A stretch of DNA of 62,338 nt, filler included. It is 4 parts of 4 records of this genome, joined end to end, with 100 filler letters (N's around TTAATTAATTAA, not from the genome) between each part and the next. Parts side by side here need not be neighbours in the genome. Positions count along the whole stretch, not along the records: positions 1 to 31,908 come from SRR31156797_8078; 3 more parts are not named here. One strand, given 5' to 3'. Position numbers and translations under genes: made by a program. This document shows positions 1 to 62,338 of the stretch, in pieces; positions within the stretch are counted from its first letter, which is position 1, and each line of letters begins with the position of its first letter. The notes under the pieces are model-generated. The model did not search any database and was not told the origin of the DNA. It saw nothing but the letters and a program-made list of their open reading frames with translations.

Positions 1-30
1 GGCAATTCCAAATTTGGAATTGCCCCTTTT
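1..30. terminator. Intrinsic terminator hairpin downstream of the giant gene, probably bidirectional
   Basis: GGCAATTCCA-AATT-TGGAATTGCC perfect 10-bp stem followed by a T-run on +; lies about 30 nt past the stop at 58. The left flank is cut by the window edge. Confidence 0.7.
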
Positions 31-57
31 CATTTTTATTCTTACGATTGGGATAAC

Positions 58-3000
58 CTATTTCGTTATTATCAATTTCGTTCGAACCAGTTTGTCAGGA
101 TATTGGATGGTCAAGAAGTAAAAACCTCCCGCTAGACCTTTCAGATCAAACTCTAACTTTTCAGAATTGAAATGCCTCTTAATTTCCCTCGAAACTACAA
201 GCTTCCCTGCAGAATTAAAAATCCTTAAGAGTCCATCCTTGTCTGTTGCATTAATCTCAACGAAAAATTCACCACGGTTCGGATTAGGATAAACCACCAC
301 TCCACTCTTAGCGATTAAATCATCAATTCCTGTTGTAATAAATACTTGCTGAGCACTCTCACTATCCGGACAAGCTCCATTCGATGCTGTTAAAGTAACC
401 ACATAACCACTACCATTTGAGTTTTCAAGAACATAGGAGTGACTTGGTTCAAATTCACTACTCAATACACCATCGCCAAAATCCCAAAGAATAGAGGTTG
501 CATTTGTACTCAAATTAGTAAAATGAACCTGATTATAATCAATTTCGAATGTAAATTCAGCTTCTGGTTGCTCTAATGGACTCACTGTAATCGAATTTGA
601 ATATTGAGAAGAAAAGCCTGCCTTTGTAACCAAAGCTCGATATCGTTCATTTTGAACAATTTCATTCGTTACCAACAACTCTGCATTTTCTCCTTCAAGA
701 TCTTCATATACATCATCCAACTCATTGTATTTTTGCCATTGAATGTCTCCATCGAAACCTACAAGTGTGATATTTGATTTTGAACCATAACAAACCAGTT
801 CTGGGTTAGCAGTTGCCTCACCTGCTCTGTTCGACTTTGGTTCAGGAATGGTAAATCGTGCTGACATGATAGAAATTAGCCCCGTTCCTTCAAATTCCAT
901 TCTAGCACCTTGTACTTCCATCTCGCTACTCGCTGTCAAATCGATATATTTAATCTCTCCATTTACCGCAACCTGCGTTAAGGTTCCAGATAAAGTCCAA
1001 TCTTCTGAATCAGCTTTTCGAACCGTTACAGGCGATTCATTATCTGTATCGCAAATATTACGATATTGATCTTGAAGAGACAATTGAGGCTGCCTAATAA
1101 ACTGTTCTCCGTTTGTTGTTGGAGGTGATGGCTGCTTTTCAATTATCAGATATTTAGATTTACCATGATGAATTGGCTGCTCAAACCTTGTTGTATCGTA
1201 ACTACCTGAATACACAAACATGGAATCAACACCATATTTTTGAAGAATTGATGTTACTGTTGGATCAAAAGTAATTTGTCCTGGAACCGAAATATCATAA
1301 TTTCCCTCCAAACTTCTGATACCATAACGAATATCAAATATTTGATCTCTCCACGATTTGTTATCCGTAAAAGTAACTACAAATTGCTCATCAACATTTG
1401 CATTAGCAGCTGGTGTAATTATTGGTGCTGGCGGTCGAACAATGTCGAAACTATCCGATACTACATTTGGTAATCCATCAGATGTAAACAACAATCTCGC
1501 TCCTATCACCTCATCTTCACTTGTGGCACTCAAATTTGCAAATTGAACAATACCTTCTACTGAAGTAATTGTTTTTATTCCTCCAAAATCCCATAAACCA
1601 GAATTGTCATTATCCGGATCGGAATATTTCTGTACTAAAACTTGAGTGAGGTTATCAGTTGTACAATTATTCTCGTACTGATCTTGCAATTGAATTTTTG
1701 GCTGTAGTGCCAATGTATCACCATTATTTTCAGGTCCAATTGGTTGTTCAACAATCACCATATCTGTTGAAATCCCGTGCGCAATACTTTGCTCCACTCT
1801 GGCATCAGCATATCCATTTGCAACAACCACAATCGTATCCGTTCGCGCAATAAACAAAGTTGAATCTTTATCAGGATAAAAGGTAATAGCGCCGGATTCA
1901 ATAAAATAAGAAGTATCCACCAATGTGTTACCTGCAAAACTGATAGACGAAATAGAATCTCTCCAACTGGCATTATCACTAGCTTGAATCGTAAACTCAT
2001 TGTCAACTGTTGCATTCTCTGCGGCAGTCAATTCAATAATTGGAACAGGGATAGTGAATAATTCCGATATCACGCTATCACCGGTAAAATAGAACTGTAC
2101 ATAGGCAGAATCTATTGCAATTTCGCTCGTTGCAGTAAGGTCAGTGAAATTAATCAAACCATCCACAGAAGTTACCTCAAGAGTACCTCCTAAATCCCAT
2201 GCCTTGGCATCAAATTTTTCTACTGTTACCATGGTAGTAATATCAGTAGTACAATCATTCAGATATTGATCTGCCAATTTCAGTTCGGGTTGTTCAGCCA
2301 ATAAATCTCCATTCTCTGAAGGTGATATTGGTTGAGTTAGAATCAATAAACTATCAGCAACACCATGCTGAATGTCTTGCTGAATGGTATCATGAGAAAA
2401 TCCTCTTGACTGAACAATCACCTCATAACTTCCATTCTTTTGTAAAAATTTCGATTCTGCTGGAATCAGTTCAAGCTCTCCCGCCACTGAAAAATTATAA
2501 CTCTCAGTAACCAATACACTATCATTCACTGTTACAACATTAATCCTATTTCTCCATACAGAATCTTCTTCAAAGGTAATTTTGAAAGGATTATCAACCG
2601 TAGCTCCCACTGCTGCCGTCAAAACTGGAGGAGTTGCAATATCAGGAATGTCAAATGCAGTTGCAACAACACCATCAATATCTGTAGAGCTAAATAAGAT
2701 TTCAGCTCCTGTAATCGGTCCTGTTGAAAAGGCTGACAAATCATCAAAACTTACAATACCATTTTCAGCTGTTTTTTCTAATGTACCAGCTAAGTCCCAT
2801 TCTCCCTCATCATTTCTACTGGCTGTAATGGTTCTCTCATTATCACTATCACAAATGTTAGAATATTGATCGTAAAATTCCAGAATTGGCTGTTGTTCCA
2901 ACAAATCTCCATTTGCTAAAGGAGCCAATGGTTGTTGTGTAATATTCATACTATTGGCAACTCCGTGACCGACGGTTTGCTCCACCGTAGCATCACTATA

Positions 3001-6000
3001 TCCCAATGCTCTAACTACTATATCAAATACACCTGATTTTTGTAAAAGAACCTCTTCGGATACATGAAATACAATTTTATCCGAATAAATATCGTAAGCT
3101 GTAGTTGGAAGTGTATTACCTTCATAAGTAATCAATTCAATACTCGATGACCATGAATCATCAAAAGAAAAGTAGGTAAGCTCAAAATCGTTATCTACTG
3201 TTGCATCAAATTGTGTAGACAAATTTGGTGGATTTTGCAAGGATGGAATATCAAAAGGATCTGAATCAACGGAAGCAATCCCATCTCCTGTAAAAGTAAG
3301 ATATGCTCCTGTTATTGCAAGACTACTTGATGCTGTTAGACTTCGGTAATTAATTACTCCATTGCTCACCGCTTGTAAAGTATCGCCCTCAAGCAGCCAG
3401 TCTCCTGCACCACCTTTAATCACTAACACTTCATATTCATCTTCGGTATTACATGCATTATTATATTGATCTTTTACAGAAATCTTAGGTTGCAAGTCCA
3501 ATTCCCCACCATTTACCAGTGGTGCAGTTGGTTGCGTTTCTATTACTAAAGTATCGGGCTTACCATGCTTAATCTCCTGATTTACTGTTGAATTTTGATA
3601 TCCGCGAGAAAAAACAATAAGCTCCTTAGTATCGGCAACCTGCATAATAGCATCTTGAGAAGGATCAAAGACAATTTTACCTGCCTGACTCTTATCGTAA
3701 GCTATTGAAGGAAGCAATACTCCACCGTATGAAAGAGAATCAATTTTGCCTTGCCATTCGGGATTTTCCGAAAAAGTAACATCAAATAAAGAGTCAACTG
3801 TTGCACTTGTTGAAGCTATAAGAGAGGGTGCAAAAAGAGGAGCTGGAATCAAGAACGAAGCAGATTCCACATTTGTTAGTCCTGTGCCGGAAAATGTAAT
3901 TGTTGCATCACTTATCAAATCTGTACTTCCGGCAGTAAGATCTGTGTATGCTGCAACACCGTTTGTTACCATTAAAGAAGCTGTACCTTCGAGGTCCCAG
4001 CTGCCTCCGCTTGCATTTGCATTTATAGTTATAGAATTCTCACTTGTACAATCATTAAAGTACTGATCCTGTAATTTTACCACAGGTTGCGTTGCCAAGT
4101 CCTCACCGTTAGAGTTTGGTCCCATAGGCTGAGTTGTTATCACAATATTCTTTGCTACACCATGTGCAATTGCCTGTTCAACAGAATCGAGTAAATATGA
4201 TGTTGAAGTAATATATATATAGTCGGTATTGACCAATTGTAGTAGTGCCGTTTCACTTGGCTTAAATGTAATTTTACCTGCAGCTGTAGCGTCATAAGAA
4301 TTGGTTGGCAACGTAGTTTCACCATATTTTATTTCAGTAATTTTTGATCTCCAATCTGCATTTTCGGTAAAAGTGATTTCAAAATCTGCATCAACTGTTG
4401 TATTCGATGCAGCTGTTAAAATTGGTCCGGCATTTAAATCCGGAATATCAAAAGTTGTAGAATTAGCACTTGTTAATCCTGAAGCTGAAAAACTTATAAA
4501 GGCACCGCTTACAGGACCATCACTCGCTGCGGTCAAATCGGTATAACTAACAGATCCACTTGCTACAGTTTTTAGTAAGGTTCCTTCAAGAGTCCAATTA
4601 CTAGCATCTCCTTTTGCTGCAGTTATCTCAATGGTATTTTCCTCTAAACAATCATTTCCATATTGATCTCGAAGGGTAAGTCCTGGCTGAGTTGCCAATT
4701 CACTTCCATTCTCAATCGGAGCGGCTGGTTGGAGTACAATCACCATTTCGTTTGCAACACCATGCTTTATCTTTTGAGAAACACTAGCTGTTTCATAACC
4801 AGTTGCATGCACCTCCATATCTTTGGTATCTGCAACTTGTAAATCAGTATCCTGTGAAGGATCAAATATGATCTTTTCGCCTTGAGTTTTATCGTATGCT
4901 CCTGCGGATATTAAATTACCATCATATGTAATTGAATCGATTGCCAATTGCCAGGTAGGATTAGCTGCAAAAGAAATTTCAAATTCTCCATCGACAGTGG
5001 CACTTGAAGATGCCAACAGTTGAGGTGAAGCATCCAAAGCCGGAACTGTAAATGTACTACTTACAACATCTGTTAAAGAAAATGATGAAAAAGTAATGGT
5101 GGCTGTGGTTACTTCCGCATCACTACTTGCGGTTAAATCAGTAAAATTGAAAACACCAGATGCTGAAGTCAATCCGGAAGTTCCACCTAAAGTCCATGTC
5201 CCACCAGAAGCTACTGATGAGATAGTTGCAGAATTATCACTTGTACATACATTTGCATATTGGTCGTGTAGCTGAACAACAGGTTGAGTAGTCAAAACTG
5301 CCCCATTTGAACTTGGTCCAACGGGCTGAGTGCTTATAAATAAATCAGCAACAAGTCCATGTCCAATTTCTTGTGTAATCTCAGCATTCGAATAACCACT
5401 TGAAATAATAGATAGTGTTTGAGAACCAGCAACCTGAAGTAATGCTGATTCAGCTGGCTTAAATGTAATACGACCAATAGTTGTTGTAACATATGCCGCT
5501 ACAGGCAATGAATTTCCTCCGTATTGAATGTCCGTAATATTTCCACGCCAGCTGGCGTCGTCACTAAATGTAATAGAAAATTCATTATCCACTGTTGCAT
5601 TTATAGCAGAAGATATATCTGGTACACCATCAACTGGTATGTCAAATGGATTCGAATCAAGCGTAGCAAAACTTCCAGAAGAGAAGGTTAGATAAGCACC
5701 TACAACAGCTTCTGTACTGGTGGCTGATAAATCAGTGTAAGTAAATACTCCTCCTGCCAAAGTTTGATTAGGTGATCCACCTAACGTCCAATCACCAGCA
5801 TCTCCTTTAGCAACTGATATTGTAGTCGCATTATCACCTGTACAAGCATTTCCATATTGATCCAAGCTACCTATTTCAGGTTGAGTTGCAAATAATCCTC
5901 CATTACTACTAGGAGCAGTTGGCTGTGTAGTAATATTTATTGATGCCGGAGCTCCATGTCCTATTTCCTGAGATAAAATTTTATCATTAAATCCTGCAGA

Positions 6001-9000
6001 TACAAAAACGAAACCTGCTGTCCCAGATGTTTGCAATTCTGTTGATAGCGAAGGATCAAAAGTGATTTGATTTCCAACACTGATATCATAGGCAGCTGCA
6101 TCTACTGTATTCCCATTGTAGGTAATACTACTAATTTTACTTTGCCATGATTGAGTATCTGTAAAAGTAATAATGAATGAATTATCAACTGTGACTCCCG
6201 TTGCCGCAGTAAGATCAGGTGGTGAATTTAATCCCAAATTAAAGTTTGTTGAATTAACACCTGTCAAACCCGAGGAAGAAAATGCGATAAATGCATTATT
6301 CACAACTTGCGTACTTGAAGCTGTTAAATCGGTATAGGATAATACTCCTGAAGTAATAGTGCCGGTTAATGTTCCCTGTAGATCCCAGTTTACAGGATCA
6401 TTCTCTGCTGCTGTAATTGAAATTGAACTATTACTGGTACAAATATTACTATAAATGTCTCTTGCACTAACAACTGGCTGTGTTTGAAACGGATCTCCAT
6501 TGCTAGCTGGAGCTACTGGCTCTGTATCAATTGTTAATTGTGTAGCCACACCATGTCCTATGGTCTGAGATACTGTTGCATTATTATAACCATCAACAAA
6601 AACGATCATATCCGCTGTTTTAGCCGTTTGTAGTACGGCATCAGCAGAAGGGTCGAAAGTAATTTTATTGCTGGTAGAGTTGATGGTATATGCACTGGAT
6701 GGCACCGTATTTCCATCAAAAGAAATACTATCAATATTCGATTCCCAATCCACATTATCATCGTAAGATATTTCAAAAATTCCATCTACGCTTGCTCCTG
6801 ATGATGCTGTAAGATCTGGTGCTGAATTTAGACCTAGGTTAAAATCTGAAGAAGTCACTCCCGTTAATCCTGTTGATGAGAAACTTATATTTGCTCCCGT
6901 TATATTCTCATTACTGCTAGCTGTAAGACTGGCAAAAGTTAAAGTTCCTGAACTTGCATTTTGATTTAAGCTTCCTCCCAAAGTCCAATTTCCCACATCC
7001 CCTTTGGCTGCCGTTATTGTTCTGGAGCCATCGGTAGTACACAAATTATTGTATTGATCTAAAATTTCAAGAACTGGTTGTGGGCTAAATTCACCTCCAT
7101 TAACCGAAGGCGCTCCTGGTTGAGTATTAATTGACAATTTATTAACTGCTCCATGAGCTAAGACCTGTGATAGAGTAGCATCACTAAATCCGTCTGAAGA
7201 AATTACTAAATTAGCAGTTCCTGCTGTCTGCAATGCGATTGATAAAGATGGAGTAAATACTATTGTTCCTGTAGTTCCTGTATTATATGCAGCAACATCA
7301 ACAGTGACTCCATTATAAGTTATAACACTTATTTTAGATTGCCATCCATCAACGTCTGTAAAAGTAATTGTAAAATCAGAATCAACATCTGCATTAACAT
7401 CCTCTGCCAAATCTGATGGAGGTCCATTTAAACCTAAATTAAATGTTGATGAATTCACTCCGGTTAAACCTGTACTACTAAATGAAAGGAAAGCACTTGA
7501 GATTGCCTCATTACTACTAGCAGTTAGGTTGGTATAGGAAAGAATTCCGGTATTAACATTTGCCGTAACATCACCTCCTAAAGTCCAATTTCCAGTATCA
7601 CCTTTTGCAACTGTTACCGAGGTGGAATTATCCGTTGTACAATCATTATTATACAAATCCTGTAATTTGACTACAGGCTGATCTTGCAATTGACCTCCAT
7701 TCACATTTGGTCCGGTTGGTTCAGTTACCATTACTATATTTTTAGCCGAACCATGACCAATTGTTTGTGATACAGGAGAACTGTTATTAAAACCATCCGA
7801 AGAAATAATCAAATCTGCGGTTCCAGCTACCTGTAAGGCGGTAGATAAAGATGGAGTAAAGGTTATCTCTCCACTTATTGCTGTATTGTAGGCGGCATTA
7901 TCAACAACATTCCCATCATAGGTAATGCTATTAATATTTGATTGCCAATTGTTTTCATCCGTAAAGGTAATTGTGAATGGATTATCTACTGTAACGCTAC
8001 CTGCTGCAGTTATATCTGTAGGCGCATTATTTAAGCCCAAACTAAAATCAGAAGATGTAACCGGAGTAATTCCTGGAGAAGTAAATTCAATATTTGCACC
8101 AGTAACTTCCAAGGCACTACTTGCTGTTAAACCCGAAAAAGTCAATACACCTAAGTTCGCATTTTGATCAGGTGTACCTCCAAGACTCCAATCACCAGCA
8201 TCAGCTTTTGCTGCGGTAATTGTTCTATTTCCATCCGTCGAACAAAAATTATTATACTGATCTCTAACCTCAATAACAGGCTGAGGATTCAATTCTCCAC
8301 CATTTATAGCTGGAGTGCCTGGCTCTGTTGTTATTGCCAGTTGATTTGCTACTCCATGTCCAATAACTTGCGATAATGGTGCTGTATCGTCAAATCCATC
8401 AGAAGAGATAATAAAGTTAGCAGTACCAGAAGTTTGCAAAGCTGTGGATTGAGAAGGGTCAAAAGTAATTCTATCACCAACACTAATATCGTAAGCAGCT
8501 GCGTCTACATTATTCCCATCGTAGGTTATACTACTAATTTTACTTTGCCATGATTGTGTATCCGAAAAAGTAATAAAAAATGTTCCGTCAACAGTTGCTC
8601 CAGATGCTGCTGTTAAGTCTGGAGGAGAATTTAAACTCAAATTAAATGTCGCTGAATTTTCACTAGTAACACCAGATGCTGAGAAGGTAATAAAAGCACC
8701 AGTCACCACCTGAGTACTTGAAGCTGTTAAATCAGTATATGATAAAACACCAGAAGAAATTGTTCCAGATAGGCTTCCATTCAAATCCCAATTTCCAGGG
8801 TCATTTTCTACTGCTGTGATAGATATTGAACTATTACCAGTACACACATTGCTATATTGATCCTGTACATTCACAACAGGTTGAGTTTGAAATAAACCAC
8901 CATTATTAGATGGGGCAACAGGTTCCGTGTCCATAACAATCTTTGATGGAGCACCATGTCCGATGGTTTGTGATACAACTGCAGTTTCATATGAATTAAC

Positions 9001-11091
9001 TGATATTTCAATGTTTGCAGTTTTTGCAGTCTGTAAAGATGAATGTTCTGATGGTTTAAAGAGTATTTTATTACTTGTAGAGTTAATTGTATACGCACTA
9101 CTTGGAACCGAGACTCCATCAAATGTAATACTTAATGAAGGGGAAGATTCCCACTCAACGATATCTGTATAAGAAATTTCAAAATCATTATCCACAGTAA
9201 CACCAGTAGCAGCCGTAAGTGTTGGTGCAGTTTTTACTTCTATTGTAAAAGGATCAGATTCCAAGGAGAAAGAGGCGATCCCAAAAGTGATAGTCGCATT
9301 ATCGACCTTAAGATCACTACTAGCTGTTAGGTCAGTGAAAGTAATTACCCCGGAAGATGCATTTGGATTTGCTCCACCCAAAGTCCAGGTTCCATCACCT
9401 GTTTCACTTAATGTTACCGTGCTTGCCTCATCACTGGTACAATCATTATTGTATTGATCTTTTAAATTTAAAATTGGCTGTACAGATAGCACTTCTCCAT
9501 TAGTAGCAGGAGCTGCAGGCTGTGTTTGAATTGCAAAACTTACCGCTGCGCCATGACCTATTGTTTGATTAGTGGCTACTGCATCTGGATAGTTTGTAGC
9601 TACTACAGTTAAATCTTTAGTTGCTGGCACCTGCAAGAATACAGACTCAGAAGGCTTTAAAATCACTACCCCTGTTGAACCCTTATCGTAAGCTCCAATA
9701 GGTAAAACATCAGCACCATAGCGAACTTCCGTTATGGCTCCTCTCCAATTGGAATCTTCTGTTCCCATACTAATGTTAAAATTTGCATCAACAGTAGCGC
9801 TTGGTGCTGCCGTTAATGTTGGTGCAGTTCCCGGAATGATAAAAGTATCTGAATTCGCAACATCCAAACTTCCGGATGAAAATACAATGAAGGCTCCAAC
9901 AGCAGGATCTGCACTTGTTGCTGTCAAATCATTAAAATCCGCAGATCCACCAGAAACCGTTAAAGGTGTTGTCCCACCTAAAGTCCAGCTTCCATCGTTA
10001 GTAGCTGCACCAATTGAACTTGCATTATCACCAGTACAATCATTATTATATTGATCCTGTAATTTTACAATAGGAGTGGTTGTCAAAACAGTACCATTTG
10101 ATGCCGGTGCTGTAGGCTGAGTAACAATAATAATATTTGCAGCAGCACCATGTTTAATTTCCTGTGCAGACGCCACAGCATTTGGATAATCTGTAGCTAG
10201 AATTGTGACATCCTTGGTTCCCAGAACTCTTAAAAATGCAGATTGAGAAGGTTTTAAGACCACTACTCCACTCTGACCAGTATCATAAGCTGCAATAGGC
10301 AGAACATCTGTACCATAGCGAACTTCTGTTATAGCTCCTCTCCAATTGGCATCTTCTACTCCCATGGTAATACTAAAATCACTATCAACAGTAGCGTTAG
10401 GCGCTGCGGTTAAGGTAGGAGCAGTTCCTGGTATGGTATAAGTATCTGAATTGGCTACATCCAATGTCCCTGATGAAAAAACAATAAATGCACCAGTAAC
10501 CGGATTTGCACTTGTTGCTGTCAGATCATTAAAATCTGCTGATCCACCGGAAACGGTTAAAGAAGTTGTACCTCCCAATGTCCAGCTTCCATCATTGGCA
10601 GCTACTTCAATAGTGCTGGTATTGTTTCCGGTACAATCATTATCGTATTTATCTGTCAACTTAGCTATTGGCGTTGTTCCCAATACTGCACCATTTGAAG
10701 CTGGTGCCAAAGGTTGTGTTGTAATTACAATATTATCAGGAATTCCGTGAGCAATAGATTGAGAAACAGTTGCAAGATTATAGTTTGTTGCGGTAATCTC
10801 AACAGTTCCTCCTCCCACGGTTTGTAAAACGGAGTTGCCTCCTCCCGGTTTTAAGGTTATTGTACCAGCTACTCCATCTACCACATAATCTGTAGTAACA
10901 GTTAATGCAGTACTTCTATATGAAACAGACTGAATTGCGGAAGCCCAGGTACCATCATCGGTAAAATCAATTACAATGTCCAAATCAACAGTTGCATCAT
11001 CATCTTCCGATAAACCTGGAGGGGTAGTTTGTGCGAAAAGAAAAACAGTAGAGAATACGCATAGGTATCCCAAGAGTAAATATTTTTTCAT
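58..11091 (-). CDS. Giant T9SS-secreted repeat protein: signal peptide, 17 x (DUF1533-like + bacterial Ig-like module), PKD domain, T9SS type-A C-terminal domain
   Basis: The ORF track starts at 11148, but ATG 11091 (MKKYLLLGYLCVFSTVFLFAQ) gives a signal peptide. 17 ~200-aa units of the form P.L.A...ATVD..F.I.F.D...W...I..I.Y...HG....I.TQP...NG.....QP....DQY.N.C. PKD signature FTNLSTNATSILWDFGDG...EPSHSY. C-terminus VYPNPNRGEF...GFYFLTI...KLIITK. Confidence 0.9.
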   Translation of the reverse strand: MKKYLLLGYLCVFSTVFLFAQTTPPGLSEDDDATVDLDIVIDFTDDGTWASAIQSVSYRSTALTVTTDYVVDGVAGTITLKPGGGNSVLQTVGGGTVEITATNYNLATVSQSIAHGIPDNIVITTQPLAPASNGAVLGTTPIAKLTDKYDNDCTGNNTSTIEVAANDGSWTLGGTTSLTVSGGSADFNDLTATSANPVTGAFIVFSSGTLDVANSDTYTIPGTAPTLTAAPNATVDSDFSITMGVEDANWRGAITEVRYGTDVLPIAAYDTGQSGVVVLKPSQSAFLRVLGTKDVTILATDYPNAVASAQEIKHGAAANIIIVTQPTAPASNGTVLTTTPIVKLQDQYNNDCTGDNASSIGAATNDGSWTLGGTTPLTVSGGSADFNDLTATSADPAVGAFIVFSSGSLDVANSDTFIIPGTAPTLTAAPSATVDANFNISMGTEDSNWRGAITEVRYGADVLPIGAYDKGSTGVVILKPSESVFLQVPATKDLTVVATNYPDAVATNQTIGHGAAVSFAIQTQPAAPATNGEVLSVQPILNLKDQYNNDCTSDEASTVTLSETGDGTWTLGGANPNASSGVITFTDLTASSDLKVDNATITFGIASFSLESDPFTIEVKTAPTLTAATGVTVDNDFEISYTDIVEWESSPSLSITFDGVSVPSSAYTINSTSNKILFKPSEHSSLQTAKTANIEISVNSYETAVVSQTIGHGAPSKIVMDTEPVAPSNNGGLFQTQPVVNVQDQYSNVCTGNSSISITAVENDPGNWDLNGSLSGTISSGVLSYTDLTASSTQVVTGAFITFSASGVTSENSATFNLSLNSPPDLTAASGATVDGTFFITFSDTQSWQSKISSITYDGNNVDAAAYDISVGDRITFDPSQSTALQTSGTANFIISSDGFDDTAPLSQVIGHGVANQLAITTEPGTPAINGGELNPQPVIEVRDQYNNFCSTDGNRTITAAKADAGDWSLGGTPDQNANLGVLTFSGLTASSALEVTGANIEFTSPGITPVTSSDFSLGLNNAPTDITAAGSVTVDNPFTITFTDENNWQSNINSITYDGNVVDNAAYNTAISGEITFTPSLSTALQVAGTADLIISSDGFNNSSPVSQTIGHGSAKNIVMVTEPTGPNVNGGQLQDQPVVKLQDLYNNDCTTDNSTSVTVAKGDTGNWTLGGDVTANVNTGILSYTNLTASSNEAISSAFLSFSSTGLTGVNSSTFNLGLNGPPSDLAEDVNADVDSDFTITFTDVDGWQSKISVITYNGVTVDVAAYNTGTTGTIVFTPSLSIALQTAGTANLVISSDGFSDATLSQVLAHGAVNKLSINTQPGAPSVNGGEFSPQPVLEILDQYNNLCTTDGSRTITAAKGDVGNWTLGGSLNQNASSGTLTFASLTASSNENITGANISFSSTGLTGVTSSDFNLGLNSAPDLTASSGASVDGIFEISYDDNVDWESNIDSISFDGNTVPSSAYTINSTSNKITFDPSADAVLQTAKTADMIVFVDGYNNATVSQTIGHGVATQLTIDTEPVAPASNGDPFQTQPVVSARDIYSNICTSNSSISITAAENDPVNWDLQGTLTGTITSGVLSYTDLTASSTQVVNNAFIAFSSSGLTGVNSTNFNLGLNSPPDLTAATGVTVDNSFIITFTDTQSWQSKISSITYNGNTVDAAAYDISVGNQITFDPSLSTELQTSGTAGFVFVSAGFNDKILSQEIGHGAPASINITTQPTAPSSNGGLFATQPEIGSLDQYGNACTGDNATTISVAKGDAGDWTLGGSPNQTLAGGVFTYTDLSATSTEAVVGAYLTFSSGSFATLDSNPFDIPVDGVPDISSAINATVDNEFSITFSDDASWRGNITDIQYGGNSLPVAAYVTTTIGRITFKPAESALLQVAGSQTLSIISSGYSNAEITQEIGHGLVADLFISTQPVGPSSNGAVLTTQPVVQLHDQYANVCTSDNSATISSVASGGTWTLGGTSGLTSASGVFNFTDLTASSDAEVTTATITFSSFSLTDVVSSTFTVPALDASPQLLASSSATVDGEFEISFAANPTWQLAIDSITYDGNLISAGAYDKTQGEKIIFDPSQDTDLQVADTKDMEVHATGYETASVSQKIKHGVANEMVIVLQPAAPIENGSELATQPGLTLRDQYGNDCLEENTIEITAAKGDASNWTLEGTLLKTVASGSVSYTDLTAASDGPVSGAFISFSASGLTSANSTTFDIPDLNAGPILTAASNTTVDADFEITFTENADWRSKITEIKYGETTLPTNSYDATAAGKITFKPSETALLQLVNTDYIYITSTSYLLDSVEQAIAHGVAKNIVITTQPMGPNSNGEDLATQPVVKLQDQYFNDCTSENSITINANASGGSWDLEGTASLMVTNGVAAYTDLTAGSTDLISDATITFSGTGLTNVESASFLIPAPLFAPSLIASTSATVDSLFDVTFSENPEWQGKIDSLSYGGVLLPSIAYDKSQAGKIVFDPSQDAIMQVADTKELIVFSRGYQNSTVNQEIKHGKPDTLVIETQPTAPLVNGGELDLQPKISVKDQYNNACNTEDEYEVLVIKGGAGDWLLEGDTLQAVSNGVINYRSLTASSSLAITGAYLTFTGDGIASVDSDPFDIPSLQNPPNLSTQFDATVDNDFELTYFSFDDSWSSSIELITYEGNTLPTTAYDIYSDKIVFHVSEEVLLQKSGVFDIVVRALGYSDATVEQTVGHGVANSMNITQQPLAPLANGDLLEQQPILEFYDQYSNICDSDNERTITASRNDEGEWDLAGTLEKTAENGIVSFDDLSAFSTGPITGAEILFSSTDIDGVVATAFDIPDIATPPVLTAAVGATVDNPFKITFEEDSVWRNRINVVTVNDSVLVTESYNFSVAGELELIPAESKFLQKNGSYEVIVQSRGFSHDTIQQDIQHGVADSLLILTQPISPSENGDLLAEQPELKLADQYLNDCTTDITTMVTVEKFDAKAWDLGGTLEVTSVDGLINFTDLTATSEIAIDSAYVQFYFTGDSVISELFTIPVPIIELTAAENATVDNEFTIQASDNASWRDSISSISFAGNTLVDTSYFIESGAITFYPDKDSTLFIARTDTIVVVANGYADARVEQSIAHGISTDMVIVEQPIGPENNGDTLALQPKIQLQDQYENNCTTDNLTQVLVQKYSDPDNDNSGLWDFGGIKTITSVEGIVQFANLSATSEDEVIGARLLFTSDGLPNVVSDSFDIVRPPAPIITPAANANVDEQFVVTFTDNKSWRDQIFDIRYGIRSLEGNYDISVPGQITFDPTVTSILQKYGVDSMFVYSGSYDTTRFEQPIHHGKSKYLIIEKQPSPPTTNGEQFIRQPQLSLQDQYRNICDTDNESPVTVRKADSEDWTLSGTLTQVAVNGEIKYIDLTASSEMEVQGARMEFEGTGLISIMSARFTIPEPKSNRAGEATANPELVCYGSKSNITLVGFDGDIQWQKYNELDDVYEDLEGENAELLVTNEIVQNERYRALVTKAGFSSQYSNSITVSPLEQPEAEFTFEIDYNQVHFTNLSTNATSILWDFGDGVLSSEFEPSHSYVLENSNGSGYVVTLTASNGACPDSESAQQVFITTGIDDLIAKSGVVVYPNPNRGEFFVEINATDKDGLLRIFNSAGKLVVSREIKRHFNSEKLEFDLKGLAGGFYFLTIQYPDKLVRTKLIITK

Positions 11092-11314
11092 AACATAGGA
11101 CTTTAGGTAACTAACAGGCTTAAAAAACCAAAGCATGTACCAAAACACCTACACTATTAAATATCAATCCATTGAACAGGGCAAATCTTACTATTTCAAT
11201 TTATACGGAAATGGAGATATATCCAAAGTAGGCGGATAAACCTGCTAAAAGCGTAGTGTTTACAGTCCTTTAGGATAATACCTCCTTTTTTGGATGATTT
11301 ATCCGAATGTGGAT

Positions 11315-11343
11315 AAAAAAAGCTGACTTAAATAAGTCAGCTT
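11315..11343 (-). terminator. Intrinsic terminator of the LysM gene
   Basis: AAGCTGACTTA-AA-TAAGTCAGCTT inverted repeat preceded by an A-run on + (U-tract on -). Confidence 0.75.
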
Positions 11344-11419
11344 CGATATCTTAATATTCAAATGATTTCTGTATCAAATCATCTTCTTCTACCTTAACTT
11401 CTTCCTGCTGACGTTCGAC

Positions 11420-13345
11420 CTACTGATGTCGAATTTTAAAATCTCGTGAGTAATTGATCAATTGCAATCCTCTGTTTTCAAATCCTCCGAAAGCACTTAT
11501 TCTTTTAAAATGATATGTAGATTGTAATAAATCAACATTCATATCATTCATCTTTTGAGGAAATTCCTTTCCATATTTACTTGTTGCCAACGCGAAATAT
11601 CTACACATATCATATCCTCTAAAACTGAAATCATTTGGCTCGCAAGAATATCTGTTTCTGAATGATGAAACAAAATTAAATGTCTTTTCATCCTTATAAT
11701 CCACATAATAAGGACTAAATAGAGAAAAGTTCAAATTGTAAAACAATTCTGATTCCAAACTGGTGTATCGCTGCCATCTTGAGAATCCAACCAATCGTAT
11801 CGCAAAACGTTGACTGAGTACATTTAAATTGGTAATGATATTCTCAACCAAAGGCTGATCATTAGAAGGAAGAACAACAATATTTTCGCAAGTATCACAC
11901 ATCATAGCTTCCATTCCATACAAGCCATACTCGTCGAATGATATTTTTTGATAATTCACCTCATCCGTTTCCCAATACAAACCCTTCTCAAACAAATTGT
12001 GTTCAATATCTTTCACCAACTTAAACTCATTCAAATGCTTGTATCGCTCAGGATGGACTACAATTACATTTTTGTATTTAAAATCAGTACAAACATATTC
12101 TGAAATTTGCTTGCAAACAGAATTCAAAGAAGTATTCAGTTGAATAACATACGGATTGTTATTGATTTCAGGATTCTTTCCGGTTAATGGTGAAACAATC
12201 GGAATGCCTTTTCGCTTTGCAAACTCCGATGCTACAACAAAAGTTTGCTGATAAACAGGACCAATTAAAAAATCAAAATCTACAAATTGATTTAGAGCAA
12301 GTATCTGTCGAACTTTGGCAGGATCTTTTTCTGTATCAAAAACATGAAGATTTACCGAAAGTCCCTCTTTTCTTAATGAATCAACCGCCAATAAAACACC
12401 TTGATAGAAACGTATGAACTCACGAGATTTTCTATACACCACGCGAGGTTCTCTTTGGGTAATAATCTCTAATGTATCTTTATAAGTAACAATCTGATTT
12501 ATGGTATCATTGGTTTCCAGATAAAGAGGCAAGAATAAGCCAATACGTATTTGTTTTTGAACAATTCGATCTACATCTTCCGCCTCAGGAATGGTATCAA
12601 TTGTCACAATCTCTTCCACTATTGTATCTTTAACAACTTCTTTTACCTCGAAATATTCAGGAGGAACCAAATATCTGGGAATTCTAACCCAATCTCCTAC
12701 TTTTAGAACGCCTCTTTTCAATTTTGGATTCAACTTACGAAGCTTTTTCTGCTTCATCTGGAATTCCTTAGAAATAGAATATTGCGTATCGCCAGCTTTA
12801 ATTACATGATAGTAATATTTTTTATCGTGCTGTGGCACATTAGAAACTTGTTCTTTTGGTTGAGATGGGGATTTGGGGATTTTTACCACACTATTAAGGG
12901 GTAAATTTTCCCCTAATTCAGGATTAACTGATTTTATTTCCTGAATAGTGATCTTATATTTTCTCGATAACGAAAATAAAGTATCATCTTTCTTTACAAC
13001 ATGATACTTAAAATTAGGATTATCTTTCTTTACTATTATTGGAGCAACTGCTTGTTTACCTGATAAAGGTATCCTTAGCACTTCGTTCAAATTAACTGTT
13101 GCCTGTGATTTACCATTTGCTTTCATTAAATCGGTAAGTAAAACTCCATAAGCTTTCGAAATAGAAAACAAAGTTTGCTTCTCCTTAACGATATGCAAAA
13201 GGTAAGTCTCACCTTCAACAACTACCTTATTCTTAGATAATTCAATAGTAGTACTTTGAGAAAAGCCTACATTTATAGTCCCAAAAACCAGACTAAATAA
13301 GAGGATACTTCGAAAAAAACAATTCATTAAATATTTGTTTTTCAA
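11420..13345 (-). CDS. LysM peptidoglycan-binding protein with C-terminal periplasmic-binding-protein type 1 (LppC-like) domain
   Basis: Signal peptide; three LysM repeats (HIVKEKQTLFSISKAYG, HVVKKDDTLFSLSRKY, HVIKAGDTQYSISKEF); C-terminal IGLFLPL...FYQGVLLAVDSL...DFLIGP...GYD. Confidence 0.85.
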   Translation of the reverse strand: MKNKYLMNCFFRSILLFSLVFGTINVGFSQSTTIELSKNKVVVEGETYLLHIVKEKQTLFSISKAYGVLLTDLMKANGKSQATVNLNEVLRIPLSGKQAVAPIIVKKDNPNFKYHVVKKDDTLFSLSRKYKITIQEIKSVNPELGENLPLNSVVKIPKSPSQPKEQVSNVPQHDKKYYYHVIKAGDTQYSISKEFQMKQKKLRKLNPKLKRGVLKVGDWVRIPRYLVPPEYFEVKEVVKDTIVEEIVTIDTIPEAEDVDRIVQKQIRIGLFLPLYLETNDTINQIVTYKDTLEIITQREPRVVYRKSREFIRFYQGVLLAVDSLRKEGLSVNLHVFDTEKDPAKVRQILALNQFVDFDFLIGPVYQQTFVVASEFAKRKGIPIVSPLTGKNPEINNNPYVIQLNTSLNSVCKQISEYVCTDFKYKNVIVVHPERYKHLNEFKLVKDIEHNLFEKGLYWETDEVNYQKISFDEYGLYGMEAMMCDTCENIVVLPSNDQPLVENIITNLNVLSQRFAIRLVGFSRWQRYTSLESELFYNLNFSLFSPYYVDYKDEKTFNFVSSFRNRYSCEPNDFSFRGYDMCRYFALATSKYGKEFPQKMNDMNVDLLQSTYHFKRISAFGGFENRGLQLINYSRDFKIRHQ

Positions 13346-13372
13346 TTGTTTATAGTTTATTCAAATTGCCAA

Positions 13373-13380
13373 CAAAAATA
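13373..13380 (-). promoter_or_regulatory. Bacteroidota sigma-A -7 element (TAnnTTTG) for the LysM gene
   Basis: The minus strand reads TATTTTTG about 30 nt upstream of the start. Confidence 0.55.
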
Positions 13381-13519
13381 CTAAAGCTTGTGCGGAAAAC
13401 AAAATATGAACAAGAATTGAACCAATTATTATTTGAGTTTTTACTATCATATAAAAACAAAATCGAAGCTGCATATTATCAACTCCGATTCTAATAAACA
13501 TTTTCTCCTTTTACTGTCT

Positions 13520-13975
13520 CTAATTCTCCATCAAAACATATTCATCGTATTCAATTTCGAATTTTAGTTTTTGCCGTGCTTCCTCATTTGCCAAGGCCAA
13601 AAAGGTCTGTTTACATTCTTCATTAATGGCTTTTTCTGCCATATCAATATAAAATTTAAACTTTACCTTCTCTTTCTTCATTGCCAAAATTAGTGCATCC
13701 TGATAAGATAAATCTGAATTTGTAACATCTACCTCCTCTAAATATCCGGCAATTTTCATATCCTGAATATCATCGGTATCAAAATCCAATTTCAGATCTT
13801 TCATTTTCTCTAATCTCAGCATTCTAGCCGTTTTCTCCAATGCTATATTGTGAAACAATCTTCGTACATTTTTCCGGTCCATTTTATCCGCTAAATCCGA
13901 ATAAAACTCAATTTCATTCATCTCCTTATCAATAGCATAATCGATAATCTCTTCAAATGTTCTAAAAATTTTCAT
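13520..13975 (-). CDS. Ferritin-like / rubrerythrin-family protein with degenerate metal ligands
   Basis: Duplicated helix-pair pattern AIDKE..E..FY..LA...LF..IA / AMKKE....FY..MA....F..LANEE, and a C-terminal EIEYD. Confidence 0.8.
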   Translation of the reverse strand: MKIFRTFEEIIDYAIDKEMNEIEFYSDLADKMDRKNVRRLFHNIALEKTARMLRLEKMKDLKLDFDTDDIQDMKIAGYLEEVDVTNSDLSYQDALILAMKKEKVKFKFYIDMAEKAINEECKQTFLALANEEARQKLKFEIEYDEYVLMEN

Positions 13976-14156
13976 CCCCTAATTTTATTTGATTTAACAA
14001 TCCACACAATTCCACACCTATTCAACCCATTAATTTGAATCGAATCAATAAGTTACGAAATATTAAGCGTGATGACAAAAGATTATTAGGTGCATGTAAA
14101 ATCAGTAGATAACACTTTAATTGACACTATAGAATCTATATTATACAATATTTAGT

Positions 14157-14810
14157 TCAACCAACAATAAAAAGAAACAACCAAAATAGGAAAGCAATCA
14201 TACCAATGTAAAAAATTCTTAAGCCTGTTTTTCGTGTTTCGGAATCATAGGCATAAACCCTTTCGCCTGTTGGAATTCTTTTTTTAAATTTAAAATGATG
14301 ATAACCAATAAAAATCCCTAGAAACCCTCCTAAGACTGCACTAATAAACCCAAAAATCAACCATCCCTTATGTCCCTTTTCCGCCTTGCTTAATGCTGCG
14401 ATCTTTTTCTCCTTTAAGGCTTGCACTTTTTCATCGGAAACTCCTTTGCCTCTTTTCTTTAATAAATCTTGAGCCAATACATAATCCGTTTTACTCCATT
14501 CATTATAATTTTCGAGTACTTCCAGTAATTCATCATCTGTAAAATCAAATAAATAATGATCCTCATCAACTAAGTCAAAACTTTCAACTGCTACCTTGTT
14601 TAATAAACCGTCAACTTTCTCAAAATCTGAAGGCTTCAATTTAATTGCTATTTTATCTTCTAAACCTGTTCCTCCAGTAAAAGCAATATCAACAGCAGGA
14701 GCAATACTTTCAATTGAATAATCTATATTCTCCAATTGCAGAAGTTCTATCAATACATTTGCTTCCTCTTCTGATCTATATTTTCTATAGGTTACCAATT
14801 CCATATTCAT
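14157..14810 (-). CDS. DUF2007-like membrane protein
   Basis: N-terminal YRSEEEANVLIELLQLENI motif; two C-terminal transmembrane segments. Confidence 0.6.
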   Translation of the reverse strand: MNMELVTYRKYRSEEEANVLIELLQLENIDYSIESIAPAVDIAFTGGTGLEDKIAIKLKPSDFEKVDGLLNKVAVESFDLVDEDHYLFDFTDDELLEVLENYNEWSKTDYVLAQDLLKKRGKGVSDEKVQALKEKKIAALSKAEKGHKGWLIFGFISAVLGGFLGIFIGYHHFKFKKRIPTGERVYAYDSETRKTGLRIFYIGMIAFLFWLFLFIVG

Positions 14811-14836
14811 TTTCCTTTTTATTCCAAAATCAAATT

Positions 14837-17041
14837 CTATTCCTCCAATATCACCTCAATTGCCTTTTCCATGAGCTCATCTCTTCCCTCTTTAATTCCC
14901 TTTATTGTAGGTCTTACTTTAATATCTGGCACAATTCCTACGCGTTGTGTTTCTTCACCATTAGGATAGAATACGCCAATTCCTGAAATCATTGTTTGCA
15001 ATCCTCCAGGAAGCTGAATCGCCGAAACATTCCCATCTGCTCCAGCTGTTGTACTTCCTATTATAGTAGTGTTATCTCCAGCCCGAAATGCCATAGCTGT
15101 ATATTCTGCCTGACTCTGTGATAATTCGTTTACCAATACAACCAATTTCCCTTTGTAAGTTTCTTTTGGTTTGTGAATTTTCAAATCCTTTGTAAATGTA
15201 AACTCTCCCGGATTGTTCACACTTCCTTGTGTGAATTTTACAAATGGAGCAGAATCAGAAATGAAAAAGGAACCCAATTTAAAAGGAACGAATGTGGATG
15301 GGTAATTGCGAATGTCTATTACAATTCCTTTAGTATCTTTAAAATCATGTTTAATTTGATCAATATCTTGCTCCTTTATCAACATTAAAGTCACATAACC
15401 AATATTGTCATCCAACAGTTTATAACATTTTTCCTCGCTCTTTTTATACCATCTGTAGATATTTAACTGCTGTCGGGGATAAAGTTTTATAGTTTTTGTT
15501 GCAAGCCTTCCATTATTCAAATATTCAATCTCTAATTCTTGTTTTTTAGAACGCAATAGGTCTGCCGCCATTTCTCTTAGTCGTGCTGCTTGATTTGATG
15601 CCGGGTAATATTTCGACAAATCATCAATAATATCCTCTACCTTTTTTCCATCAATCTTAGAAATCACATCTCCAATTTCCAAAGCTGTTTCACTTTTAAA
15701 TTCAGGATTGTAGTAATCGGTCACAACAAGTTTATCTTCGATAAAACGTAGATGTACCGGCGCAAAGTAATTGCCTTTCCATTCTATTATTTTATTGTTT
15801 CCTTTCCATAAGTTGGCATGTGTATCTTGAATATCACCAATCATCTGAAGGGCTGCCATTTCATATTCCAACTCATTTTTGGCATTTATAAATACAGGAA
15901 TGTATTCCTTTAAGACCCCATTCCAATCCTTATCAATCAAATTCTTGTAAGGGAAAAAATAGTGGATCATATTCCAATATCTATACACAGATAACAATCG
16001 AAAGCCTGCATCAGGATAAGGAATATTTGAATAGGCTTCCTCATTTTGAAACTCAGGATTGCCAACACCTTTCGCCATTTTTATATAATGATGCTTTCCC
16101 TTGTTTCTATTCTCATAAATAAAATTCAACTTCTCCCTTAAGAGTGAACTTTCCACTTCTCCATTAATCCAATTTAAATTTGGTTTGATGTGCGCCTCAG
16201 AAGAAGGCATTTTATTTTTAGTCTTTTTTATTTCTCCTAAACTTGTTATCCAATTCAAAATCAGCTTTTCCTTTTTTGTGCGACCTACTTCTTTCAGGTA
16301 AGAAGGTAAAAATCGAAACAACTCAAGATCCCAATTAAAATCTCCCTTGGCAATATTCGGATGATGATATTTTAAGAAACCCCAAACTTTGCCCAATAGT
16401 TCTAAATCATATATAATATCAGGTGTAAGCTCTGCTATTTCCACTCCTGAATTGGAACCAATATCATTCGCTAGTGCCTTTTTAAGGGTCTCCTCATCAA
16501 CTTCTTTCAATGTTTGCAGGTTTTCACCATCAATTGTCACTTTAAAATCATCAAACCAGGCTTCTCCCTTTCCAGTCAATATTCCACCAACTAGAATCAA
16601 TTCAGCACCTTTAGGATAGTCTAGAGTAATGGAATATTTTCTCCAGTCTTTAGTTCCATTTACTTCCTGACCCATCATATTGTCAAAAGCAAGAGAGCCT
16701 CCTTGTCCATCAATTCGCAACAAGAGTCCGGCAAATCCATTCTCTACATTTTTAATTTTCATGTAGCCTTCCAACTTAATAGATTTGCCAATGTATTTCG
16801 CAGGTATCTTATAAGCTATCGATCCGAAAGTTCCACTCTCAGTAGAGGTAATCTTCCCCGATTTATGTCCCGATTTACTCAATGAATCAATAACTAACTC
16901 GTAATTTCCCCATTTGATCCATCCATCGGAAAGCTCGGCTATATCTTTTTGCTCTTCAAAACCAAGATTAAATTTTGTGCCTGTTTGTCCCTGACATCCT
17001 ACAAAGAAGAATACCGCTAATACAAACAATATGTGTTTCAT
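14837..17041 (-). CDS. S41-family (C-terminal processing) peptidase lipoprotein with N-terminal carbohydrate-binding-like domain and PDZ
   Basis: Lipobox FFFVGC; KVWGFLKYHHP; IIDIRNYP-type motif (IVIDIRNYP); SQSQAE catalytic Ser; GSTTAGADG; GIVPDI. ATG 17041 preferred over 17065. Confidence 0.85.
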   Translation of the reverse strand: MKHILFVLAVFFFVGCQGQTGTKFNLGFEEQKDIAELSDGWIKWGNYELVIDSLSKSGHKSGKITSTESGTFGSIAYKIPAKYIGKSIKLEGYMKIKNVENGFAGLLLRIDGQGGSLAFDNMMGQEVNGTKDWRKYSITLDYPKGAELILVGGILTGKGEAWFDDFKVTIDGENLQTLKEVDEETLKKALANDIGSNSGVEIAELTPDIIYDLELLGKVWGFLKYHHPNIAKGDFNWDLELFRFLPSYLKEVGRTKKEKLILNWITSLGEIKKTKNKMPSSEAHIKPNLNWINGEVESSLLREKLNFIYENRNKGKHHYIKMAKGVGNPEFQNEEAYSNIPYPDAGFRLLSVYRYWNMIHYFFPYKNLIDKDWNGVLKEYIPVFINAKNELEYEMAALQMIGDIQDTHANLWKGNNKIIEWKGNYFAPVHLRFIEDKLVVTDYYNPEFKSETALEIGDVISKIDGKKVEDIIDDLSKYYPASNQAARLREMAADLLRSKKQELEIEYLNNGRLATKTIKLYPRQQLNIYRWYKKSEEKCYKLLDDNIGYVTLMLIKEQDIDQIKHDFKDTKGIVIDIRNYPSTFVPFKLGSFFISDSAPFVKFTQGSVNNPGEFTFTKDLKIHKPKETYKGKLVVLVNELSQSQAEYTAMAFRAGDNTTIIGSTTAGADGNVSAIQLPGGLQTMISGIGVFYPNGEETQRVGIVPDIKVRPTIKGIKEGRDELMEKAIEVILEE

Positions 17042-17238
17042 TTCTACCTTATTCGTTGCTAACATGTTACTGGTTTAAATATGAATATCTTAAATTCAAT
17101 TATCTCACAAGATTTCACATCTATAAATGTAAAACTAATCAAGCAATACAATTATCATATTGTAGAATTATATTCTTAGAATCATTTTAAATTTGTTAAA
17201 CAATAGTTAGCTTATTGCTACATTAAAATATATCGTAT

Positions 17239-17266
17239 AAAAAAAGAGCTTCGTTGAACGAGGCTC
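17239..17266 (-). terminator. Intrinsic terminator
   Basis: GAGCTTCGTT-G-AACGAGGCTC stem with a preceding A7 run on +, downstream of the stop at 17304. Confidence 0.65.
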
Positions 17267-17303
17267 CTTCTTATTCTGGTTTCATTGCAAGTAAACAGAT
17301 GCA

Positions 17304-18449
17304 CTAATTTTCATCTCTTTTTCCCATATCATGCTCTAAAAACCAATCGTATATCTCCTGTTTTGTATAAACATGCCAGTCCATCCAATGTCCGACATTT
17401 GGCTCTGCTGTGAACTTTATATTTTTATCTTTTCTCATAAGTTCATTCACCAACCACTCTGTATCTTCAAATTCTACAATCCTATCAATTTTGCCATGGA
17501 ATGCCCAGATAGGCATATCAATCAACCGGTCTATATTGTTCTCGATAAAATCCATATGACGAGTAAAACCACTCATGGGTGCAATGGCTGCAAATTTATC
17601 GGGATGCTTCATAGCCAAATACCAGGTTCCCGAACCGCCCAAGCTCACACCTGTAAGATAAATTCGGTCTGTATCTACTCTGTATTTTGATGTGATTTCC
17701 TGATAAAAGTTCTCAAACCAATCGTCGGTCGACCATCTTTGATTTATCGGACATTGAGGAGCTACAATTACAAAAGGAAATTCTCTTCCACGCCAGATCT
17801 GATCGGGAATGCCATGCGAAAACAATTTTATGGTGTCTTGTCCACGACTCGATCCTCCATGCAAATAAATGATCAAAGGCCATTTCTTTAGGCTGTCTGC
17901 CTGATAAGTTTTGGGTGTATAACTGATATAATGATAATTGGTGTCCTTTTTATGCTGATTTTCTCCTCTTACAAATGTCATTTCTCTTTGCAAAGAACCA
18001 TCCTCATTCCACCAGGTGCATTTTCCATGTTTCTGCCCCTTGTTATAATGTTGTACTGATTCTCTTTCTCCATTCAAATACCAATATTCATGCAGACCAT
18101 CTCGTAACCCTTTCGAATAGTTATTTTTACTTAGTAGCAACCCATTTTTATACCACCTTTTAAATTCTCCCTCTTTGGTGTTACCTTTGTAATTGCACCA
18201 CAAGCTTTTCTCTTTTATCCTCTTATCAAAAGCAGAGTATGTACCCTCCATTTGAATTTGTCCATCAGGATAATAATCCCGAACATGATACAATCTCTTA
18301 ATCGAGTCAAACTCAATCAATCGCTTATAAACAATAGTATCTTTGTTCGAAACCCTATCATGCAAATAATAGGTTTCAACTTGCTGAGCTTGGACTTTTA
18401 TAGAACAAACCAATACGGCGAACAATAAAATGATTTTCCTGAGCTTCAT
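17304..18449 (-). CDS. MORN-variant repeat / alpha-beta hydrolase (predicted peptidase/esterase) fusion
   Basis: N-terminal YYPDGQIQMEG, WYKNG, WYLNG, WWNEDG repeats; C-terminal PLIIYLHG, GVSLGG nucleophile, WAFHGKID and GH. Confidence 0.8.
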   Translation of the reverse strand: MKLRKIILLFAVLVCSIKVQAQQVETYYLHDRVSNKDTIVYKRLIEFDSIKRLYHVRDYYPDGQIQMEGTYSAFDKRIKEKSLWCNYKGNTKEGEFKRWYKNGLLLSKNNYSKGLRDGLHEYWYLNGERESVQHYNKGQKHGKCTWWNEDGSLQREMTFVRGENQHKKDTNYHYISYTPKTYQADSLKKWPLIIYLHGGSSRGQDTIKLFSHGIPDQIWRGREFPFVIVAPQCPINQRWSTDDWFENFYQEITSKYRVDTDRIYLTGVSLGGSGTWYLAMKHPDKFAAIAPMSGFTRHMDFIENNIDRLIDMPIWAFHGKIDRIVEFEDTEWLVNELMRKDKNIKFTAEPNVGHWMDWHVYTKQEIYDWFLEHDMGKRDEN

Positions 18450-18473
18450 ATTACGATTGAATTATAGTATATC

Positions 18474-19736
18474 CTAGTCAACAATTTTTGTTCTCAATGT
18501 TTTCATTCTTTGCTTATAGTAATCATTACCACTTATTGCATAAGCTTTAGTCACATACAAAGCTGCTTTTACAAAGTCCTTATTTCTTTCGTAGTAATCT
18601 GCCATTGAATCGTATACATTTGGACTGTTGGGATAAAATTCGATTCCGAACTCGAAAAACATTTTAGATTTTTCCAATTGTCCCATATCTAAACTCATAT
18701 ATCCTAAGGCATTCAAAAGATCCTCTGGATATGGTGGTACTTTATACTTAAAATAGCTCTCCAATTTTTCAGCTCGATACTTAATGATTTTATCCAAATC
18801 TTCTTTTGATGTTTCTGGCGAGTTGAACTTATCTGTATTTTCCATTTGATACCACTCAAAATCAAATATCAAACCATCCATAATGGAAGGCAATGGAATG
18901 GTGCCATGCAAATCTCTTGGATAGAATTTCCATTCAAAGTTCAATCCATTTTTCGGCTCCCGTTTTATCAGATTAGAAAAGGCAATATTCGATCTCGCAA
19001 ATAAAGTGAACTCACTGGAATCCTGCATTATATTTTCGATCGTTATTTCTGGATTTTGCATGTGCAACTGTCCTCCTAAGGATAGAAATAATGATTTGCC
19101 TTTGTAATTCTTTCCAGAAAGCTTCTCTTGTGCTTCCTTCAGCAATTTTTGATTGTCCCAATCCAAACTTGGATCAATAGCAACATAGTTAGCAAACAAT
19201 TCGGGATGATTGATCAATGTATAAATGGCAAATAGTCCTCCGTACGAATGTCCTATTAAAGTTCTAAACTTGCTTACCGGATATTTTTCCTCCACAAATG
19301 GGATCAACTCCGATTGAATAAATTTACTAAAATTAGCTGCCTCTCCATTTTCCTCTTTAAAGGGCATACCATACTTCTCTGTAATTTTAGAAGTAGTTAA
19401 ATCTCTGGTTCTGTTCCTGGCATTTGAAATACCAACCAAAATCATATCGGGCATAAAACCACCACTGTAAAAACTATGAACACTGTTAACTGCTGGCAAA
19501 AGCACTTCCCCATCCAAACAATAAGCAACCGGATATTTCTTGTTTTCATCTGGCTTGAAATCGGCAGGAAGTTGAATGTATATTTTTCTGTATTCTTGTA
19601 GAATCTCGGAATATAAACTATCTGAGAGTCCGATATTTTGCAAATAGTGAGCATTCTGTTTGCTCTGGGCAATTGTAAACTGTTGCAAAAATACCATGAG
19701 AGCGATAAGTAAAACTGTACGCGTTCGATTCATCAT
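18474..19736 (-). CDS. Secreted esterase (IroE/Fes-like alpha-beta hydrolase) with C-terminal TPR
   Basis: YPVAYCLDG, RTRDLT, GHSYGG, HGTIP; C-terminal TPR (NALGY...YPNSPNVYDSMADYY). Confidence 0.85.
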   Translation of the reverse strand: MMNRTRTVLLIALMVFLQQFTIAQSKQNAHYLQNIGLSDSLYSEILQEYRKIYIQLPADFKPDENKKYPVAYCLDGEVLLPAVNSVHSFYSGGFMPDMILVGISNARNRTRDLTTSKITEKYGMPFKEENGEAANFSKFIQSELIPFVEEKYPVSKFRTLIGHSYGGLFAIYTLINHPELFANYVAIDPSLDWDNQKLLKEAQEKLSGKNYKGKSLFLSLGGQLHMQNPEITIENIMQDSSEFTLFARSNIAFSNLIKREPKNGLNFEWKFYPRDLHGTIPLPSIMDGLIFDFEWYQMENTDKFNSPETSKEDLDKIIKYRAEKLESYFKYKVPPYPEDLLNALGYMSLDMGQLEKSKMFFEFGIEFYPNSPNVYDSMADYYERNKDFVKAALYVTKAYAISGNDYYKQRMKTLRTKIVD

Positions 19737-19913
19737 TTATCTGGTTTTTATTTCAATCAATTAGAAAGGATTCACTAGTTAACACTTTCAGTTTTGATTC
19801 ACAAGTATGACCGTTAATTTAGAATCAAATATCCCATTTATCAAAATGCTCTGAATCTAAAGCTATTCTAAAATATCCTTCCAGATCTATAACAAACTGA
19901 AAAGCAGATTGAA

Positions 19914-20948
19914 CTACTTTGCCTTTTCAAATTGAATCAATTCCTCAATTCTTCTTTTAGTTTTCTCATCCATTAATGCAAAAATTTCTTCGCTTGTTTT
20001 TCCTTCATGTGGCAAATACCATATGCATCTAGAGTAGAATTTAAACAAATCCTCCGATTTAAATTTATATCCCTTACGTGCAAAAAAGTAATTTCTCAAC
20101 ACCCTTAACCTGTCAGCACTCAAAGGTTCTAACTCTTCCAATTCTGCTATCTCCGCCTGGTAAGCCAAAGAATCTGGATCCTGATACCTGGCAGTTCTTC
20201 CTGGAACATATATGTTAATATCCTCAATGGGTTTCAAGTTCCTTTTTTTCAACTCTATAAAACCATTCTTAATGTAAAAATTTCTTCTTCTTTTATTTCC
20301 TACACCTACTATTTTCCAATCATCGTAATAGGAAATGTCATCAAGAATTTCAAATTCAATATCATTTCCCATATCAATCTGAAGCGTAAAGTCTGCAATT
20401 CCTTTACCAGCCCAATTCTTTGCCGTCAATAGTACGTAATTGTAAAAACTGCCACCTGAACTATCGTAACCTCCATTAAAAGAATAGGTATGCTTTACAA
20501 TGTTAAGACCACTTTTAAACCTGGCTTTAAAATAGTAAACGTAGTTCCATTCCCCTTCTACTTCCTTTAATTTGGTAAAAGGCGTATCCTTTAACAATCC
20601 GAACTTATAATCCGTCAAACTATCATTTATTACCACTGTAAAATTTTCTATGTCTGGCTTTCTTTTTTCAATATCAACACTGTCAACATCAGAATATTCC
20701 GGAGAGTATTTTGGAGGAACAACAAAACCTACTGTGAGTTCCTTTTCTTCTTTCGGATTAAAAAATTCAAAATAGACATCCACATACATATCATTCCGTA
20801 AAGTAAGTTTTAATACCTCCCTCTGGATTTCAATATCAGACTCCAATACTGGAAACAAATCTCCTCCACTACTATTCAGTACAGAATCATTGGATTGAAA
20901 AAGTAATGCCAACAATACAATCAATCCAATTTTTAAATATTTAATCAT
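19914..20948 (-). CDS. DUF4424-like / YARHG domain protein
   Basis: YVLLTAKNWAG..IADFTLQID; C-terminal LRVLRNYFFARKGYKFKS.DL..FY...WY (YARHG variant). Confidence 0.7.
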   Translation of the reverse strand: MIKYLKIGLIVLLALLFQSNDSVLNSSGGDLFPVLESDIEIQREVLKLTLRNDMYVDVYFEFFNPKEEKELTVGFVVPPKYSPEYSDVDSVDIEKRKPDIENFTVVINDSLTDYKFGLLKDTPFTKLKEVEGEWNYVYYFKARFKSGLNIVKHTYSFNGGYDSSGGSFYNYVLLTAKNWAGKGIADFTLQIDMGNDIEFEILDDISYYDDWKIVGVGNKRRRNFYIKNGFIELKKRNLKPIEDINIYVPGRTARYQDPDSLAYQAEIAELEELEPLSADRLRVLRNYFFARKGYKFKSEDLFKFYSRCIWYLPHEGKTSEEIFALMDEKTKRRIEELIQFEKAK

Positions 20949-21324
20949 GATTTATTTTTTCTATTGCTAAAGATAATATTCTTTTCAGTTTACGTTTTTT
21001 CAAATTCGTTTCAATAAAAATAAAACCACCCCAAGCTAAAGGATCAAACATCTGAAAAGCTAGAGAATCTGCTCCCGCATCAATTGATTTTATATTCTTC
21101 ATTTCAAGATGTCTCAGAACAGTAATATTTGTTACGTATCCGTCAATAACAACTAATGGATCAGGTTTATCTTTATGTGTTAAACAGGTATCTACCTTAA
21201 AAGTAAGTTTGGTTTTAATTAAGGAGTCAACCACTATTGTCAACGGTTCAGATTGACAGTATACATCTGTACACAAGACGAATAACAATCCTACCAATCC
21301 AATAAGTTTAATCGTACCACCCAT
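20941..21324 (-). CDS. Hypothetical secreted protein, TonB-plug-like fragment
   Basis: Signal peptide; DPLVVIDG...IKSID...GGFIFIET resembles a plug-domain motif. Overlaps the next gene by 8 nt. Confidence 0.5.
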   Translation of the reverse strand: MGGTIKLIGLVGLLFVLCTDVYCQSEPLTIVVDSLIKTKLTFKVDTCLTHKDKPDPLVVIDGYVTNITVLRHLEMKNIKSIDAGADSLAFQMFDPLAWGGFIFIETNLKKRKLKRILSLAIEKINHD

Positions 21325-21348
21325 TGCTCATCAATTTTCTAAAAGATA

Positions 21349-21864
21349 CTACCTGTCAAGTCTTTTCTGCTTTTTAATGATTTCTACTATTTTCTTACCA
21401 TTAAATGCCACCAAACCCTCACCAATTTTAATATGATTTTTTCCGTAATCGAAATGAATGGTAACAGGATTCAAATCATATACTCTCATCTTTTCCGGAT
21501 GATGCTTAAATCCTAGAATCGTAACAGACCCATGAGATTTATAGGATTCTGCTTTTTCATTTATCCTACATGTAGGTTTGTGAATTTTTTGTAAATCATA
21601 TCGTACCGTTTTATACTTTTTCAATAAATACGATTCTATCACTAAAAACTCAGTATTAATAACAATGAGCTTATAACCAATTAATTTATTCAACCATGGC
21701 AAAAAAAATACAATTGCCAATATCGATCCAACTACTCCAAGTATAATTTCAATAACCCCTTTCTCGGAATATATCGGAATAAAAGCGAATAACAATAAGG
21801 CAGGAAATAAGATAAACTCAGATATTTTTCTTTTGTATTTAATTTCTTCTTGGTATAAATCCAT
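21349..21864 (-). CDS. Hypothetical membrane protein with two N-terminal TM helices
   Basis: Co-oriented 171-aa ORF with two hydrophobic segments and tight spacing to its neighbours. Confidence 0.6.
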   Translation of the reverse strand: MDLYQEEIKYKRKISEFILFPALLLFAFIPIYSEKGVIEIILGVVGSILAIVFFLPWLNKLIGYKLIVINTEFLVIESYLLKKYKTVRYDLQKIHKPTCRINEKAESYKSHGSVTILGFKHHPEKMRVYDLNPVTIHFDYGKNHIKIGEGLVAFNGKKIVEIIKKQKRLDR

Positions 21865-22014
21865 TTTCCTTTTGTTTTTTTAATTTAATCGTATTTGTAT
21901 CACAATTTACCTTACTCATATAAGAATCAGGTTCGTTTATTAAAATTCTTTTATATCATATCAGCTACTTCTATTTCAATCTGTTTATCTCCCGATAAGC
22001 ATAAGCAATATTCA

Positions 22015-23016
22015 TCACTTAATTATCCATTCCAAATAATCATCCAACAAAGCAGAGAACTCCTCCACATACTCATGCCCCTTATCCTTATTGATGATCA
22101 ACTTGGTATTCCCTCCTTGTTTGTCTATCTTCTCCATTAGTATTTTTTGATTACCTATGGCAAAATCATTCTCTCCTGTAATCAATCCAATCCTTTTCTT
22201 TTTTGCCACGAAGTTCGAAATTGCATTGTCTGATATATCCTTTGGCACTACCGGACAATTCACCACCAATCCACTCATGGGAATTAATTCGTCGAATGCC
22301 AACTGAAGCACTAGATAACCACCAGCCGACATGCCCGAAAAGATAATTTTGTTTCTATCCACAGGAAAGGACTCTGTTACATTCTCATAGATGCTTCTCA
22401 GTTCTTTTATCGTTTTTTCATCATTGTACTTCCACTTGTATTCTCCTTTATTTTTATTGCTAAAAGCGTAGGATTGAACAAATACCGAAATGTATTTCGT
22501 TTGCATCACTTCCGATAGCCACGATTCTTGTGCCCATTTCATATTGCTACTATTCCCATGCAATACAAATACGAGTGGATACCTTTTATCCTTATCGTAA
22601 GCGGTAGGCAGAACTACCTCATGTTCAATATGAGAATTTTGATACCAATTGCGCTCTACACTTGCCAATTCTTTAAAATCCAAATTCCCCTTATAATACT
22701 TGTCGTAAGAAGGATTGTCTAAACCAAAGCAGTATCCTTTTTCATGACCGGTTTTCCATATGTCAGTTGCTTTTTTGTACTGAGCATTTCGGGTATACAA
22801 GCCTCCAAGAAAAGTAATCGCATCTTCCTCTTCGGCAGGAAAAGTTTTATAAGCGTATTCAGCAAGCAGAATCGCTGAATCCAATTGGTTATCATGATAA
22901 TACTTTAAGGTACGAGGAATCATCTCCTCAAAGGAATTGTATTTATTAAGTTGTGCAAAACTTGTGCTCACACTTAAAACCAATACACAAAGGGGCAAAA
23001 GGATTTTGGATCTCAT
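22015..23016 (-). CDS. Secreted TPR + alpha-beta hydrolase (phospholipase/carboxylesterase-like)
   Basis: Signal peptide; YPLVFVLHG; GMSAGG nucleophile; GEND; GHEY. Confidence 0.8.
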   Translation of the reverse strand: MRSKILLPLCVLVLSVSTSFAQLNKYNSFEEMIPRTLKYYHDNQLDSAILLAEYAYKTFPAEEEDAITFLGGLYTRNAQYKKATDIWKTGHEKGYCFGLDNPSYDKYYKGNLDFKELASVERNWYQNSHIEHEVVLPTAYDKDKRYPLVFVLHGNSSNMKWAQESWLSEVMQTKYISVFVQSYAFSNKNKGEYKWKYNDEKTIKELRSIYENVTESFPVDRNKIIFSGMSAGGYLVLQLAFDELIPMSGLVVNCPVVPKDISDNAISNFVAKKKRIGLITGENDFAIGNQKILMEKIDKQGGNTKLIINKDKGHEYVEEFSALLDDYLEWIIK

Positions 23017-23082
23017 CGTTTTTTGAATTATTGTTTGTTTTGATACTTTATCATAGGCTCATTTATAGCCTTAAGCTTTTTA

Positions 23083-23946
23083 TTATCCCAATTCAAATGT
23101 GGTCACTCCATAAACCTTATTCAACTCAAACTCTGGAGGATTGCCATAGTACATTCTTGCGCACTCAAAAACATAATTGGCGACATATTTTTTTACAAGA
23201 GCCCTTGCTCCCTGATTGATAAATGGAATATCCAAATACAAAGGCTCTCCAACTACTGAATTCAAACAGGCTTTGTAAAGCTCTTCTGCAATACTGTCAT
23301 TATCTGCAAATAGTGGACAAACCTTATATCCAACATAGGCTTTCCTTACAATGGCAAAGCCTTTCAATTCACCATCTTCTACATACTTAAATGTTTTGTT
23401 CCCGGGCAATTGTAACCAGGGAATGAGAAACTGCGGACGCGAAAATCCAAAACATTCTTTGTCGTATGCTACAATTGTTGCTACATCTTCTTCTCTTATG
23501 GGATAAATGTTTTGATCCAGATCGAATGGCATTCCCATCTTTTCGTATCGGATATCCCTGTAGGCTATTTCAAAGCCACCTTTCTGATAGAATGCCTGCA
23601 TATCCACCACTCCATCCATTCCTATGCTTGCATCCTTATTTAATCTCGATAGCAAAGTATCTCGCCTTTGATACCACAATTTCCGACCTATGCCTTTCGA
23701 TCTGTACTCCGGACGAACAATAAAGAAGCCCATAAATCCGAATTCTTTATTGTAAGAGACAATCGATCCGCCTCCAATCAATTCTCCTTGATAATAGTAT
23801 CCATAAAAACCATCTGGATCTGTTGCCCAAAACACATCAGCGTCATTAGGTCCAGGATTCCACCCTTCTTCTTCAGCCCATTTTAATAGAATTTGTAAGC
23901 CCTTAAAATCCAATTTCTGAAATTGCAATTGATCTATATTGTCCAT
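23083..23946 (-). CDS. GNAT acetyltransferase with YitH/HolE-type second GNAT domain
   Basis: WAEEEGWNPG; FFIVRPEYRSKGIGRKL acetyl-CoA motif; KVCPLFAD; FECARMY; TTFELG. TTG at 23970 is an alternative start. Confidence 0.85.
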   Translation of the reverse strand: MDNIDQLQFQKLDFKGLQILLKWAEEEGWNPGPNDADVFWATDPDGFYGYYYQGELIGGGSIVSYNKEFGFMGFFIVRPEYRSKGIGRKLWYQRRDTLLSRLNKDASIGMDGVVDMQAFYQKGGFEIAYRDIRYEKMGMPFDLDQNIYPIREEDVATIVAYDKECFGFSRPQFLIPWLQLPGNKTFKYVEDGELKGFAIVRKAYVGYKVCPLFADNDSIAEELYKACLNSVVGEPLYLDIPFINQGARALVKKYVANYVFECARMYYGNPPEFELNKVYGVTTFELG

Positions 23947-24090
23947 AAATCTTTTATTTAAGTCTACCAATTCCTAAAATATACGACATTAGAATCAAGT
24001 TGGAAAAACCAAGGAAGTACAAATCTTCTTTGTTGTGAAATTTATACTTACGACTCAAAACTTAGAATTTGATAATTATTATAAATCTAA

Positions 24091-24154
24091 CCTTCCGTAA
24101 AAGAAGATAACAGTTTTAACTGCTTACGCAGAGCACGAGCTACAAGCTAGCACC
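24091..24154. repeat. REP-like hairpin element, copy A
   Basis: CCTTCCGTAAAAGAAG...TTTTAACTGC..CAGAGCACGAGCTACAAGCT aligns over about 60 nt with copy B at 27130. Confidence 0.75.
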
Positions 24155-24156
24155 AA

Positions 24157-25959
24157 TTATTTTCTCGTAGCTTTAAAGCTGCCGTTAGGTTGTATCAATA
24201 CAATTTCTTTTATCGATTTATCATCAGATTCCACAAACTCAACTTTAAATCCCTCTAAAGTTTTAAAAGAAAACTTATGCTTGTCTGTTGCCAACAACTC
24301 GTACTCTGGCTGTCCTTTTACAAAAAGATAGAGCTTACTTTCATTTTTAATGTATACTTTAATTTCAGTTCCAGCCAACTCATAAGTCCCTGCGTAGCTT
24401 TCTAAAGTCTCTTTCTTAACATCAATTACATTGGGTTTGTGCTTAAATTCAATCGGATGATCCAAAGTTCTCTCCACCTTCATTTTCACCATTGAAATCT
24501 CTCCTCCATTGTTGGTAGAAAAATTCAATCGCAAAGGACTATTCTCCGTAGTATCAATCCCTGTTTTAGTCACCTCAATGGGTTCAAAAATATCGTAGTG
24601 TACATGCTTTAAATAGAATGTTTTCAACTTAAAGTTTGCAAACAATGAATCATTTTGATTGCTGATATTGAATTCACCATAGCCAGGATTTGAATACATA
24701 CCCGTATAATCCTGCAAAATATGCGATGGTTTTGTGTTTTCTATTTTCGAAGATCCTTTTTTAGAATTCGCCTCTTCTTCTTCTTGTTTCGCTTTTAATT
24801 TATTCTTTGCAAATCGTTTCGCCCAATCTGTTTTTTGTGTTTTTAACATTCTATCGGCAACCGTATTTCTAACCAGGTTGGGAACTGCCGATCCATTTTG
24901 ATTGGCTAAGACCACCACTCCAATACTATCACTTGGAAAAAAAGCCACATTGGCTGAAAAGCCATCAATGTTTCCACCATGCTGAACTCGATAATGTCCT
25001 TTATAAGATGAAAGAAACCAGCCATAACCATAGTTCGATAGGTGAATATCCGGAAACTCTTTGTCGGGAAGAGCTCCTCCAATAACCATTTGAGAACTTA
25101 TCGCTTCATCCACATAAGCTTCAGGAAGTATTTGCTCACCCTTAAACTTCCCTTTATTTATCCAGCTTATCAGCCAGTTCGACATCTCATTCACACTACT
25201 GTTAATGCTGCCTGCCGGACTCATCCCTGCAATATGATAGTAATCCATTTTGCTTAGTATACTGTCCTTCTGCAACTCATAGCCAATGGCAATGTTCGAA
25301 CTTTTCTCCAATTCGTCAATAGATACATTCGACCTAATCATACCCAATGGGGTAAAGAAGCGCTCTTTTATATTTTCCTCCCAGCTTTTTCCGGTAATAC
25401 GTTCCGCAATTACACCCTGAGCCAGAAACATGAAGTTGTTGTAATGCCATTTTTCCCTTACACCTGTAAAAGGTTCCTGATCTTGTACACGAAGAAGCAA
25501 GCTATCTTTATTATGGGTCGGAAAAAGATACCATGAATAATCATGACGAGGCAAGCCGGTTCTATGACACATTAAATCTTTTACAATAATGTGCTTATTC
25601 ATTTCATCATTGTAAAACTTAAAATCAGATAGGTATTTCAATGGGCTTTCATCAAAAGAAATTTTATCTTCCTGGCGCAATTGACCCAAAATAGAAGATG
25701 TAAAGGCTTTTGAACTTGAACCTATCGCATACAAGGTATTGGCATCAGCAGGAATTTTATTTTCAACATCTTTGTAGCCAAATCCTTTGGCATAAATAAT
25801 TTTATCGCCTTCGACTATGGCTACTGCAAAGCCTGGTGCTTTGGTAACTTCCAGGATACTTTCCAACTCCTTTTCAAGTCCTTTTAAACGCTTATCCTGT
25901 TGGGCAAATACCGTTGATACCGAGAGGATGGTCAATAGGGCAATTAGTATTTTTCTCAT
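24157..25959 (-). CDS. Serine hydrolase (class C beta-lactamase/PBP-like) with C-terminal DUF3471 domains
   Basis: SSSK (SxxK), LMCHRTG, YNN (YxN), PAGSINS, HGG; two C-terminal Y.G.Y modules. Confidence 0.9.
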   Translation of the reverse strand: MRKILIALLTILSVSTVFAQQDKRLKGLEKELESILEVTKAPGFAVAIVEGDKIIYAKGFGYKDVENKIPADANTLYAIGSSSKAFTSSILGQLRQEDKISFDESPLKYLSDFKFYNDEMNKHIIVKDLMCHRTGLPRHDYSWYLFPTHNKDSLLLRVQDQEPFTGVREKWHYNNFMFLAQGVIAERITGKSWEENIKERFFTPLGMIRSNVSIDELEKSSNIAIGYELQKDSILSKMDYYHIAGMSPAGSINSSVNEMSNWLISWINKGKFKGEQILPEAYVDEAISSQMVIGGALPDKEFPDIHLSNYGYGWFLSSYKGHYRVQHGGNIDGFSANVAFFPSDSIGVVVLANQNGSAVPNLVRNTVADRMLKTQKTDWAKRFAKNKLKAKQEEEEANSKKGSSKIENTKPSHILQDYTGMYSNPGYGEFNISNQNDSLFANFKLKTFYLKHVHYDIFEPIEVTKTGIDTTENSPLRLNFSTNNGGEISMVKMKVERTLDHPIEFKHKPNVIDVKKETLESYAGTYELAGTEIKVYIKNESKLYLFVKGQPEYELLATDKHKFSFKTLEGFKVEFVESDDKSIKEIVLIQPNGSFKATRK

Positions 25960-25972
25960 GACTGTGTTGGGT

Positions 25973-27097
25973 CTAATGTGAATTAATCTTTTTTAAATTT
26001 TCTTTTGCTACTTCATAATCAGGTTTCAGCTCGACTGCTTTTTTAAAATTTTCTTCTGCTTTCTTAGTTTGTTGCTTGGCAAGTAAAGCCTCTCCCAAAT
26101 AATTATACGCTGCAAATGATGTATTATAAGTTGATGTATATTTTTCGAATATTTCAATACTCATATCTACTTTATTGTTTTTAAGGCAATAATTCCCAAG
26201 TATTTGAAAAATATCTTCTGGTATTTTAACGGTATAGCCATATTTTTCAGACAAGCTAGCATAATGCTGTTCTATTGAAGCCATTCCTTTATATATAACC
26301 TGCTGAATTTTCACCCAATCAGAATAGATATAGTCCATACCATAGCTAAAACTAAAAGGAAGGTTTGTTGCATGAGTAGCATCATTAACAACATAACTTT
26401 CCCATTGGAGCTTATCGTTTTCATGACTTTTTAAATACGATGAAAAACGATTGATCTTATCAATAGATTCCTGTGGTTCCTTTTCTCCAATAGACATATG
26501 AAGAAAAGTGTTTTTGTCAAGCTTGTTTATTGGAGAAGCATCGACACAAAGCTCATCAATATTATGCTTTAAACTCGGACTACCTGCTATATATGCATTA
26601 AATGTTTCTGGGTAATTCTTAAAACAATGTAAGGTAAACATACCTGTATACGAGTATCCATATAGAATTCTAAATGGTTCCGTCCTATAATTTTCATTGA
26701 TATAAGGAAACAGTTCTTTTTTAAAAAAAGAAACAAATTTATCTGCATTTCCACTTTCTGGAATGGAATCGACTCCCGGCTTAAAATCTTTATATCTGTC
26801 AATATTAGGAATTCCCACCACTATCATTTTAGGCATTGTCCGTAGCCATGAATTAAGATCTACTAGACCTGACAAAGGCTTAAATGTATTTTCTGCGTCC
26901 ATAATGTAAAGCACAGGATAGTTCGAAACATTATTATCATACCCCTCAGGTAGGTGTATATAGATATCTCTATTCTGATTTAAAATTTCTGAATGTATTG
27001 TATGTTTTTTCCCAATAACAATCTCCTCCTTTTGCGCAAAAAGGCTACATACAGAAAATACTGTGATAATAATTAAGGTAAAAGTGGCTTTTTTCAT
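25973..27097 (-). CDS. Secreted esterase (alpha-beta hydrolase) with C-terminal TPR
   Basis: YPVLYIMD, MIVVGI, GYSYTG (GxSxG-like), H in ATHAT; TPR AYNYLGEA...KAVELKPD. Confidence 0.85.
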   Translation of the reverse strand: MKKATFTLIIITVFSVCSLFAQKEEIVIGKKHTIHSEILNQNRDIYIHLPEGYDNNVSNYPVLYIMDAENTFKPLSGLVDLNSWLRTMPKMIVVGIPNIDRYKDFKPGVDSIPESGNADKFVSFFKKELFPYINENYRTEPFRILYGYSYTGMFTLHCFKNYPETFNAYIAGSPSLKHNIDELCVDASPINKLDKNTFLHMSIGEKEPQESIDKINRFSSYLKSHENDKLQWESYVVNDATHATNLPFSFSYGMDYIYSDWVKIQQVIYKGMASIEQHYASLSEKYGYTVKIPEDIFQILGNYCLKNNKVDMSIEIFEKYTSTYNTSFAAYNYLGEALLAKQQTKKAEENFKKAVELKPDYEVAKENLKKINSH

Positions 27098-27129
27098 TTC
27101 AGTTTATTTTAATATTACTACAATTATAG

Positions 27130-27201
27130 CCTTCTGTTATGGAAGGGGATATTTTTAACTGCGTCCTCAGAGCACGAGCTACAAGCTCGCGCTAGCAGGG
27201 G
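27130..27201. repeat. REP-like hairpin element, copy B (best preserved)
   Basis: GCACGAGC-TACAA-GCTCGCGC hairpin (27172-27192) followed by TAGCAGGGG. Confidence 0.8.
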
Positions 27202-27215
27202 TACATTGGTTTTTG

Positions 27216-28097
27216 TTATTTTAAGCCTGTTAGTACTTCTTCTGCATTTTTATTATTAGGATTTAACTCTAAAGATTTTTCATAAGCCTTAATTGCCAAC
27301 TCTTTGTCTCCCAGATCCAGCAAACATTCACCATAGCTATCAAACGTATTGTAAGCATTTGGATGCAATTCTGTATTCAATTTAAAAAGCTTTAATGCAT
27401 CTTCTTTTTCACCCTGGTTTTTTAGCTGATAAGCAAAATTATTAATCCAGTTTTCACGTAAATCATACTCAGAATTGGTCACATCACCTTGCTTGACAAT
27501 TCGTATGATTTCATCAATGCTTTTCCCTTCATCTACTAATTCTGTTAGTTTTTTTCGATTCAAGTTTTTCAGTTTCTCTCTTTGCTCCGCTAAAGTTTCA
27601 ACACCATATTCAATTCTCTCTGCATCCGTAATTTTTGTGGAATCCAACTCTTCTCTCACAACAACATTATTATCTAGGCGAGTATATTGCGTTCCATAAA
27701 TCTGAGCTTTATTTATGCTCAACAAATACCTGTCGGTTATAGCAGCCAAAAGCCATTTGTTTCTTGTTGAATCCAATTCTATAGATTTTGTCATTAGCTT
27801 TACCGCCAATGCATAGGTAACGGAGTCTTCACCATGATGAAAAATCAGTGCAGCGTTCTGATAGTCTATGGAGGTACGAACTTTATTGGAATCTAGTAAC
27901 TCGTAAACTCTAGCTTCTCTCAGGCTATCATTTTTTTGTCTGATACTCCGGTCTCGATGCTGCGTTCTATCCTCCTGGTCACTTTTAAAAATCTCAATCA
28001 ATTCCTGATTGTCCACAACTTCCTTCTGAACTTTGTCATTCTTGAAATTGCAGGAAATAATTCCGAACATACTTGCCAGTAAAATAATTCTTCTCAT
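27216..28097 (-). CDS. Lipoprotein with DUF6624-like domain and C-terminal TPR
   Basis: Lipobox IISC; DQEDR, AALIFHH, DRYL...QIYGTQ; TPR HPNAYNTFDSYGE...KSLELNP. Confidence 0.75.
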   Translation of the reverse strand: MRRIILLASMFGIISCNFKNDKVQKEVVDNQELIEIFKSDQEDRTQHRDRSIRQKNDSLREARVYELLDSNKVRTSIDYQNAALIFHHGEDSVTYALAVKLMTKSIELDSTRNKWLLAAITDRYLLSINKAQIYGTQYTRLDNNVVVREELDSTKITDAERIEYGVETLAEQREKLKNLNRKKLTELVDEGKSIDEIIRIVKQGDVTNSEYDLRENWINNFAYQLKNQGEKEDALKLFKLNTELHPNAYNTFDSYGECLLDLGDKELAIKAYEKSLELNPNNKNAEEVLTGLK

Positions 28098-28150
28098 ATT
28101 CCTATTTTATTAAATGTAAATTTCTTATAAGTGCCAATTTGTATTGTAAT

Positions 28151-28180
28151 GCATGATCTACAAGTTCTCGTTAGCAGGAG
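28151..28180. repeat. REP-like hairpin element, copy C (degenerate)
   Basis: GCATGATCTACAAGTTCTCGTTAGCAGGAG matches the copy B core at 24 of 30 nt. Confidence 0.65.
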
Positions 28181-28217
28181 TTATAACTGAAGCTTCTCTT
28201 TTATTCTCTTTAGGTTT

Positions 28218-29465
28218 CTAATAAGATATTGTTTTAGCATCAAATAAGTGAATTTCTTTATTTGGGAATTTAGATTTAGCTGCTTCAAATACCTCATCCA
28301 TTTTTCCAAATGCAGAAATGTATATAGTCTCAATTGGAGAACTATTTATCTGCTCAAAAATGTGATCGTCATTATCTGCTAATGAACTTCCGATAATTAC
28401 CAAGTTACCAGAAAGGCTAGCTAATTTATCAAAACAATGTTTCAGATAATCATTATTATTTATAGCATCAGTTTTATTCGAACGCTGAAACACACAAACC
28501 ACTTCTTGTTCGTCGTTATTTAAGACATCTTCTAACTTTTCATATAATGCTTTATCTGATTGTTGGGTTATTTTCTTGAACACTTCACCATCTTTGTATA
28601 TATGAAACGCTCCATGCAAAAAAAATAAATTCTGTGTTTCACTGGTTACATCATAAACTAGTTCGGGAATATCAAATAAAGTTTGTTGCTTACTTCCATC
28701 ATCAACCTTACTCAGAAATTCATTGCTCTTTTCTTCTTGGAAAATCTGCTTTACAACTTTATCAATATCTTTTGCTTTCCATCCTTTTTTATATGTTTTT
28801 GAATAAGATTTAATTTCGGTAGTAAAATGTGCTTTAGTTAACATTCTACAATCTTTCTCTAGAGAATTCATAGCCTTACCAAGGGTTAACTTAATCTTAC
28901 CATTGACTCTAGCATTTTTAATTTCAGAAAATATATTATTTTGATTTGTATTAAAATCCTCTTCAATAAATTTTAGTGATGGCAAGAATGCAATAGCATT
29001 CTTATCTTTATCTTCAACTGGTTTATACTTTAATAAAAGGAGATATAAAAAGGAATCATAATTTAATGTAAAGTAGTTTGTAAATTCCTTAAGCAATACA
29101 AATATCCCATCATTTTTATTTGCATATATGTTTTTAATTTCATCTTTTACAATTTCATGTGTTGCCTGCATAAAATCGAGTTTAATTTTATTGGCTATAT
29201 ATTTCTGTAAGAAGATATTATCTTGATTAATATCATCCTCTAGTTTACCGATAAAATACTCTAAATCGAAATCACAATCCTTCACCATTTGCAATGCATC
29301 ATTGTAAATTTTCTTGTTATTATCAGCCATCTTTTCGAAGATAGCTCCATAGCCTGTATTTACTCCAAGTCCATAATTAAAACCATTTGCTATGAGTAAA
29401 TGATTTTCTTTAAGTTGAATCTCATTAAGAACTTCTTTGTAGGTAAGGAATTTATATTTTTCCAT
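28218..29465 (-). CDS. DUF4917 / SIR2-like domain protein, candidate defence NADase
   Basis: HLLIANGF, FTLNYD, FFLHGAFH and LVIIGSSLADNDDHI are SIR2-like fold motifs; AT-rich. Confidence 0.75.
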   Translation of the reverse strand: MEKYKFLTYKEVLNEIQLKENHLLIANGFNYGLGVNTGYGAIFEKMADNNKKIYNDALQMVKDCDFDLEYFIGKLEDDINQDNIFLQKYIANKIKLDFMQATHEIVKDEIKNIYANKNDGIFVLLKEFTNYFTLNYDSFLYLLLLKYKPVEDKDKNAIAFLPSLKFIEEDFNTNQNNIFSEIKNARVNGKIKLTLGKAMNSLEKDCRMLTKAHFTTEIKSYSKTYKKGWKAKDIDKVVKQIFQEEKSNEFLSKVDDGSKQQTLFDIPELVYDVTSETQNLFFLHGAFHIYKDGEVFKKITQQSDKALYEKLEDVLNNDEQEVVCVFQRSNKTDAINNNDYLKHCFDKLASLSGNLVIIGSSLADNDDHIFEQINSSPIETIYISAFGKMDEVFEAAKSKFPNKEIHLFDAKTISY

Positions 29466-29571
29466 AGTTATTTTTCATTCATTATAGATGTCCAGAATGT
29501 TCAAACAATACTTCTTACTCAGAGGTATCAAGTTGCCTTAGTGGTAACTGTCACTTGTATATGGGACGTAA

Positions 29572-29817
29572 TTATTCATTCAACATGTCAATTATTAAAC
29601 TTTTCTGTTTTTTATTTACGATTGAAAAATCATCCAACCCAAAATCAACAAAGTCAATGATTAAAAAATAATCTTCATCTATATCAATACAATAAGCTGA
29701 ATAATCCACTGACCTTTCGCCTGTTGCAACTAATGAATTGGCATTATCCGCAAAAAAATCTTCTTCATTAATTGCTTTGTCTACAATTGTTGCAGCTTTT
29801 TGAAGTACTTGGTTCAT
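29572..29817 (-). CDS. Small acidic hypothetical protein (81 aa)
   Basis: ATG preceded by an AT-rich leader, co-oriented with the array, and a GTT core site 39 nt upstream. Confidence 0.55.
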   Translation of the reverse strand: MNQVLQKAATIVDKAINEEDFFADNANSLVATGERSVDYSAYCIDIDEDYFLIIDFVDFGLDDFSIVNKKQKSLIIDMLNE

Positions 29818-29912
29818 ATCATTTATTTTTAATGGTTACTTTAATCATGGTACAACCTCATTCATGGTGTAATGAACAAATTAATTTCCCAATTCCGTTA
29901 ATTCTTATAGTT

Positions 29913-29944
29913 CCCCCTCTACCGCACGAGTCCTCTCGTGTGGT
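29913..29944. repeat. REP-like hairpin element, copy D (related, opposite orientation)
   Basis: CCCCCTCTA-CCGCACGAG-TCCT-CTCGTGTGG: same CACGAG/CTCGYG stem and C/G-run tail as copy B, inverted. Confidence 0.55.
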
Positions 29945-30041
29945 TTGGTTTTAGAAATGGAACGCGATAGAATTGTATGTACAGGGAGTTAGTTTACAGT
30001 TCCACAGGAGATAGAAAGCCGGCTTATAAAATTTAGCTTTT

Positions 30042-31168
30042 GTTACCACACATTTTTCTTAAGGTCTTATATAAACTTCTACATTTAAGTCTTCAGTTGA
30101 TAATGTATTTAAATCGTTTTCTAATCCTCTTGGATTTTGAATTCTGTTTTCTGGGTCATAGACAAAACAAATTAATCGTTTACAATCAGGATGGACTTTG
30201 TAATGTTGAGAATCCAAAATTAATTGATCACCAACGTCTTTGTCCGCAAGCCCTTTCCTTGTTTTCTTTATTTCAATAACAATTTTTTCACTTTTTAGCA
30301 AAAAATCCACCCTGGTTGAACTACCAGCATAAGAAGGTGTATATTCTTCAGGTCTAACATCATCAAAGTCAATTCGCAATAGAGCATGAAACAAGTCTTG
30401 AACATCATATTCATCTTGAATCGTTATTGTATCTCTTTTATTATATCTATTTTGTAATTGACAAGCAATCTTATGAAATGAATCAATAATATTGATAATA
30501 AATTCAGATTTGTTTCCCGATGTTTCTTTGATTGAATATTTAATCTCCAGTTGTCGTAAAATACGATTTGCAATTTTCTCAAAATTTTGAATTGAAGCTA
30601 AGATTGAAAATGAGGACATTAATTCACCACCAATTTTTAAATGAGGTGGTGTATCCAATCCTTTATTTATAATGGAGGGGTCATCAGTTACAAAGGTCTT
30701 AGGTCTTCTCATTTTTACATAATCCCATGGAGTAATACCCCATTCATGTGATTCAATTTTACCTAAAAGTTCAACTTCGACATCTAATTTTTCATTTCCT
30801 TTTATGACTGACAATTCCGTCACAAGTTTATCTTGAAATTCTCTGTAGTTTTTAGAAATAGAGCTAACTTGTTTCCTAATTGATTCAATTTGTACATCTG
30901 CTTCACCTTCGATATACTTTTGAATGTTTTCTTCATCAATCCTAACAGCATCACCTTTTCTTGAAAAGTCACTGTAAACATCAAATTCTGTAGATGCCCA
31001 TTGTCCTATCCAGTTTTTATCAAACTTAGAAGATATCTCACTTAACTTTTGAAGTTGCTCCTGTAAAGCAGTAATTTCTTCTTTAGAATCTCTAATTAAA
31101 TTATTTAATTCCAATTTAATCGTTGCTATTATCTTTTCAATTTTCATTGCATTAAAATGTGTGGTAAC
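30042..31168 (-). mobile_element. Integron-like gene cassette bounded by complementary GTT.../...AAC core sites
   Basis: Perfect 15-bp inverted repeat GTTACCACACATTTT (30042-30056) / AAAATGTGTGGTAAC (31154-31168) tightly enclosing a single ORF. Confidence 0.65.
30059..31147 (-). CDS. PD-(D/E)XK nuclease with C-terminal DpnII/MboI-like REase domain and N-terminal coiled coil
   Basis: DEYDVQDLFHALL...DDVRPEEYTPSYAGSSTRVDFLLK...VIEIKK...DQLILD...Y...FVYDP. Confidence 0.8.
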   Translation of the reverse strand: MKIEKIIATIKLELNNLIRDSKEEITALQEQLQKLSEISSKFDKNWIGQWASTEFDVYSDFSRKGDAVRIDEENIQKYIEGEADVQIESIRKQVSSISKNYREFQDKLVTELSVIKGNEKLDVEVELLGKIESHEWGITPWDYVKMRRPKTFVTDDPSIINKGLDTPPHLKIGGELMSSFSILASIQNFEKIANRILRQLEIKYSIKETSGNKSEFIINIIDSFHKIACQLQNRYNKRDTITIQDEYDVQDLFHALLRIDFDDVRPEEYTPSYAGSSTRVDFLLKSEKIVIEIKKTRKGLADKDVGDQLILDSQHYKVHPDCKRLICFVYDPENRIQNPRGLENDLNTLSTEDLNVEVYIRP

Positions 31169-31387
31169 TTGTGAATAAACACAATTGTATTTATTTCTAT
31201 TATATCAATAAAAAGATGTTGTTACTCGTCCTTATTGGTTGGATAACATCCATTTGTTATTTTAAATCACCATTAAATTTAAAACTATTCCCACAAATCA
31301 CTTTACATATTTTAGCTTAATTTCCTTAGAATCAGTATAAATATGCTTAACAGGTGGTTTTTTACTGCTAAATTGTAATTGTACATA

Positions 31388-31417
31388 TAAAGAAGAGCCC
31401 CGTTTACTGGGGCTCTC
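31388..31417 (-). terminator. Intrinsic terminator
   Basis: GAGCCCC-GTTTACT-GGGGCTC stem preceded by an A-rich tract on +, just downstream of TAA at 31440. Confidence 0.6.
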
Positions 31418-31439
31418 AGAGCTTTCTGGTGCTTAAGCA

Positions 31440-31637
31440 TTAAGCTTCGGCTTCGCTTGTCACTACAATGTCTTCCAATTGGAATACAACATCGAGTTGC
31501 ATGCAATGATCGGCTTCCTGCATAATCACTCTACTTTCTTCCTTGTATGATTTTTTAATAAACACAAGACTGTGCTGTCCGGGAGCTACATTGTAGAAAA
31601 AGAACTGTCCATTATTGTCAGCCCATTTACCATTCCA
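31440..31637 (-). pseudogene. 3' remnant of a carboxypeptidase-regulatory-like (CarboxypepD_reg) domain gene, not in the ORF track
   Basis: Hand translation gives WNGKWADNNGQFFFYNVAPGQHSLVFIKKSYKEESRVIM...EAEA*. An in-frame TGA lies immediately upstream, with no start codon ahead of the domain motif. Confidence 0.5.
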
Positions 31638-31826
31638 TCATCTACACTTTTCTAAATACATTTAAGCAATCTAGCTTCTTACACATTCCTTCTCCTTTGC
31701 TTAGTCGACAGCCTCTATTCATACCAACTTGCAATAAGATCATGAGTTTCATTTCTGTTTTCAAACAATATTTCCATCAAGTAATACATTCCGTTCTAAA
31801 GCTCTCGTTTGTATTTTGTCCATTGT

Positions 31827-31908
31827 TGTAACTACTCTTATCGCTTTATGTAATCACTACTATCGCCTTATGTAACTGCTCTTATCACTCTATGTAACTA
31901 CCCTTATC
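31827..31908. repeat. 22-bp tandem repeat (3 full + 1 partial copy) at the contig end
   Basis: TGTAACTACTCTTATCGCTTTA / TGTAATCACTACTATCGCCTTA / TGTAACTGCTCTTATCACTCTA / TGTAACTACCCTTATC. Confidence 0.85.
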
Positions 31909-32008
31909 NNNNNNNNNNNNNNNNNNNNNNNNNNNNNNNNNNNNNNNNNNNNTTAATTAATTAANNNNNNNNNNNNNNNNNNNNNNNNNNNNNNNNNNNN
32001 NNNNNNNN
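31909..32008. other. Artificial contig-joining spacer
   Basis: N44-TTAATTAATTAA-N44, which gives stops in all six frames. Confidence 0.98.
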
Positions 32009-32042
32009 GGCGGCCTGGAATTCCAGGCCGCCATTTTTTTTT
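32009..32042. terminator. Strong intrinsic terminator at the operon end
   Basis: GGCGGCCTGG-AATT-CCAGGCCGCC perfect stem plus T9 on +; about 35 nt past the stop at 32067. Confidence 0.75.
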
Positions 32043-32066
32043 AATGGGCTACAGCGTAAGAGGTCA

Positions 32067-32903
32067 TTAATTTTTAAGGAGTTTTTTAGAAAATATTGTG
32101 TTTCCATCTTCATGAAAAAGTTGGATCATATAAACCCCCGGGGTGAGCCGATTTAAATTTATGTAAGCTAAATCCTGCACAGCAGCTTCATAGACCTGTT
32201 TCCCGGTATGGTCAAAAACCTTCAAAACGCTTTGTGATTGTAGGTTCCTCAGATGAACATAATCACTGAAAGGATTCGGGTAAACCAAAATATTTTGCGC
32301 CAGGCTTTCACCAATCAAACTGATGTCGGTACCTGCGATTATGATATCATCGATTTTTAATTTGCCACTCGATTCAACGGGTTCGCCAACACTCGACATA
32401 TTGCTTGTCATGATCCATCTCAGGAAAAGTAATGGTTGGTTGCTGCAATCTTCCGGGAGTGGAAGGTTTTCCAGAACACCTGTTTCCCAGTCGTTGGCTG
32501 TTGTGATTTCCGAATCAGCAACTTCAGTCCAGTCACCATCTACACCTACCTTGTAATCCACTCTGAAGTCACGTGGTCCCGGATCGTTGCCACCGGAACT
32601 CATTTTTGAACTCAGCATAAGTGATCCGTAATTTTCTGTATTCACCTCAACCACCCAGCATTTGGTTTCTGCACCATCTTCCCAGTGTGTTGCCTGAGCT
32701 GCTTTTGTAGTGGCGCCATTTTTATAATTCAGGTTGCTGATACCACCCATTGTGTAAATGGGCTTGTCGAGGTTTTGGGCAATTCCGCCATCCGCAATGG
32801 AATCCGTGCCTTCTTCAGGGAAGTTCCATTCAACGATCACTTCCTGTGCAAAAACTGTGATGCTAAAGATCATCATCGCAAAAAGTGTAAGTTGTTTTTT
32901 CAT
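32067..32903 (-). CDS. T9SS type-A sorting-domain protein with a single jelly-roll-like passenger domain
   Basis: Signal peptide MKKQLTLFAMMIFSITVFAQ (ATG 32903); GPRDFRVDY, LFLRW, KIDDI; C-terminal VYPNPFSD...GVYMIQL...KKLLKN. Confidence 0.85.
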   Translation of the reverse strand: MKKQLTLFAMMIFSITVFAQEVIVEWNFPEEGTDSIADGGIAQNLDKPIYTMGGISNLNYKNGATTKAAQATHWEDGAETKCWVVEVNTENYGSLMLSSKMSSGGNDPGPRDFRVDYKVGVDGDWTEVADSEITTANDWETGVLENLPLPEDCSNQPLLFLRWIMTSNMSSVGEPVESSGKLKIDDIIIAGTDISLIGESLAQNILVYPNPFSDYVHLRNLQSQSVLKVFDHTGKQVYEAAVQDLAYINLNRLTPGVYMIQLFHEDGNTIFSKKLLKN

Positions 32904-32965
32904 TGTGATAATTGTTTTGATCAATGATTATTGAAATTAAAATTTAAAAATAATTCGACTTTCAT

Positions 32966-33030
32966 GACACTCCACCATTCCATTACCCCATCATTCCAAC
33001 CTCCCAACTTTCCTTCACTCCATTTCTCCA
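32966..33030. repeat. Degenerate ~8-nt pyrimidine-rich tandem repeats (CATTCCAn-like) in the intergenic region
   Basis: CACTCCAC CATTCCAT TACCCCAT CATTCCAA CCTCCCAA CTTTCCTT CACTCCAT TTCTCCAC. Confidence 0.6.
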
Positions 33031-33033
33031 CTT

Positions 33034-35334
33034 TTACAAGCTATACTGTATTTTCCCCATGATGAATCTCCCTGGTGATAGCCTGAGCTTCTTGTCGATG
33101 GGCTGCCGGTCGAAAACATCCTGAACGATAAGCGATGCCCTCCAGTGTGAAGTAATTTGCTTCCACAGGTTAATGTCAAACATCCAGTATTCTTCGATCA
33201 GAATGGTATTGTATTCATCGCCCCACATCTCACCTATATAATTAATGGTGAGTGTTGTATTCAGGATTTTATTCTGCCATGTTGAACTCAGAAATGCGGT
33301 GTGTTCAGGAACTTCAGCAAGTTTTTTTCCTTTCAGCTCAATGGCCGGGTTTTCTTCATCCACATCAAATTTTTTAATAATGGAATGATTGTAAGCATAC
33401 CATGCATTAATACTGAGGTTTTTGAGGGGCGTCCATTTTGTGTTGAATTCAAAACCGGAGATTTCAACCTTGCTGATATTTTGCCTTTGAAGAACGGGTT
33501 TAAGGCTGTTTCCGCCGGTGTCAATGGAATCACCGTTAGGAACAAAATACTGGAAATCATTACCCAATGAATAGTAAATGCTGGGCTCGATGGTCAGGTT
33601 TGGAACCGGGTTCCAGTTGATCCCCCATTCCCAGGTTGTGATGGTTTCGGGGGTAAGCTCCGGGTTGGCCAGTTTAAAACCTTTGGTAATCTTTCCGGAT
33701 TTGCTCAGGTCGTCGAGCTTTGGCGGATTAAATCCTGTTGAGAAGGAAACATAACTGGAAAGTGATGGATTAAAAATATACATCCCCGAAAGTTTTGGAC
33801 TGAAAGATGTCCACGTATTCGACGTGAAATTTTCAGTGCTTTGCAGCGGGAAACCGGTTGTTGAAGTAGGGTCGTTAACTGTTAGGCTCCCGTCGCGATA
33901 GTTGGCCAGGTCGATGCGAGCCCCGGCAATAAGTTTTATTTTGCTCTGCAAAAGGTCAATCTCATCCTGGGTGAAAAATCCGGTATAACTAAGTTTGCCT
34001 TTGTATTGGATTTCATCCGTTGAGGTAAGGTAAATATCTTGGGAATCTACCAACCCATCCCGAACATCTATGCCAAAAGTTATGCGGTTATTTTTGATTA
34101 ATGTTTTTGAGGCGGTGAGCCAGATGCCACGGTCTTCTTTATACGAATCAGTGTAATAAAGCCGATACACACCTGTACTATTTACGGATTCATTTTGCCG
34201 ATCGTAGTTTTCGATTTGCATAAATGCATTGGCGTTAAGCTTCCATCCGCCGGCGAAACCTTCATATTTCATGCGGGCATAATGAATCTGGTATTCGTTG
34301 TAGCCGCCATCATCTTCAAAAACCTGTTTACCATCCCCCTTTTTCTCCCGGTGAAAATCATAGGCAACTTCAATTTTGTGGCTGGTGTTAAACTGATATC
34401 CCAACAGTCCACTGGCATTTTGCTCGTCCAGATAAGATTCAACATGAATGCTGTCGCGAGTTTCATCTGGCTCAATTACATATCCGTCTCCCTGGCGGTA
34501 AAACCCGTTGACGCCCCAATAAAAACCTTTGTTGCTTTTAAACTCATTCTTCCGGGCAGAAAAGTGGCCACCCCACGTATTCATCGATCCGATCTGAAAT
34601 TCAGCATTCAGCTGTAATTCGTTTTTGGGCTGACTGGTAATAACATTGATTACTCCTCCCATCGCATTCATCCCATATAGGGCTGATCCCGGACCTTTGA
34701 TCACCTCGATGCGTTGCACATCCTCTGGCCTGATGAGTGCCCATTGTATCTGGCCACCTGAAACTTTGTTGAGCGGCACACCATTCAGGAGCACCAAAGT
34801 TCTTTGGGTACCATCAAGTCCGCGCATGGTAACACTCGTATTTTTTGAAAAGATGCCCCAACTGCGGTTTACATAAACATTTGAAATACTTTGAAGCGCA
34901 TCATCCACATCGTTCACAGGAAGGCTGCTCACAACTTTGGAGTCAATTGTGGCCATCCTGACTGGGGTTTCTTTAATTTTTCTTTTGGTGCGTGTGGCCG
35001 TGATTACCACCGAAGATATTTCAATATGTGCAGGCTCCAGTCCGATTTTTATTGACCTGATTTCCTTTTCTCGCAGCTTAAATGCTATCGATTTATTTTT
35101 AAAACCAATAAATGAAGCTTCGAGGGTATAGTTTCCGGGGTCAAGATTTGTAATGGTGAAATTGCCCGAATCATCCGTGGTGGTGCCCGCGTTCAGTTTT
35201 TCAATCACCAGGTTGGCTCCGGGTAATGGCGATCCGGTTTCAGCATTTGTGATTAAGCCGGTAACTTTGGATTGCCCGTTTGCAAAACCAAAAAGTAAAA
35301 GGCTAAGTGCCAGGAATAAGATGTGGTTTTTCAT
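33034..35334 (-). CDS. TonB-dependent receptor (BtuB/CirA-like) with N-terminal carboxypeptidase-regulatory-like domain
   Basis: Signal peptide; VVITATRT; plug MRGLDGTQRTLVLLNGVP...RIEVIKGPGSALYG.NAMGGVINVIT; NPELTPE; C-terminal PGRFIMGKIQYSL. Confidence 0.92.
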   Translation of the reverse strand: MKNHILFLALSLLLFGFANGQSKVTGLITNAETGSPLPGANLVIEKLNAGTTTDDSGNFTITNLDPGNYTLEASFIGFKNKSIAFKLREKEIRSIKIGLEPAHIEISSVVITATRTKRKIKETPVRMATIDSKVVSSLPVNDVDDALQSISNVYVNRSWGIFSKNTSVTMRGLDGTQRTLVLLNGVPLNKVSGGQIQWALIRPEDVQRIEVIKGPGSALYGMNAMGGVINVITSQPKNELQLNAEFQIGSMNTWGGHFSARKNEFKSNKGFYWGVNGFYRQGDGYVIEPDETRDSIHVESYLDEQNASGLLGYQFNTSHKIEVAYDFHREKKGDGKQVFEDDGGYNEYQIHYARMKYEGFAGGWKLNANAFMQIENYDRQNESVNSTGVYRLYYTDSYKEDRGIWLTASKTLIKNNRITFGIDVRDGLVDSQDIYLTSTDEIQYKGKLSYTGFFTQDEIDLLQSKIKLIAGARIDLANYRDGSLTVNDPTSTTGFPLQSTENFTSNTWTSFSPKLSGMYIFNPSLSSYVSFSTGFNPPKLDDLSKSGKITKGFKLANPELTPETITTWEWGINWNPVPNLTIEPSIYYSLGNDFQYFVPNGDSIDTGGNSLKPVLQRQNISKVEISGFEFNTKWTPLKNLSINAWYAYNHSIIKKFDVDEENPAIELKGKKLAEVPEHTAFLSSTWQNKILNTTLTINYIGEMWGDEYNTILIEEYWMFDINLWKQITSHWRASLIVQDVFDRQPIDKKLRLSPGRFIMGKIQYSL

Positions 35335-35340
35335 CTGCAA

Positions 35341-36288
35341 TTATTTGTCCTGTACCTGAATATCAAATTTAATCGTGCCGGCATCCTGCCCAACAACCTC
35401 TGTTATCCTGAATATCCCGAATTTCGAATCCTGGGTTTTAAACGAAAAGGTCTTACCCGGCGCAAGGTTTTTTGCTTTTCGTTTTCCTTCTCCTTCCTGG
35501 TAGGAGGCTACCAGGATGCTATCGTTTTGGATGGCGTAAAACCCTTCCGGTTCAACATTAATTTCAATAAACCGGGTGGTGAGCCTGGTGGCCCAGTTTT
35601 GCAGATCTCCTTCAAATACGCCACTTTCAATATTGGCTCCCGGTGACGCTATCACGTTCTCGTCTTCTCCATAATAGTAGTAGAGCAGTTCAGTTTCATC
35701 CTGCAGTTGCAGTGCAGCGTTGAGGTCGTAAACTCCGGTTTCGAAGGAGAAAAAACTACCGGGGGTTCCCTGATTTTGAGCACTCATGATCACCGATTCG
35801 ATAAACCGTACAGGTCCGAAATCTGTAGTGGTATCCCGTGTAATTATTAGAGAAACGGAGTCTGCCAGCCTGTCTTTATCCCTGATTACAAATGTCCAGT
35901 ATTCCACATCCGCTGATGTTTTTGTGAACGATTTGCTGACCATAAAATCAGGGGTGTTCATGCTGGTATCAAGTACACGTTGTTGTATGAGCCCTGTGCC
36001 ATTTCTGAATGCAATCAGGTTGGTGAGATTATTACCCCCTTTATTGGCTTCTATCGTAAATTTCATCAGCTTGCCAAACCCTACTACAGTGTCATGGCTG
36101 ATGCTGCCTGGGGTGCTGATCAGGCTTATAGTTGGCTCTCCTGAAGATGTCTCATCTTTTTCGCATGCCAGGAATACAACTGTGGACATGATCATAACAA
36201 TAAACAGCGGAAAGGGGGCATGATTTTTTCGATATGCGCCATCAAACATATCGGTAATCCATTGATTTAATGTTTGCTTGATTCTCAT
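35341..36288 (-). CDS. Surface lipoprotein (Ig-like N-domain + HmuY/DUF4466-like C-domain)
   Basis: Lipobox FLAC followed by acidic EKDE (lipoprotein export signal-like); C-terminal SFFSF.TG, LLYYY, FSFKT.DSKFGIFRI pattern. The family assignment is tentative. Confidence 0.65.
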   Translation of the reverse strand: MRIKQTLNQWITDMFDGAYRKNHAPFPLFIVMIMSTVVFLACEKDETSSGEPTISLISTPGSISHDTVVGFGKLMKFTIEANKGGNNLTNLIAFRNGTGLIQQRVLDTSMNTPDFMVSKSFTKTSADVEYWTFVIRDKDRLADSVSLIITRDTTTDFGPVRFIESVIMSAQNQGTPGSFFSFETGVYDLNAALQLQDETELLYYYYGEDENVIASPGANIESGVFEGDLQNWATRLTTRFIEINVEPEGFYAIQNDSILVASYQEGEGKRKAKNLAPGKTFSFKTQDSKFGIFRITEVVGQDAGTIKFDIQVQDK

Positions 36289-36294
36289 TTTATT

Positions 36295-36882
36295 TTACCT
36301 GGAAAATTTAGAAAGGGTTTTTGTTATGATGTTCGAAATGCCGGTTCCAAGCAGGCCTCCTGCAAGTCCGAAACCAAACCATGTGAGGAATGGCAGGATG
36401 TAACCATGCTTGAGAAATGCACCATACTGATAGCCTGTTGAAACAGAAATCATCAACCTGCTGAATGGAATGGTGATATAAGCCATGCCTGCAATGCAAG
36501 CTAGGAATATTGCTTTTCTGCGGAGATTTCCGCCAAACTGATAAAGCACATCCAGCATGAGGCCGGGCAGCATATAATTAAATCCCATCATCGGATCTTT
36601 AAAACCAAAAACAGGGAATAGCATCAAAAAGCCAATGCCGAGTGAGGAAATTGTTGTGGCAAAACGCAGGTTTGAACTCATCCGGCCTATGAGCATCAGG
36701 CCCATAAACTCAAGGCCATGGTGTCCTGGAATATTTAGCGGGCTCCGAAACCTGGCATGCAACAGTATTGCGATGATGCCGATACCTGCCAGGAACAATA
36801 CTTCCAGTAATATTCCAAGATTCCGGCTATGAGTGAGATCGGATATACTCCTTACTTGCAACTTTCCAACTTGTTTTTCCAT
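36295..36882 (-). CDS. Small integral membrane protein, ECF S-component-like
   Basis: 195 aa with about 5-6 hydrophobic helices; PGHHG loop after TM1; PG...D in TM4; C-terminal FG..GG..G. Confidence 0.6.
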   Translation of the reverse strand: MEKQVGKLQVRSISDLTHSRNLGILLEVLFLAGIGIIAILLHARFRSPLNIPGHHGLEFMGLMLIGRMSSNLRFATTISSLGIGFLMLFPVFGFKDPMMGFNYMLPGLMLDVLYQFGGNLRRKAIFLACIAGMAYITIPFSRLMISVSTGYQYGAFLKHGYILPFLTWFGFGLAGGLLGTGISNIITKTLSKFSR

Positions 36883-37576
36883 CTTCGTTAAAAAATTTTT
36901 CTACAATCAGGGTTACTTTTTGATGTTTTAAAACAGGCCTGAACCATTCGTGGATATAAATTTTTCCGTTGCCCAGGAAATGTTTTTCCAGTCTGATTAA
37001 AATTTGCTCGATACCAAATTCTTCTCTCAGCTGGCTGGGTGTATAATACCCGGGTTTAAGGTCGCGCAATTCTTTTTTCTGTTTGAGCCAGATAAACCTG
37101 CCATCACTACCATACTTACGTAGCCCGACAGCAGCCAGTGCCCCAATGATCCCTGCATGATCCCCGGTTAATCCTTCCAGGTAAATGCTGTTGAATTTGC
37201 CTGCAATTTCCAGTGCTTCCTCTTGGGTCAGTAATTCATATTTGGCCCTGTTTCCCCATCTGGTAACCAGTTTGGGGATGTCATCGTTATTTGCGATACA
37301 AAGCCCCACATCCGAACCTTCAGGTGCAATTTCCAAGAGAAAATTCCTGCAAAACCTATTTAGGTTTTCAAGATTATCTGTTTCGATTAGCAGGCATGCC
37401 GAACTGTTTTGTGAGGTGTAACGAATGGCGGGGTGCACATAATTCTGGTGGCGCGTGATACCATGCACCGTTCCGATGCTGGCATCTTCCAGCTTCAGCG
37501 CCAGCTGCCGCGCATGGAAGCCTGTTCCGCGTGATTCGGTGGTATCGGTATCGTCTATGCCTACCAGGTATTTCAT
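36827..37576 (-). CDS. Stand-alone TiaS (tRNA-Ile2 agmatinylcytidine synthetase) N-terminal-domain-like protein
   Basis: VGIDDTD, HPAIRYTSQNSSAC (cf. NP.IP.KTRGN), SDVGL, G..AK...T.EEA and GIIGALAAVG match the TiaS/Mmp11 catalytic core. It is only 249 aa and has no CxxC Zn-ribbon. Confidence 0.7.
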   Translation of the reverse strand: MKYLVGIDDTDTTESRGTGFHARQLALKLEDASIGTVHGITRHQNYVHPAIRYTSQNSSACLLIETDNLENLNRFCRNFLLEIAPEGSDVGLCIANNDDIPKLVTRWGNRAKYELLTQEEALEIAGKFNSIYLEGLTGDHAGIIGALAAVGLRKYGSDGRFIWLKQKKELRDLKPGYYTPSQLREEFGIEQILIRLEKHFLGNGKIYIHEWFRPVLKHQKVTLIVEKFFNEDGKTSWKVASKEYIRSHS

Positions 37577-37594
37577 TCAAAATTTTTGAGTGGG

Positions 37595-37602
37595 CAAAGC
37601 TA
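37595..37602 (-). promoter_or_regulatory. Bacteroidota -7 promoter element of the 5-gene operon
   Basis: The minus strand reads TAGCTTTG (TAnnTTTG) 18 nt upstream of ATG 37576. Confidence 0.65.
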
Positions 37603-37711
37603 AATCATTTTTTTATGAAAGCAGAAAGGGAGTGAGATTTTGTGAAAGAAGTGAGCAATGCAATAAGTTACATCTGTATTTTAACCCGCCAGCCCTTCAA
37701 CCCGCTTTTTA

Positions 37712-37811
37712 NNNNNNNNNNNNNNNNNNNNNNNNNNNNNNNNNNNNNNNNNNNNTTAATTAATTAANNNNNNNNNNNNNNNNNNNNNNNNNNNNNNNNN
37801 NNNNNNNNNNN
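37712..37811. other. Artificial contig-joining spacer
   Basis: N44-TTAATTAATTAA-N44. Confidence 0.98.
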
Positions 37812-37890
37812 AGAGAACGAAGAGACTAGGAGACTGGGAGAGCGAAGAGAACTAAGAGAAAGAAGACAAGAAACAGAAGAAAGAAAAAAG
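37812..37890. repeat. Purine-rich short degenerate tandem repeats at the contig start
   Basis: AGAGAACGA AGAGACTAG GAGACTGG GAGAGCGA AGAGAACTA AGAGAAAGA AGACAAG. Confidence 0.5.
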
Positions 37891-37978
37891 TTGAAAGATA
37901 ACAGGAACTTTAGTAAAAAGAAGTTGGATTTAGGGCAATAGTTTTACTATTATTGAGCAAATATAAAAAGGAGATTAC

Positions 37979-39172
37979 GTGAAGGATATTTTAGATCAAA
38001 AAAGAGATGCAGAAACCACAGTATTAGTAGGTATAGTATCACAGCATCAAACAGAAGAACAAACCAAAGAGTATTTGGATGAACTGGCATTTTTGGCAGA
38101 AACAGCAGGTGTGGAAGTAAAAAAAACATTCACTCAAAAGCTTGACACACCTAATCCAAAAACATTCATTGGTACAGGAAAACTCAACGAAATCCAAGAA
38201 TACATGGAAGAGCATGAGATCGAAATGATTATTTTTGACGACGAACTCTCTCCTTCCCAAATAAGAAATATTGAAAAAGTAATAAAAGGCAGGGCTATTG
38301 ATCGTACAAATCTCATTCTAGATATTTTTGCCCAGCGAGCCCAAACAGCACATGCGAAAGTTCAAGTTGAACTTGCTCAATATCAGTATTTATTACCACG
38401 ACTGGCTGGACTATGGACTCACCTTGAGCGTCAAAAAGGAGGTATTGGATTGAGAGGACCCGGTGAAACAGAAATTGAAACTGACCGTCGTATAATTCGG
38501 GATAAAATAGCAAGACTAAAAGGTCAATTATCTAAAATTGACCAACAAATGGCTACTCAAAGAAAAAACAGAGGAAAAATGGTGCGTGTAGCGCTTGTCG
38601 GATATACAAACGTAGGCAAATCTACCTTAATGAACCTATTAAGTAAATCAGAAGTATTTGCAGAGAATAAGCTATTCGCGACACTAGACACTACAGTTAG
38701 AAAAGTTGTTATAGAAAACCTTCCATTTTTAATGTCAGATACTGTTGGATTTATTCGTAAACTTCCTACAACCCTTGTTGAAGCATTTAAATCAACATTG
38801 GACGAAGTACGTGAAGCAGATATTTTATTGCACGTTGTAGATATCTCCCATCCAAACCACGAAGAACAACTTGATGTTGTCGAAACGACATTAAATGAAA
38901 TTGGATGCACGAACACGCCTAAATATCTTGTATTTAATAAAATAGACCAATACACATACATAGAAAAAGAGGAAGATGACCTTACGGAAAAAACAAAAGA
39001 AAACTGGTCTTTAGAAGACCTAAAAAAGAGCCATATGGCTAAAAGCAATGACTCATGCATATTCATCTCGGCCAAGAAAAAACAAAACATTGAAAACTTA
39101 AAGTCAATGCTTTATAAAAAAGTAAAAGATATTCATCAGAAAAGATATCCTTATAACGACTTCTTATATTAA
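37979..39172 (+). CDS. hflX: Ribosome-splitting GTPase HflX
   Basis: LILDIFAQRA, GLRGPGETEIETDRR, G1 GYTNVGKS, LFATLD, G3 DTVG, G4 NKID. Confidence 0.97.
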   Translation: MKDILDQKRDAETTVLVGIVSQHQTEEQTKEYLDELAFLAETAGVEVKKTFTQKLDTPNPKTFIGTGKLNEIQEYMEEHEIEMIIFDDELSPSQIRNIEKVIKGRAIDRTNLILDIFAQRAQTAHAKVQVELAQYQYLLPRLAGLWTHLERQKGGIGLRGPGETEIETDRRIIRDKIARLKGQLSKIDQQMATQRKNRGKMVRVALVGYTNVGKSTLMNLLSKSEVFAENKLFATLDTTVRKVVIENLPFLMSDTVGFIRKLPTTLVEAFKSTLDEVREADILLHVVDISHPNHEEQLDVVETTLNEIGCTNTPKYLVFNKIDQYTYIEKEEDDLTEKTKENWSLEDLKKSHMAKSNDSCIFISAKKKQNIENLKSMLYKKVKDIHQKRYPYNDFLY

Positions 39173-39253
39173 AATCTAATTATTCTTCAAATAACTTAAA
39201 GTTTTATTTTCAGATTAAAATAAAGTAAAACCATAAGTTTGATTAATTAATAT

Positions 39254-39541
39254 AATCTGTCTCATTAATTATTATCAGATTCTTGTATCATACTTATAAT
39301 ATTTCAAGACGCTGATAACGCTGATTATTTCTGATTTTATTTAATAAGATTATTGAAAAAACAGTTTTAAAAGGAGTAAAATCTTAAAACCATTAGCAGT
39401 TTTTATCAGTCCGATCTGCGTCATTAAAAATAATCAGATTCTTGAATCATGCTTGTAATATTTCAAGACGCTGATTACACTGATAAATCTTAAAAAACAT
39501 TATCCTTAACATTTTTTATTAGTCTAATCTGTGTCTCATTA
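39254..39541. repeat. Degenerate direct repeats (159-nt period) with palindromic GACGCTGAT/ATCTGCGTC arms downstream of the GxxExxY gene
   Basis: ATCAGATTCTTG.ATCAT.CTT.TAATATTTCAAGACGCTGAT.AC.CTGAT at 39274-39325 and 39433-39484; ATCTG..TCATTA occurs three times. Confidence 0.75.
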
Positions 39542-39595
39542 TCTTAAGAAGCAATAATTTCAAAATGATATAAGAATACATTTAATTCAAGAAAT

Positions 39596-39976
39596 TTATT
39601 TATAATCAGTTGTCAATACTTTTCTATAATGCTGTGGTTCATGCCCAAAATTAAGCAACAAACCAACTTCAATTCCAGTAGCTTTAAGATAGTTAACTAA
39701 TTGAACCTCATGTATCATAAGTACTTCGGAAACTGCTTTAAGCTCAACAATCACTTTGTTTTCAATTACTATATCTGCATAATAATCTCCAATTATTTTG
39801 TCTCTATAAGTGACCTTTATAGGCATTTGCTGATTGCAACTTAAACCAAATTCCTTTAGTTCAATCATCATTGCATTTTCGTAGACTTTTTCCATAAAGC
39901 CATAGCCTAACTTATTATAAACATTGTAATATGCTTTAATTATTTGATGTGTTAAATTACTGTGCTTGTATTTCAT
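39596..39976 (-). CDS. GxxExxY protein (PD-(D/E)XK nuclease superfamily)
   Basis: LGYGFMEKVYEN, ADIVIENKVIVELK, HEVQLVNYLKATG...GLLLNFG. Confidence 0.93.
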   Translation of the reverse strand: MKYKHSNLTHQIIKAYYNVYNKLGYGFMEKVYENAMMIELKEFGLSCNQQMPIKVTYRDKIIGDYYADIVIENKVIVELKAVSEVLMIHEVQLVNYLKATGIEVGLLLNFGHEPQHYRKVLTTDYK

Positions 39977-39991
39977 GATATTTGTTTAATG

Positions 39992-39999
39992 CAAAAATA
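39992..39999 (-). promoter_or_regulatory. Bacteroidota -7 element for the GxxExxY gene
   Basis: The minus strand reads TATTTTTG 15 nt upstream of the ATG. Confidence 0.5.
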
Positions 40000-40224
40000 G
40001 TTGAAATCAACTACTAAGTATTATTATGTTTAAAATAAATGCTATATCTATCAATTGAATAAACTCAATTATTTTCAATAAATTCAAAGTATTGAAAATG
40101 TACAATCAGGTATTTTAACCCTATGAAATACCCCATTATATGTAGAAATTAGCAGCAAAAATCAATTGATAAATAATAGTTATTTGTCTATTTTTACTTT
40201 ATGAACTTAATTAAAACTCATACT

Positions 40225-41463
40225 ATGAACTGGAAAATTTTACTTACAGTAATCCTTTTTGTTAGCAGCGTAAATATTTTTGCTCAGGATGCAAAACCTG
40301 AAAAACCAACTGCCAAACTATATGGTTATCTGAGCTGGGAGAGCATTTTCGATTCTCACGAATCATTAACAACCAGAGATGGTGAACTTTATCTTTATCC
40401 ACTGGCACCAAGTAAAGATGCTGATGGTAATAGTTTAAATGAGAATGCGCAGTTAGAGATGCTATCACTGCAAACTCGCGTGGGTGTAAAACTTGATGGT
40501 GGAACAGTTTTAGGTGCAAAGCTAACGGGTACTATTGAAACAGACTTTTTTGCAACTGGAGAAGCATATAAGAGACACATCAGAATGCGTCATGCCTTCA
40601 TGAAATTAAAGTGGGAAAATTCATCTCTACTAATGGGACAATACTGGCATCCAATGTTTGGACCTGATGTGTTTCCTAAAGTAATCCAATTTGGGGCTTC
40701 AGTTATCTACAATCCATTAAATAGGGCCCCACAAATTAGATACGACTATTATGTATCAGATGACTTTAGAATTACAGCAGCAGCATTAGCTCATGGATAC
40801 CATTCATCAGTTGGTCCTGAAGATGCACAAAGAAATGCCGCAGTGCCAGATATGCAATTACAATTAACTTACGGCAATAAAGACTCATTTTTAACTGGAA
40901 TTACAGCAGGATACCTGATTCTTGAGCCACGTGAAACTACTCCTAATGGCATTAACGAAGAAACTATTAGTTCAATCAACCTACAATGGTTTGGAATGGC
41001 TAAAGCCGGACCATTAACCATTAACGCTAAAGCATCTTATGGAACAAACATGAGTCAATACGTAATGCTAGGAGGTTACGGAAGATTGCTTGAAGATGCT
41101 GGTGATGATAATGATTTTGGCTATACACCCTATAAAATTTATTCAGTTTATGCAGATTTTGGATATAAGCTCGATGACAATATGCAGGTTGGTTTATTTG
41201 GAGGATTTACAGGAAACCTTGGAACGGTTGATAAAGTAGACCTTACTAATGTTACCGCAAGAGGAGGAAGTATCATGAGTATTTATCGCATTTCGCCAAG
41301 AATTACCTATTCAACCGGTCCACTTAGATTTGGTTTAGAATACGCATATAATTCTGCCGCATATGGAGACAATACTGGTAATATAGATGAATATGGCGTT
41401 TATGATAAAACAGAGAACTCAATCAACCACAGAATTATTTTAGGAGCTAAGTTCACATTCTAA
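40225..41463 (+). CDS. DcaP-like outer-membrane porin
   Basis: Signal peptide; KLYGY, TRVG, IETDF, RMRHAF, LLMGQYW, RAPQIRY, PD; C-terminal Phe. ATG 40201 is an alternative start. Confidence 0.75.
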   Translation: MNWKILLTVILFVSSVNIFAQDAKPEKPTAKLYGYLSWESIFDSHESLTTRDGELYLYPLAPSKDADGNSLNENAQLEMLSLQTRVGVKLDGGTVLGAKLTGTIETDFFATGEAYKRHIRMRHAFMKLKWENSSLLMGQYWHPMFGPDVFPKVIQFGASVIYNPLNRAPQIRYDYYVSDDFRITAAALAHGYHSSVGPEDAQRNAAVPDMQLQLTYGNKDSFLTGITAGYLILEPRETTPNGINEETISSINLQWFGMAKAGPLTINAKASYGTNMSQYVMLGGYGRLLEDAGDDNDFGYTPYKIYSVYADFGYKLDDNMQVGLFGGFTGNLGTVDKVDLTNVTARGGSIMSIYRISPRITYSTGPLRFGLEYAYNSAAYGDNTGNIDEYGVYDKTENSINHRIILGAKFTF

Positions 41464-41478
41464 AATTTTAAACAATAC

Positions 41479-43035
41479 ATGAATAAAATAACCAATAAAA
41501 TAATATTACTCGCATTAGCTAGTGCCTTATTTGTGGCACTTGTTGCTGGATTGATCATCGGAATTATTTCATCCAACAAAAATGAACAGGATTTAGCGCA
41601 ACTCAGGGAATTACTTTATGAGGATTACGACAACCTCATAAAATCTGAGGTTGAAACAGCAATCACAATGTTGGAGCAAATCAACATCCAGGCAAATCAA
41701 GGGCTAATTCCTCAAGAAGAAGTGGAAACAATTGCTGCTAATATCCTGCGTGACATGAGGTATGGCGATGGTGGATATTTTTGGGCTGATAAGTCCGATG
41801 GAACTAATGTGGTTCTTCTTGGAAATAACTCAGAAGGAAAAAACAGGCTTAACCTTCAAGATGTAAATGGGAAATATTTAATTAAGGATATTATATCTGC
41901 AGCCAAGTCTGGAGGCGGATATACTGACTATTGGTTTCCCAAAGCTGGTTCTAACGAACCTCTTCCTAAAAGAGGTTATAGTATGTATTTCGCTCCTTAT
42001 GATTGGATTATAGGAACTGGAAACTACATTGACGACATTGAAAACACATTATCAGAATATGTAGAGGCGAACAAAGCGTCATACCGTAAATTGATGACAT
42101 GGTTGGTTTCGACACTGATTATTTTATTAGTGATTACATTTGGTGCTGCATTCTACCTTGGAAGGAAACTGGCCGGACCTATTGTTGAAATTTCTAAGTC
42201 AGCAGATAAAATTGCCGACGGAGCATTATATGTTGAGTTTGACTTCAATAACAATGATGAAGTTGGCAAATTAGCTGAAAGCATGGGCAAAATGATTGCA
42301 CAGCTGCGAACAATTGTTAAATCAATTAATGGTGGAGCCAATGAGATTTCTGCAGCCAGTGACCAGATCAGCTCCGGATCACAAACTATAGCTCAGGGAG
42401 CCAATGAGCAAGCCAGCTCAATTGAAGAAATTTCTTCAACCATTGAGCAGGTGACAGCCAATATTCAGCAAAATGCCAACCATGCTGCTGAAACTGAGAA
42501 GATTTCTACAAAATCTAATCAGAGCATGCATGAAATGGCCGACATAAGCAAGAAAAGCTTAGAATCAATCAAAAAAATTGCTGAAAAAATCAATGTGATC
42601 AATGATATCGCTGCTCAAACCAATATTTTGGCATTAAACGCAGCTGTTGAAGCAGCACGGGCAGGTGAACACGGTAAAGGTTTTGCAGTTGTAGCCAATG
42701 AAGTACGTAAGCTAGCTGAAAATAGCAAAGCTTCAGCTGATGAAATCATTGCGCTATCAAATGAAAGTTTAAGTTTTACGGAATCATCTGAGAAATCATT
42801 GAATGAATTAATGCCGGAATTTCAGAAAACAACTGAATTAGTTAAAGAAATTTCAGCAGCCACTGAAGAGCAATTCAGAGGAATTGAACAAGTAAACAAT
42901 GCAGTGCAACAATTAAATAACGTTGCACAAGGCAATGCAAGTTCAAGTGAGCAACTATCAAGTAGTGCTGAAGAATTAGCTTCTCAAGCTGAGCAATTAA
43001 TCGAAATGATAAGTTTCTTTAAAGAAAAAAAATAG
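41479..43035 (+). CDS. Methyl-accepting chemotaxis protein (TM-single Cache 2-TM-HAMP-MA)
   Basis: RYGDGGYFW...D.NGKY...GGY.DY.FPK...PK..Y...F.PYDW.IGTG.Y (sCache_2); HAMP DEVGKLA; signalling hairpin [38 protein letters not shown]. Confidence 0.95.
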
Positions 43036-43050
43036 TATATATTTTGAATT

Positions 43051-43082
43051 AAAAAATGCCGCTCAATTGGGTGGCATTTTTT
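43051..43082. terminator. Bidirectional intrinsic terminator between the MCP gene and asd
   Basis: AAAAAATGCCGCTC-AATT-GGGTGGCATTTTTT. Confidence 0.8.
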
Positions 43083-44072
43083 TTACATAAAATTCTTCCG
43101 TATATAGTCAGCTATTTGAACCGCATTTGTAGCTGCGCCTTTCCTCAAATTATCAGCCACAATCCACATATTCAGAGTATTGGGCCATGACTCATCTCTA
43201 CGCAAACGGCCAACAAAAACCTCATTTCGATCAGCACTAACTAAAGGCATTGGATAAATAGCATTTGATGGGTCATCATATACAATAACACCTTCAGTTT
43301 TATCTAATAGCTGCCGTACCTCTGCCAAATTATAATCTTTTTCGAAAGTCACATTCACTGACTCACCATGCCCACCGGTTACGGGGATACGTACCGCAGT
43401 TGCTGTAATACCAATCTCTGGATCAGATAAAATCTTGCGCGTTTCATTTACTAATTTCATCTCCTCTTTGGTATAGCCGTTATCCATAAACACATCACAA
43501 TGTGGAAGGCAATTTTTATCTATTGGGTGTGGGTAAACCATTGGGATTTCAGCATCTCCCCTTCTCTCAGCTTCCATTTGATCAACCGCTTCTTTTCCGG
43601 TCCCGGTTATAGACTGATAAGTTGAAATAACCAATCTTTTCATTTTATACTTCTCATGGAGCGGGGCCAATGCCACAACCATCTGAATTGTACTGCAATT
43701 CGGATTAGCTATAATCATATCATTTGCCTCCAAAACAGATGCATTTACTTCCGGCACAACTAACTTTGTATCAGGATCCATGCGCCAGGCACTACTATTA
43801 TCAATTACTCTGCAGCCAACTTCTGCGAATTTTGGAGCCCACTCTTTAGAAACAGTACCTCCAGCCGAAAAAATCGCAATGTCTGGTTTTAGGCTAACAG
43901 CCTGCGCTGCTTCAACTATGATATACTTTTGACCTCTAAATTCAATAGCTTTCCCAGCAGAACGAGCTGATGCCACAGGAACTAGTTCATCAACGGGGAA
44001 ATTAAATTCATCCAGAATTTCAAGCATCTTTCGGCCTACCAGACCTGTAACCCCTACAATTGCTAATCTCAT
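43083..44072 (-). CDS. asd: Aspartate-semialdehyde dehydrogenase
   Basis: GVTGLVG, DNSSAWRM, IIANPNCSTIQ (catalytic Cys), GHGE, DNLRKGAATNAVQ. Confidence 0.97.
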   Translation of the reverse strand: MRLAIVGVTGLVGRKMLEILDEFNFPVDELVPVASARSAGKAIEFRGQKYIIVEAAQAVSLKPDIAIFSAGGTVSKEWAPKFAEVGCRVIDNSSAWRMDPDTKLVVPEVNASVLEANDMIIANPNCSTIQMVVALAPLHEKYKMKRLVISTYQSITGTGKEAVDQMEAERRGDAEIPMVYPHPIDKNCLPHCDVFMDNGYTKEEMKLVNETRKILSDPEIGITATAVRIPVTGGHGESVNVTFEKDYNLAEVRQLLDKTEGVIVYDDPSNAIYPMPLVSADRNEVFVGRLRRDESWPNTLNMWIVADNLRKGAATNAVQIADYIRKNFM

Positions 44073-44210
44073 AAGATTAAGTTAAGTTTGGAAAAAGATT
44101 TAAAATATAAATGATACTGCTTATATTGTAAGCCTACACATTTATTTGTATTTTTCCTTTTATTTTATTCAAAGAAAAACGTACCATAGCGATACACAAA
44201 AATAAGAAAG

Positions 44211-47200
44211 ATGATTAGATTCATTGCAATACTTACTATACTATTTTCATCATTTGGAACAATTACTCATGCCCAAATCAATGAAACTTTTTCAGACATG
44301 AATTTCACTGCCAATCCTGAATGGACAGGTGATATTGATAAATTTGAAGTTGTAAACCCACCAAACTCAGGAGATGGAAGTATTGATATTTCCTGGTCGC
44401 CGGACGGCCATTTACTGCGATCAATCCCTGATAGTGCAAGTGCTGTTTTAACCACAGCATCTGATCGGACAAATGGCGAGTGGTTATTTTCAATCGCTGA
44501 TGGACGTGGATGGGCTGTTTCGGGCTCAAATGATTTTTATGTAATCATAATGAGCGATACAAACGATCCAAATTTATTAAAAGATGACACGAAAGACTTT
44601 AATGGGTATTTTTTGCGTTTCGATGGTTCCAATAGCGATAACTTCACATTCAACAAACAGACAGGAACAACAACAACTATATTGATTGATGCAGCATTCC
44701 CTGATGGAAATGATGGGACTACCTCAAAAACTTACAGTGTAAAAATCACCAGAGATACAGACGGAAACTGGGAACTATTAATTGATGAAGGACTCTACCT
44801 GGAAGCATCCACAAGCAGAGGCTCCGCAACAGATAATGAAATTACATCATCTTCTTATTTTGGAATTGTAACCAATATTGCTAATCCCGGAGCTGCCCGT
44901 ACGGCTTATATTGACAATATTATCACGCGAAATCCTTACACTGACACTTATTCGCCATACATAACTGATTTTAAAATAAATGGTAACAAGAACATACATC
45001 TAACATTTGATGAGATAATAGATTCACTTACTGCACACAATCCTCTAAACTATAGCATACAAGGTATTGGAAATGCAGCAGATGCAGTTTACTATTTTGA
45101 AAACAATACTGAAATTCAATTATCATTTACCGATGAATTCAATCCGGGTGGGTCATACAATATATTCATCAACGGTGTTGAAGATATTAATGGTAATACA
45201 ATGGATACAAGCATACAGTTTTCTGTTCCCGAAATTTTGGGGCAAAATATTGCAGAATCTTTTACCGATTTAGACCTTACAAACAACCTTACCTGGACAG
45301 GAGAACTATCTGATTTTGAAATTATTGATCCACCAACAGAAGGTGATGGAAGCTTCAGCGAAAACTATGAAAATGATGGTGCACTCCTGCGAAGTAAAGT
45401 CAACACAGAATCGCGTTGTATCACCACTGAATTAATTCGTAACTATGGACAATGGAATTTCACCGTCGCTGATGGAAGTGGATGGAGCATATCCGGTTCA
45501 AACGATTATTATATCATTCTAACATCAAACACCTCTGAAACATCTCTACTTAAACCAGACAATCCTAATTTTTATGGATATTTTCTCCGATATGATGGTG
45601 GTTCTGACGATAGTTTTGTGCTTTATAAACAAAAAGGAACAGAATCAATCCCTATTATTGAAACCAATTATCCGGAAGGAACCGATGGCTCCACAAGCAT
45701 TCCATATACAGTAAAAATTACCCGCGATACATTGGAAGGTTGGTTCCTTTACATAGACGAAGGCGCTTACGAAGATGCTGTAACCTTACGAGGGACTTCT
45801 TCAGATGATGAGATTCAAACAGGAAATTATTTTGGAATAGTAACCAATATTAATACCCCATCAGAAACTCGCGTTGTTTATTTGGATGATATTTATGCAG
45901 GGGAAATAATCTTCGATACTATCCCACCAATTACGGAGCGAATTGAGGTGCTCAATAGCAACCAGTTAAGCATTGAATTCTCGGAGCCAATAGATACTGA
46001 CTTATTGTCAATTTCAAATTTCTCAACCATAAGTAACGGCAATCCTTCTGAATTTGATGTGCAAGATGCCGGCAAACAAATACAACTAACATTTGCTACA
46101 GATTTCCCACTAAGAGAATCTGAAACCCTAAACATTACAGGAATTGCAGATATCGAAGGTAATTCAATGAACGATACAGCTATTCAATTTGTATATTTCA
46201 CTCCATTGGAAGGTGACATTGTGATAAACGAAGTATTTTTTGACAATACCCCGATTATTGCATTACCTGAATATGACTATCTTGAATTATACAACCGATC
46301 AGGTTTTGATATCAATCTCGAAAACTGGGCAATAGAAATTGGAGATGATACCCGATATTTTCCTAAATACACCCTGGAAGCTGATGAATACCTTATTGTA
46401 ACCTCATCATCTGCAGTTGAATTTTACGAATTATACGGTAATTGCTTGGGAGTAATTACAACATCACTTCTCACAAACAATGGTAAACTTATAACGCTGA
46501 AAGACAGCACCGGACAGTCAGTTCATCAAATAAACTATAACCAAAGTTGGTATAATGATCCTGAAAAGGAAGATGGCGGCTGGAGTATCGAACAAATAGA
46601 TCCGGACACATATTGTGCACAAGCTAACAACTGGCGAGCATCAGAAAGTAGTTTAGGAGGCACGCCGGGGATTATTAATTCTGTAAACGCAATAAATCCG
46701 GATACAATAGCTCCATTTATCAGAGAAATGACTGTTATTTCTGAAAAAGAAATCATACTAACGATTTCTGAAACTTTGCCGAATGAATCAATTAATTCTG
46801 GTAATATCATCATCAACCCCAATGTTGAAATAGACTCTCTTATATTAGATGAAAATAACTTTAAAAAATGGCATATATATTTGGCCGATTCATTACATGA
46901 AAGAACATTAATTCAGGTAATTGTTACAGAAATATCTGATTATTGCGGAAATACAAATGTGGCTGATACCACATCCACTTACCTCGTCCCCTCCTTTTTC
47001 CAGCAAGTAATTTTCACCGAAATAATGGCTGAGCCTGCCGATGAGCAGCGCATCCAATATGAATTTCTGGAACTTTACAACCACGATTCGCTGCCTGTAA
47101 GCTTTGAAAACTGGATACTTAAAATTGGCAGCAGAGAGATTACTTTACCAGAAGGAACTATTGAAGCCAAAAGCTATTTTCTAATTATGCCTGAGTTTAT

Positions 47201-48620
47201 GTCAGCATTCCCCGGAGCTCCTGCAAATGCTATCTATATTTTCGATGAATCAGACCTGACAGATGGAGGAACCATGCTGCAGCTTATTGATGATAAAAAC
47301 AACCTGGTTACCTGGGTGGATTATGATGAAGATTGGCATACTAATCCTCTTTCTGACCTGGGCGGTTTCTCACTAGAACGCATTGACAACAATCATTTTT
47401 GCGACAATAACAATAATTGGGTAACCAGCACAGCAACCATAGGCGGGACACCCGGAGAAGTAAACACCGTAGCAGCTGAAAATCCTGATTTAACCATTCC
47501 AATGGCTAGACATATTTTAATTCCGGAAGATACCAGTCTGATTATCAGATTTGATCAGCCACTTTCACCCAATACTTCTCAAGGAATAATAACAACTGCA
47601 CTCCAGTTTAATTCAATTTATATTCCTCATCCAAAAGGAGAAGATTTGGTTTTAAAACTAAAAGAACCACTGGAAGAAAACGCTTTGTACAACATATCTG
47701 TCAGCAATTTCACTGATTGCAATTTGAATGCTATGGAAACCCGGGAATTTTCATTCAAAAAACCAGTTGCAGCTGAGCCAGACGACATGATTATCAATGA
47801 AATTCTATTTAATCCACCAACTAATTGTAATGATTTTGTGGAGGTATTGAATTTAACTAATAATTACATCGCATTAAATAGACTTTATTCAGCAAACCTT
47901 GATGACACAGGCATCCCAAATGATATTAATGAAGTGACGACCGATGCATATATACTACCACCCAACGAGTTTTACATTTTTACCGAATCAATTGAATGTC
48001 TTGAAGAGGCATACGGGAATGTGGATGCGTTGAAAAACATCATAACCAACCTTCCTTCCATGTCTGATGATGAAGGAAGTATTCTGTTCATGAACTACTC
48101 AGGTGAAATAATAGACCAGGTTCAATATACTGACGATATGCATCACAGCCTGCTGGATGATGCTGATGGAGTTTCATTGGAAAGGATTTCCCCGCTCAGT
48201 CCATCAGACAACCCATCTAATTGGTACTCAGCAGCAGCTGATGTTGGATTTGCCACCCCAACAAGAGAAAACAGCCAGTACAACAATGGTGAAATTACAG
48301 AAAGCAACATTTCGCTCGAAAAAGAAACCCTAAGCCCTGATGGCGATGGATTTGAGGATTACCTACGTATCAATTATCGATTTAAAACCGGCGGAAATGT
48401 ACTAACCATTAAAATTCTTGATCACAATGGAAGATTAGTTCGCAACCTGATTAACAACGAAACTGTTTCCACAGAAGGATTTGTAACATGGGATGGCACA
48501 GATGACAGCCAACACAAAGTACCTGTAGGCATTTACATCCTTTACAGCGAATGGTTTGATGAAAATGGTAATCAAAAATATGATAAACAAACATGTGTAG
48601 TAGCTGGGAATTTAAAATAG
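44211..48620 (+). CDS. Large secreted lamin-tail-domain protein with Ig-like domains and T9SS type-B (CHU_C-like) C-terminus
   Basis: Signal peptide; duplicated N-domain; three LTDs (IVINEVFFD/IFTEIMAEP/IINEILFNP...ELYN...G.S.E.I....NW..S...GTPG..N); C-terminal SPDGDGFED...WDG...GIY. Confidence 0.85.
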   Translation: MIRFIAILTILFSSFGTITHAQINETFSDMNFTANPEWTGDIDKFEVVNPPNSGDGSIDISWSPDGHLLRSIPDSASAVLTTASDRTNGEWLFSIADGRGWAVSGSNDFYVIIMSDTNDPNLLKDDTKDFNGYFLRFDGSNSDNFTFNKQTGTTTTILIDAAFPDGNDGTTSKTYSVKITRDTDGNWELLIDEGLYLEASTSRGSATDNEITSSSYFGIVTNIANPGAARTAYIDNIITRNPYTDTYSPYITDFKINGNKNIHLTFDEIIDSLTAHNPLNYSIQGIGNAADAVYYFENNTEIQLSFTDEFNPGGSYNIFINGVEDINGNTMDTSIQFSVPEILGQNIAESFTDLDLTNNLTWTGELSDFEIIDPPTEGDGSFSENYENDGALLRSKVNTESRCITTELIRNYGQWNFTVADGSGWSISGSNDYYIILTSNTSETSLLKPDNPNFYGYFLRYDGGSDDSFVLYKQKGTESIPIIETNYPEGTDGSTSIPYTVKITRDTLEGWFLYIDEGAYEDAVTLRGTSSDDEIQTGNYFGIVTNINTPSETRVVYLDDIYAGEIIFDTIPPITERIEVLNSNQLSIEFSEPIDTDLLSISNFSTISNGNPSEFDVQDAGKQIQLTFATDFPLRESETLNITGIADIEGNSMNDTAIQFVYFTPLEGDIVINEVFFDNTPIIALPEYDYLELYNRSGFDINLENWAIEIGDDTRYFPKYTLEADEYLIVTSSSAVEFYELYGNCLGVITTSLLTNNGKLITLKDSTGQSVHQINYNQSWYNDPEKEDGGWSIEQIDPDTYCAQANNWRASESSLGGTPGIINSVNAINPDTIAPFIREMTVISEKEIILTISETLPNESINSGNIIINPNVEIDSLILDENNFKKWHIYLADSLHERTLIQVIVTEISDYCGNTNVADTTSTYLVPSFFQQVIFTEIMAEPADEQRIQYEFLELYNHDSLPVSFENWILKIGSREITLPEGTIEAKSYFLIMPEFMSAFPGAPANAIYIFDESDLTDGGTMLQLIDDKNNLVTWVDYDEDWHTNPLSDLGGFSLERIDNNHFCDNNNNWVTSTATIGGTPGEVNTVAAENPDLTIPMARHILIPEDTSLIIRFDQPLSPNTSQGIITTALQFNSIYIPHPKGEDLVLKLKEPLEENALYNISVSNFTDCNLNAMETREFSFKKPVAAEPDDMIINEILFNPPTNCNDFVEVLNLTNNYIALNRLYSANLDDTGIPNDINEVTTDAYILPPNEFYIFTESIECLEEAYGNVDALKNIITNLPSMSDDEGSILFMNYSGEIIDQVQYTDDMHHSLLDDADGVSLERISPLSPSDNPSNWYSAAADVGFATPTRENSQYNNGEITESNISLEKETLSPDGDGFEDYLRINYRFKTGGNVLTIKILDHNGRLVRNLINNETVSTEGFVTWDGTDDSQHKVPVGIYILYSEWFDENGNQKYDKQTCVVAGNLK

Positions 48621-48637
48621 ATTAATTTTGGAAGACA

Positions 48638-50482
48638 ATGCTAAAGAAACTATTTATATCGTGTACTCTATTCTTCATTGTAGCTCAAGGATATTCACAA
48701 GTGTTGAGTGATTCTTTATACAATCAAATAAAGCATCTTCCCGATTCAGCTAAAGTAGACAAGCTAAATTCAATAGTTTGGTCATACAGAAGAGATAAAA
48801 TTGGAGATGCAATAATTATTGGTAGATATTCGCTTAACCTTGCCGAACAAATAGGATATGAAAAAGGAGTGGCTCAAGCTTTAAATTTTATTGGTGTTTT
48901 CTATCGAAAGATTGATGATTTCCGAACTGCTTCTGATTATTTCTTCAAAGTTCTTAACTATAGCGACAGCCTTAATCTTGAAATTGAAAAAGGTTACGCA
49001 CTAAATAATATCGGACAGGTATTGCAACTTCAGAATGATAATAAAGAAGCTCTTACTTACCTCAACAAATCTTTACAATTACAAACAAAAAACAAATACA
49101 AACAAGGTATTGCTTATGCACACCTTCGGTTAAGTGAAACTTATTATAATCTTCAACAATACGATTCTGTGCTTTTTCACGCACAATTAGCTAGTAAACT
49201 TTTTTCTGAAATAGATTTCAAAGAGCATACTTTATTAGCTCTGGAACGTTCAGGTCTTGCATACGAAGGTTTAAAGCAATTCAGCAAAGCGGTTGGTATT
49301 TATCTTCATGTAATTAACTCTAATGAACTATCTGATCCAAACTTATTAAAAGCCTACCAGGATTTAACCCAAACATATATTAAATACAACAAACCCGACA
49401 GTGCAATATATTATGCTAGAAAAGGACTAAAGATTAAGGAGACAGATTTAGATTTATTATCAAATATCATACTTGCCTACAATAAACTAGGCAATAAAGA
49501 CAGTACAATTCATTACGCCACTAAAACCTTAGGAATCCAGAAAGATTTGGCTATTGAAGAAAGATTCCGTTACACAAAATTCTTACAAATAGCATATGAA
49601 ACACAAGAAAAGCATGATGAGAACATTAAACTAAAATACCAACTGCAAATAACTAAACTAATCATATTCTCTTCTATAGTAGTAATATTATTAATCTCCA
49701 TATTGTTTAGAATAATTTACAATCGACGTAAGCGCGAGAAGCAACTTAACATCAAACTTCAAAACAATAATATTGAGCTAAATAAATTGAATGCATCAAA
49801 AGATAAATTTTTCTCCATTTTAGCACACGACCTTAGAAATCCATTCAATACCCTTCTTGGTTTCAGTGATTTACTTTATACTGAAATTGATGACCTTGAA
49901 CCGGAAGAAATAAAGGATTTTGCCAAAAGAATGAACGATTTAGCTAATCAAACCTATGATCTACTGACGAATTTACTTGATTGGTCACGGATTCAATCGG
50001 GAAAATTAGTTTCTAATCCTTCCGAATTAAGTATTCAAGAACTACTTGACGAGTCTGAAATACTGCTAAGACCAATGGCCGAGCAAAAAGAAATAGATTT
50101 TATTATAAGGAATAACACTGATGGATTTCTATTTGCCGATAAAGAAATGCTGAAAACTATTTTGAGAAATTTGGTAACAAACGCATTCAAATTCACACAT
50201 TCAGGCGGAACAGTTATTATCGAAACTGAAGAGCAAACTAATAACATGTTATTTTCTGTAACCGACACGGGAGTTGGTATTGACACTAAACAAAAAGCAA
50301 ATCTTTTTACCCTTGAAAAAAGTATCTCAACACATGGAACCGCCCAAGAAAAAGGAACTGGCCTTGGTTTAATCCTTTGTAAAGAATTTGTAGATATGCA
50401 TAATGGAAGAATTTGGGTAGAAAGCGATCTAAATAAAGGCAGCATCTTTAGATTCACAATTCCGAAGCAAATAAATAGTTAA
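48638..50482 (+). CDS. TPR-containing sensor histidine kinase
   Basis: Periplasmic TPRs, TM helix, H-box ILAHDLRNP, N-box NLVTNAFKF, DTGVG, GTGLGL. Confidence 0.93.
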   Translation: MLKKLFISCTLFFIVAQGYSQVLSDSLYNQIKHLPDSAKVDKLNSIVWSYRRDKIGDAIIIGRYSLNLAEQIGYEKGVAQALNFIGVFYRKIDDFRTASDYFFKVLNYSDSLNLEIEKGYALNNIGQVLQLQNDNKEALTYLNKSLQLQTKNKYKQGIAYAHLRLSETYYNLQQYDSVLFHAQLASKLFSEIDFKEHTLLALERSGLAYEGLKQFSKAVGIYLHVINSNELSDPNLLKAYQDLTQTYIKYNKPDSAIYYARKGLKIKETDLDLLSNIILAYNKLGNKDSTIHYATKTLGIQKDLAIEERFRYTKFLQIAYETQEKHDENIKLKYQLQITKLIIFSSIVVILLISILFRIIYNRRKREKQLNIKLQNNNIELNKLNASKDKFFSILAHDLRNPFNTLLGFSDLLYTEIDDLEPEEIKDFAKRMNDLANQTYDLLTNLLDWSRIQSGKLVSNPSELSIQELLDESEILLRPMAEQKEIDFIIRNNTDGFLFADKEMLKTILRNLVTNAFKFTHSGGTVIIETEEQTNNMLFSVTDTGVGIDTKQKANLFTLEKSISTHGTAQEKGTGLGLILCKEFVDMHNGRIWVESDLNKGSIFRFTIPKQINS

Positions 50483-50511
50483 AAAAGAAAATCAAACTAC
50501 TCATAATTCGT

Positions 50512-51444
50512 TTATTTTCTAGACATTACTTCCATATGTTTTTTAAGCGAAACAAAATTTATCCAGTAAAGATTTCCAGTTGTATCTCCTCCTCTGTGAA
50601 AAAATAAAAATTTACCGTCGGGTGATACGGATGCACACATTTCTGTTTGATCGGTATTTACTTTTTGCCCCATATTTACAGCTTTTGTCCAGAGGCCATT
50701 CCTGTTAAAACTGATATACAAATCACTCCCTCCAAATCCTGCATCACTTTTGCCATCATAAATAATATAACTTTCATCAGGTGCTATGTACGGATGGGCA
50801 ATGTATTTTCCGGAAAAGTTTACCACTTCTCCCATCCTGGTAATATTTTCATACCTTTCGTTTTCGTATTTCGAGTAATAAATAGCCCAATCTTCTGGCT
50901 TATCACCTTTTTCACCTGTGGTAAAATACAAATTCCCGTTGCTGGCAGAGGTCAAATACATTATTACAGACTTATCTATAAAAGGCTTTCCCAAAGGAAC
51001 CGGATCCGACCAACCGTTATCGCTTTTTTCACAATACCACTGATACAAACCTGTTGATTTTGTGGAATCAATTAACGGCCTGATACTTCCGAAATAAAGT
51101 CGCTTGCCTGTTGGATCAATGTGAGGTTCAAAATCCCATCCTTCTTCTGCCTTGAAGAATGCCGATTGAGGGCTTGACCATTTACCATCAATAAAACGCA
51201 TGGTATAAATCTCATTGCTCTTTTCAGGCTCTCTTCTCGTAAAGAATATTTCGTCCATCTCAGGACTTAAAGTGATGGCAAACTCAAATGCATTGGTTGA
51301 AACAATTCCTTTTCCAAAAACCAAAGCAGAATCAGTTGGAATTTGTTTATTCAATGCGTAAAGATTAGAATCCTCACTAACTTCACAAGAAAAAAGAAAA
51401 GCTATTACAAAAGCCAAAAAGGCTACATTTTTAATCAATTTCAT
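50512..51444 (-). CDS. PD40/TolB-like beta-propeller lipoprotein
   Basis: Lipobox LFSC; SPEMDEIFFTR, PHIDPTGKRLYF, PYIAPDESYII, GGSDLYIS, SVSPDGKFLFF. Confidence 0.8.
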   Translation of the reverse strand: MKLIKNVAFLAFVIAFLFSCEVSEDSNLYALNKQIPTDSALVFGKGIVSTNAFEFAITLSPEMDEIFFTRREPEKSNEIYTMRFIDGKWSSPQSAFFKAEEGWDFEPHIDPTGKRLYFGSIRPLIDSTKSTGLYQWYCEKSDNGWSDPVPLGKPFIDKSVIMYLTSASNGNLYFTTGEKGDKPEDWAIYYSKYENERYENITRMGEVVNFSGKYIAHPYIAPDESYIIYDGKSDAGFGGSDLYISFNRNGLWTKAVNMGQKVNTDQTEMCASVSPDGKFLFFHRGGDTTGNLYWINFVSLKKHMEVMSRK

Positions 51445-51515
51445 ATTATTAAATTATTTCTTTAGACAAGACGATCAAAAGACAGGAATAAAACAACAAA
51501 CATCAAAAACTTCAC

Positions 51516-51902
51516 TCAACTAAGAGATAAAATCTGCAACGCAATAATAATTGCAAAAAAGATGAATTGAGGAATGGTGATCTTAAAAATTTCTTTGTGG
51601 GCAACAATGGTAATTACCAAACTCGTAAGAAAATTGATTAGCACAATTCCTACCGGGAAATAAATAGCCAAGCCCGATAATTGAATTATATTGAGCGAAA
51701 TCAACAACTGAACAATCCCAACCGCCAATAGTAACATTCCACCTTGAAATATCATTATTCGCAATGAGCCAATCATAACCGGATCACCAGTTACCTTTTT
51801 AAGTTCCGGTATCTGTTTCTTTTCGCCATAAATATTGTGTGCAATACTTATTAAAATGATTAAAATTCCTGCTGTAAGTCCCATATTTAATATATTACTC
51901 AT
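51516..51902 (-). CDS. Small 4-TM membrane protein
   Basis: Four hydrophobic helices with H..YGE after TM1; overlaps the upstream gene by 8 nt. Confidence 0.65.
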   Translation of the reverse strand: MSNILNMGLTAGILIILISIAHNIYGEKKQIPELKKVTGDPVMIGSLRIMIFQGGMLLLAVGIVQLLISLNIIQLSGLAIYFPVGIVLINFLTSLVITIVAHKEIFKITIPQFIFFAIIIALQILSLS

Positions 51903-52554
51903 CCAGAATCATACTCGCTATTTGTAAATTAATTTGATTTGGACGCATTGCCCAATTTAATGCACCATTTGTTAATAAGATTACAGTAACGTTTTGCTTT
52001 GTTTCCTCATTCCAATAGTGCATCAACGAAGAAATACCTGCACCTCCATGTCCAACCATTCTATAATTATCCTGGAGCCTGTATGATTCCCAACCTAATC
52101 CAAACTGACCTTCTTCGCCATTATTTAATGCTACCGGAGTCCAAATATCTTCTATCTGAGTTTTATTTAAAATTTGTGCATCAACTATTGCCTGAAACCA
52201 GACTATCAAATCATGAATATTAATATTAAGTCCAGCTGCGGCATACATTGGAGATGAATAATTTAAAGGAAACATTTCCAATTTCCCCCCCACATTATGA
52301 TAGCAAGTTACTCTCTTGGGGATTACATTTTTAAATCCACCATATATAGCTGATTTTAATTTAAGCTTATCAAAATACTGTTCTTGCATGTATGTTTCAA
52401 AATCCTGATCTGCTAATTTTTCCACAATCATGCGAATCAATAAATATCCTGTAGCATTATATTTTGATTCAGATCCCGGCTTTGAACTAAAAGGTTTATC
52501 TTTCAGGGCATCAACAACTTGACCTTCACTTTCCGGAGCCAAATAAATTTGATA
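51895..52554 (-). CDS. Serine hydrolase / beta-lactamase-family protein, 5'-truncated by the contig end
   Basis: PG...KYNATGY.L, AAAGL, FGLGW, GHGG, VILLTN. The SxxK region is missing because of the gap. Confidence 0.8.
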   Translation of the reverse strand, partial: YQIYLAPESEGQVVDALKDKPFSSKPGSESKYNATGYLLIRMIVEKLADQDFETYMQEQYFDKLKLKSAIYGGFKNVIPKRVTCYHNVGGKLEMFPLNYSSPMYAAAGLNINIHDLIVWFQAIVDAQILNKTQIEDIWTPVALNNGEEGQFGLGWESYRLQDNYRMVGHGGAGISSLMHYWNEETKQNVTVILLTNGALNWAMRPNQINLQIASMILDE

Positions 52555-52654
52555 NNNNNNNNNNNNNNNNNNNNNNNNNNNNNNNNNNNNNNNNNNNNTT
52601 AATTAATTAANNNNNNNNNNNNNNNNNNNNNNNNNNNNNNNNNNNNNNNNNNNN
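52555..52654. other. Artificial contig-joining spacer
   Basis: N44-TTAATTAATTAA-N44. Confidence 0.98.
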
Positions 52655-53496
52655 AACATCCATTTTTGAAAATGCAAACCACTTTTTACCTAAATCCTTA
52701 AATGAAGCACCTACATGGTAGAGCTCTTGTCTGTCAATGATTAAAAAGCGATCATGAAAATTTCCAAGTATTTTAATGTTAACTTGTTCGTATTGTTGAT
52801 TGTATTTTTCAACATCTAATTTAAACTGATTGGTCAATTTACGCGTATAAATTGTAGCTATAACACCTTTTTTTCTTTTCGAAAGCATAGTTAAAACACT
52901 CTCATCCAAATAATTATCAATTAAAATAATTTCATTATTTGCTGAACGAATTAACTTTAAAATAAAAGAATATGCATCATACAATTGACCATCAAAGAAT
53001 ACACCCTGTTCCGGATTTGGTGCTTTCTCTTCAATTGCATTAAAAATTTTAGTTAAATCTTCATCATGTTTGGATAATTTTAATTCAAACTGATCTAATC
53101 TTTGTAAAATACCACTATGTGAAAAAAGCAACTTTCTCATTTCAACAAAAGCATCAATTATTTGGATGCTTACTTCAATAGCAGTCTTGCTTTTCAAAAC
53201 GGCTGATAACATCGAAACTCCTTGTTCTGTAAAAGCATACGGGGGCGTCGCAAACCCATTTTATCCTCATTGGACCTCACAATTTGTGATTTCCATTTTT
53301 CAAATTCCTCAGTTGTAAGTTGAAATCGAAATTTTTCAGGGAAACGACTCTCGTTTCTTTTAACTGCTTGATTTAAGATTCGGGTTTCAACATTATACAT
53401 TTTTGCTAAATCCCTATCAAGCATCACTTGAAATCCACGAATAGAATAAATACGGTTTTTAACCTCTTGTTGAGTTAATACTAACTTCTATTTCAT
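52655..53496 (-). pseudogene. ORF6N-domain DNA-binding protein with PLD-like C-domain; nonsense codon plus frameshift; 3' end at the contig edge
   Basis: ATG 53496, TAG at codon 3, then KNRIYSIRGFQVMLDRDLA..Y.VET..LNQAVKRN..RFP..F.FQLT. A 1-nt shortfall in the C5 run (G5 at 53241-53245 on +) separates GLRRP from YAFTEQGVSMLSAVL. C-terminal FHDRFLIID...GASFKDLGKK. Confidence 0.85.
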
Positions 53497-53627
53497 ATAA
53501 GGGCAAATAATAAGTTGTTTTTCCAGAACAAAAATATTCATTTTTCGCAACCATCAGTATTTATTTATGATTTTACTATAATTCATACGATATGATAATA
53601 TTCTATTACATATTTCCATATGAACGT

Positions 53628-53879
53628 GTTGCATGAAATAATGAAAATTTTGAGATAAAACACAATCGCCTCGTTGCGTGAAAGAAAATTATATTTGAAA
53701 TATAATTTCGCCGATGGATAGAATTCGTTTTCAAATGTTTTCCATCGCAGCGATTAATCGAAATTGAATCGCATTTGCTACCAACATGTCATCCCTATGG
53801 GATTTTATTAAAAACAATTCCCTCATAACGATCTTTGCGGCATCTTTGCGACCCGATCGCTATCGGGTTTGCGTGAAAC
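53628..53879. repeat. Mosaic of short palindromic/REP-like remnants
   Basis: TTGC(G/A)TGAAA x3; CGATGGA...TCCATCG; ATCCC-TAT-GGGAT; ATCTTTGCG x2; ACCCGAT-CGCT-ATCGGGT. Confidence 0.55.
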
Positions 53880-53912
53880 AAAAAAATCCCAAACAGAAAA
53901 TTCCATTTGGGA
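53877..53912 (-). terminator. Probable terminator of the acyl-CoA/etf operon
   Basis: TCCCAAA...TTTGGGA stem preceded by an A-run on +, about 25 nt past the etfA stop. Confidence 0.5.
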
Positions 53913-53935
53913 CTAATTTGTTATTTCAATATTGT

Positions 53936-54898
53936 CTATTTCATTGCTTTTGCAGCTTCTACAATTTTCGGAATCACAGCGTTTACATCACCCACAATAC
54001 CATAATCAGCTACCTCGAAAATAGGTGCTTCAGGGTCAGTATTAACTGCTACAATGGTTTTAGAACCACTCACTCCGGCAACATGCTGAATGGCTCCGGA
54101 AATTCCGAAAGCAAAATAAAGCGTTGGTGCAATAATTTTACCGGTTTGCCCCACGTGCTCTTCCTCAGGACGCCAGCCTTCATCTGAAACCGGACGAGAA
54201 CATGCTGTTCCTGCTCCTAAAACTTCTGCTAAATCTAAAATAGGTTGCCAATTATCAGGGCTCTTCATTCCACGTCCACCTGACACTACAATTTCTGCGT
54301 CAGTCAGAATTATTTTATCTGTTTGCTTATCCGTTTCAATTACTTTTGTTGTAAATAAACCATCATCAACTCCTGCATCAAATGATTCTATTTTAGCATC
54401 TTTTGGCGATTCTGTCACCTCAAAACTATTATTATCAATTGTCAAAATGCACTTTTCACTGTTTACCTGTACTTTTGCAATGGCTTTTCCGGTAAATACT
54501 TTCTTTTTGATAACAAATGGAGAAGTACTTTCAGGTAGTGCTGAAGCGCCGGCCACTATTCCTGCGTTCATTTTCACAGAAACCACAGGGGCTATTGCTT
54601 TACCGGTAAAATCGTTGGCCATAATTACCACTTTTGCACCAGCCTTCTCAGCCGCATTGGCAATTGCCGTAGCAAAAGCCCTATTATCCAATGCTGTAAA
54701 ACGATCATCAGCCACATTTAAAACCTGATCAGCGCCATACTTAGCTAAAGTTTGCAACTCATCATCTGCCACTTTTCCCAATGAAAGAGCAGTAAGATCT
54801 CCACCTAACTGGTCAGCCAGTGCACGACCATAACTTAATAGTTCGTAAGTGAGTTTTTTGAATTTTCCGTCCCAATTCTGGGTATATACGAGTATCAT
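53936..54898 (-). CDS. etfA: Electron transfer flavoprotein alpha subunit
   Basis: AEIVVSGGRG, CSRPV, VGQTGKIIAP.LY...GISGAIQHVAG, AVNTDPEAPIF..ADYGIVGD. Confidence 0.96.
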   Translation of the reverse strand: MILVYTQNWDGKFKKLTYELLSYGRALADQLGGDLTALSLGKVADDELQTLAKYGADQVLNVADDRFTALDNRAFATAIANAAEKAGAKVVIMANDFTGKAIAPVVSVKMNAGIVAGASALPESTSPFVIKKKVFTGKAIAKVQVNSEKCILTIDNNSFEVTESPKDAKIESFDAGVDDGLFTTKVIETDKQTDKIILTDAEIVVSGGRGMKSPDNWQPILDLAEVLGAGTACSRPVSDEGWRPEEEHVGQTGKIIAPTLYFAFGISGAIQHVAGVSGSKTIVAVNTDPEAPIFEVADYGIVGDVNAVIPKIVEAAKAMK

Positions 54899-55009
54899 AG
54901 TTTTTTTCTTTTTAGTTTACTTACTTGCGTAATGCATAATTTTTGGTTTATCTGAATTTGAAACAAGAATTCAGAATACTCAGTACTCTAGACTCATTAC
55001 TTCAAACTG

Positions 55010-55756
55010 TTAAAGTGCTTTTGCTTCGTTTGCCAACTTGTCCATAAGCTCTGCTTCGTTACCGGGCTCAATCATCACACACTTGCCTTTTGCAGCAGGT
55101 AATTCATAACTTAAGAATTCAGTCTGCGCTTGTGCATCAACAGGTTCAACCACATCTAAAGGTTTCCGACGGGCATTCATTACGCCACGCATACCTGCGA
55201 TTTTCGGTTCAATGGCAATTCCTTTTTGTACAATAGCTACGAATGGTGTAGCAGCTTCGATAGTTTCTTTACCACCTGCTATCTCCCGCTTAACTGTTAC
55301 TTTTCCTCCTTCGATATTCAAAGCACTCATTCCGGCAATTGATGGTAAGTCAGCAACTTCAGCCATCATACTTCCTACGGCCATTCCATTATAATCGCTG
55401 GAATCGACTCCGGCCATTACAATATCGTAATTACCATTCTTAACAACTTCAGCTAATTGATGAGCTGTATACCATGCATCCGTTGGCTCTGCATTCACGC
55501 GAATTGCTTTATCGGCACCAATAGCCAATGCTTTACGCAATACCTGATCAGTATTTGGAGTTCCTACGGTAACCACCGTAATTTCATTAACTCCGGCACC
55601 CTGCTCTTTTAATTCAAGTGCACGTGTTAGGGCCAATTCATCCCATGGATTAATAATCCACTTTACTTCGTTTTCATCGAATTTTTTATTGTCATCGGTG
55701 AACCTGATTTTAGTTGTGGTTTCAGGCACACTACTTATACAAACCAGTATATTCAT
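55010..55756 (-). CDS. etfB: Electron transfer flavoprotein beta subunit
   Basis: ILVCISSVP, INPWDE.AL, LRKALAIGAD, REIAGG.E. Confidence 0.95.
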   Translation of the reverse strand: MNILVCISSVPETTTKIRFTDDNKKFDENEVKWIINPWDELALTRALELKEQGAGVNEITVVTVGTPNTDQVLRKALAIGADKAIRVNAEPTDAWYTAHQLAEVVKNGNYDIVMAGVDSSDYNGMAVGSMMAEVADLPSIAGMSALNIEGGKVTVKREIAGGKETIEAATPFVAIVQKGIAIEPKIAGMRGVMNARRKPLDVVEPVDAQAQTEFLSYELPAAKGKCVMIEPGNEAELMDKLANEAKAL

Positions 55757-55768
55757 AATAATTCTGTT

Positions 55769-56911
55769 TTAGTCTTTTAAAATCGTTCTGGAAATAACTA
55801 ATTTCTGAATTTCAGAAGTTCCCTCGTAAATCTGGGTCAGCTTTGCTTCGCGCATCAATCGTTCCACATGATACTCTTTCACGTAACCATAACCGCCATG
55901 TATTTGAACCGCTTCAGTTGTCACAAACATAGCAGTTTCAGCGGCATAATATTTAGCCATAGCACTGGTCATGCTATAGTTTTTACCGTTTTGCTTTTCC
56001 CAGGCAGCCTTCATCACAAAACCACGTGCTGCTTCTATACGGGTTTTCATCTCAGCCAGCTTAAATGCAATAGCCTGATGCTTATTAATCTCCACACCAA
56101 ACGCTTTACGCTCTTTGGAATATTGCAAGGCTCTTTCATATGCCCCTTCAGCAATTCCTAAGGCTTGGGCAGCAATGCTAATGCGACCACTATCCAGCAT
56201 TGACATGGCAAATTTGAACCCGAATCCATCTTCGCCTATACGATTTTCTTTGGGTACTTTTACGTCAGTGAACATCACAGAATGTGTATCGGAACTGCGC
56301 ATTCCCATTTTATCTTCGTGTGGTCCAAGGGTTATTCCAGGAGAATCTTTTTCTACGATAAACGCATTGATTCCTTTGTGTTTTTTCTCAGGATGCGTTT
56401 GTGCAACAACTAAATAAATACCACCACTATTGGCATTAGTAATCCAGTTTTTGGTTCCATTGATTAAATAGTGATCATCTTTTTCTTCAGCCGTGGTTCG
56501 CTGCATTGATGCATCTGATCCTGCTTCTGGTTCAGAAAGTAAAAATGCTCCTATTTTCTCACCACTGACCATTTGAGGCAAATATTTCTCTTTTTGTGCG
56601 TCATTACCATAACGCTCAATTCCAGCAACAGCCAATGAATTGTGCACAGATAAAATAACAGCTACCGAAGAATCTACTTTTGCAAATTCTTCAATAGCCA
56701 TTACATACGAAATGTAGTCCATTCCCGTGCCACCATATTTTTCATCGGTAATGATGCCGAAAAAGCCCAGTTCTTTGAGCTTTTCCACATGAGCAGTAGG
56801 AAATTCTGCTTTTGCATCACGTTCTATAACGTCTTGAATCAACTCACGCTGAGCAAAATCTCGTGCTGATTCGCGAATCATTTCTTGTTCTTCAGTTAAC
56901 TCGTACCACAT
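55769..56911 (-). CDS. Short-chain acyl-CoA dehydrogenase (butyryl-CoA dehydrogenase-like)
   Basis: FLLSEPEAGSDA, NGTKNWITN, KMGMRSS, GRISIAAQALG, QIHGGYGY, QIYEGTSEIQ. Confidence 0.95.
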   Translation of the reverse strand: MWYELTEEQEMIRESARDFAQRELIQDVIERDAKAEFPTAHVEKLKELGFFGIITDEKYGGTGMDYISYVMAIEEFAKVDSSVAVILSVHNSLAVAGIERYGNDAQKEKYLPQMVSGEKIGAFLLSEPEAGSDASMQRTTAEEKDDHYLINGTKNWITNANSGGIYLVVAQTHPEKKHKGINAFIVEKDSPGITLGPHEDKMGMRSSDTHSVMFTDVKVPKENRIGEDGFGFKFAMSMLDSGRISIAAQALGIAEGAYERALQYSKERKAFGVEINKHQAIAFKLAEMKTRIEAARGFVMKAAWEKQNGKNYSMTSAMAKYYAAETAMFVTTEAVQIHGGYGYVKEYHVERLMREAKLTQIYEGTSEIQKLVISRTILKD

Positions 56912-56913
56912 AG

Positions 56914-58158
56914 CTATGCTTTTTTATAGATGATTGCCATTAATGTTTTATCATCACCACCCATATTCACGCTCATTCCATAAGGACGATTTGGTTTCAT
57001 TTCAATTTGCGCTTTACCGGCATTTCCAGTCAATTGCTCCCAAATAGTCACTGCCATGTGTACACCTGTAGCTCCTGTTGGGTGACCCCAACCAATTAGC
57101 CCACCGGTGGTATTAAATGGCACCATGCCATTTCGATCAGTATGACCGTCTAAAATAAAGTCTGTTCCTTTTCCGTGTTCTGCAAACCCGATAGCTTCTA
57201 CACCCAGCACAGCTGCTGCAGTAAAGCAATCATGAATTTCCACTGTCCCAATTTCATCTTTTGTGATACCGGCCATTTTCATTGCTTTAGCAATAGCATC
57301 AGACATGGTATGCAATACCGTTGGATCTTTTGGCTTTTGTGTAATATCTTCCACACTGTGTCCGTATCCTACAATTTCCACGGCCTGACTTTTATCCACA
57401 CCATGCTTTTTCAATCCCTCTTCAGATAAAATAGCTATGGCCGATGCCCCATCTGATACTTTGGAGCAATCGAACACATTCAAATGATCTGTAAATACCT
57501 TTGGATTTGGCTCCGACTTAATATGCAAAGCTTCCGGATCAGGATGGGTATTATGAAACTCCTGCGCTGTCTCGCACAAACGAGCATTTTCAATGGCCTG
57601 CTTATACCAGCGAGCATAAGCCTTACGTGCTTTCTCACGACCAAATCTTTCAAAGTATGCCCCTGCCCTGTCACTAAACTGTCCAGGGAAAAAGTGAGCA
57701 TGTCCATCTTTTCTATCTTTAAAATATCCGGCTCCTGCCAAAATATCGGCTCCATACACTGCTTTCACAGAATTTTGAACCTCAACTCCAAGAGCCAAAA
57801 CACTATCAGCGGTTTCAGCCAAAACTGATTTTATTCCTGTCATTAAAGCCATTCCACCTGATGCACAGGCAGCTTCAACACTTAAGCTGGGCTTATAATG
57901 AAGTATTGGAGAAACCATGGGGGCAAAAGCACCTAAATGTGCCTGCTTGTTATAGCGAGCTGCCATAAAATTTCCCACTACTGACTCATCAATAGCCTCG
58001 GGATTCTTAAGCATTTTCATTGTTCCTTCACCAGCCTCTTTGATATAATGCTCAATATCAGGGCGAGGCTTCTTAGGATGAAATTCTTTGCGACCGGTAC
58101 CCAATGAAATGGTATTATATCCGGCTGTCATATATATTTTTTTGCGTAACATATTCAA
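56914..58158 (-). CDS. Thiolase, SCP2-thiolase type
   Basis: VEAACASGG (CxS), DCSKVSDGA, EIHDCF, GHPTGATG; C-terminal VNMGG lacks CxG. Confidence 0.9.
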   Translation of the reverse strand: MNMLRKKIYMTAGYNTISLGTGRKEFHPKKPRPDIEHYIKEAGEGTMKMLKNPEAIDESVVGNFMAARYNKQAHLGAFAPMVSPILHYKPSLSVEAACASGGMALMTGIKSVLAETADSVLALGVEVQNSVKAVYGADILAGAGYFKDRKDGHAHFFPGQFSDRAGAYFERFGREKARKAYARWYKQAIENARLCETAQEFHNTHPDPEALHIKSEPNPKVFTDHLNVFDCSKVSDGASAIAILSEEGLKKHGVDKSQAVEIVGYGHSVEDITQKPKDPTVLHTMSDAIAKAMKMAGITKDEIGTVEIHDCFTAAAVLGVEAIGFAEHGKGTDFILDGHTDRNGMVPFNTTGGLIGWGHPTGATGVHMAVTIWEQLTGNAGKAQIEMKPNRPYGMSVNMGGDDKTLMAIIYKKA

Positions 58159-58167
58159 CGTTTTAGA

Positions 58168-59502
58168 TTATACAAAGTCATTTATAGGTCCGTATACATG
58201 GAAAAACCCGGTTTCGAGCACAGTATTTACATCTTCATTTGTAGCTGCAACACTGTCATTTACTAATCCCAATCCAATTTCCTTGCTTTTTTGCATATAT
58301 TCAATTGCCAATTGGGCTCCAGTACTTTGATCTGCTTTAAGTTCAGCAAACCATACTTTAAGCTTGTCTGCTTTTTTCTTATCGCGTAACAAATCTTTCC
58401 AACGTGGCATATTATCCGTTTTTGCAGCTAAATATGCATTCACTTTATCTTTAATAACAGCCACATCTACATAATCCATTGTGTCAGGATTAAGCACTGC
58501 TGCTGGTTTTCCTTTTTCGTATTTGAAAAACCCGTTTTTTTGACTTCCATCGCTATTTTGGCCACCTTTCACGCCAGCATCCACCATTTTATCGAGCAAA
58601 TCACTCTGGAGATTATTATCGATATTACGATCTTTCATAACCTTCATGATATATTGAACTACATCAATTCCCACATAATCATCCAATTGGAAAATACCCA
58701 TAGGACGCACCAGATATTCACGTGTAATAGTATCCACAGCTAAAATGGCTTCATGCAAAGGCATTTCTTCTGATAAACGTGTAGCCATCTCAATCCCGAA
58801 ACGGGTATCACGCATATAATGGCCATTACCAATAAACCCTGCCACATCAGCACTTGGAACAATGATTTTACGTAAGTTTTTCACATACTCGTTGGAGAAA
58901 GATTCCAACTCGGCCAATGTTGAATCAGCCTTAATTAACTCTACTAATTTTTGAATAGCTGGTGGGTTGTAAAAATGGACTCCCATCACACGGCCACCCA
59001 GGTTGGCTTTTTCATCCAGCTCATGGATAGGAATAGATGAAGTATTGGTAAAATACCAGGGTGAATTTTGATTATTGGCTTCAATTTGATTGAAAAGCTT
59101 CACTTTCAAATCAGGATTCTCACTAACGACCTCGCAAATCAAGGTTGAATCGTAAGCAGCTTCTATCCTTGTTGTTGGTTTAATAACCGCAACCACATCA
59201 TTCTCATATTGCGTAATAATGTCGCCATTCTCAATTAAATCTGCACGATCGGCATAGGCCTTACGCAGCATTACAATTTGCTTTTCAGCGGTTTTTTGTG
59301 CTTGTGCCCTTACATATTTCAACAATCCGTTGAGTGCTTCATTTGAAATGTCAATGGCATTAAGCACAAATGTTTTTCCTTTGTTTTCGGGTTTCAGCGA
59401 TTGGTTTACCATTTCCAACGCAGTAAGTAGAAGGATGCCACTACCCATTTTTCCGGCAGCACCCAGCACTGATACATTTTTCAGTTTATCGGTGTAAGAC
59501 AT
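58168..59502 (-). CDS. 3-hydroxyacyl-CoA dehydrogenase family protein (C-terminally extended)
   Basis: GAAGKMGSG, CEVVSEN..LK, TNTSSIPI, GVHFYNP, GFIGN, PMG.F.L.D.VG.DV. Confidence 0.9.
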   Translation of the reverse strand: MSYTDKLKNVSVLGAAGKMGSGILLLTALEMVNQSLKPENKGKTFVLNAIDISNEALNGLLKYVRAQAQKTAEKQIVMLRKAYADRADLIENGDIITQYENDVVAVIKPTTRIEAAYDSTLICEVVSENPDLKVKLFNQIEANNQNSPWYFTNTSSIPIHELDEKANLGGRVMGVHFYNPPAIQKLVELIKADSTLAELESFSNEYVKNLRKIIVPSADVAGFIGNGHYMRDTRFGIEMATRLSEEMPLHEAILAVDTITREYLVRPMGIFQLDDYVGIDVVQYIMKVMKDRNIDNNLQSDLLDKMVDAGVKGGQNSDGSQKNGFFKYEKGKPAAVLNPDTMDYVDVAVIKDKVNAYLAAKTDNMPRWKDLLRDKKKADKLKVWFAELKADQSTGAQLAIEYMQKSKEIGLGLVNDSVAATNEDVNTVLETGFFHVYGPINDFV

Positions 59503-59517
59503 AATTATATTGTTTAA

Positions 59518-60276
59518 TTACCAATTCGGATCTCTTTTCTCTAAGAAGGCTTTCATACCTTCAGTACCTTCATTACCAAACAGCGAAGCAAACACTTCAG
59601 ACTCAAGGCGATTTGCATCATGAAAATGGATCAAACGTCCCTGACGAGCTACTTTTTTTGCCTGCTCAATAGCCTTAGGACCCTTAGTTGCAATCGTTTG
59701 CGCCACCTTCAAAACTTCATCCATCAACTCCTCAGGCTTAGTAACTTTTTGTACCAATCCCATATCGTATGCACGGTTGGCATCAACCATTTCTCCTGTA
59801 AGAAGCATATACAATGCATTACCTAATGAAGTATAACGTGAAAGTCGTTGTGTGCCAGAAAATCCGGGAATTAGACCAAGATTTACTTCCGGCTGACCAA
59901 ATTTTGCTTTCTCACTGGCAATACGAATATCGCAGGCCATAGCCAACTCCATTCCACCGCCCAGCGCAAAACCATTAACTGCAGCAATTACCGGCACACG
60001 AAGGTCTTTTATTTTGTTAAAAATATCCTGGCCACGGTGTGAAAACTGACGGGCATCTTTAGGTTTCATATCTACCATTTCAGCGATATCTGCGCCAGCC
60101 ACAAAGGCTTTATTCTCGCCTGTAATCACCAACACACGTATGTCCGGGATTTCATGAAGAAAGTGATCAAGTTCATCAAAAAATGCAGAATTGAGTGCGT
60201 TCATCGCATCAGGACGGCTGATAGTAAGGATACCTGTCTGCTCGCGCTGTTCGAATTTCAAAATTTTGTAGTCCAT
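59518..60276 (-). CDS. Enoyl-CoA hydratase (crotonase)
   Basis: AFVAGADI, AAVNGFALGGGMELAMACDIR, FGQPEVNLG (both catalytic Glu present). Confidence 0.95.
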   Translation of the reverse strand: MDYKILKFEQREQTGILTISRPDAMNALNSAFFDELDHFLHEIPDIRVLVITGENKAFVAGADIAEMVDMKPKDARQFSHRGQDIFNKIKDLRVPVIAAVNGFALGGGMELAMACDIRIASEKAKFGQPEVNLGLIPGFSGTQRLSRYTSLGNALYMLLTGEMVDANRAYDMGLVQKVTKPEELMDEVLKVAQTIATKGPKAIEQAKKVARQGRLIHFHDANRLESEVFASLFGNEGTEGMKAFLEKRDPNW

Positions 60277-60694
60277 GTCTTGTGAATAATTTTTAGAGTT
60301 TAGACTTCGGGATGATTCATGTGTATATTAAACCAATTGTCTACCAAAAAGTTCAATGCATGAATATATTGAAATATTTGGATAAATACAAAGGATGAAA
60401 AGAGTATTGAGTGTGAGTATAAAGTTTTGAATTAAGAGAAGGCAACTGTTGGGAAATGAAAACTTGAGGGATTTTAGAAAACAAGGGACCTAGAGAGAAA
60501 AATGGTCTATTGGGACAATTGCAGAAACCACAAAATTCTTGGTTTTCTGCACACTGCAAAAAAGAACTTTATACCTCCAGAGACTGTTAAGTGGAATTCA
60601 GGGTTGGTCAAAGGAATCGAAATACCTAGAATACCATCAGAATCAAATGAAATTTAAGTATGATATTTCCTACGATTAGATTGAAAGATTTTCG

Positions 60695-60702
60695 TAATTT
60701 CG
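60695..60702 (+). promoter_or_regulatory. Probable -7 promoter element for lipAB
   Basis: TAATTTCG, a one-mismatch TAnnTTTG variant, 26 nt upstream of the lipA ATG. Confidence 0.45.
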
Positions 60703-60728
60703 CACACTGAATTTGAATAGGAGAACAC

Positions 60729-61592
60729 ATGCAATATCAACGTAAACCGGATTGGCTTAAAATTCAATTACCCAAAAGCGATAGCTATAAAAGGATTAAT
60801 CAATTGATTCAGGCCAACAACCTACATACCATTTGCACCAGCGGCAAATGCCCTAACATGGGTGAATGCTGGAACAATGGAACTGCTACTTTTATGATAT
60901 TAGGCGACACCTGCACACGTGGTTGTCGTTTTTGTAATGTAAAAACGGCCAAAAATCCGGGCGAAATAGATAAAAACGAACCAATCAAACTGGCTCGTTC
61001 AATCGCTAAGCTAGAAATTAAACATGCAGTAATTACCTCTGTGGATCGTGACGATTTGGAAGATAAAGGTGCCGGGCATTGGGCTGAAACTATTAAGCAG
61101 CTCAAGGAACATAATCCTGAATTAACCATTGAGTCGTTGATTCCTGACTTTGATGCCATTCCAGAATTATTGGATTTGATTGTGGAAGCAGCACCAGATG
61201 TGGTTTCGCACAATCTAGAAACTGTTGAAAGATTGACACCTCAGATTCGCTCAAAAGCTCAGTATAAAAGCTCACTTGAAGTATTGAGATACCTTGCCAG
61301 CAAAGGAATGAAAACCAAAAGCGGCATCATGGTAGGATTGGGAGAAACCAAGGAGGAAGTTATTCAGGTAATGGATGATTTACTAGCAGCAAATTGCAAG
61401 GTTATCACTATTGGTCAATATTTACAACCATCGCCAAAAAATATGAAAGTTGATCGATTTGTTACTCCAGAAGAGTTCAAAGAGTACGAAAACATTGGAA
61501 AAGAAAAAGGTTTCGAGTTTGTGGAAAGTGGTCCGCTAGTGCGTTCATCTTACCATGCAGAAAAACACCTTACAAAAAAGAAAATAAACTAA
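60729..61592 (+). CDS. lipA: Lipoyl synthase
   Basis: RKPDWLK, CX4CX5C (CTSGKCPNMGEC), CX3CX2C (CTRGCRFC), GQYLQP, RSSY. Confidence 0.97.
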   Translation: MQYQRKPDWLKIQLPKSDSYKRINQLIQANNLHTICTSGKCPNMGECWNNGTATFMILGDTCTRGCRFCNVKTAKNPGEIDKNEPIKLARSIAKLEIKHAVITSVDRDDLEDKGAGHWAETIKQLKEHNPELTIESLIPDFDAIPELLDLIVEAAPDVVSHNLETVERLTPQIRSKAQYKSSLEVLRYLASKGMKTKSGIMVGLGETKEEVIQVMDDLLAANCKVITIGQYLQPSPKNMKVDRFVTPEEFKEYENIGKEKGFEFVESGPLVRSSYHAEKHLTKKKIN

Positions 61593-61597
61593 ACATC

Positions 61598-62266
61598 ATG
61601 TCAAATAAAATACAATTCCAGGATTGGAAAACCCTTGATTATAAAAAATCGTGGGACAAACAGCAAGAAATTTTCGATTTACAAATTGCTCGTAAAAACA
61701 ATGGTGAACCAACTGAAAACACCTTAATTTTTGTGGAGCATCCGCACGTATATACTTTAGGTAAAAACGGCGACCGTAGCAACATGCTCATCACAGATGA
61801 AATGTTAGCAAAGATTAATGCCACGTACTATCACATTGACCGTGGTGGGGATGTCACATATCATGGTCCTGGACAAATTGTTGGTTATCCTATTTTCGAT
61901 CTTGAAAACTTGAAACTATCCTATAAAGGCTTCATAGATAATATTGAAAAAGGTATTATGAAATACCTCAAAGAAGAACATAATGTTGATACATTCCAAT
62001 CTGAAAAAGCCACCGGTGTTTGGTTGAACACAGAACGTGGAGAGGAGAAAATATGTGCCATAGGAACACGTGCCAGTCGCTATGTTACCATGCATGGATT
62101 TGCACTCAACATCAATACAAATCTTGAATATTTTGACTATATCAATCCATGTGGATTTAAGGATAAAGGGGTTATTTCCCTCGCTAAAATCATTGGAAAA
62201 GAGATGGATTTTGAAGCTGAAAAAACTAAACTCAAAAAATACCTGCTTAAAGCATTTGAGAATTAG
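61598..62266 (+). CDS. lipB: Lipoyl(octanoyl) transferase
   Basis: EHPHVYTLG, RGGDVTYHGPGQ, KICAIG, HGFALN, PCG. Confidence 0.96.
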   Translation: MSNKIQFQDWKTLDYKKSWDKQQEIFDLQIARKNNGEPTENTLIFVEHPHVYTLGKNGDRSNMLITDEMLAKINATYYHIDRGGDVTYHGPGQIVGYPIFDLENLKLSYKGFIDNIEKGIMKYLKEEHNVDTFQSEKATGVWLNTERGEEKICAIGTRASRYVTMHGFALNINTNLEYFDYINPCGFKDKGVISLAKIIGKEMDFEAEKTKLKKYLLKAFEN

Positions 62267-62330
62267 TTTCAAGTTTCAGGTCTCAAGTTTCAGGTTGCTA
62301 AAACTTGAAACCTGAAACTTGAAACCTGAA
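62267..62330. repeat. Heptamer repeats forming a long inverted repeat
   Basis: (TTTCA[A/G]G) x4, a short spacer, then (C[T/C]TGAAA) x4, immediately after the lipB stop. Confidence 0.8.
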
Positions 62331-62338
62331 CCGAATCG

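Follow-up and report, generated by a model that had tools for sequence, protein, structure and literature searches.

The closest described systems to the locus examined here are sedentary chromosomal integrons, exemplified by the Vibrio cholerae superintegron with its VCR sites of ~125 nt. The insertion that is specific to the integron integrase IntI is considered indispensable if folded attC sites are to be read. Sedentary integrons resemble the arrays discussed below in their co-oriented promoterless cassettes, each with a GTT start, a complementary AAC half-site and an imperfect hairpin whose sequence is alike across a lineage and whose bottom strand folds better, and in an array start that consists of a docking site beside a tyrosine recombinase. 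Another likeness is the enrichment of integron cassettes in defence and toxin-antitoxin genes, as described in one preprint (bioRxiv 10.1101/2024.07.02.601686). One account reports integrons to be nearly absent from Bacteroidota and requires at least two detectable attC sites for a CALIN (PMC9024848), the class of integrase-less cassette remnants thought to be degraded integrons.

We analysed a 62,338-nucleotide stretch of DNA, filler included (hereafter the window), for which an earlier note had proposed an integrase-less, CALIN-like cassette array spanning three genes. Our results make it likely that the first of these, a gene with a restriction-endonuclease (REase) domain, is a single stranded integron-type cassette beside an attI-like site, within a strain-specific island of low GC content that holds no demonstrable array. 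The features of this region are as follows.

28135..31300, no strand: low-GC island of 3.1 kb that differs from related strains (GC 25-33%, versus 35-47% in the flanks)
31169..31205, minus strand: attI-like site, laid out as in docking sites and directly before the cassette GTT
31154..31168, minus strand: R'-derived half-site at the cassette 5' end, GTTACCACACATTTT, 21 nt before the ATG at 31147
30059..31147, minus strand: cassette gene of 362 aa, with a helical N-terminal part and a C-terminal DpnII/MboI-type restriction-endonuclease domain
30042..30056, minus strand: R'' half-site at the cassette 3' end, AAAATGTGTGGTAAC, 2 nt past the stop and ending in AAC
30026..30041, minus strand: putative L'' remnant, the first arm of a lost hairpin site, placed by nhmmer register and BLAST
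29913..29973, no strand: short hairpin repeat, rich in GC, that separates the cassette from the 81-aa ORF; terminator-like on the plus strand
29572..29856, minus strand: GTTGTACCA (29856-29848) and an 81-aa ORF (29817-29572)
29535..29548, minus strand: third copy of GTTACCAC, oriented like the cassette start
28218..29465, minus strand: DUF4917 / PDC-S21-like candidate defence gene (PF16263, E 3.9e-17; PDC-S21, E 9.5e-42)

All motifs listed in the earlier note were recovered at their positions on the minus strand, including its proposed attI-like string at 31190-31166. The REase gene, read there as a cassette with a GTT start and a complementary AAC end, is bracketed by a perfect 15-nt inverted repeat in which AAAATGTGTGGTAAC is the exact complement of GTTACCACACATTTT, and these are the only exact copies of the 15-mer in the window. 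When the whole island was scanned for complementary GTT.../...AAC pairs, the 15-nt pair was unmatched, the runners-up (9 and 8 nt) lying within genes. Shuffled versions of the island (n=300) gave no pair longer than 12 nt, and the cassette reading of this gene is upheld.

The domain assignment of the encoded protein is to PF18742 (E 4e-56, residues 219-362), and PADLOC matches the 362-aa protein to Aga_Helical-REase (E 1.2e-31). The PF18742 domain and the helical N-terminal part are shared with pAgo-associated 'helical-REase' effectors and with DpnII/MboI enzymes. Unlike the pAgo-associated effectors, however, this gene lies in an island with no Argonaute, and its partner in arrays elsewhere is a 113-aa ORF. 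A type II restriction-modification system of the DpnII/MboI kind would pair the endonuclease domain with a cognate methyltransferase, but no methyltransferase domain was found in the island ORFs or the scanned neighbours.

The earlier note had suggested a search for homologues with identical boundaries but different neighbours, which was carried out for the REase gene. The same gene with the same ends, followed by a conserved hairpin site of ~135 nt, occurs in three arrays, termed L001, L035 and L036, in the order GTTACCACACATTT, REase gene, 113-aa ORF, AAACGTGTGGTAAC and conserved hairpin. Over its full length, the window protein is 84% identical to that of L035 and 70% identical to those of L001 and L036. 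Similarity between the window and all three begins exactly at 31168, the G of GTT, and similarity between L001 and L035 runs from 2 nt before GTT through 1 nt after AAC. The cassettes upstream in L001 and L036 differ, and so do the neighbours of the cassette among L001, L036, L035 and the window. Identity was expected to drop at the GTT and AAC positions if the cassette reading was right, and it breaks exactly there.

A break of similarity at the outer edge of a perfect, terminal repeat around a single gene could also mark the ends of a non-autonomous transposon (MITE-like or a mobile-insertion-cassette) carrying the REase gene as a passenger, and an IS5-like transposase fragment does adjoin the cassette in L001. 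That IS, however, lies on the opposite strand and cuts into the hairpin. In the window, the repeat is flanked by CACAA and AAAAG, with no target duplication, and in the arrays the unit includes a conserved hairpin after the 3' arm. Moreover, neighbouring cassettes in arrays each have a repeat of their own, always with a GTT start and an AAC end, whereas a transposon family would share its ends. We consider a transposon origin of the repeat highly improbable.

Gene-inversion switches in Bacteroidota have inverted repeats around a whole gene and promoter-like AT-rich DNA outside. The repeat layout around the REase gene would fit such a switch, in which the repeats would serve as crossover sites of an invertible segment that turns the nuclease gene on or off relative to an outside promoter. 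Yet the cassette has one orientation relative to the array in all four contexts, no strand-changing joint was found in source-run contigs (which drop rare variants), and there is no invertase gene in the window near the island. The array-wide GTT/AAC logic described next accounts for the repeat with no need for inversion, and a switch of this kind is very unlikely.

The hairpin sites of the related arrays form a family. Six site copies gave a consensus stem of 27 pairs with compensatory changes in 6 pairs, and the covariance model R1 finds sites in 27 of 121 related genomes and as many as 22 in a single genome. Pairing of at least 9 nt (9-10 nt) between a cassette's own GTT start and AAC end was found in 13 of the 15 cassettes that are bounded by successive sites, and complementarity of that length in only 2 of 210 mismatched control pairings, with an identical rule for choosing the AAC in true and control pairs. 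In 57/60 sites the better-folding strand is the one complementary to the genes (p 2.5e-10); GTT lies near the 3' end in 58/61 sites and AAC near the 5' end in 57/61. In two respects these sites are unlike those of sedentary integrons. Half-site pairing is longer, at 9-15 nt, and only 4/58 sites comply with the GTTRRRY core, in agreement with the proposal that cores departing from GTTRRRY belong to a Bacteroidota-type system.

These arrays begin just after a gene for a Xer-like tyrosine recombinase. Two features set this enzyme apart from the integrases of sedentary integrons, the absence of the IntI-specific insertion and an additional N-terminal part of ~170 aa, and its gene points in the direction of the cassettes instead of diverging from them. 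For example, a 445-aa tyrosine recombinase from one genome (G001) scores above the cut-off of NF040815, reaches 211 bits against TIGR02249 (cut-off 265) and, when aligned to VchIntIA (2a3v), has 27 residues where IntI has 70. Of the seven genomes with recombinase and site on one contig, four have the recombinase gene 0.7-2.4 kb upstream of a site and in the same direction. In two others the gene is distant from the nearest site detected, and in the remaining one that site is on the other side. A palindrome plus GTT within ~60 nt past the recombinase stop was observed at 15 of 20 junctions, although the palindrome is weak in two of these (L116 and L122). This adjacency suggests that the Xer-like enzyme may perform the recombination, on the folded bottom strand. 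We found no published description of a Xer-type cassette system of Bacteroidota in the literature.

These elements constitute an integron-like system in Flavobacteriales and other Bacteroidota. Each cassette is a promoterless gene or gene pair that starts with GTT and ~6-12 cassette-specific bases. At its other end stand the complementary bases and AAC, and then an imperfect hairpin of 45-200 nt. We read the GTT/AAC ends as the footprint of a circle opened at GTT. At the head of the array, a docking site made of a palindrome plus GTT lies right behind the Xer-like recombinase gene, with the cassettes co-oriented with that gene.

The window cassette adjoins a sequence that resembles such a docking site to a moderate degree. 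On the minus strand, an ATATAA box (31205-31200) is followed by an imperfect 9-bp palindrome with arms at 31195-31187 and 31182-31174 and an AATT loop, and then by the spacer CACAA leading to the cassette GTT. This layout is the same as that of docking sites past the recombinase stop in related genomes, and the string TTTATTCA-N3-GTT, present once in the window, is common to the window and the junctions L119 and L123. The 41-nt unit at 31166-31206 has a second copy on another contig of the source run. The proposed attI-like site has moderate support from its layout and the shared string, but none from structure or profile. Ranked against every GTT site in the window, its predicted hairpin energy falls at the 16th percentile and is thermodynamically unexceptional, whereas 12 of 16 real junctions fall in the lowest 5%. 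A sequence profile built from 19 recombinase-end-plus-docking-site junctions did not find the window site, and no integrase gene adjoins it. The sequence before GTT may nonetheless once have been a working attI. A candidate recombinase remnant upstream of this site, read as 'IQ-PI' in one frame, was rejected because the 75 nt upstream align with eight recombinase 3' ends no better than shuffles do (p 0.17-0.74).

At the other end of the window cassette, little of the hairpin is left. The best island match of the site profile in nhmmer (30047-30026 versus model positions 6-27) has an E-value of 1.4, which is not significant alone, and its place, strand and register are all as expected for the first arm. 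By BLAST, window positions 30057-30034 match L001 positions 2446-2469. The hairpin residue would consist only of AAC and ~16 nt of this arm, and the sequence after the cassette shows no extra folding relative to shuffles (z -0.31). No folded site of the family was found in the whole window with the covariance models R1 and R2 run with filters off, their best matches (E 0.089 and E 1) both lying at unrelated places, and Rfam gave no match on the island, L001, L035 or L036. The window also contains no match to an array-linked recombinase used as a tblastn query (best E 3.6), as anticipated by the description of the locus as integrase-less, and no tRNA or tmRNA as an integration target. The 113-aa second gene that accompanies the REase gene elsewhere is missing as well. 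With the hairpin lost and no recombinase gene present, the cassette is best regarded as an immobile relic. The REase gene itself probably remains expressed, as a nuclease-type defence gene that stands alone, and it may defend against phage.

Measured against classical integrons, the IntI-specific insertion is absent from the window and from the recombinases of related arrays, the folded attC-type hairpin is present in those arrays but not in the window, and a self-complementary cassette with varying neighbours is found in both. In contrast to a sedentary integron, the window keeps one cassette, stripped of its hairpin. The locus resembles a CALIN in being a cassette remnant with no integrase nearby, but with zero sites by the family-specific models it appears to be one decay step further, and tools that search for sites would not see this remnant, unlike a CALIN. 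The CALIN-like array of the earlier note is therefore not borne out.

The island is restricted to this strain among the sequences compared. Contigs from three other runs or studies match the flanks up to 28134/28144 and again from 31270/31301, and past these points they continue as unlike sequence. The contig that carries the island ends at 31908. In none of the four runs was a joint seen that spans the island or the cassette. Runs X2, X10 and X12 cover the island in short pieces only, namely the hairpin repeat near 29913-29973 and, at depth 2 in X2, 29177-29477, and uncovered stretches are not evidence of absence. A minor contig in X12, the run of a sister strain, is 1.7-deep and starts at 31150. 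The hairpin repeat, whose terminator-like stem spans 29921-29944, is present once in the window. Other contigs of the source run hold additional copies, and its depth is high in a sediment metagenome. The relatives closest to the neighbouring TPR gene share just 48-59% identity with it and lack synteny, and they afford no empty-site comparison.

The replacement of this locus by other sequence in related strains is also compatible with the whole three-gene island being a decayed array of three cassettes with worn half-sites, in which hairpins and integrase would have eroded where they stood. The three ORFs run in one direction behind the attI-like site and share an evenly low GC content. The third GTTACCAC, before the DUF4917 gene, points the same way as the start of the cassette and may be what is left of a second such start. 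Both downstream GTT motifs are preceded, at 7-11 nt, by CACCAT-like strings that may correspond to the second arm of the site consensus. The loss of a hairpin also has a precedent, since the first cassette of the L087 array likewise lacks one while keeping GTTAGGCAC/GTGCCTAAC.

Against this reading, neither the 81-aa ORF nor the DUF4917 gene has a GTT/AAC pair beyond chance in the island scan, and no site was detected by R1, R2 or nhmmer. For the 81-aa ORF, GTTGTACCA stands 39 nt upstream with no complementary AAC end. The ORF has no Pfam or PADLOC family, and its only relative among 401 genomes is a weak 26-residue match that we take as spurious. For the DUF4917 gene, GTTACCACTAAGGC (29548-29535, minus strand) lies 83 nt before the ATG, and the 10/14 complementarity to it of GCTTCAGTTATAAC (28193-28180, minus strand) past the stop was reproduced as counted, but is at chance level (an estimated ~0.1 expected in the 107 positions available). 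A DUF4917 relative was found in one of the 401 genomes (G311), in an operon with no site, and PF16263 was found in none of five array-rich genomes, control genomes likewise giving none. As for the repeated motif, GTTACCAC has three copies in 62 kb, all in the island and within 1.6 kb of one another, where 0.87 are expected and 5/100 shuffles reach three. The boundary motif proposed at the S41 gene, GTTAGCAAC (17063-17055), overlaps the opening codons of the longest S41 frame and is attributable to chance (0.38 expected; at least one copy in 32/100 shuffles). The two downstream genes are not shown to be cassettes, and we regard a decayed three-cassette array as a doubtful alternative to the single stranded cassette, if a more serious one than a transposon or a switch.

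Taken beyond this island, the data lead us to favour, with some reserve, the view that Bacteroidota run a genuine integron variant, with a Xer-like recombinase that lacks the insertion, has an added N-terminal domain and is encoded co-oriented at the array head. The window would then record the death of such a platform, in which the recombinase and hairpins were purged while the defence gene, the 15-nt half-site pairing and the docking site persist. Integrons have been taken to occur seldom or not at all in Bacteroidota, and their definition rests on an insertion that is missing from this system. If the Xer-like enzyme moves cassettes, both that definition and the software based on it overlook an entire branch, and the rule that reading of folded sites depends on the insertion needs revisiting. 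If the fate proposed for the window is correct, 'orphan' defence genes remain that no integron finder would trace to a cassette. A GTT.../...AAC repeat around a lone defence gene can betray its cassette origin after detectable sites have vanished.

The gene for a predicted restriction-endonuclease-like (REase) protein is enclosed by a 15-nt inverted repeat. The relevant features are as follows.

31168-31154, minus strand: 5' repeat arm GTTACCACACATTTT, 21 nt before the ATG of the 362-aa ORF
30059-31147, minus strand: 362-aa ORF (REase gene)
30056-30042, minus strand: 3' repeat arm AAAATGTGTGGTAAC, the exact complement of GTTACCACACATTTT, 2 nt past the stop codon

A search of the whole window recovered only these two exact copies of the repeat. 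This pair is unrivalled among GTT.../...AAC complementary pairs of the island, where the runners-up (9 and 8 nt) lie within genes, and the longest such pair in shuffled versions of the island (n=300) was 12 nt. The other motifs of the earlier note are present where it had placed them. However, GTTAGCAAC at the S41 gene occurs at chance level (0.38 expected, present in 32 of 100 shuffles), and the 10/14 complement past the DUF4917 gene does not rise above chance. The GTT/AAC pair scan of the island revealed no pair around the 81-aa ORF. Three copies of GTTACCAC exist in the 62 kb, all inside the island (0.87 expected), the third at 29548.

The four contigs of the window are joined by N-TTAATTAATTAA-N linkers (31909-32008, 37712-37811 and 52555-52654), and genes across a linker need not be genomic neighbours. 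The first contig, which ends at 31908, extends 740 nt beyond the island, and GC content is 25-33% over 28000-31400 versus 35-47% around it. The first ORF of the island encodes a protein that resembles PADLOC Aga_Helical-REase and has a nuclease domain of DpnII/MboI type at its C-terminus (PF18742, E 4e-56), the second is an 81-aa orphan, and the third encodes a DUF4917/PDC-S21-like protein. Contigs of three other studies match the flanks (90-99%) as far as 28134/28144 on one side and from 31270/31301 on the other, beyond which those contigs are unlike the window; the ~3.1-kb island is therefore strain-specific. Separately, a 22-nt tandem repeat of at least 4 units (31827-31908) reaches the contig end, and other runs carry one additional unit, indicating a copy number that varies between strains.

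Full-length relatives of the REase gene were found on a Flavobacteriales MAG contig (L001, 70% amino acid identity) and on two metagenome contigs (L035, 84%; L036, 70%). GTTACCACACATTT starts the gene in all three, and each carries a further ORF 3' of the REase gene.

L035 1228-1569, L001 2097-2438 and L036 4740-5000: 113-aa ORF, in each case within the REase cassette; it has no Pfam family

AAACGTGTGGTAAC comes next after this ORF in L035 and L001, and the L036 sequence stops short of it. At the nucleotide level, the window is similar to L035 (85%) and to L001 and L036 (73%) precisely from position 31168 onwards, which is the G of GTT, and similarity between L001 and L035 runs from 2 nt ahead of GTT to 1 nt past AAC. 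The genes upstream differ between L001 and L036, although the cassette is common to both. Thus, identical boundaries recur beside different neighbours, as the earlier note had proposed to check. The 113-aa ORF, whose product may be a partner of the nuclease or its immunity protein, is missing from the window, where the sequence past the REase stop resumes with that found downstream of the 113-aa stop in L035.

An element of ~135 nt occupies every intergenic space of L036 and, in L035 and L001, the spaces on either side of the cassette. It opens with AAC and a 3-nt spacer, followed by a 19-nt arm; an AT-rich loop of ~70 nt separates this arm from its complement, after which 5-6 nt lead to GTT. 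A consensus from six copies has 27 pairs, with compensatory changes in 6 of them, and nothing resembling the element was found in Rfam. Within the MAG, a covariance model (R1) detected 11 copies, spread over 7 small contigs; it also detected sites in 27 of 121 related genomes, with a maximum of 22 sites per genome. Among cassettes between consecutive sites, 13 of 15 show perfect pairing of 9-10 nt between the GTT start and their own AAC end, versus 2 of 210 mismatched pairings, both from one cassette seen twice. Such pairing is what circles opened at GTT leave behind. Integron attC sites are used as the bottom strand, and the folding bias of the ~135-nt sites agrees with such use: in 57 of 60 distinct sites, the gene-complementary strand gives the more stable fold (p 2.5e-10). 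GTTRRRY is obeyed by only 4 of 58 sites, and the non-canonical cores noticed earlier are therefore a trait of the family. Shorter site forms of 45-64 nt also exist; directly behind the recombinase gene in loci L072 (G013:C5) and L071 (G045:C42) are a 45-nt perfect hairpin and 64-nt forms lacking the AT-rich loop, which shows that the long loop is dispensable.

REase-domain relatives of other Bacteroidota also reside in such arrays, with a site directly past the stop in one locus (L003) and one in another (L004). Inverted repeats placed like cassette ends were observed around such relatives in an Acidobacteria MAG (L020, ~5074-5733; 11 nt, GTTAGGCAGCG) and a Spirosomataceae MAG (L006, ~5744-6560; 9 nt, GTTATGCAC). 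Across phyla, cassettes may frequently carry the REase nuclease. In L001, an IS5-like transposase fragment (DDE_Tnp_1_2; 2533-2847, opposite strand) interrupts the hairpin site past the REase cassette, and the contig ends there.

The MAG encodes, at a contig edge, a 445-aa tyrosine recombinase that scores 237 bits against NF040815 (cut-off 220) and 211 bits against TIGR02249, below the cut-off of 265. Alignment to VchIntIA, in two pieces, leaves it 27 residues in a stretch that counts 70 in IntI; this Xer-like recombinase therefore lacks the IntI insertion. Its N-terminus carries ~170 additional residues, in which a HARP match is sub-threshold. Relatives are present in 76 of 121 genomes, many encoded at a contig edge with the 3' end towards that edge. 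Seven genomes carry the gene and an R1 site on one contig; the site is co-oriented and 0.7-2.4 kb downstream in four (G020, G045, G013 and G094), on the other side in one, and far off in two. A palindrome, weak in two cases, was present at 15 of 20 junctions and is followed after 3-6 nt by GTT, at most ~60 nt past the stop codon; this arrangement is the docking site. The first cassettes of G045 and G013 show GTT/AAC pairing of 12 and 10 nt. At the array head of G094 (L087, G094:C1, 5834-7532), the recombinase is apparently split into ORFs of 84 and 262 aa, and the first cassette retains its ends GTTAGGCAC/GTGCCTAAC but no hairpin, making it a second hairpin-less cassette adjoining a docking site.

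Ahead of the cassette GTT, the window has ATATAA and, 4 nt on, an imperfect palindrome of 9 bp that is separated from GTT by CACAA; real docking sites are laid out in the same way. TTTATTCA-N3-GTT is shared with two of these and occurs once in the window. The attI-like site proposed by the earlier note resembles them moderately, but its hairpin energy is unremarkable, at the 16th percentile (12 of 16 real sites are in the lowest 5%), a profile search did not pick it up, and no recombinase remnant was found upstream of it in the window. A second copy of 31166-31206 (37/41 identical, the match ending at GTT) was seen on another contig of the source run and may be the live docking site. Past the cassette, AAC and ~16 nt of the first hairpin arm are kept; this remnant is the top nhmmer match in the island, in the right register (E 1.4), and was also matched to L001 by BLAST. 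No excess folding extends beyond it (z -0.31). One further feature lies here.

29913-29973: short GC-rich hairpin, terminator-like on the plus strand

More copies occur on other contigs of the source run, and in a run from marine sediment its depth is ~20x that of the flanks. This feature resembles a dispersed REP-like repeat in the place expected for the hairpin site of the cassette.

The whole island could instead be an array that decayed in place, but we regard this as unlikely. Among 401 genomes, a single relative of the DUF4917 gene was found; it belongs to an operon that includes a 1070-aa ORF, and no site lies near. The Pfam family of DUF4917 was found in none of five array-rich genomes, and the 81-aa ORF belongs to no known family and lacks a convincing relative. 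Neither gene can therefore be called a cassette. IntegronFinder 2.0 (PMC9024848) calls a CALIN only where 2 or more attC sites are present, whereas neither covariance model (R1 or R2) found a hairpin site anywhere in the window. An array or CALIN is thus not demonstrable, and what stands of the earlier reading is one real cassette adjoining an attI-like site.

We consider the following history of this single cassette likely. It would once have been a circle bearing the nuclease gene, which the Xer-like recombinase would have put into G|TT of a docking site using the folded bottom strand of the cassette hairpin. The hairpin would then have been deleted, the recombinase, absent here, would have been either lost or never present at this copy, and the REase gene would have become fixed. 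AT-rich sequence surrounding the docking site probably drives transcription of the gene, and its product, judging by family names, is probably a stand-alone nuclease-type defence.

For Bacteroidetes, IntegronFinder 2.0 reports nothing beyond In0 elements and a single complete integron, that of Salinibacter ruber (PMC9024848); a review includes Bacteroidota among phyla with integrons detected (PMC8618304), and a preprint shows defence systems stored in sedentary integrons (10.1101/2024.07.02.601686). Full-text literature searches turned up no account of an Xer-type cassette system from Flavobacteriales or from Bacteroidota. The arrays described here represent a novel integron variant, of which the window locus is a decayed member.

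Follow-up and report, generated by a model that had tools for sequence, protein, structure and literature searches.

A five-gene bacterial locus joins a stand-alone TiaS-type kinase domain to an import chain with tungstate or molybdate as candidate cargo

The window, a stretch of 62,338 nucleotides built from four contigs, contains a five-gene import locus that lies wholly within one of them (positions 32009-37711; 5,703 bp, GC 0.436). The contigs are joined by artificial linkers of the form N44-TTAATTAATTAA-N44 (31909-32008, 37712-37811, and 52555-52654), so the genes that stand beside the locus in the window are not its genuine neighbors; the flanking contigs have GC contents of 0.353 and 0.354. 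The known DNA around the unit amounts to 135 nt upstream of the first gene and 58 nt downstream of the last. Five codirectional ORFs, referred to here as g1 to g5, occupy the minus strand: g1 (37576-36827, 249 aa), g2 (36882-36295, 195 aa), g3 (36288-35341, 315 aa), g4 (35340-33034, 768 aa), and g5 (32924-32067, 285 aa, with a likely true start at the conserved MKK at 32903). These coordinates bear out the unit described in the first-pass annotation, with its 56-nt overlap between g1 and g2 and its 6-nt gap between g2 and g3; g3 and g4 abut, or are separated by 6 nt when translation of g4 is taken to begin at its ATG. The description of the genes as near-abutting throughout fails between g4 and g5, where the gap is 109-130 nt. 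A match to TAnnTTTG, which we take to be the Bacteroidota -7 promoter element, precedes the g1 ATG by 19 nt (TAGCTTTG, 37595..37602, minus strand). The motif is enriched in relatives: 18 of 74 related loci have it in the 70 nt before g1, compared with 585 of 13,899 background 70-nt windows (4.2%). The proposed strong terminator is a palindromic G+C-rich hairpin of 10 pairs, 9 of them G-C, at the extreme end of the contig (32009..32032). The T-run belongs to the plus-strand side, while on the operon strand an A-run precedes the hairpin and the following sequence is missing; the hairpin may be a bidirectional terminator. Promoter and terminator alone do not delimit the unit as had been claimed, since its limits are the contig ends. 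Relatives carry extra codirectional genes both upstream and downstream of the g1-g5 counterparts, so a "five-gene operon" is a minimum.

The first gene encodes a cytoplasmic protein in which a TiaS-kinase-domain (TCKD)-like part is joined to a ∼95-aa beta-rich C-terminal domain of no recognized fold. It carries the motifs GIDDTD...GIIGALAAVG, and residues D8, D9, T10, D11, and T18 are invariant in 24/24 aligned family members; Thr18 aligns with Thr18 of TiaS, the archaeal tRNA(Ile2) 2-agmatinylcytidine synthetase. The protein matches the NCBIfam TiaS model at E 8e-8 (model positions 1-152 of 422) and TiaS in the PDB at E 6e-8 (phmmer, residues 1-152), with the alignment confined to residues 1-151 of a TiaS chain that is 420 residues long. 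The AF2 model of g1 (pLDDT 90.4) agrees with the TiaS-like fold that had been guessed for this gene: Foldseek returns 4rvz at E 1.2e-9, VIA returns 3amt at Z 21.7 (154 residues aligned with an rmsd of 1.8 Å and 26% identity), and the N-terminal 152 residues have the same TCKD fold as the TiaS structures 3amt, 4rvz, 5xob, and 3u02. In TiaS, the OB and Zn-ribbon domains that hold the tRNA lie beyond residue 152. Neither domain was found in g1, whose PDB alignments end at residue 152, in keeping with the earlier remark that the gene is too short for them. The predicted structure confirms g1 as a stand-alone TiaS-type core that lacks the tRNA-binding domains. Its closest sequence family is methanogenesis marker protein 11 (methan_mark_11, TIGR03280; E 3e-12, g1 residues 2-153 against model positions 134-283 of 292), another non-tRNA TCKD protein, which is archaeal, has an extra ∼130-residue N-terminal domain, and lacks the C-terminal domain of g1; a literature search for the phrase "methanogenesis marker protein 11" found no paper. 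Full-length membership in either family is not indicated, as both NCBIfam cut-offs are missed by far (46.3 bits against 255.8 for methan_mark_11 and 31.3 bits against 600 for TiaS). The model also bears a weak likeness to the pterin pyrophosphokinase HPPK (VIA Z 6.4-7.6, Foldseek E about 0.02). The g1 family contains 300 clusters at 50% identity, all at E 1e-30 or better.

TiaS converts ATP to AMP and PPi and phosphorylates the C2 carbonyl of its substrate. The common fold, together with the GIDDTD, Thr18, and GALAAVG motifs present in both proteins, would fit a g1 that modifies cytidine in tRNA or another RNA as TiaS does, with a transporter neighborhood of no meaning. We consider this very improbable. 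TiaS is an archaeal protein of ∼420 aa, whereas g1 is bacterial, has neither the length nor the domains needed to hold tRNA, and is encoded beside import genes across phyla. The TilS N-domain family TIGR02432 scores above its cut-off in 5/5 g1 carrier genomes, which makes a tRNA job for g1 unnecessary and speaks against it as a TilS replacement, that is, as the C34 modifier for AUA decoding.

The second gene encodes a 195-aa membrane protein with a conserved PGHHG loop motif (alignment A2) and no match at E 0.1 or better in Pfam or NCBIfam. Its AF2 model (pLDDT 91) was compared with known structures in two ways. The top five Foldseek matches are all S-components, yet with weak E values (0.07-0.43). 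VIA, run against 48,161 chains, is clearer: the best 15 rows are all ECF S-components (Z 14.8 to 7.8, alignments of 149-171 residues), and the first unrelated row falls at Z 6.9. The best match is 5edl (Z 14.8), which we take to be the thiamine-precursor S-component YkoE; BtuM is also among the fold matches (Z 8.5). On the predicted model, then, the six-helix ECF S-component fold, which belongs to proteins of about 160-210 residues, is confirmed for g2, as the first-pass annotation had supposed. EcfT (PF02361) was detected in 0/5 diderm carrier genomes, compared with 11/14 known genomes used as a positive control, and we therefore read g2 of the type in the window as probably a solitary S-component that, like BtuM, needs no ECF motor. 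In Chloroflexota, g2 homologues occur in four of eight g1 loci, encoded with EcfAA' and EcfT in L071, L091, and L095 and recognized by the g2 profile only in L094. The A2 profile finds these homologues at about E 1e-17 to 1e-19 (E 3e-17 for the S-component of the L071 ECF operon), and they reach PF09819 at 27.4, 29.0, and 32.7 bits, above the cut-off of 25.2.

The g3 product belongs to a nameless family; its signal peptide ends in ...VVFLAC(42)EKDE, Cys42 is invariant in 29/29 aligned homologues (consensus SCxKE), and the earlier identification as a lipoprotein holds. Acidic residues follow the Cys, a pattern that we presume to be the Bacteroidota surface-export motif, and g3 is predicted from its sequence to be surface-exposed. 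Its Atlas neighbors are all unnamed Bacteroidota clusters, and no relatives were found in Pfam, NCBIfam, or the PDB. The g4 product is a TonB receptor, as claimed, with an N-terminal PF13715 domain (CarboxypepD_reg-like), a PF07715 Plug (89 bits against 23.9), and a PF00593 beta-barrel of the 22-strand family (133.7 bits against 27), each above its cut-off. It reaches no NCBIfam substrate subfamily: TonB-hemin (185 against 316.85), TonB-siderophore (147.8 against 223.5), and TonB-B12 (105 against 599.7) all fall below cut-off. The secreted g5 product combines a conserved ∼180-aa N-terminal domain of no recognized family (alignment A3) with a T9SS type A C-terminal sorting domain (TIGR04183, 42.3 bits against 23; PF18962, 43 bits against 27, residues 214-285), which upholds its assignment as T9SS cargo. 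Matches of g5 to PDB sequences are limited to the sorting domain, and its Atlas scores are 0.83 or lower.

Conservation of the layout was assessed in 80 related loci, kept out of 553 confirmed matches, with denominators that count the loci having enough downstream DNA for each gene. The S-component follows g1 in 75/78 loci, g3 is present in 58/71, the TonB receptor in 58/63, and g5 in 27/57. The co-occurrence with transporter genes on which the first-pass annotation had hung its reading is therefore found, and g1 is always encoded beside import genes, a linkage that holds across phyla. The partners differ in other lineages, where g1 accompanies a full ECF transporter, a tungstate ABC transporter of the WtpA/WtpC type, or an ABC importer of type II. 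The constant part among these differing transporter partners is g1, which argues that it acts on the cargo after import and is not the motor of one transporter.

The genes around g1 bear on the identity of that cargo. At least one tungsten- or molybdenum-linked (W/Mo) gene cluster lies within 8 kb in 50/80 loci. In the Bacteroidota context, a ModE_repress domain (E 7e-20) is encoded in 38 loci, and in 33/73 the first ORF upstream codes for a ModE-N-like regulator; because many of the 38 ModE-bearing loci come from related Bacteroidales, these counts are not independent events. Recurrent Bacteroidota neighbors include a tungsten aldehyde:ferredoxin oxidoreductase (20 loci), MoeA (15), MoaA (15), and MoaC (12), and a WtpA neighbor cluster occurs in seven loci (291.9 bits against a cut-off of 242.75). 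In the gammaproteobacterial locus L040, a formate-dehydrogenase-like molybdoenzyme operon lies immediately upstream of g1-g2; its products are a TAT-target protein, a molybdopterin oxidoreductase, an FeS subunit, and a cytochrome b. The Chloroflexota locus L089 has the order regulator, g1, WtpA (273.3 against 242.75 bits), and WtpC-like ATPase, and in L071 WtpA and a WtpB-like permease adjoin the g1-EcfAA'-EcfT-S genes. A g2-like S-component lies ∼3 kb downstream of g1 on the same strand in L091, L094, and L095, with ECF ATPase and CbiQ/EcfT genes in between in L091 and L095; the intervening ORFs in L094 have no Pfam match. WtpA exceeds its cut-off in three contexts, and WtpA or WtpA/WtpB-like genes stand beside g1 in L012, L062, and L071. 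No W/Mo gene is within reach in the locus contig, which is too short, or in its closest relatives L001, L002, and L004, so the W/Mo link rests on homology to more distant loci. In nine loci (125,240 bases) every Rfam family stayed below its gathering score, the cobalamin, thiamine, Moco, and all other riboswitches included, and nothing relevant appeared in the locus contig at E 1 or better; the check for upstream riboswitches proposed earlier was thus negative. The neighbors in three phyla, Bacteroidota, Gammaproteobacteria, and Chloroflexota, suggest a tungstate/molybdate cargo, and with the missing riboswitches they speak against the vitamin, cofactor, or nucleoside-like molecule that the first-pass annotation had favored.

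We weighed the other cargoes and roles that the same genes could indicate. A TonB receptor combined with a surface lipoprotein and a solitary S-component recalls the uptake of B12, for which PMC6072759 describes a TonB receptor working with a solitary S-component (BtuB/BtuM). The cargo might accordingly be a corrinoid, heme, or another metal chelate, taken up in a BtuB/BtuG/BtuM-like or HmuR/HmuY-like manner, with W/Mo neighbors that are coincidental. BtuM is indeed among the fold matches of g2, the best sub-cut-off families of g4 are hemin, siderophore, and B12, and in L092 and L093 g1 adjoins BtuC-like or FecCD/Peripla_BP_2 importers that take their best names from B12 or siderophore families. 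We nevertheless judge a chelate quite unlikely: the g4 subfamily scores are all well below cut-off, cobalamin riboswitches were missing from the nine loci and the contig, cob, hem, and siderophore genes were absent from the recurrent neighbor clusters, and the W/Mo genes recur in three phyla. Type II ABC importers, moreover, include the molybdate/tungstate system MolBCA. A similarly low probability attaches to the view that g1 is no cargo enzyme and instead senses or regulates, for instance as the ligand-sensing half of the HTH-only ModE-like regulator whose gene lies just upstream, or as a gate or energizer docked on g2. The ModE-like protein beside g1 consists of the DNA-binding domain alone (125 aa, positions 3-91 of a 100-position repressor-domain model) and lacks the molybdate-binding Mop domains that ModE carries (PMC11672702), and the g1/g2 overlap and their near-constant pairing would suit such a partnership. 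The regulator, however, is absent from more than half of the g1 loci, the catalytic-looking GIDDTD and Thr18 are invariant throughout the aligned family, and g1 occurs with four transporter types, complete ATP-driven ones among them, which argues against a dedicated motor.

We favor, by a little better than even odds, the reading that the contig encodes a self-contained module for micronutrient import that takes up tungstate and/or molybdate, either free or carrier-bound. At the surface, the T9SS-exported g5 and the lipoprotein g3 would capture the cargo; the TonB-dependent receptor g4 would pass it into the periplasm; the solitary S-component g2 would carry it across the inner membrane as BtuM does, with no ECF motor; and in the cytoplasm g1 would spend ATP on the imported species through its GIDDTD motif and Thr18, trapping, activating, or handing on the cargo for W/Mo cofactor assembly. 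To our knowledge, no S-component carries an oxyanion and no TonB receptor has been shown to take up free tungstate or molybdate, and our literature search found neither of these, nor any description of the g1-g5 system. The characteristic cargoes of S-components are vitamins and their precursors, as for 5edl, and TonB receptors with surface lipoproteins typically import bulky organic micronutrients. The module might then scavenge an organic molecule of the Mo/W cofactor pathway (a pterin, cyclic pyranopterin monophosphate, molybdopterin, or a dephosphorylated breakdown product), which g1 would rephosphorylate or activate as a salvage kinase, in the manner of many kinases of vitamin salvage; g1 is kinase-like, has its weak HPPK resemblance, and sits in a W/Mo cofactor context that suits an organic cargo equally. 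We hold this to be unlikely. The HPPK scores are inside the range of generic ferredoxin-like matches, no Moco riboswitch was found, and g1 lies in a WtpA-WtpC-like operon or beside WtpA/WtpB-like genes in the loci named above, and Wtp proteins bind nothing but oxyanions. In as many as 15/80 loci the de novo enzymes MoaA and MoaC are encoded in one gene string with g1, so salvage of a precursor is not obviously needed.

Tungstate/molybdate import by this module would differ from the known systems in several respects. ModABC, WtpABC, TupABC, and MolBCA have the same cargo as that predicted here, and WtpA, WtpB-like, and WtpC-like genes are found near g1 in several loci, but none of g1-g5 belongs to these families; the known importers are binding-protein-dependent ABC pumps, whereas the module relies on a TonB receptor together with an S-component and a kinase-like enzyme. 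ModB/WtpB-like permeases are present in 4/5 carrier genomes, so the module would not be their sole W/Mo route. The Chloroflexota homologues of g2 resemble group I ECF transporters of the YkoE/PF09819 type, in that they reach PF09819, sit with fused EcfAA' and CbiQ/EcfT, and have a soluble protein encoded first in the operon, as ykoF likewise is. The g2 of the window departs from that type, having neither a Pfam match nor an ECF motor in diderm carriers, no THI riboswitch, and a W/Mo rather than a thiamine context. BtuB/BtuM (PMC6072759) and the module both co-encode a TonB receptor and an S-component-fold protein in diderm genomes without EcfT. The module has no cobalamin riboswitch or cob context, its g2 is nearer to 5edl than to BtuM, and it adds a kinase-like gene, a lipoprotein, and a T9SS protein, with W/Mo as the predicted cargo. 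For the capture step there is a precedent in ModA-IcmP of Pseudomonas aeruginosa, where, as cited in PMC11734730, a secreted binder delivers molybdate to an outer-membrane protein.

Our broadest proposal is speculative, and we put it forward as possible but doubtful: g1 would found a TiaS-fold class of transporter-coupled, ATP-dependent enzymes that activate imported tungstate/molybdate, g1-g5 would be the first TonB-dependent, S-component (ECF-type) pathway for metal oxyanions, and, by extension, the archaeal paralogue methanogenesis marker protein 11 would handle W/Mo for methanogen formylmethanofuran dehydrogenases. No named family takes in g2, g3, or the N-domain of g5, which makes three of the five proteins. 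Anaerobic metabolism of carbon, nitrogen, and sulfur is driven in large part by W/Mo enzymes, and uptake of the metals is known to run through binding-protein ABC pumps; how the metals are captured at trace levels, how W is discriminated from Mo, and how they are fed into cofactor assembly are partly understood. If the proposal is true, it would provide an energy-dependent outer-membrane capture step for W/Mo, a new class of cargo for S-component transporters, a non-RNA role for the TiaS kinase fold, and, for a protein conserved in methanogens, a hypothesis that can be tested.

The locus under study fills a contig of 5,703 bp (32009-37711, GC 0.436) and carries five ORFs on the minus strand between 32067 and 37602. 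These encode a TiaS-kinase-like protein (g1, 37576-36827, 249 aa), an ECF S-component-like protein (g2, 36882-36295, 195 aa), a lipoprotein (g3, 36288-35341, 315 aa), a TonB-dependent receptor (g4, 35340-33034, 768 aa), and a T9SS cargo protein (g5, 32924-32067, 285 aa). The overlap of g1 with g2 measures 56 nt, a gap of 6 nt separates g2 from g3, g3 and g4 abut, and the spacing between g4 and g5 is 109-130 nt, with the conserved g5 start at MKK in an alignment of g5 homologues. On the plus strand, ORFs across the locus are short and shadow the long ones of the minus strand. The sequence TAGCTTTG, which fits the Bacteroidota −7 element consensus TAnnTTTG, lies 19 nt before the ATG of g1; 18 of 74 related loci have a motif of this type in the 70 nt preceding g1, vs 585 of 13,899 background windows. 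Of the flanks of the five genes, 135 nt are known on the upstream side and 58 nt on the downstream side. The genes, overlaps, motif, and folds of the five-gene operon described in the first-pass annotation are real, but the limits of that unit are contig ends, and its "strong terminator" is a 10-pair hairpin (32009-32032) that forms the last sequence of the contig and has its T-run on the side of the opposite strand.

Four contigs, of 31,908, 5,703, 14,743, and 9,684 bp (GC 0.353, 0.436, 0.354, and 0.386), make up the window, which is a pseudomolecule; those adjoining the locus have GC 0.353 and 0.354. Because the contigs are joined by artificial N44-TTAATTAATTAA-N44 linkers (31909-32008, 37712-37811, and 52555-52654), synteny across the joins is artificial, and neighbors in the window are not neighbors of the locus. 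When the unit is compared with its left flank in eight relatives, it is richer in GC in two (L002 and L004) and equal in six. Elsewhere in the window, the tail of the left contig (30% GC) encodes a DUF4917 protein (28218-29465, minus, E 4e-17) and a protein whose C-terminal domain is a restriction endonuclease of the DpnII/MboI type (30059-31147, minus, E 4e-56), which may together form a small defense or restriction island. On the right-hand contig, a 126-aa PD-(D/E)XK nuclease superfamily protein (39596-39976, minus; PDDEXK_3, E 4e-41) adjoins HflX (37979-39172).

In NCBIfam, g1 matches methanogenesis marker 11 at E 3e-12 and TiaS at E 8e-8, each time far under cut-off. Residues 1-152 align to TiaS chains, including GIDDTD, Thr18, and GALAAVG, and the AF2 model (pLDDT 90.4) superposes on TiaS with Z 21.7 and an rmsd of 1.8 Å over 154 residues (Foldseek E 1.2e-9), in agreement with the earlier description of a TiaS-like enzyme. 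D8, D9, T10, D11, T18, and the glycine-rich motif are invariant in all 24 aligned family members. Past residue 152, g1 lacks any TiaS counterpart; the last ∼95 residues (about 160-249) form a beta-rich domain in the model, and the structural matches listed are taken up by the N-terminal domain. An RNA-modifying role for g1, the function of TiaS itself, is at odds with the lack of the TiaS domains beyond residue 152 and with the presence of TilS above cut-off in all five diderm carrier genomes (genomes with g1). The g1 family is large: a word-index search returned 2,207 proteins at E 1e-3 or better, and at 50% identity there are 1,079 clusters at E 1e-3, 715 at 1e-10, and 300 at 1e-30. The sole protein from a search for longer family members, P0121 (452 aa), has a middle part rich in Arg, Ser, and Ala, and was rejected as a g1+g2 fusion in favor of a g1+g2 gene call with a probable frameshift. 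In a single representative, P0243 (826 aa), a complete g1 domain (residues 1-251) stands in one chain with a DAO FAD-dependent oxidoreductase and a BFD-like [2Fe-2S] domain; this may be a true fusion or a gene-calling artifact.

Family searches gave no Pfam or NCBIfam match for g2. When its AF2 model (pLDDT 91) was compared with 48,161 chains, the best 15 were all ECF S-components, led by 5edl (Z 14.8) and RibU (11.4), then ThiT, PanT, BioY, NikM, FolT, BtuM (8.5), and CbiM (7.8), and the first non-S-component appeared at Z 6.9. Foldseek returned the same ranking, but with E values of only 0.07-0.43. A PGHHG motif in the first loop, D111, and R142 are conserved among homologues. The g2 profile also matches S-components of Chloroflexota at E 3e-17 to 1.6e-19, and those of L071, L091, and L095 carry PF09819 above cut-off (the L094 copy has no Pfam match), which ties g2 by sequence to true ECF S-components. 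EcfT was found at E 1e-3 or better in none of the five diderm carrier genomes, three of which are complete chromosomes, while the same search matched 11 of 14 reference genomes; in these carriers, g2 is probably a solitary S-component. In this it resembles BtuM, which PMC6072759 describes as a solitary S-component in a genome without EcfT, co-localized with btuB. The transport mode of solitary S-components is stated as unclear in PMC11109136.

The remaining genes provide the surface and outer-membrane parts. The lipoprotein g3 has an invariant Cys followed by acidic residues, and g5 consists of a conserved N-domain of ∼180 residues and a T9SS type A sorting domain. Neither g3 nor g5 outside its sorting domain has a relative in Pfam, NCBIfam, or the PDB sequences, the Atlas returning unnamed clusters only, and hhalign finds the two unrelated (probability 1.5%). 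The substrate-subfamily matches of the receptor g4 are all under cut-off. The import chain that had been read from this DNA is supported. Near the core locus, second sets of lipoprotein, T9SS protein, and receptor lie in L038, L042, L053, and L074, while L002, L029, L060, and L063 carry additional lipoprotein copies, alone or accompanied by a T9SS protein or receptor. Where L034, L038, and L042 have an additional receptor, an unnamed 351-aa family (cluster 26) adjoins it, and an HD-domain protein holds the g5 position between the receptor and MoeA in five loci (e.g., L039:12575-13372).

A scan of species genomes confirmed g1 in 553 of 600 candidate stretches, from which the best 80 loci were kept. 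These are mostly from Bacteroidota, with seven from Gammaproteobacteria or Steroidobacteraceae, two of Acidobacteria type, and one each from Alcaligenaceae, Chlorobiota, and Anaerolineales. Among those with enough downstream DNA, g2 directly follows g1 in 75 of 78, g3 is present in 58 of 71, a receptor in 58 of 63 (52 on the same strand), and g5 in 27 of 57. Homologues of g1 therefore co-occur with transporter genes, as the first-pass annotation had supposed. The core is the g1-g2 pair, which in Bacteroidota is usually complemented by the outer-membrane trio; some loci have the trio in duplicate. The flanks of the three closest relatives (L001, L002, and L004) are unrelated, which marks the five genes as a self-contained module. 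Among 401 sampled Bacteroidota genomes, g1 was found only in the one at the center of the sample.

All ORFs of the best 80 of the 553 loci were clustered and named by Pfam and NCBIfam, and at least one cluster linked to tungsten or molybdenum (W/Mo) lies within 8 kb in 50 of them, although the loci are partly kin and such counts overstate independent events. The most frequent is an HTH-only ModE-like regulator (38 loci; TIGR00637, E 7e-20), which is the nearest upstream ORF in 33 of 73. Aldehyde:ferredoxin oxidoreductase (AOR) family genes with AFOR_N and AFOR_C domains occur in 20 loci, MoeA and MoaA in 15 each, MoaC in 12, the tungstate-binding protein WtpA in seven (291.9 bits vs a cut-off of 242.75), and MOSC with MoaB in five. 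The module-adjacent AOR is a long form of ∼720 aa (L017:5137-7296 and 19 other loci). In 18 loci it is accompanied by an NCBIfam ThiF-family adenylyltransferase gene, usually divergent and just upstream, which could be a dedicated cofactor-maturation factor. A PpnP-like gene (PF06865, E 1.2e-32, above cut-off) sits just upstream of the regulator and g1 in 20 loci (e.g., L007:3211-3492); its match to the nucleoside phosphorylase equivalog NF007875 is below cut-off (104.9 vs 143 bits). Alternatively, g1 could act as a sensor for, or partner to, either the HTH-only regulator or g2; a predicted g2+g1 complex scored 0.00, which counts neither for nor against pairing. AOR-family genes are present in four of the five diderm carrier genomes, as are ModB/WtpB-like permeases, so that the module adds to classical pumps and does not replace them.

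Related arrangements recur in other lineages. In L040, from Gammaproteobacteria, g1-g2 come directly after a formate-dehydrogenase-like operon, and a TonB receptor converges on the pair from downstream. The operon encodes a TAT-target protein, an FeS subunit, and a cytochrome b, and has an open frame whose domains are Molybdopterin oxidoreductase, Fe4S4, and Molydop_binding. Selenocysteine read-through in this operon was rejected, as the frame past the TAT-target ORF is nonsense and the oxidoreductase lies in another frame. Each of the seven Gammaproteobacteria/Steroidobacteraceae loci shares one or more of clusters 22, 23, and 24 with this stretch of L040. In Chloroflexota, g1 was found in 8 of 401 sampled genomes. 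L089 has the order HTH+PBP-like regulator, g1, WtpA (273.3 vs 242.75 bits), and WtpC-like ATPase (332.9 bits, below the cut-off of 440). L071 has a string ending in g1, fused EcfAA′, EcfT, and S-component, with WtpA and a WtpB-like permease divergent from it, and the g1-EcfAA′-EcfT-S order is repeated in L091 and L095. In L094, g1 has a g2-like S-component on its downstream side, the genes between having no Pfam match; g1 lies beside a FecCD/Peripla_BP_2 importer in L092 and L093; and nothing obvious surrounds it in L090. An unnamed ∼185-aa ORF between EcfT and the S-component (L091:3319-3876 and L095:5168-5722), without a Pfam match in either copy or an NCBIfam match in that of L091, could be a further subunit of the transporter.

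Tungsten or molybdenum is a likelier cargo than the vitamin or nucleoside first proposed, and the likeliest overall: no riboswitch was found in nine loci or in the contig, and the recurring neighbors are W/Mo genes. Corrinoid or heme uptake would likewise have to do without a riboswitch or a cob-gene context at the loci searched. The salvage of a cofactor precursor, with g1 as the salvage kinase, fits a weak HPPK resemblance of g1, but is opposed by the WtpA-WtpC-like operon and by the co-encoding of MoaA and MoaC; since WtpA-type proteins bind oxyanions, tungstate or molybdate is favored over a pterin. The occurrence of g1 with four kinds of importer (solitary S-component, full ECF, WtpA/WtpC-type ABC, and type II ABC) makes it more likely that g1 processes the cargo than that it drives a transporter. 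Folds, motifs, gene linkage, the lack of an ECF motor in diderm carriers, and the W/Mo context are all observed. Building on these, we propose, at slightly better than even odds, a tungstate/molybdate import module in which g5 and g3 would capture the cargo at the surface, g4 would pass it through the outer membrane in a TonB-driven step, g2 would take it across the inner membrane, and g1 would carry out an ATP-dependent step on the imported species. TiaS converts ATP to AMP and PPi and then phosphorylates an oxygen; by analogy, this chemistry suggests that g1 would activate or trap the metalate. The storage protein MoSto is a precedent for ATP-dependent handling of molybdate.

The literature searched holds no description of this system, although one may exist in subscription journals and supplements, which lay outside its scope. 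The words TonB, molybd, tungst, TiaS, and Bacteroid are absent from the S-component-fold survey PMC11109136, and PMC13119186 concerns a cobalt ECF transporter. The nearest known systems are BtuB/BtuM for the layout, YkoE-type ECF transporters for g2, TiaS and Mmp11 for the fold of g1, and WtpABC and ModABC for the predicted cargo, together with the ModA-IcmP route of P. aeruginosa, a secreted system cited in PMC11734730. We file the locus under uptake by a TonB receptor and a solitary S-component, to which it brings a new predicted cargo class, a new enzyme partner, and three unnamed protein families.
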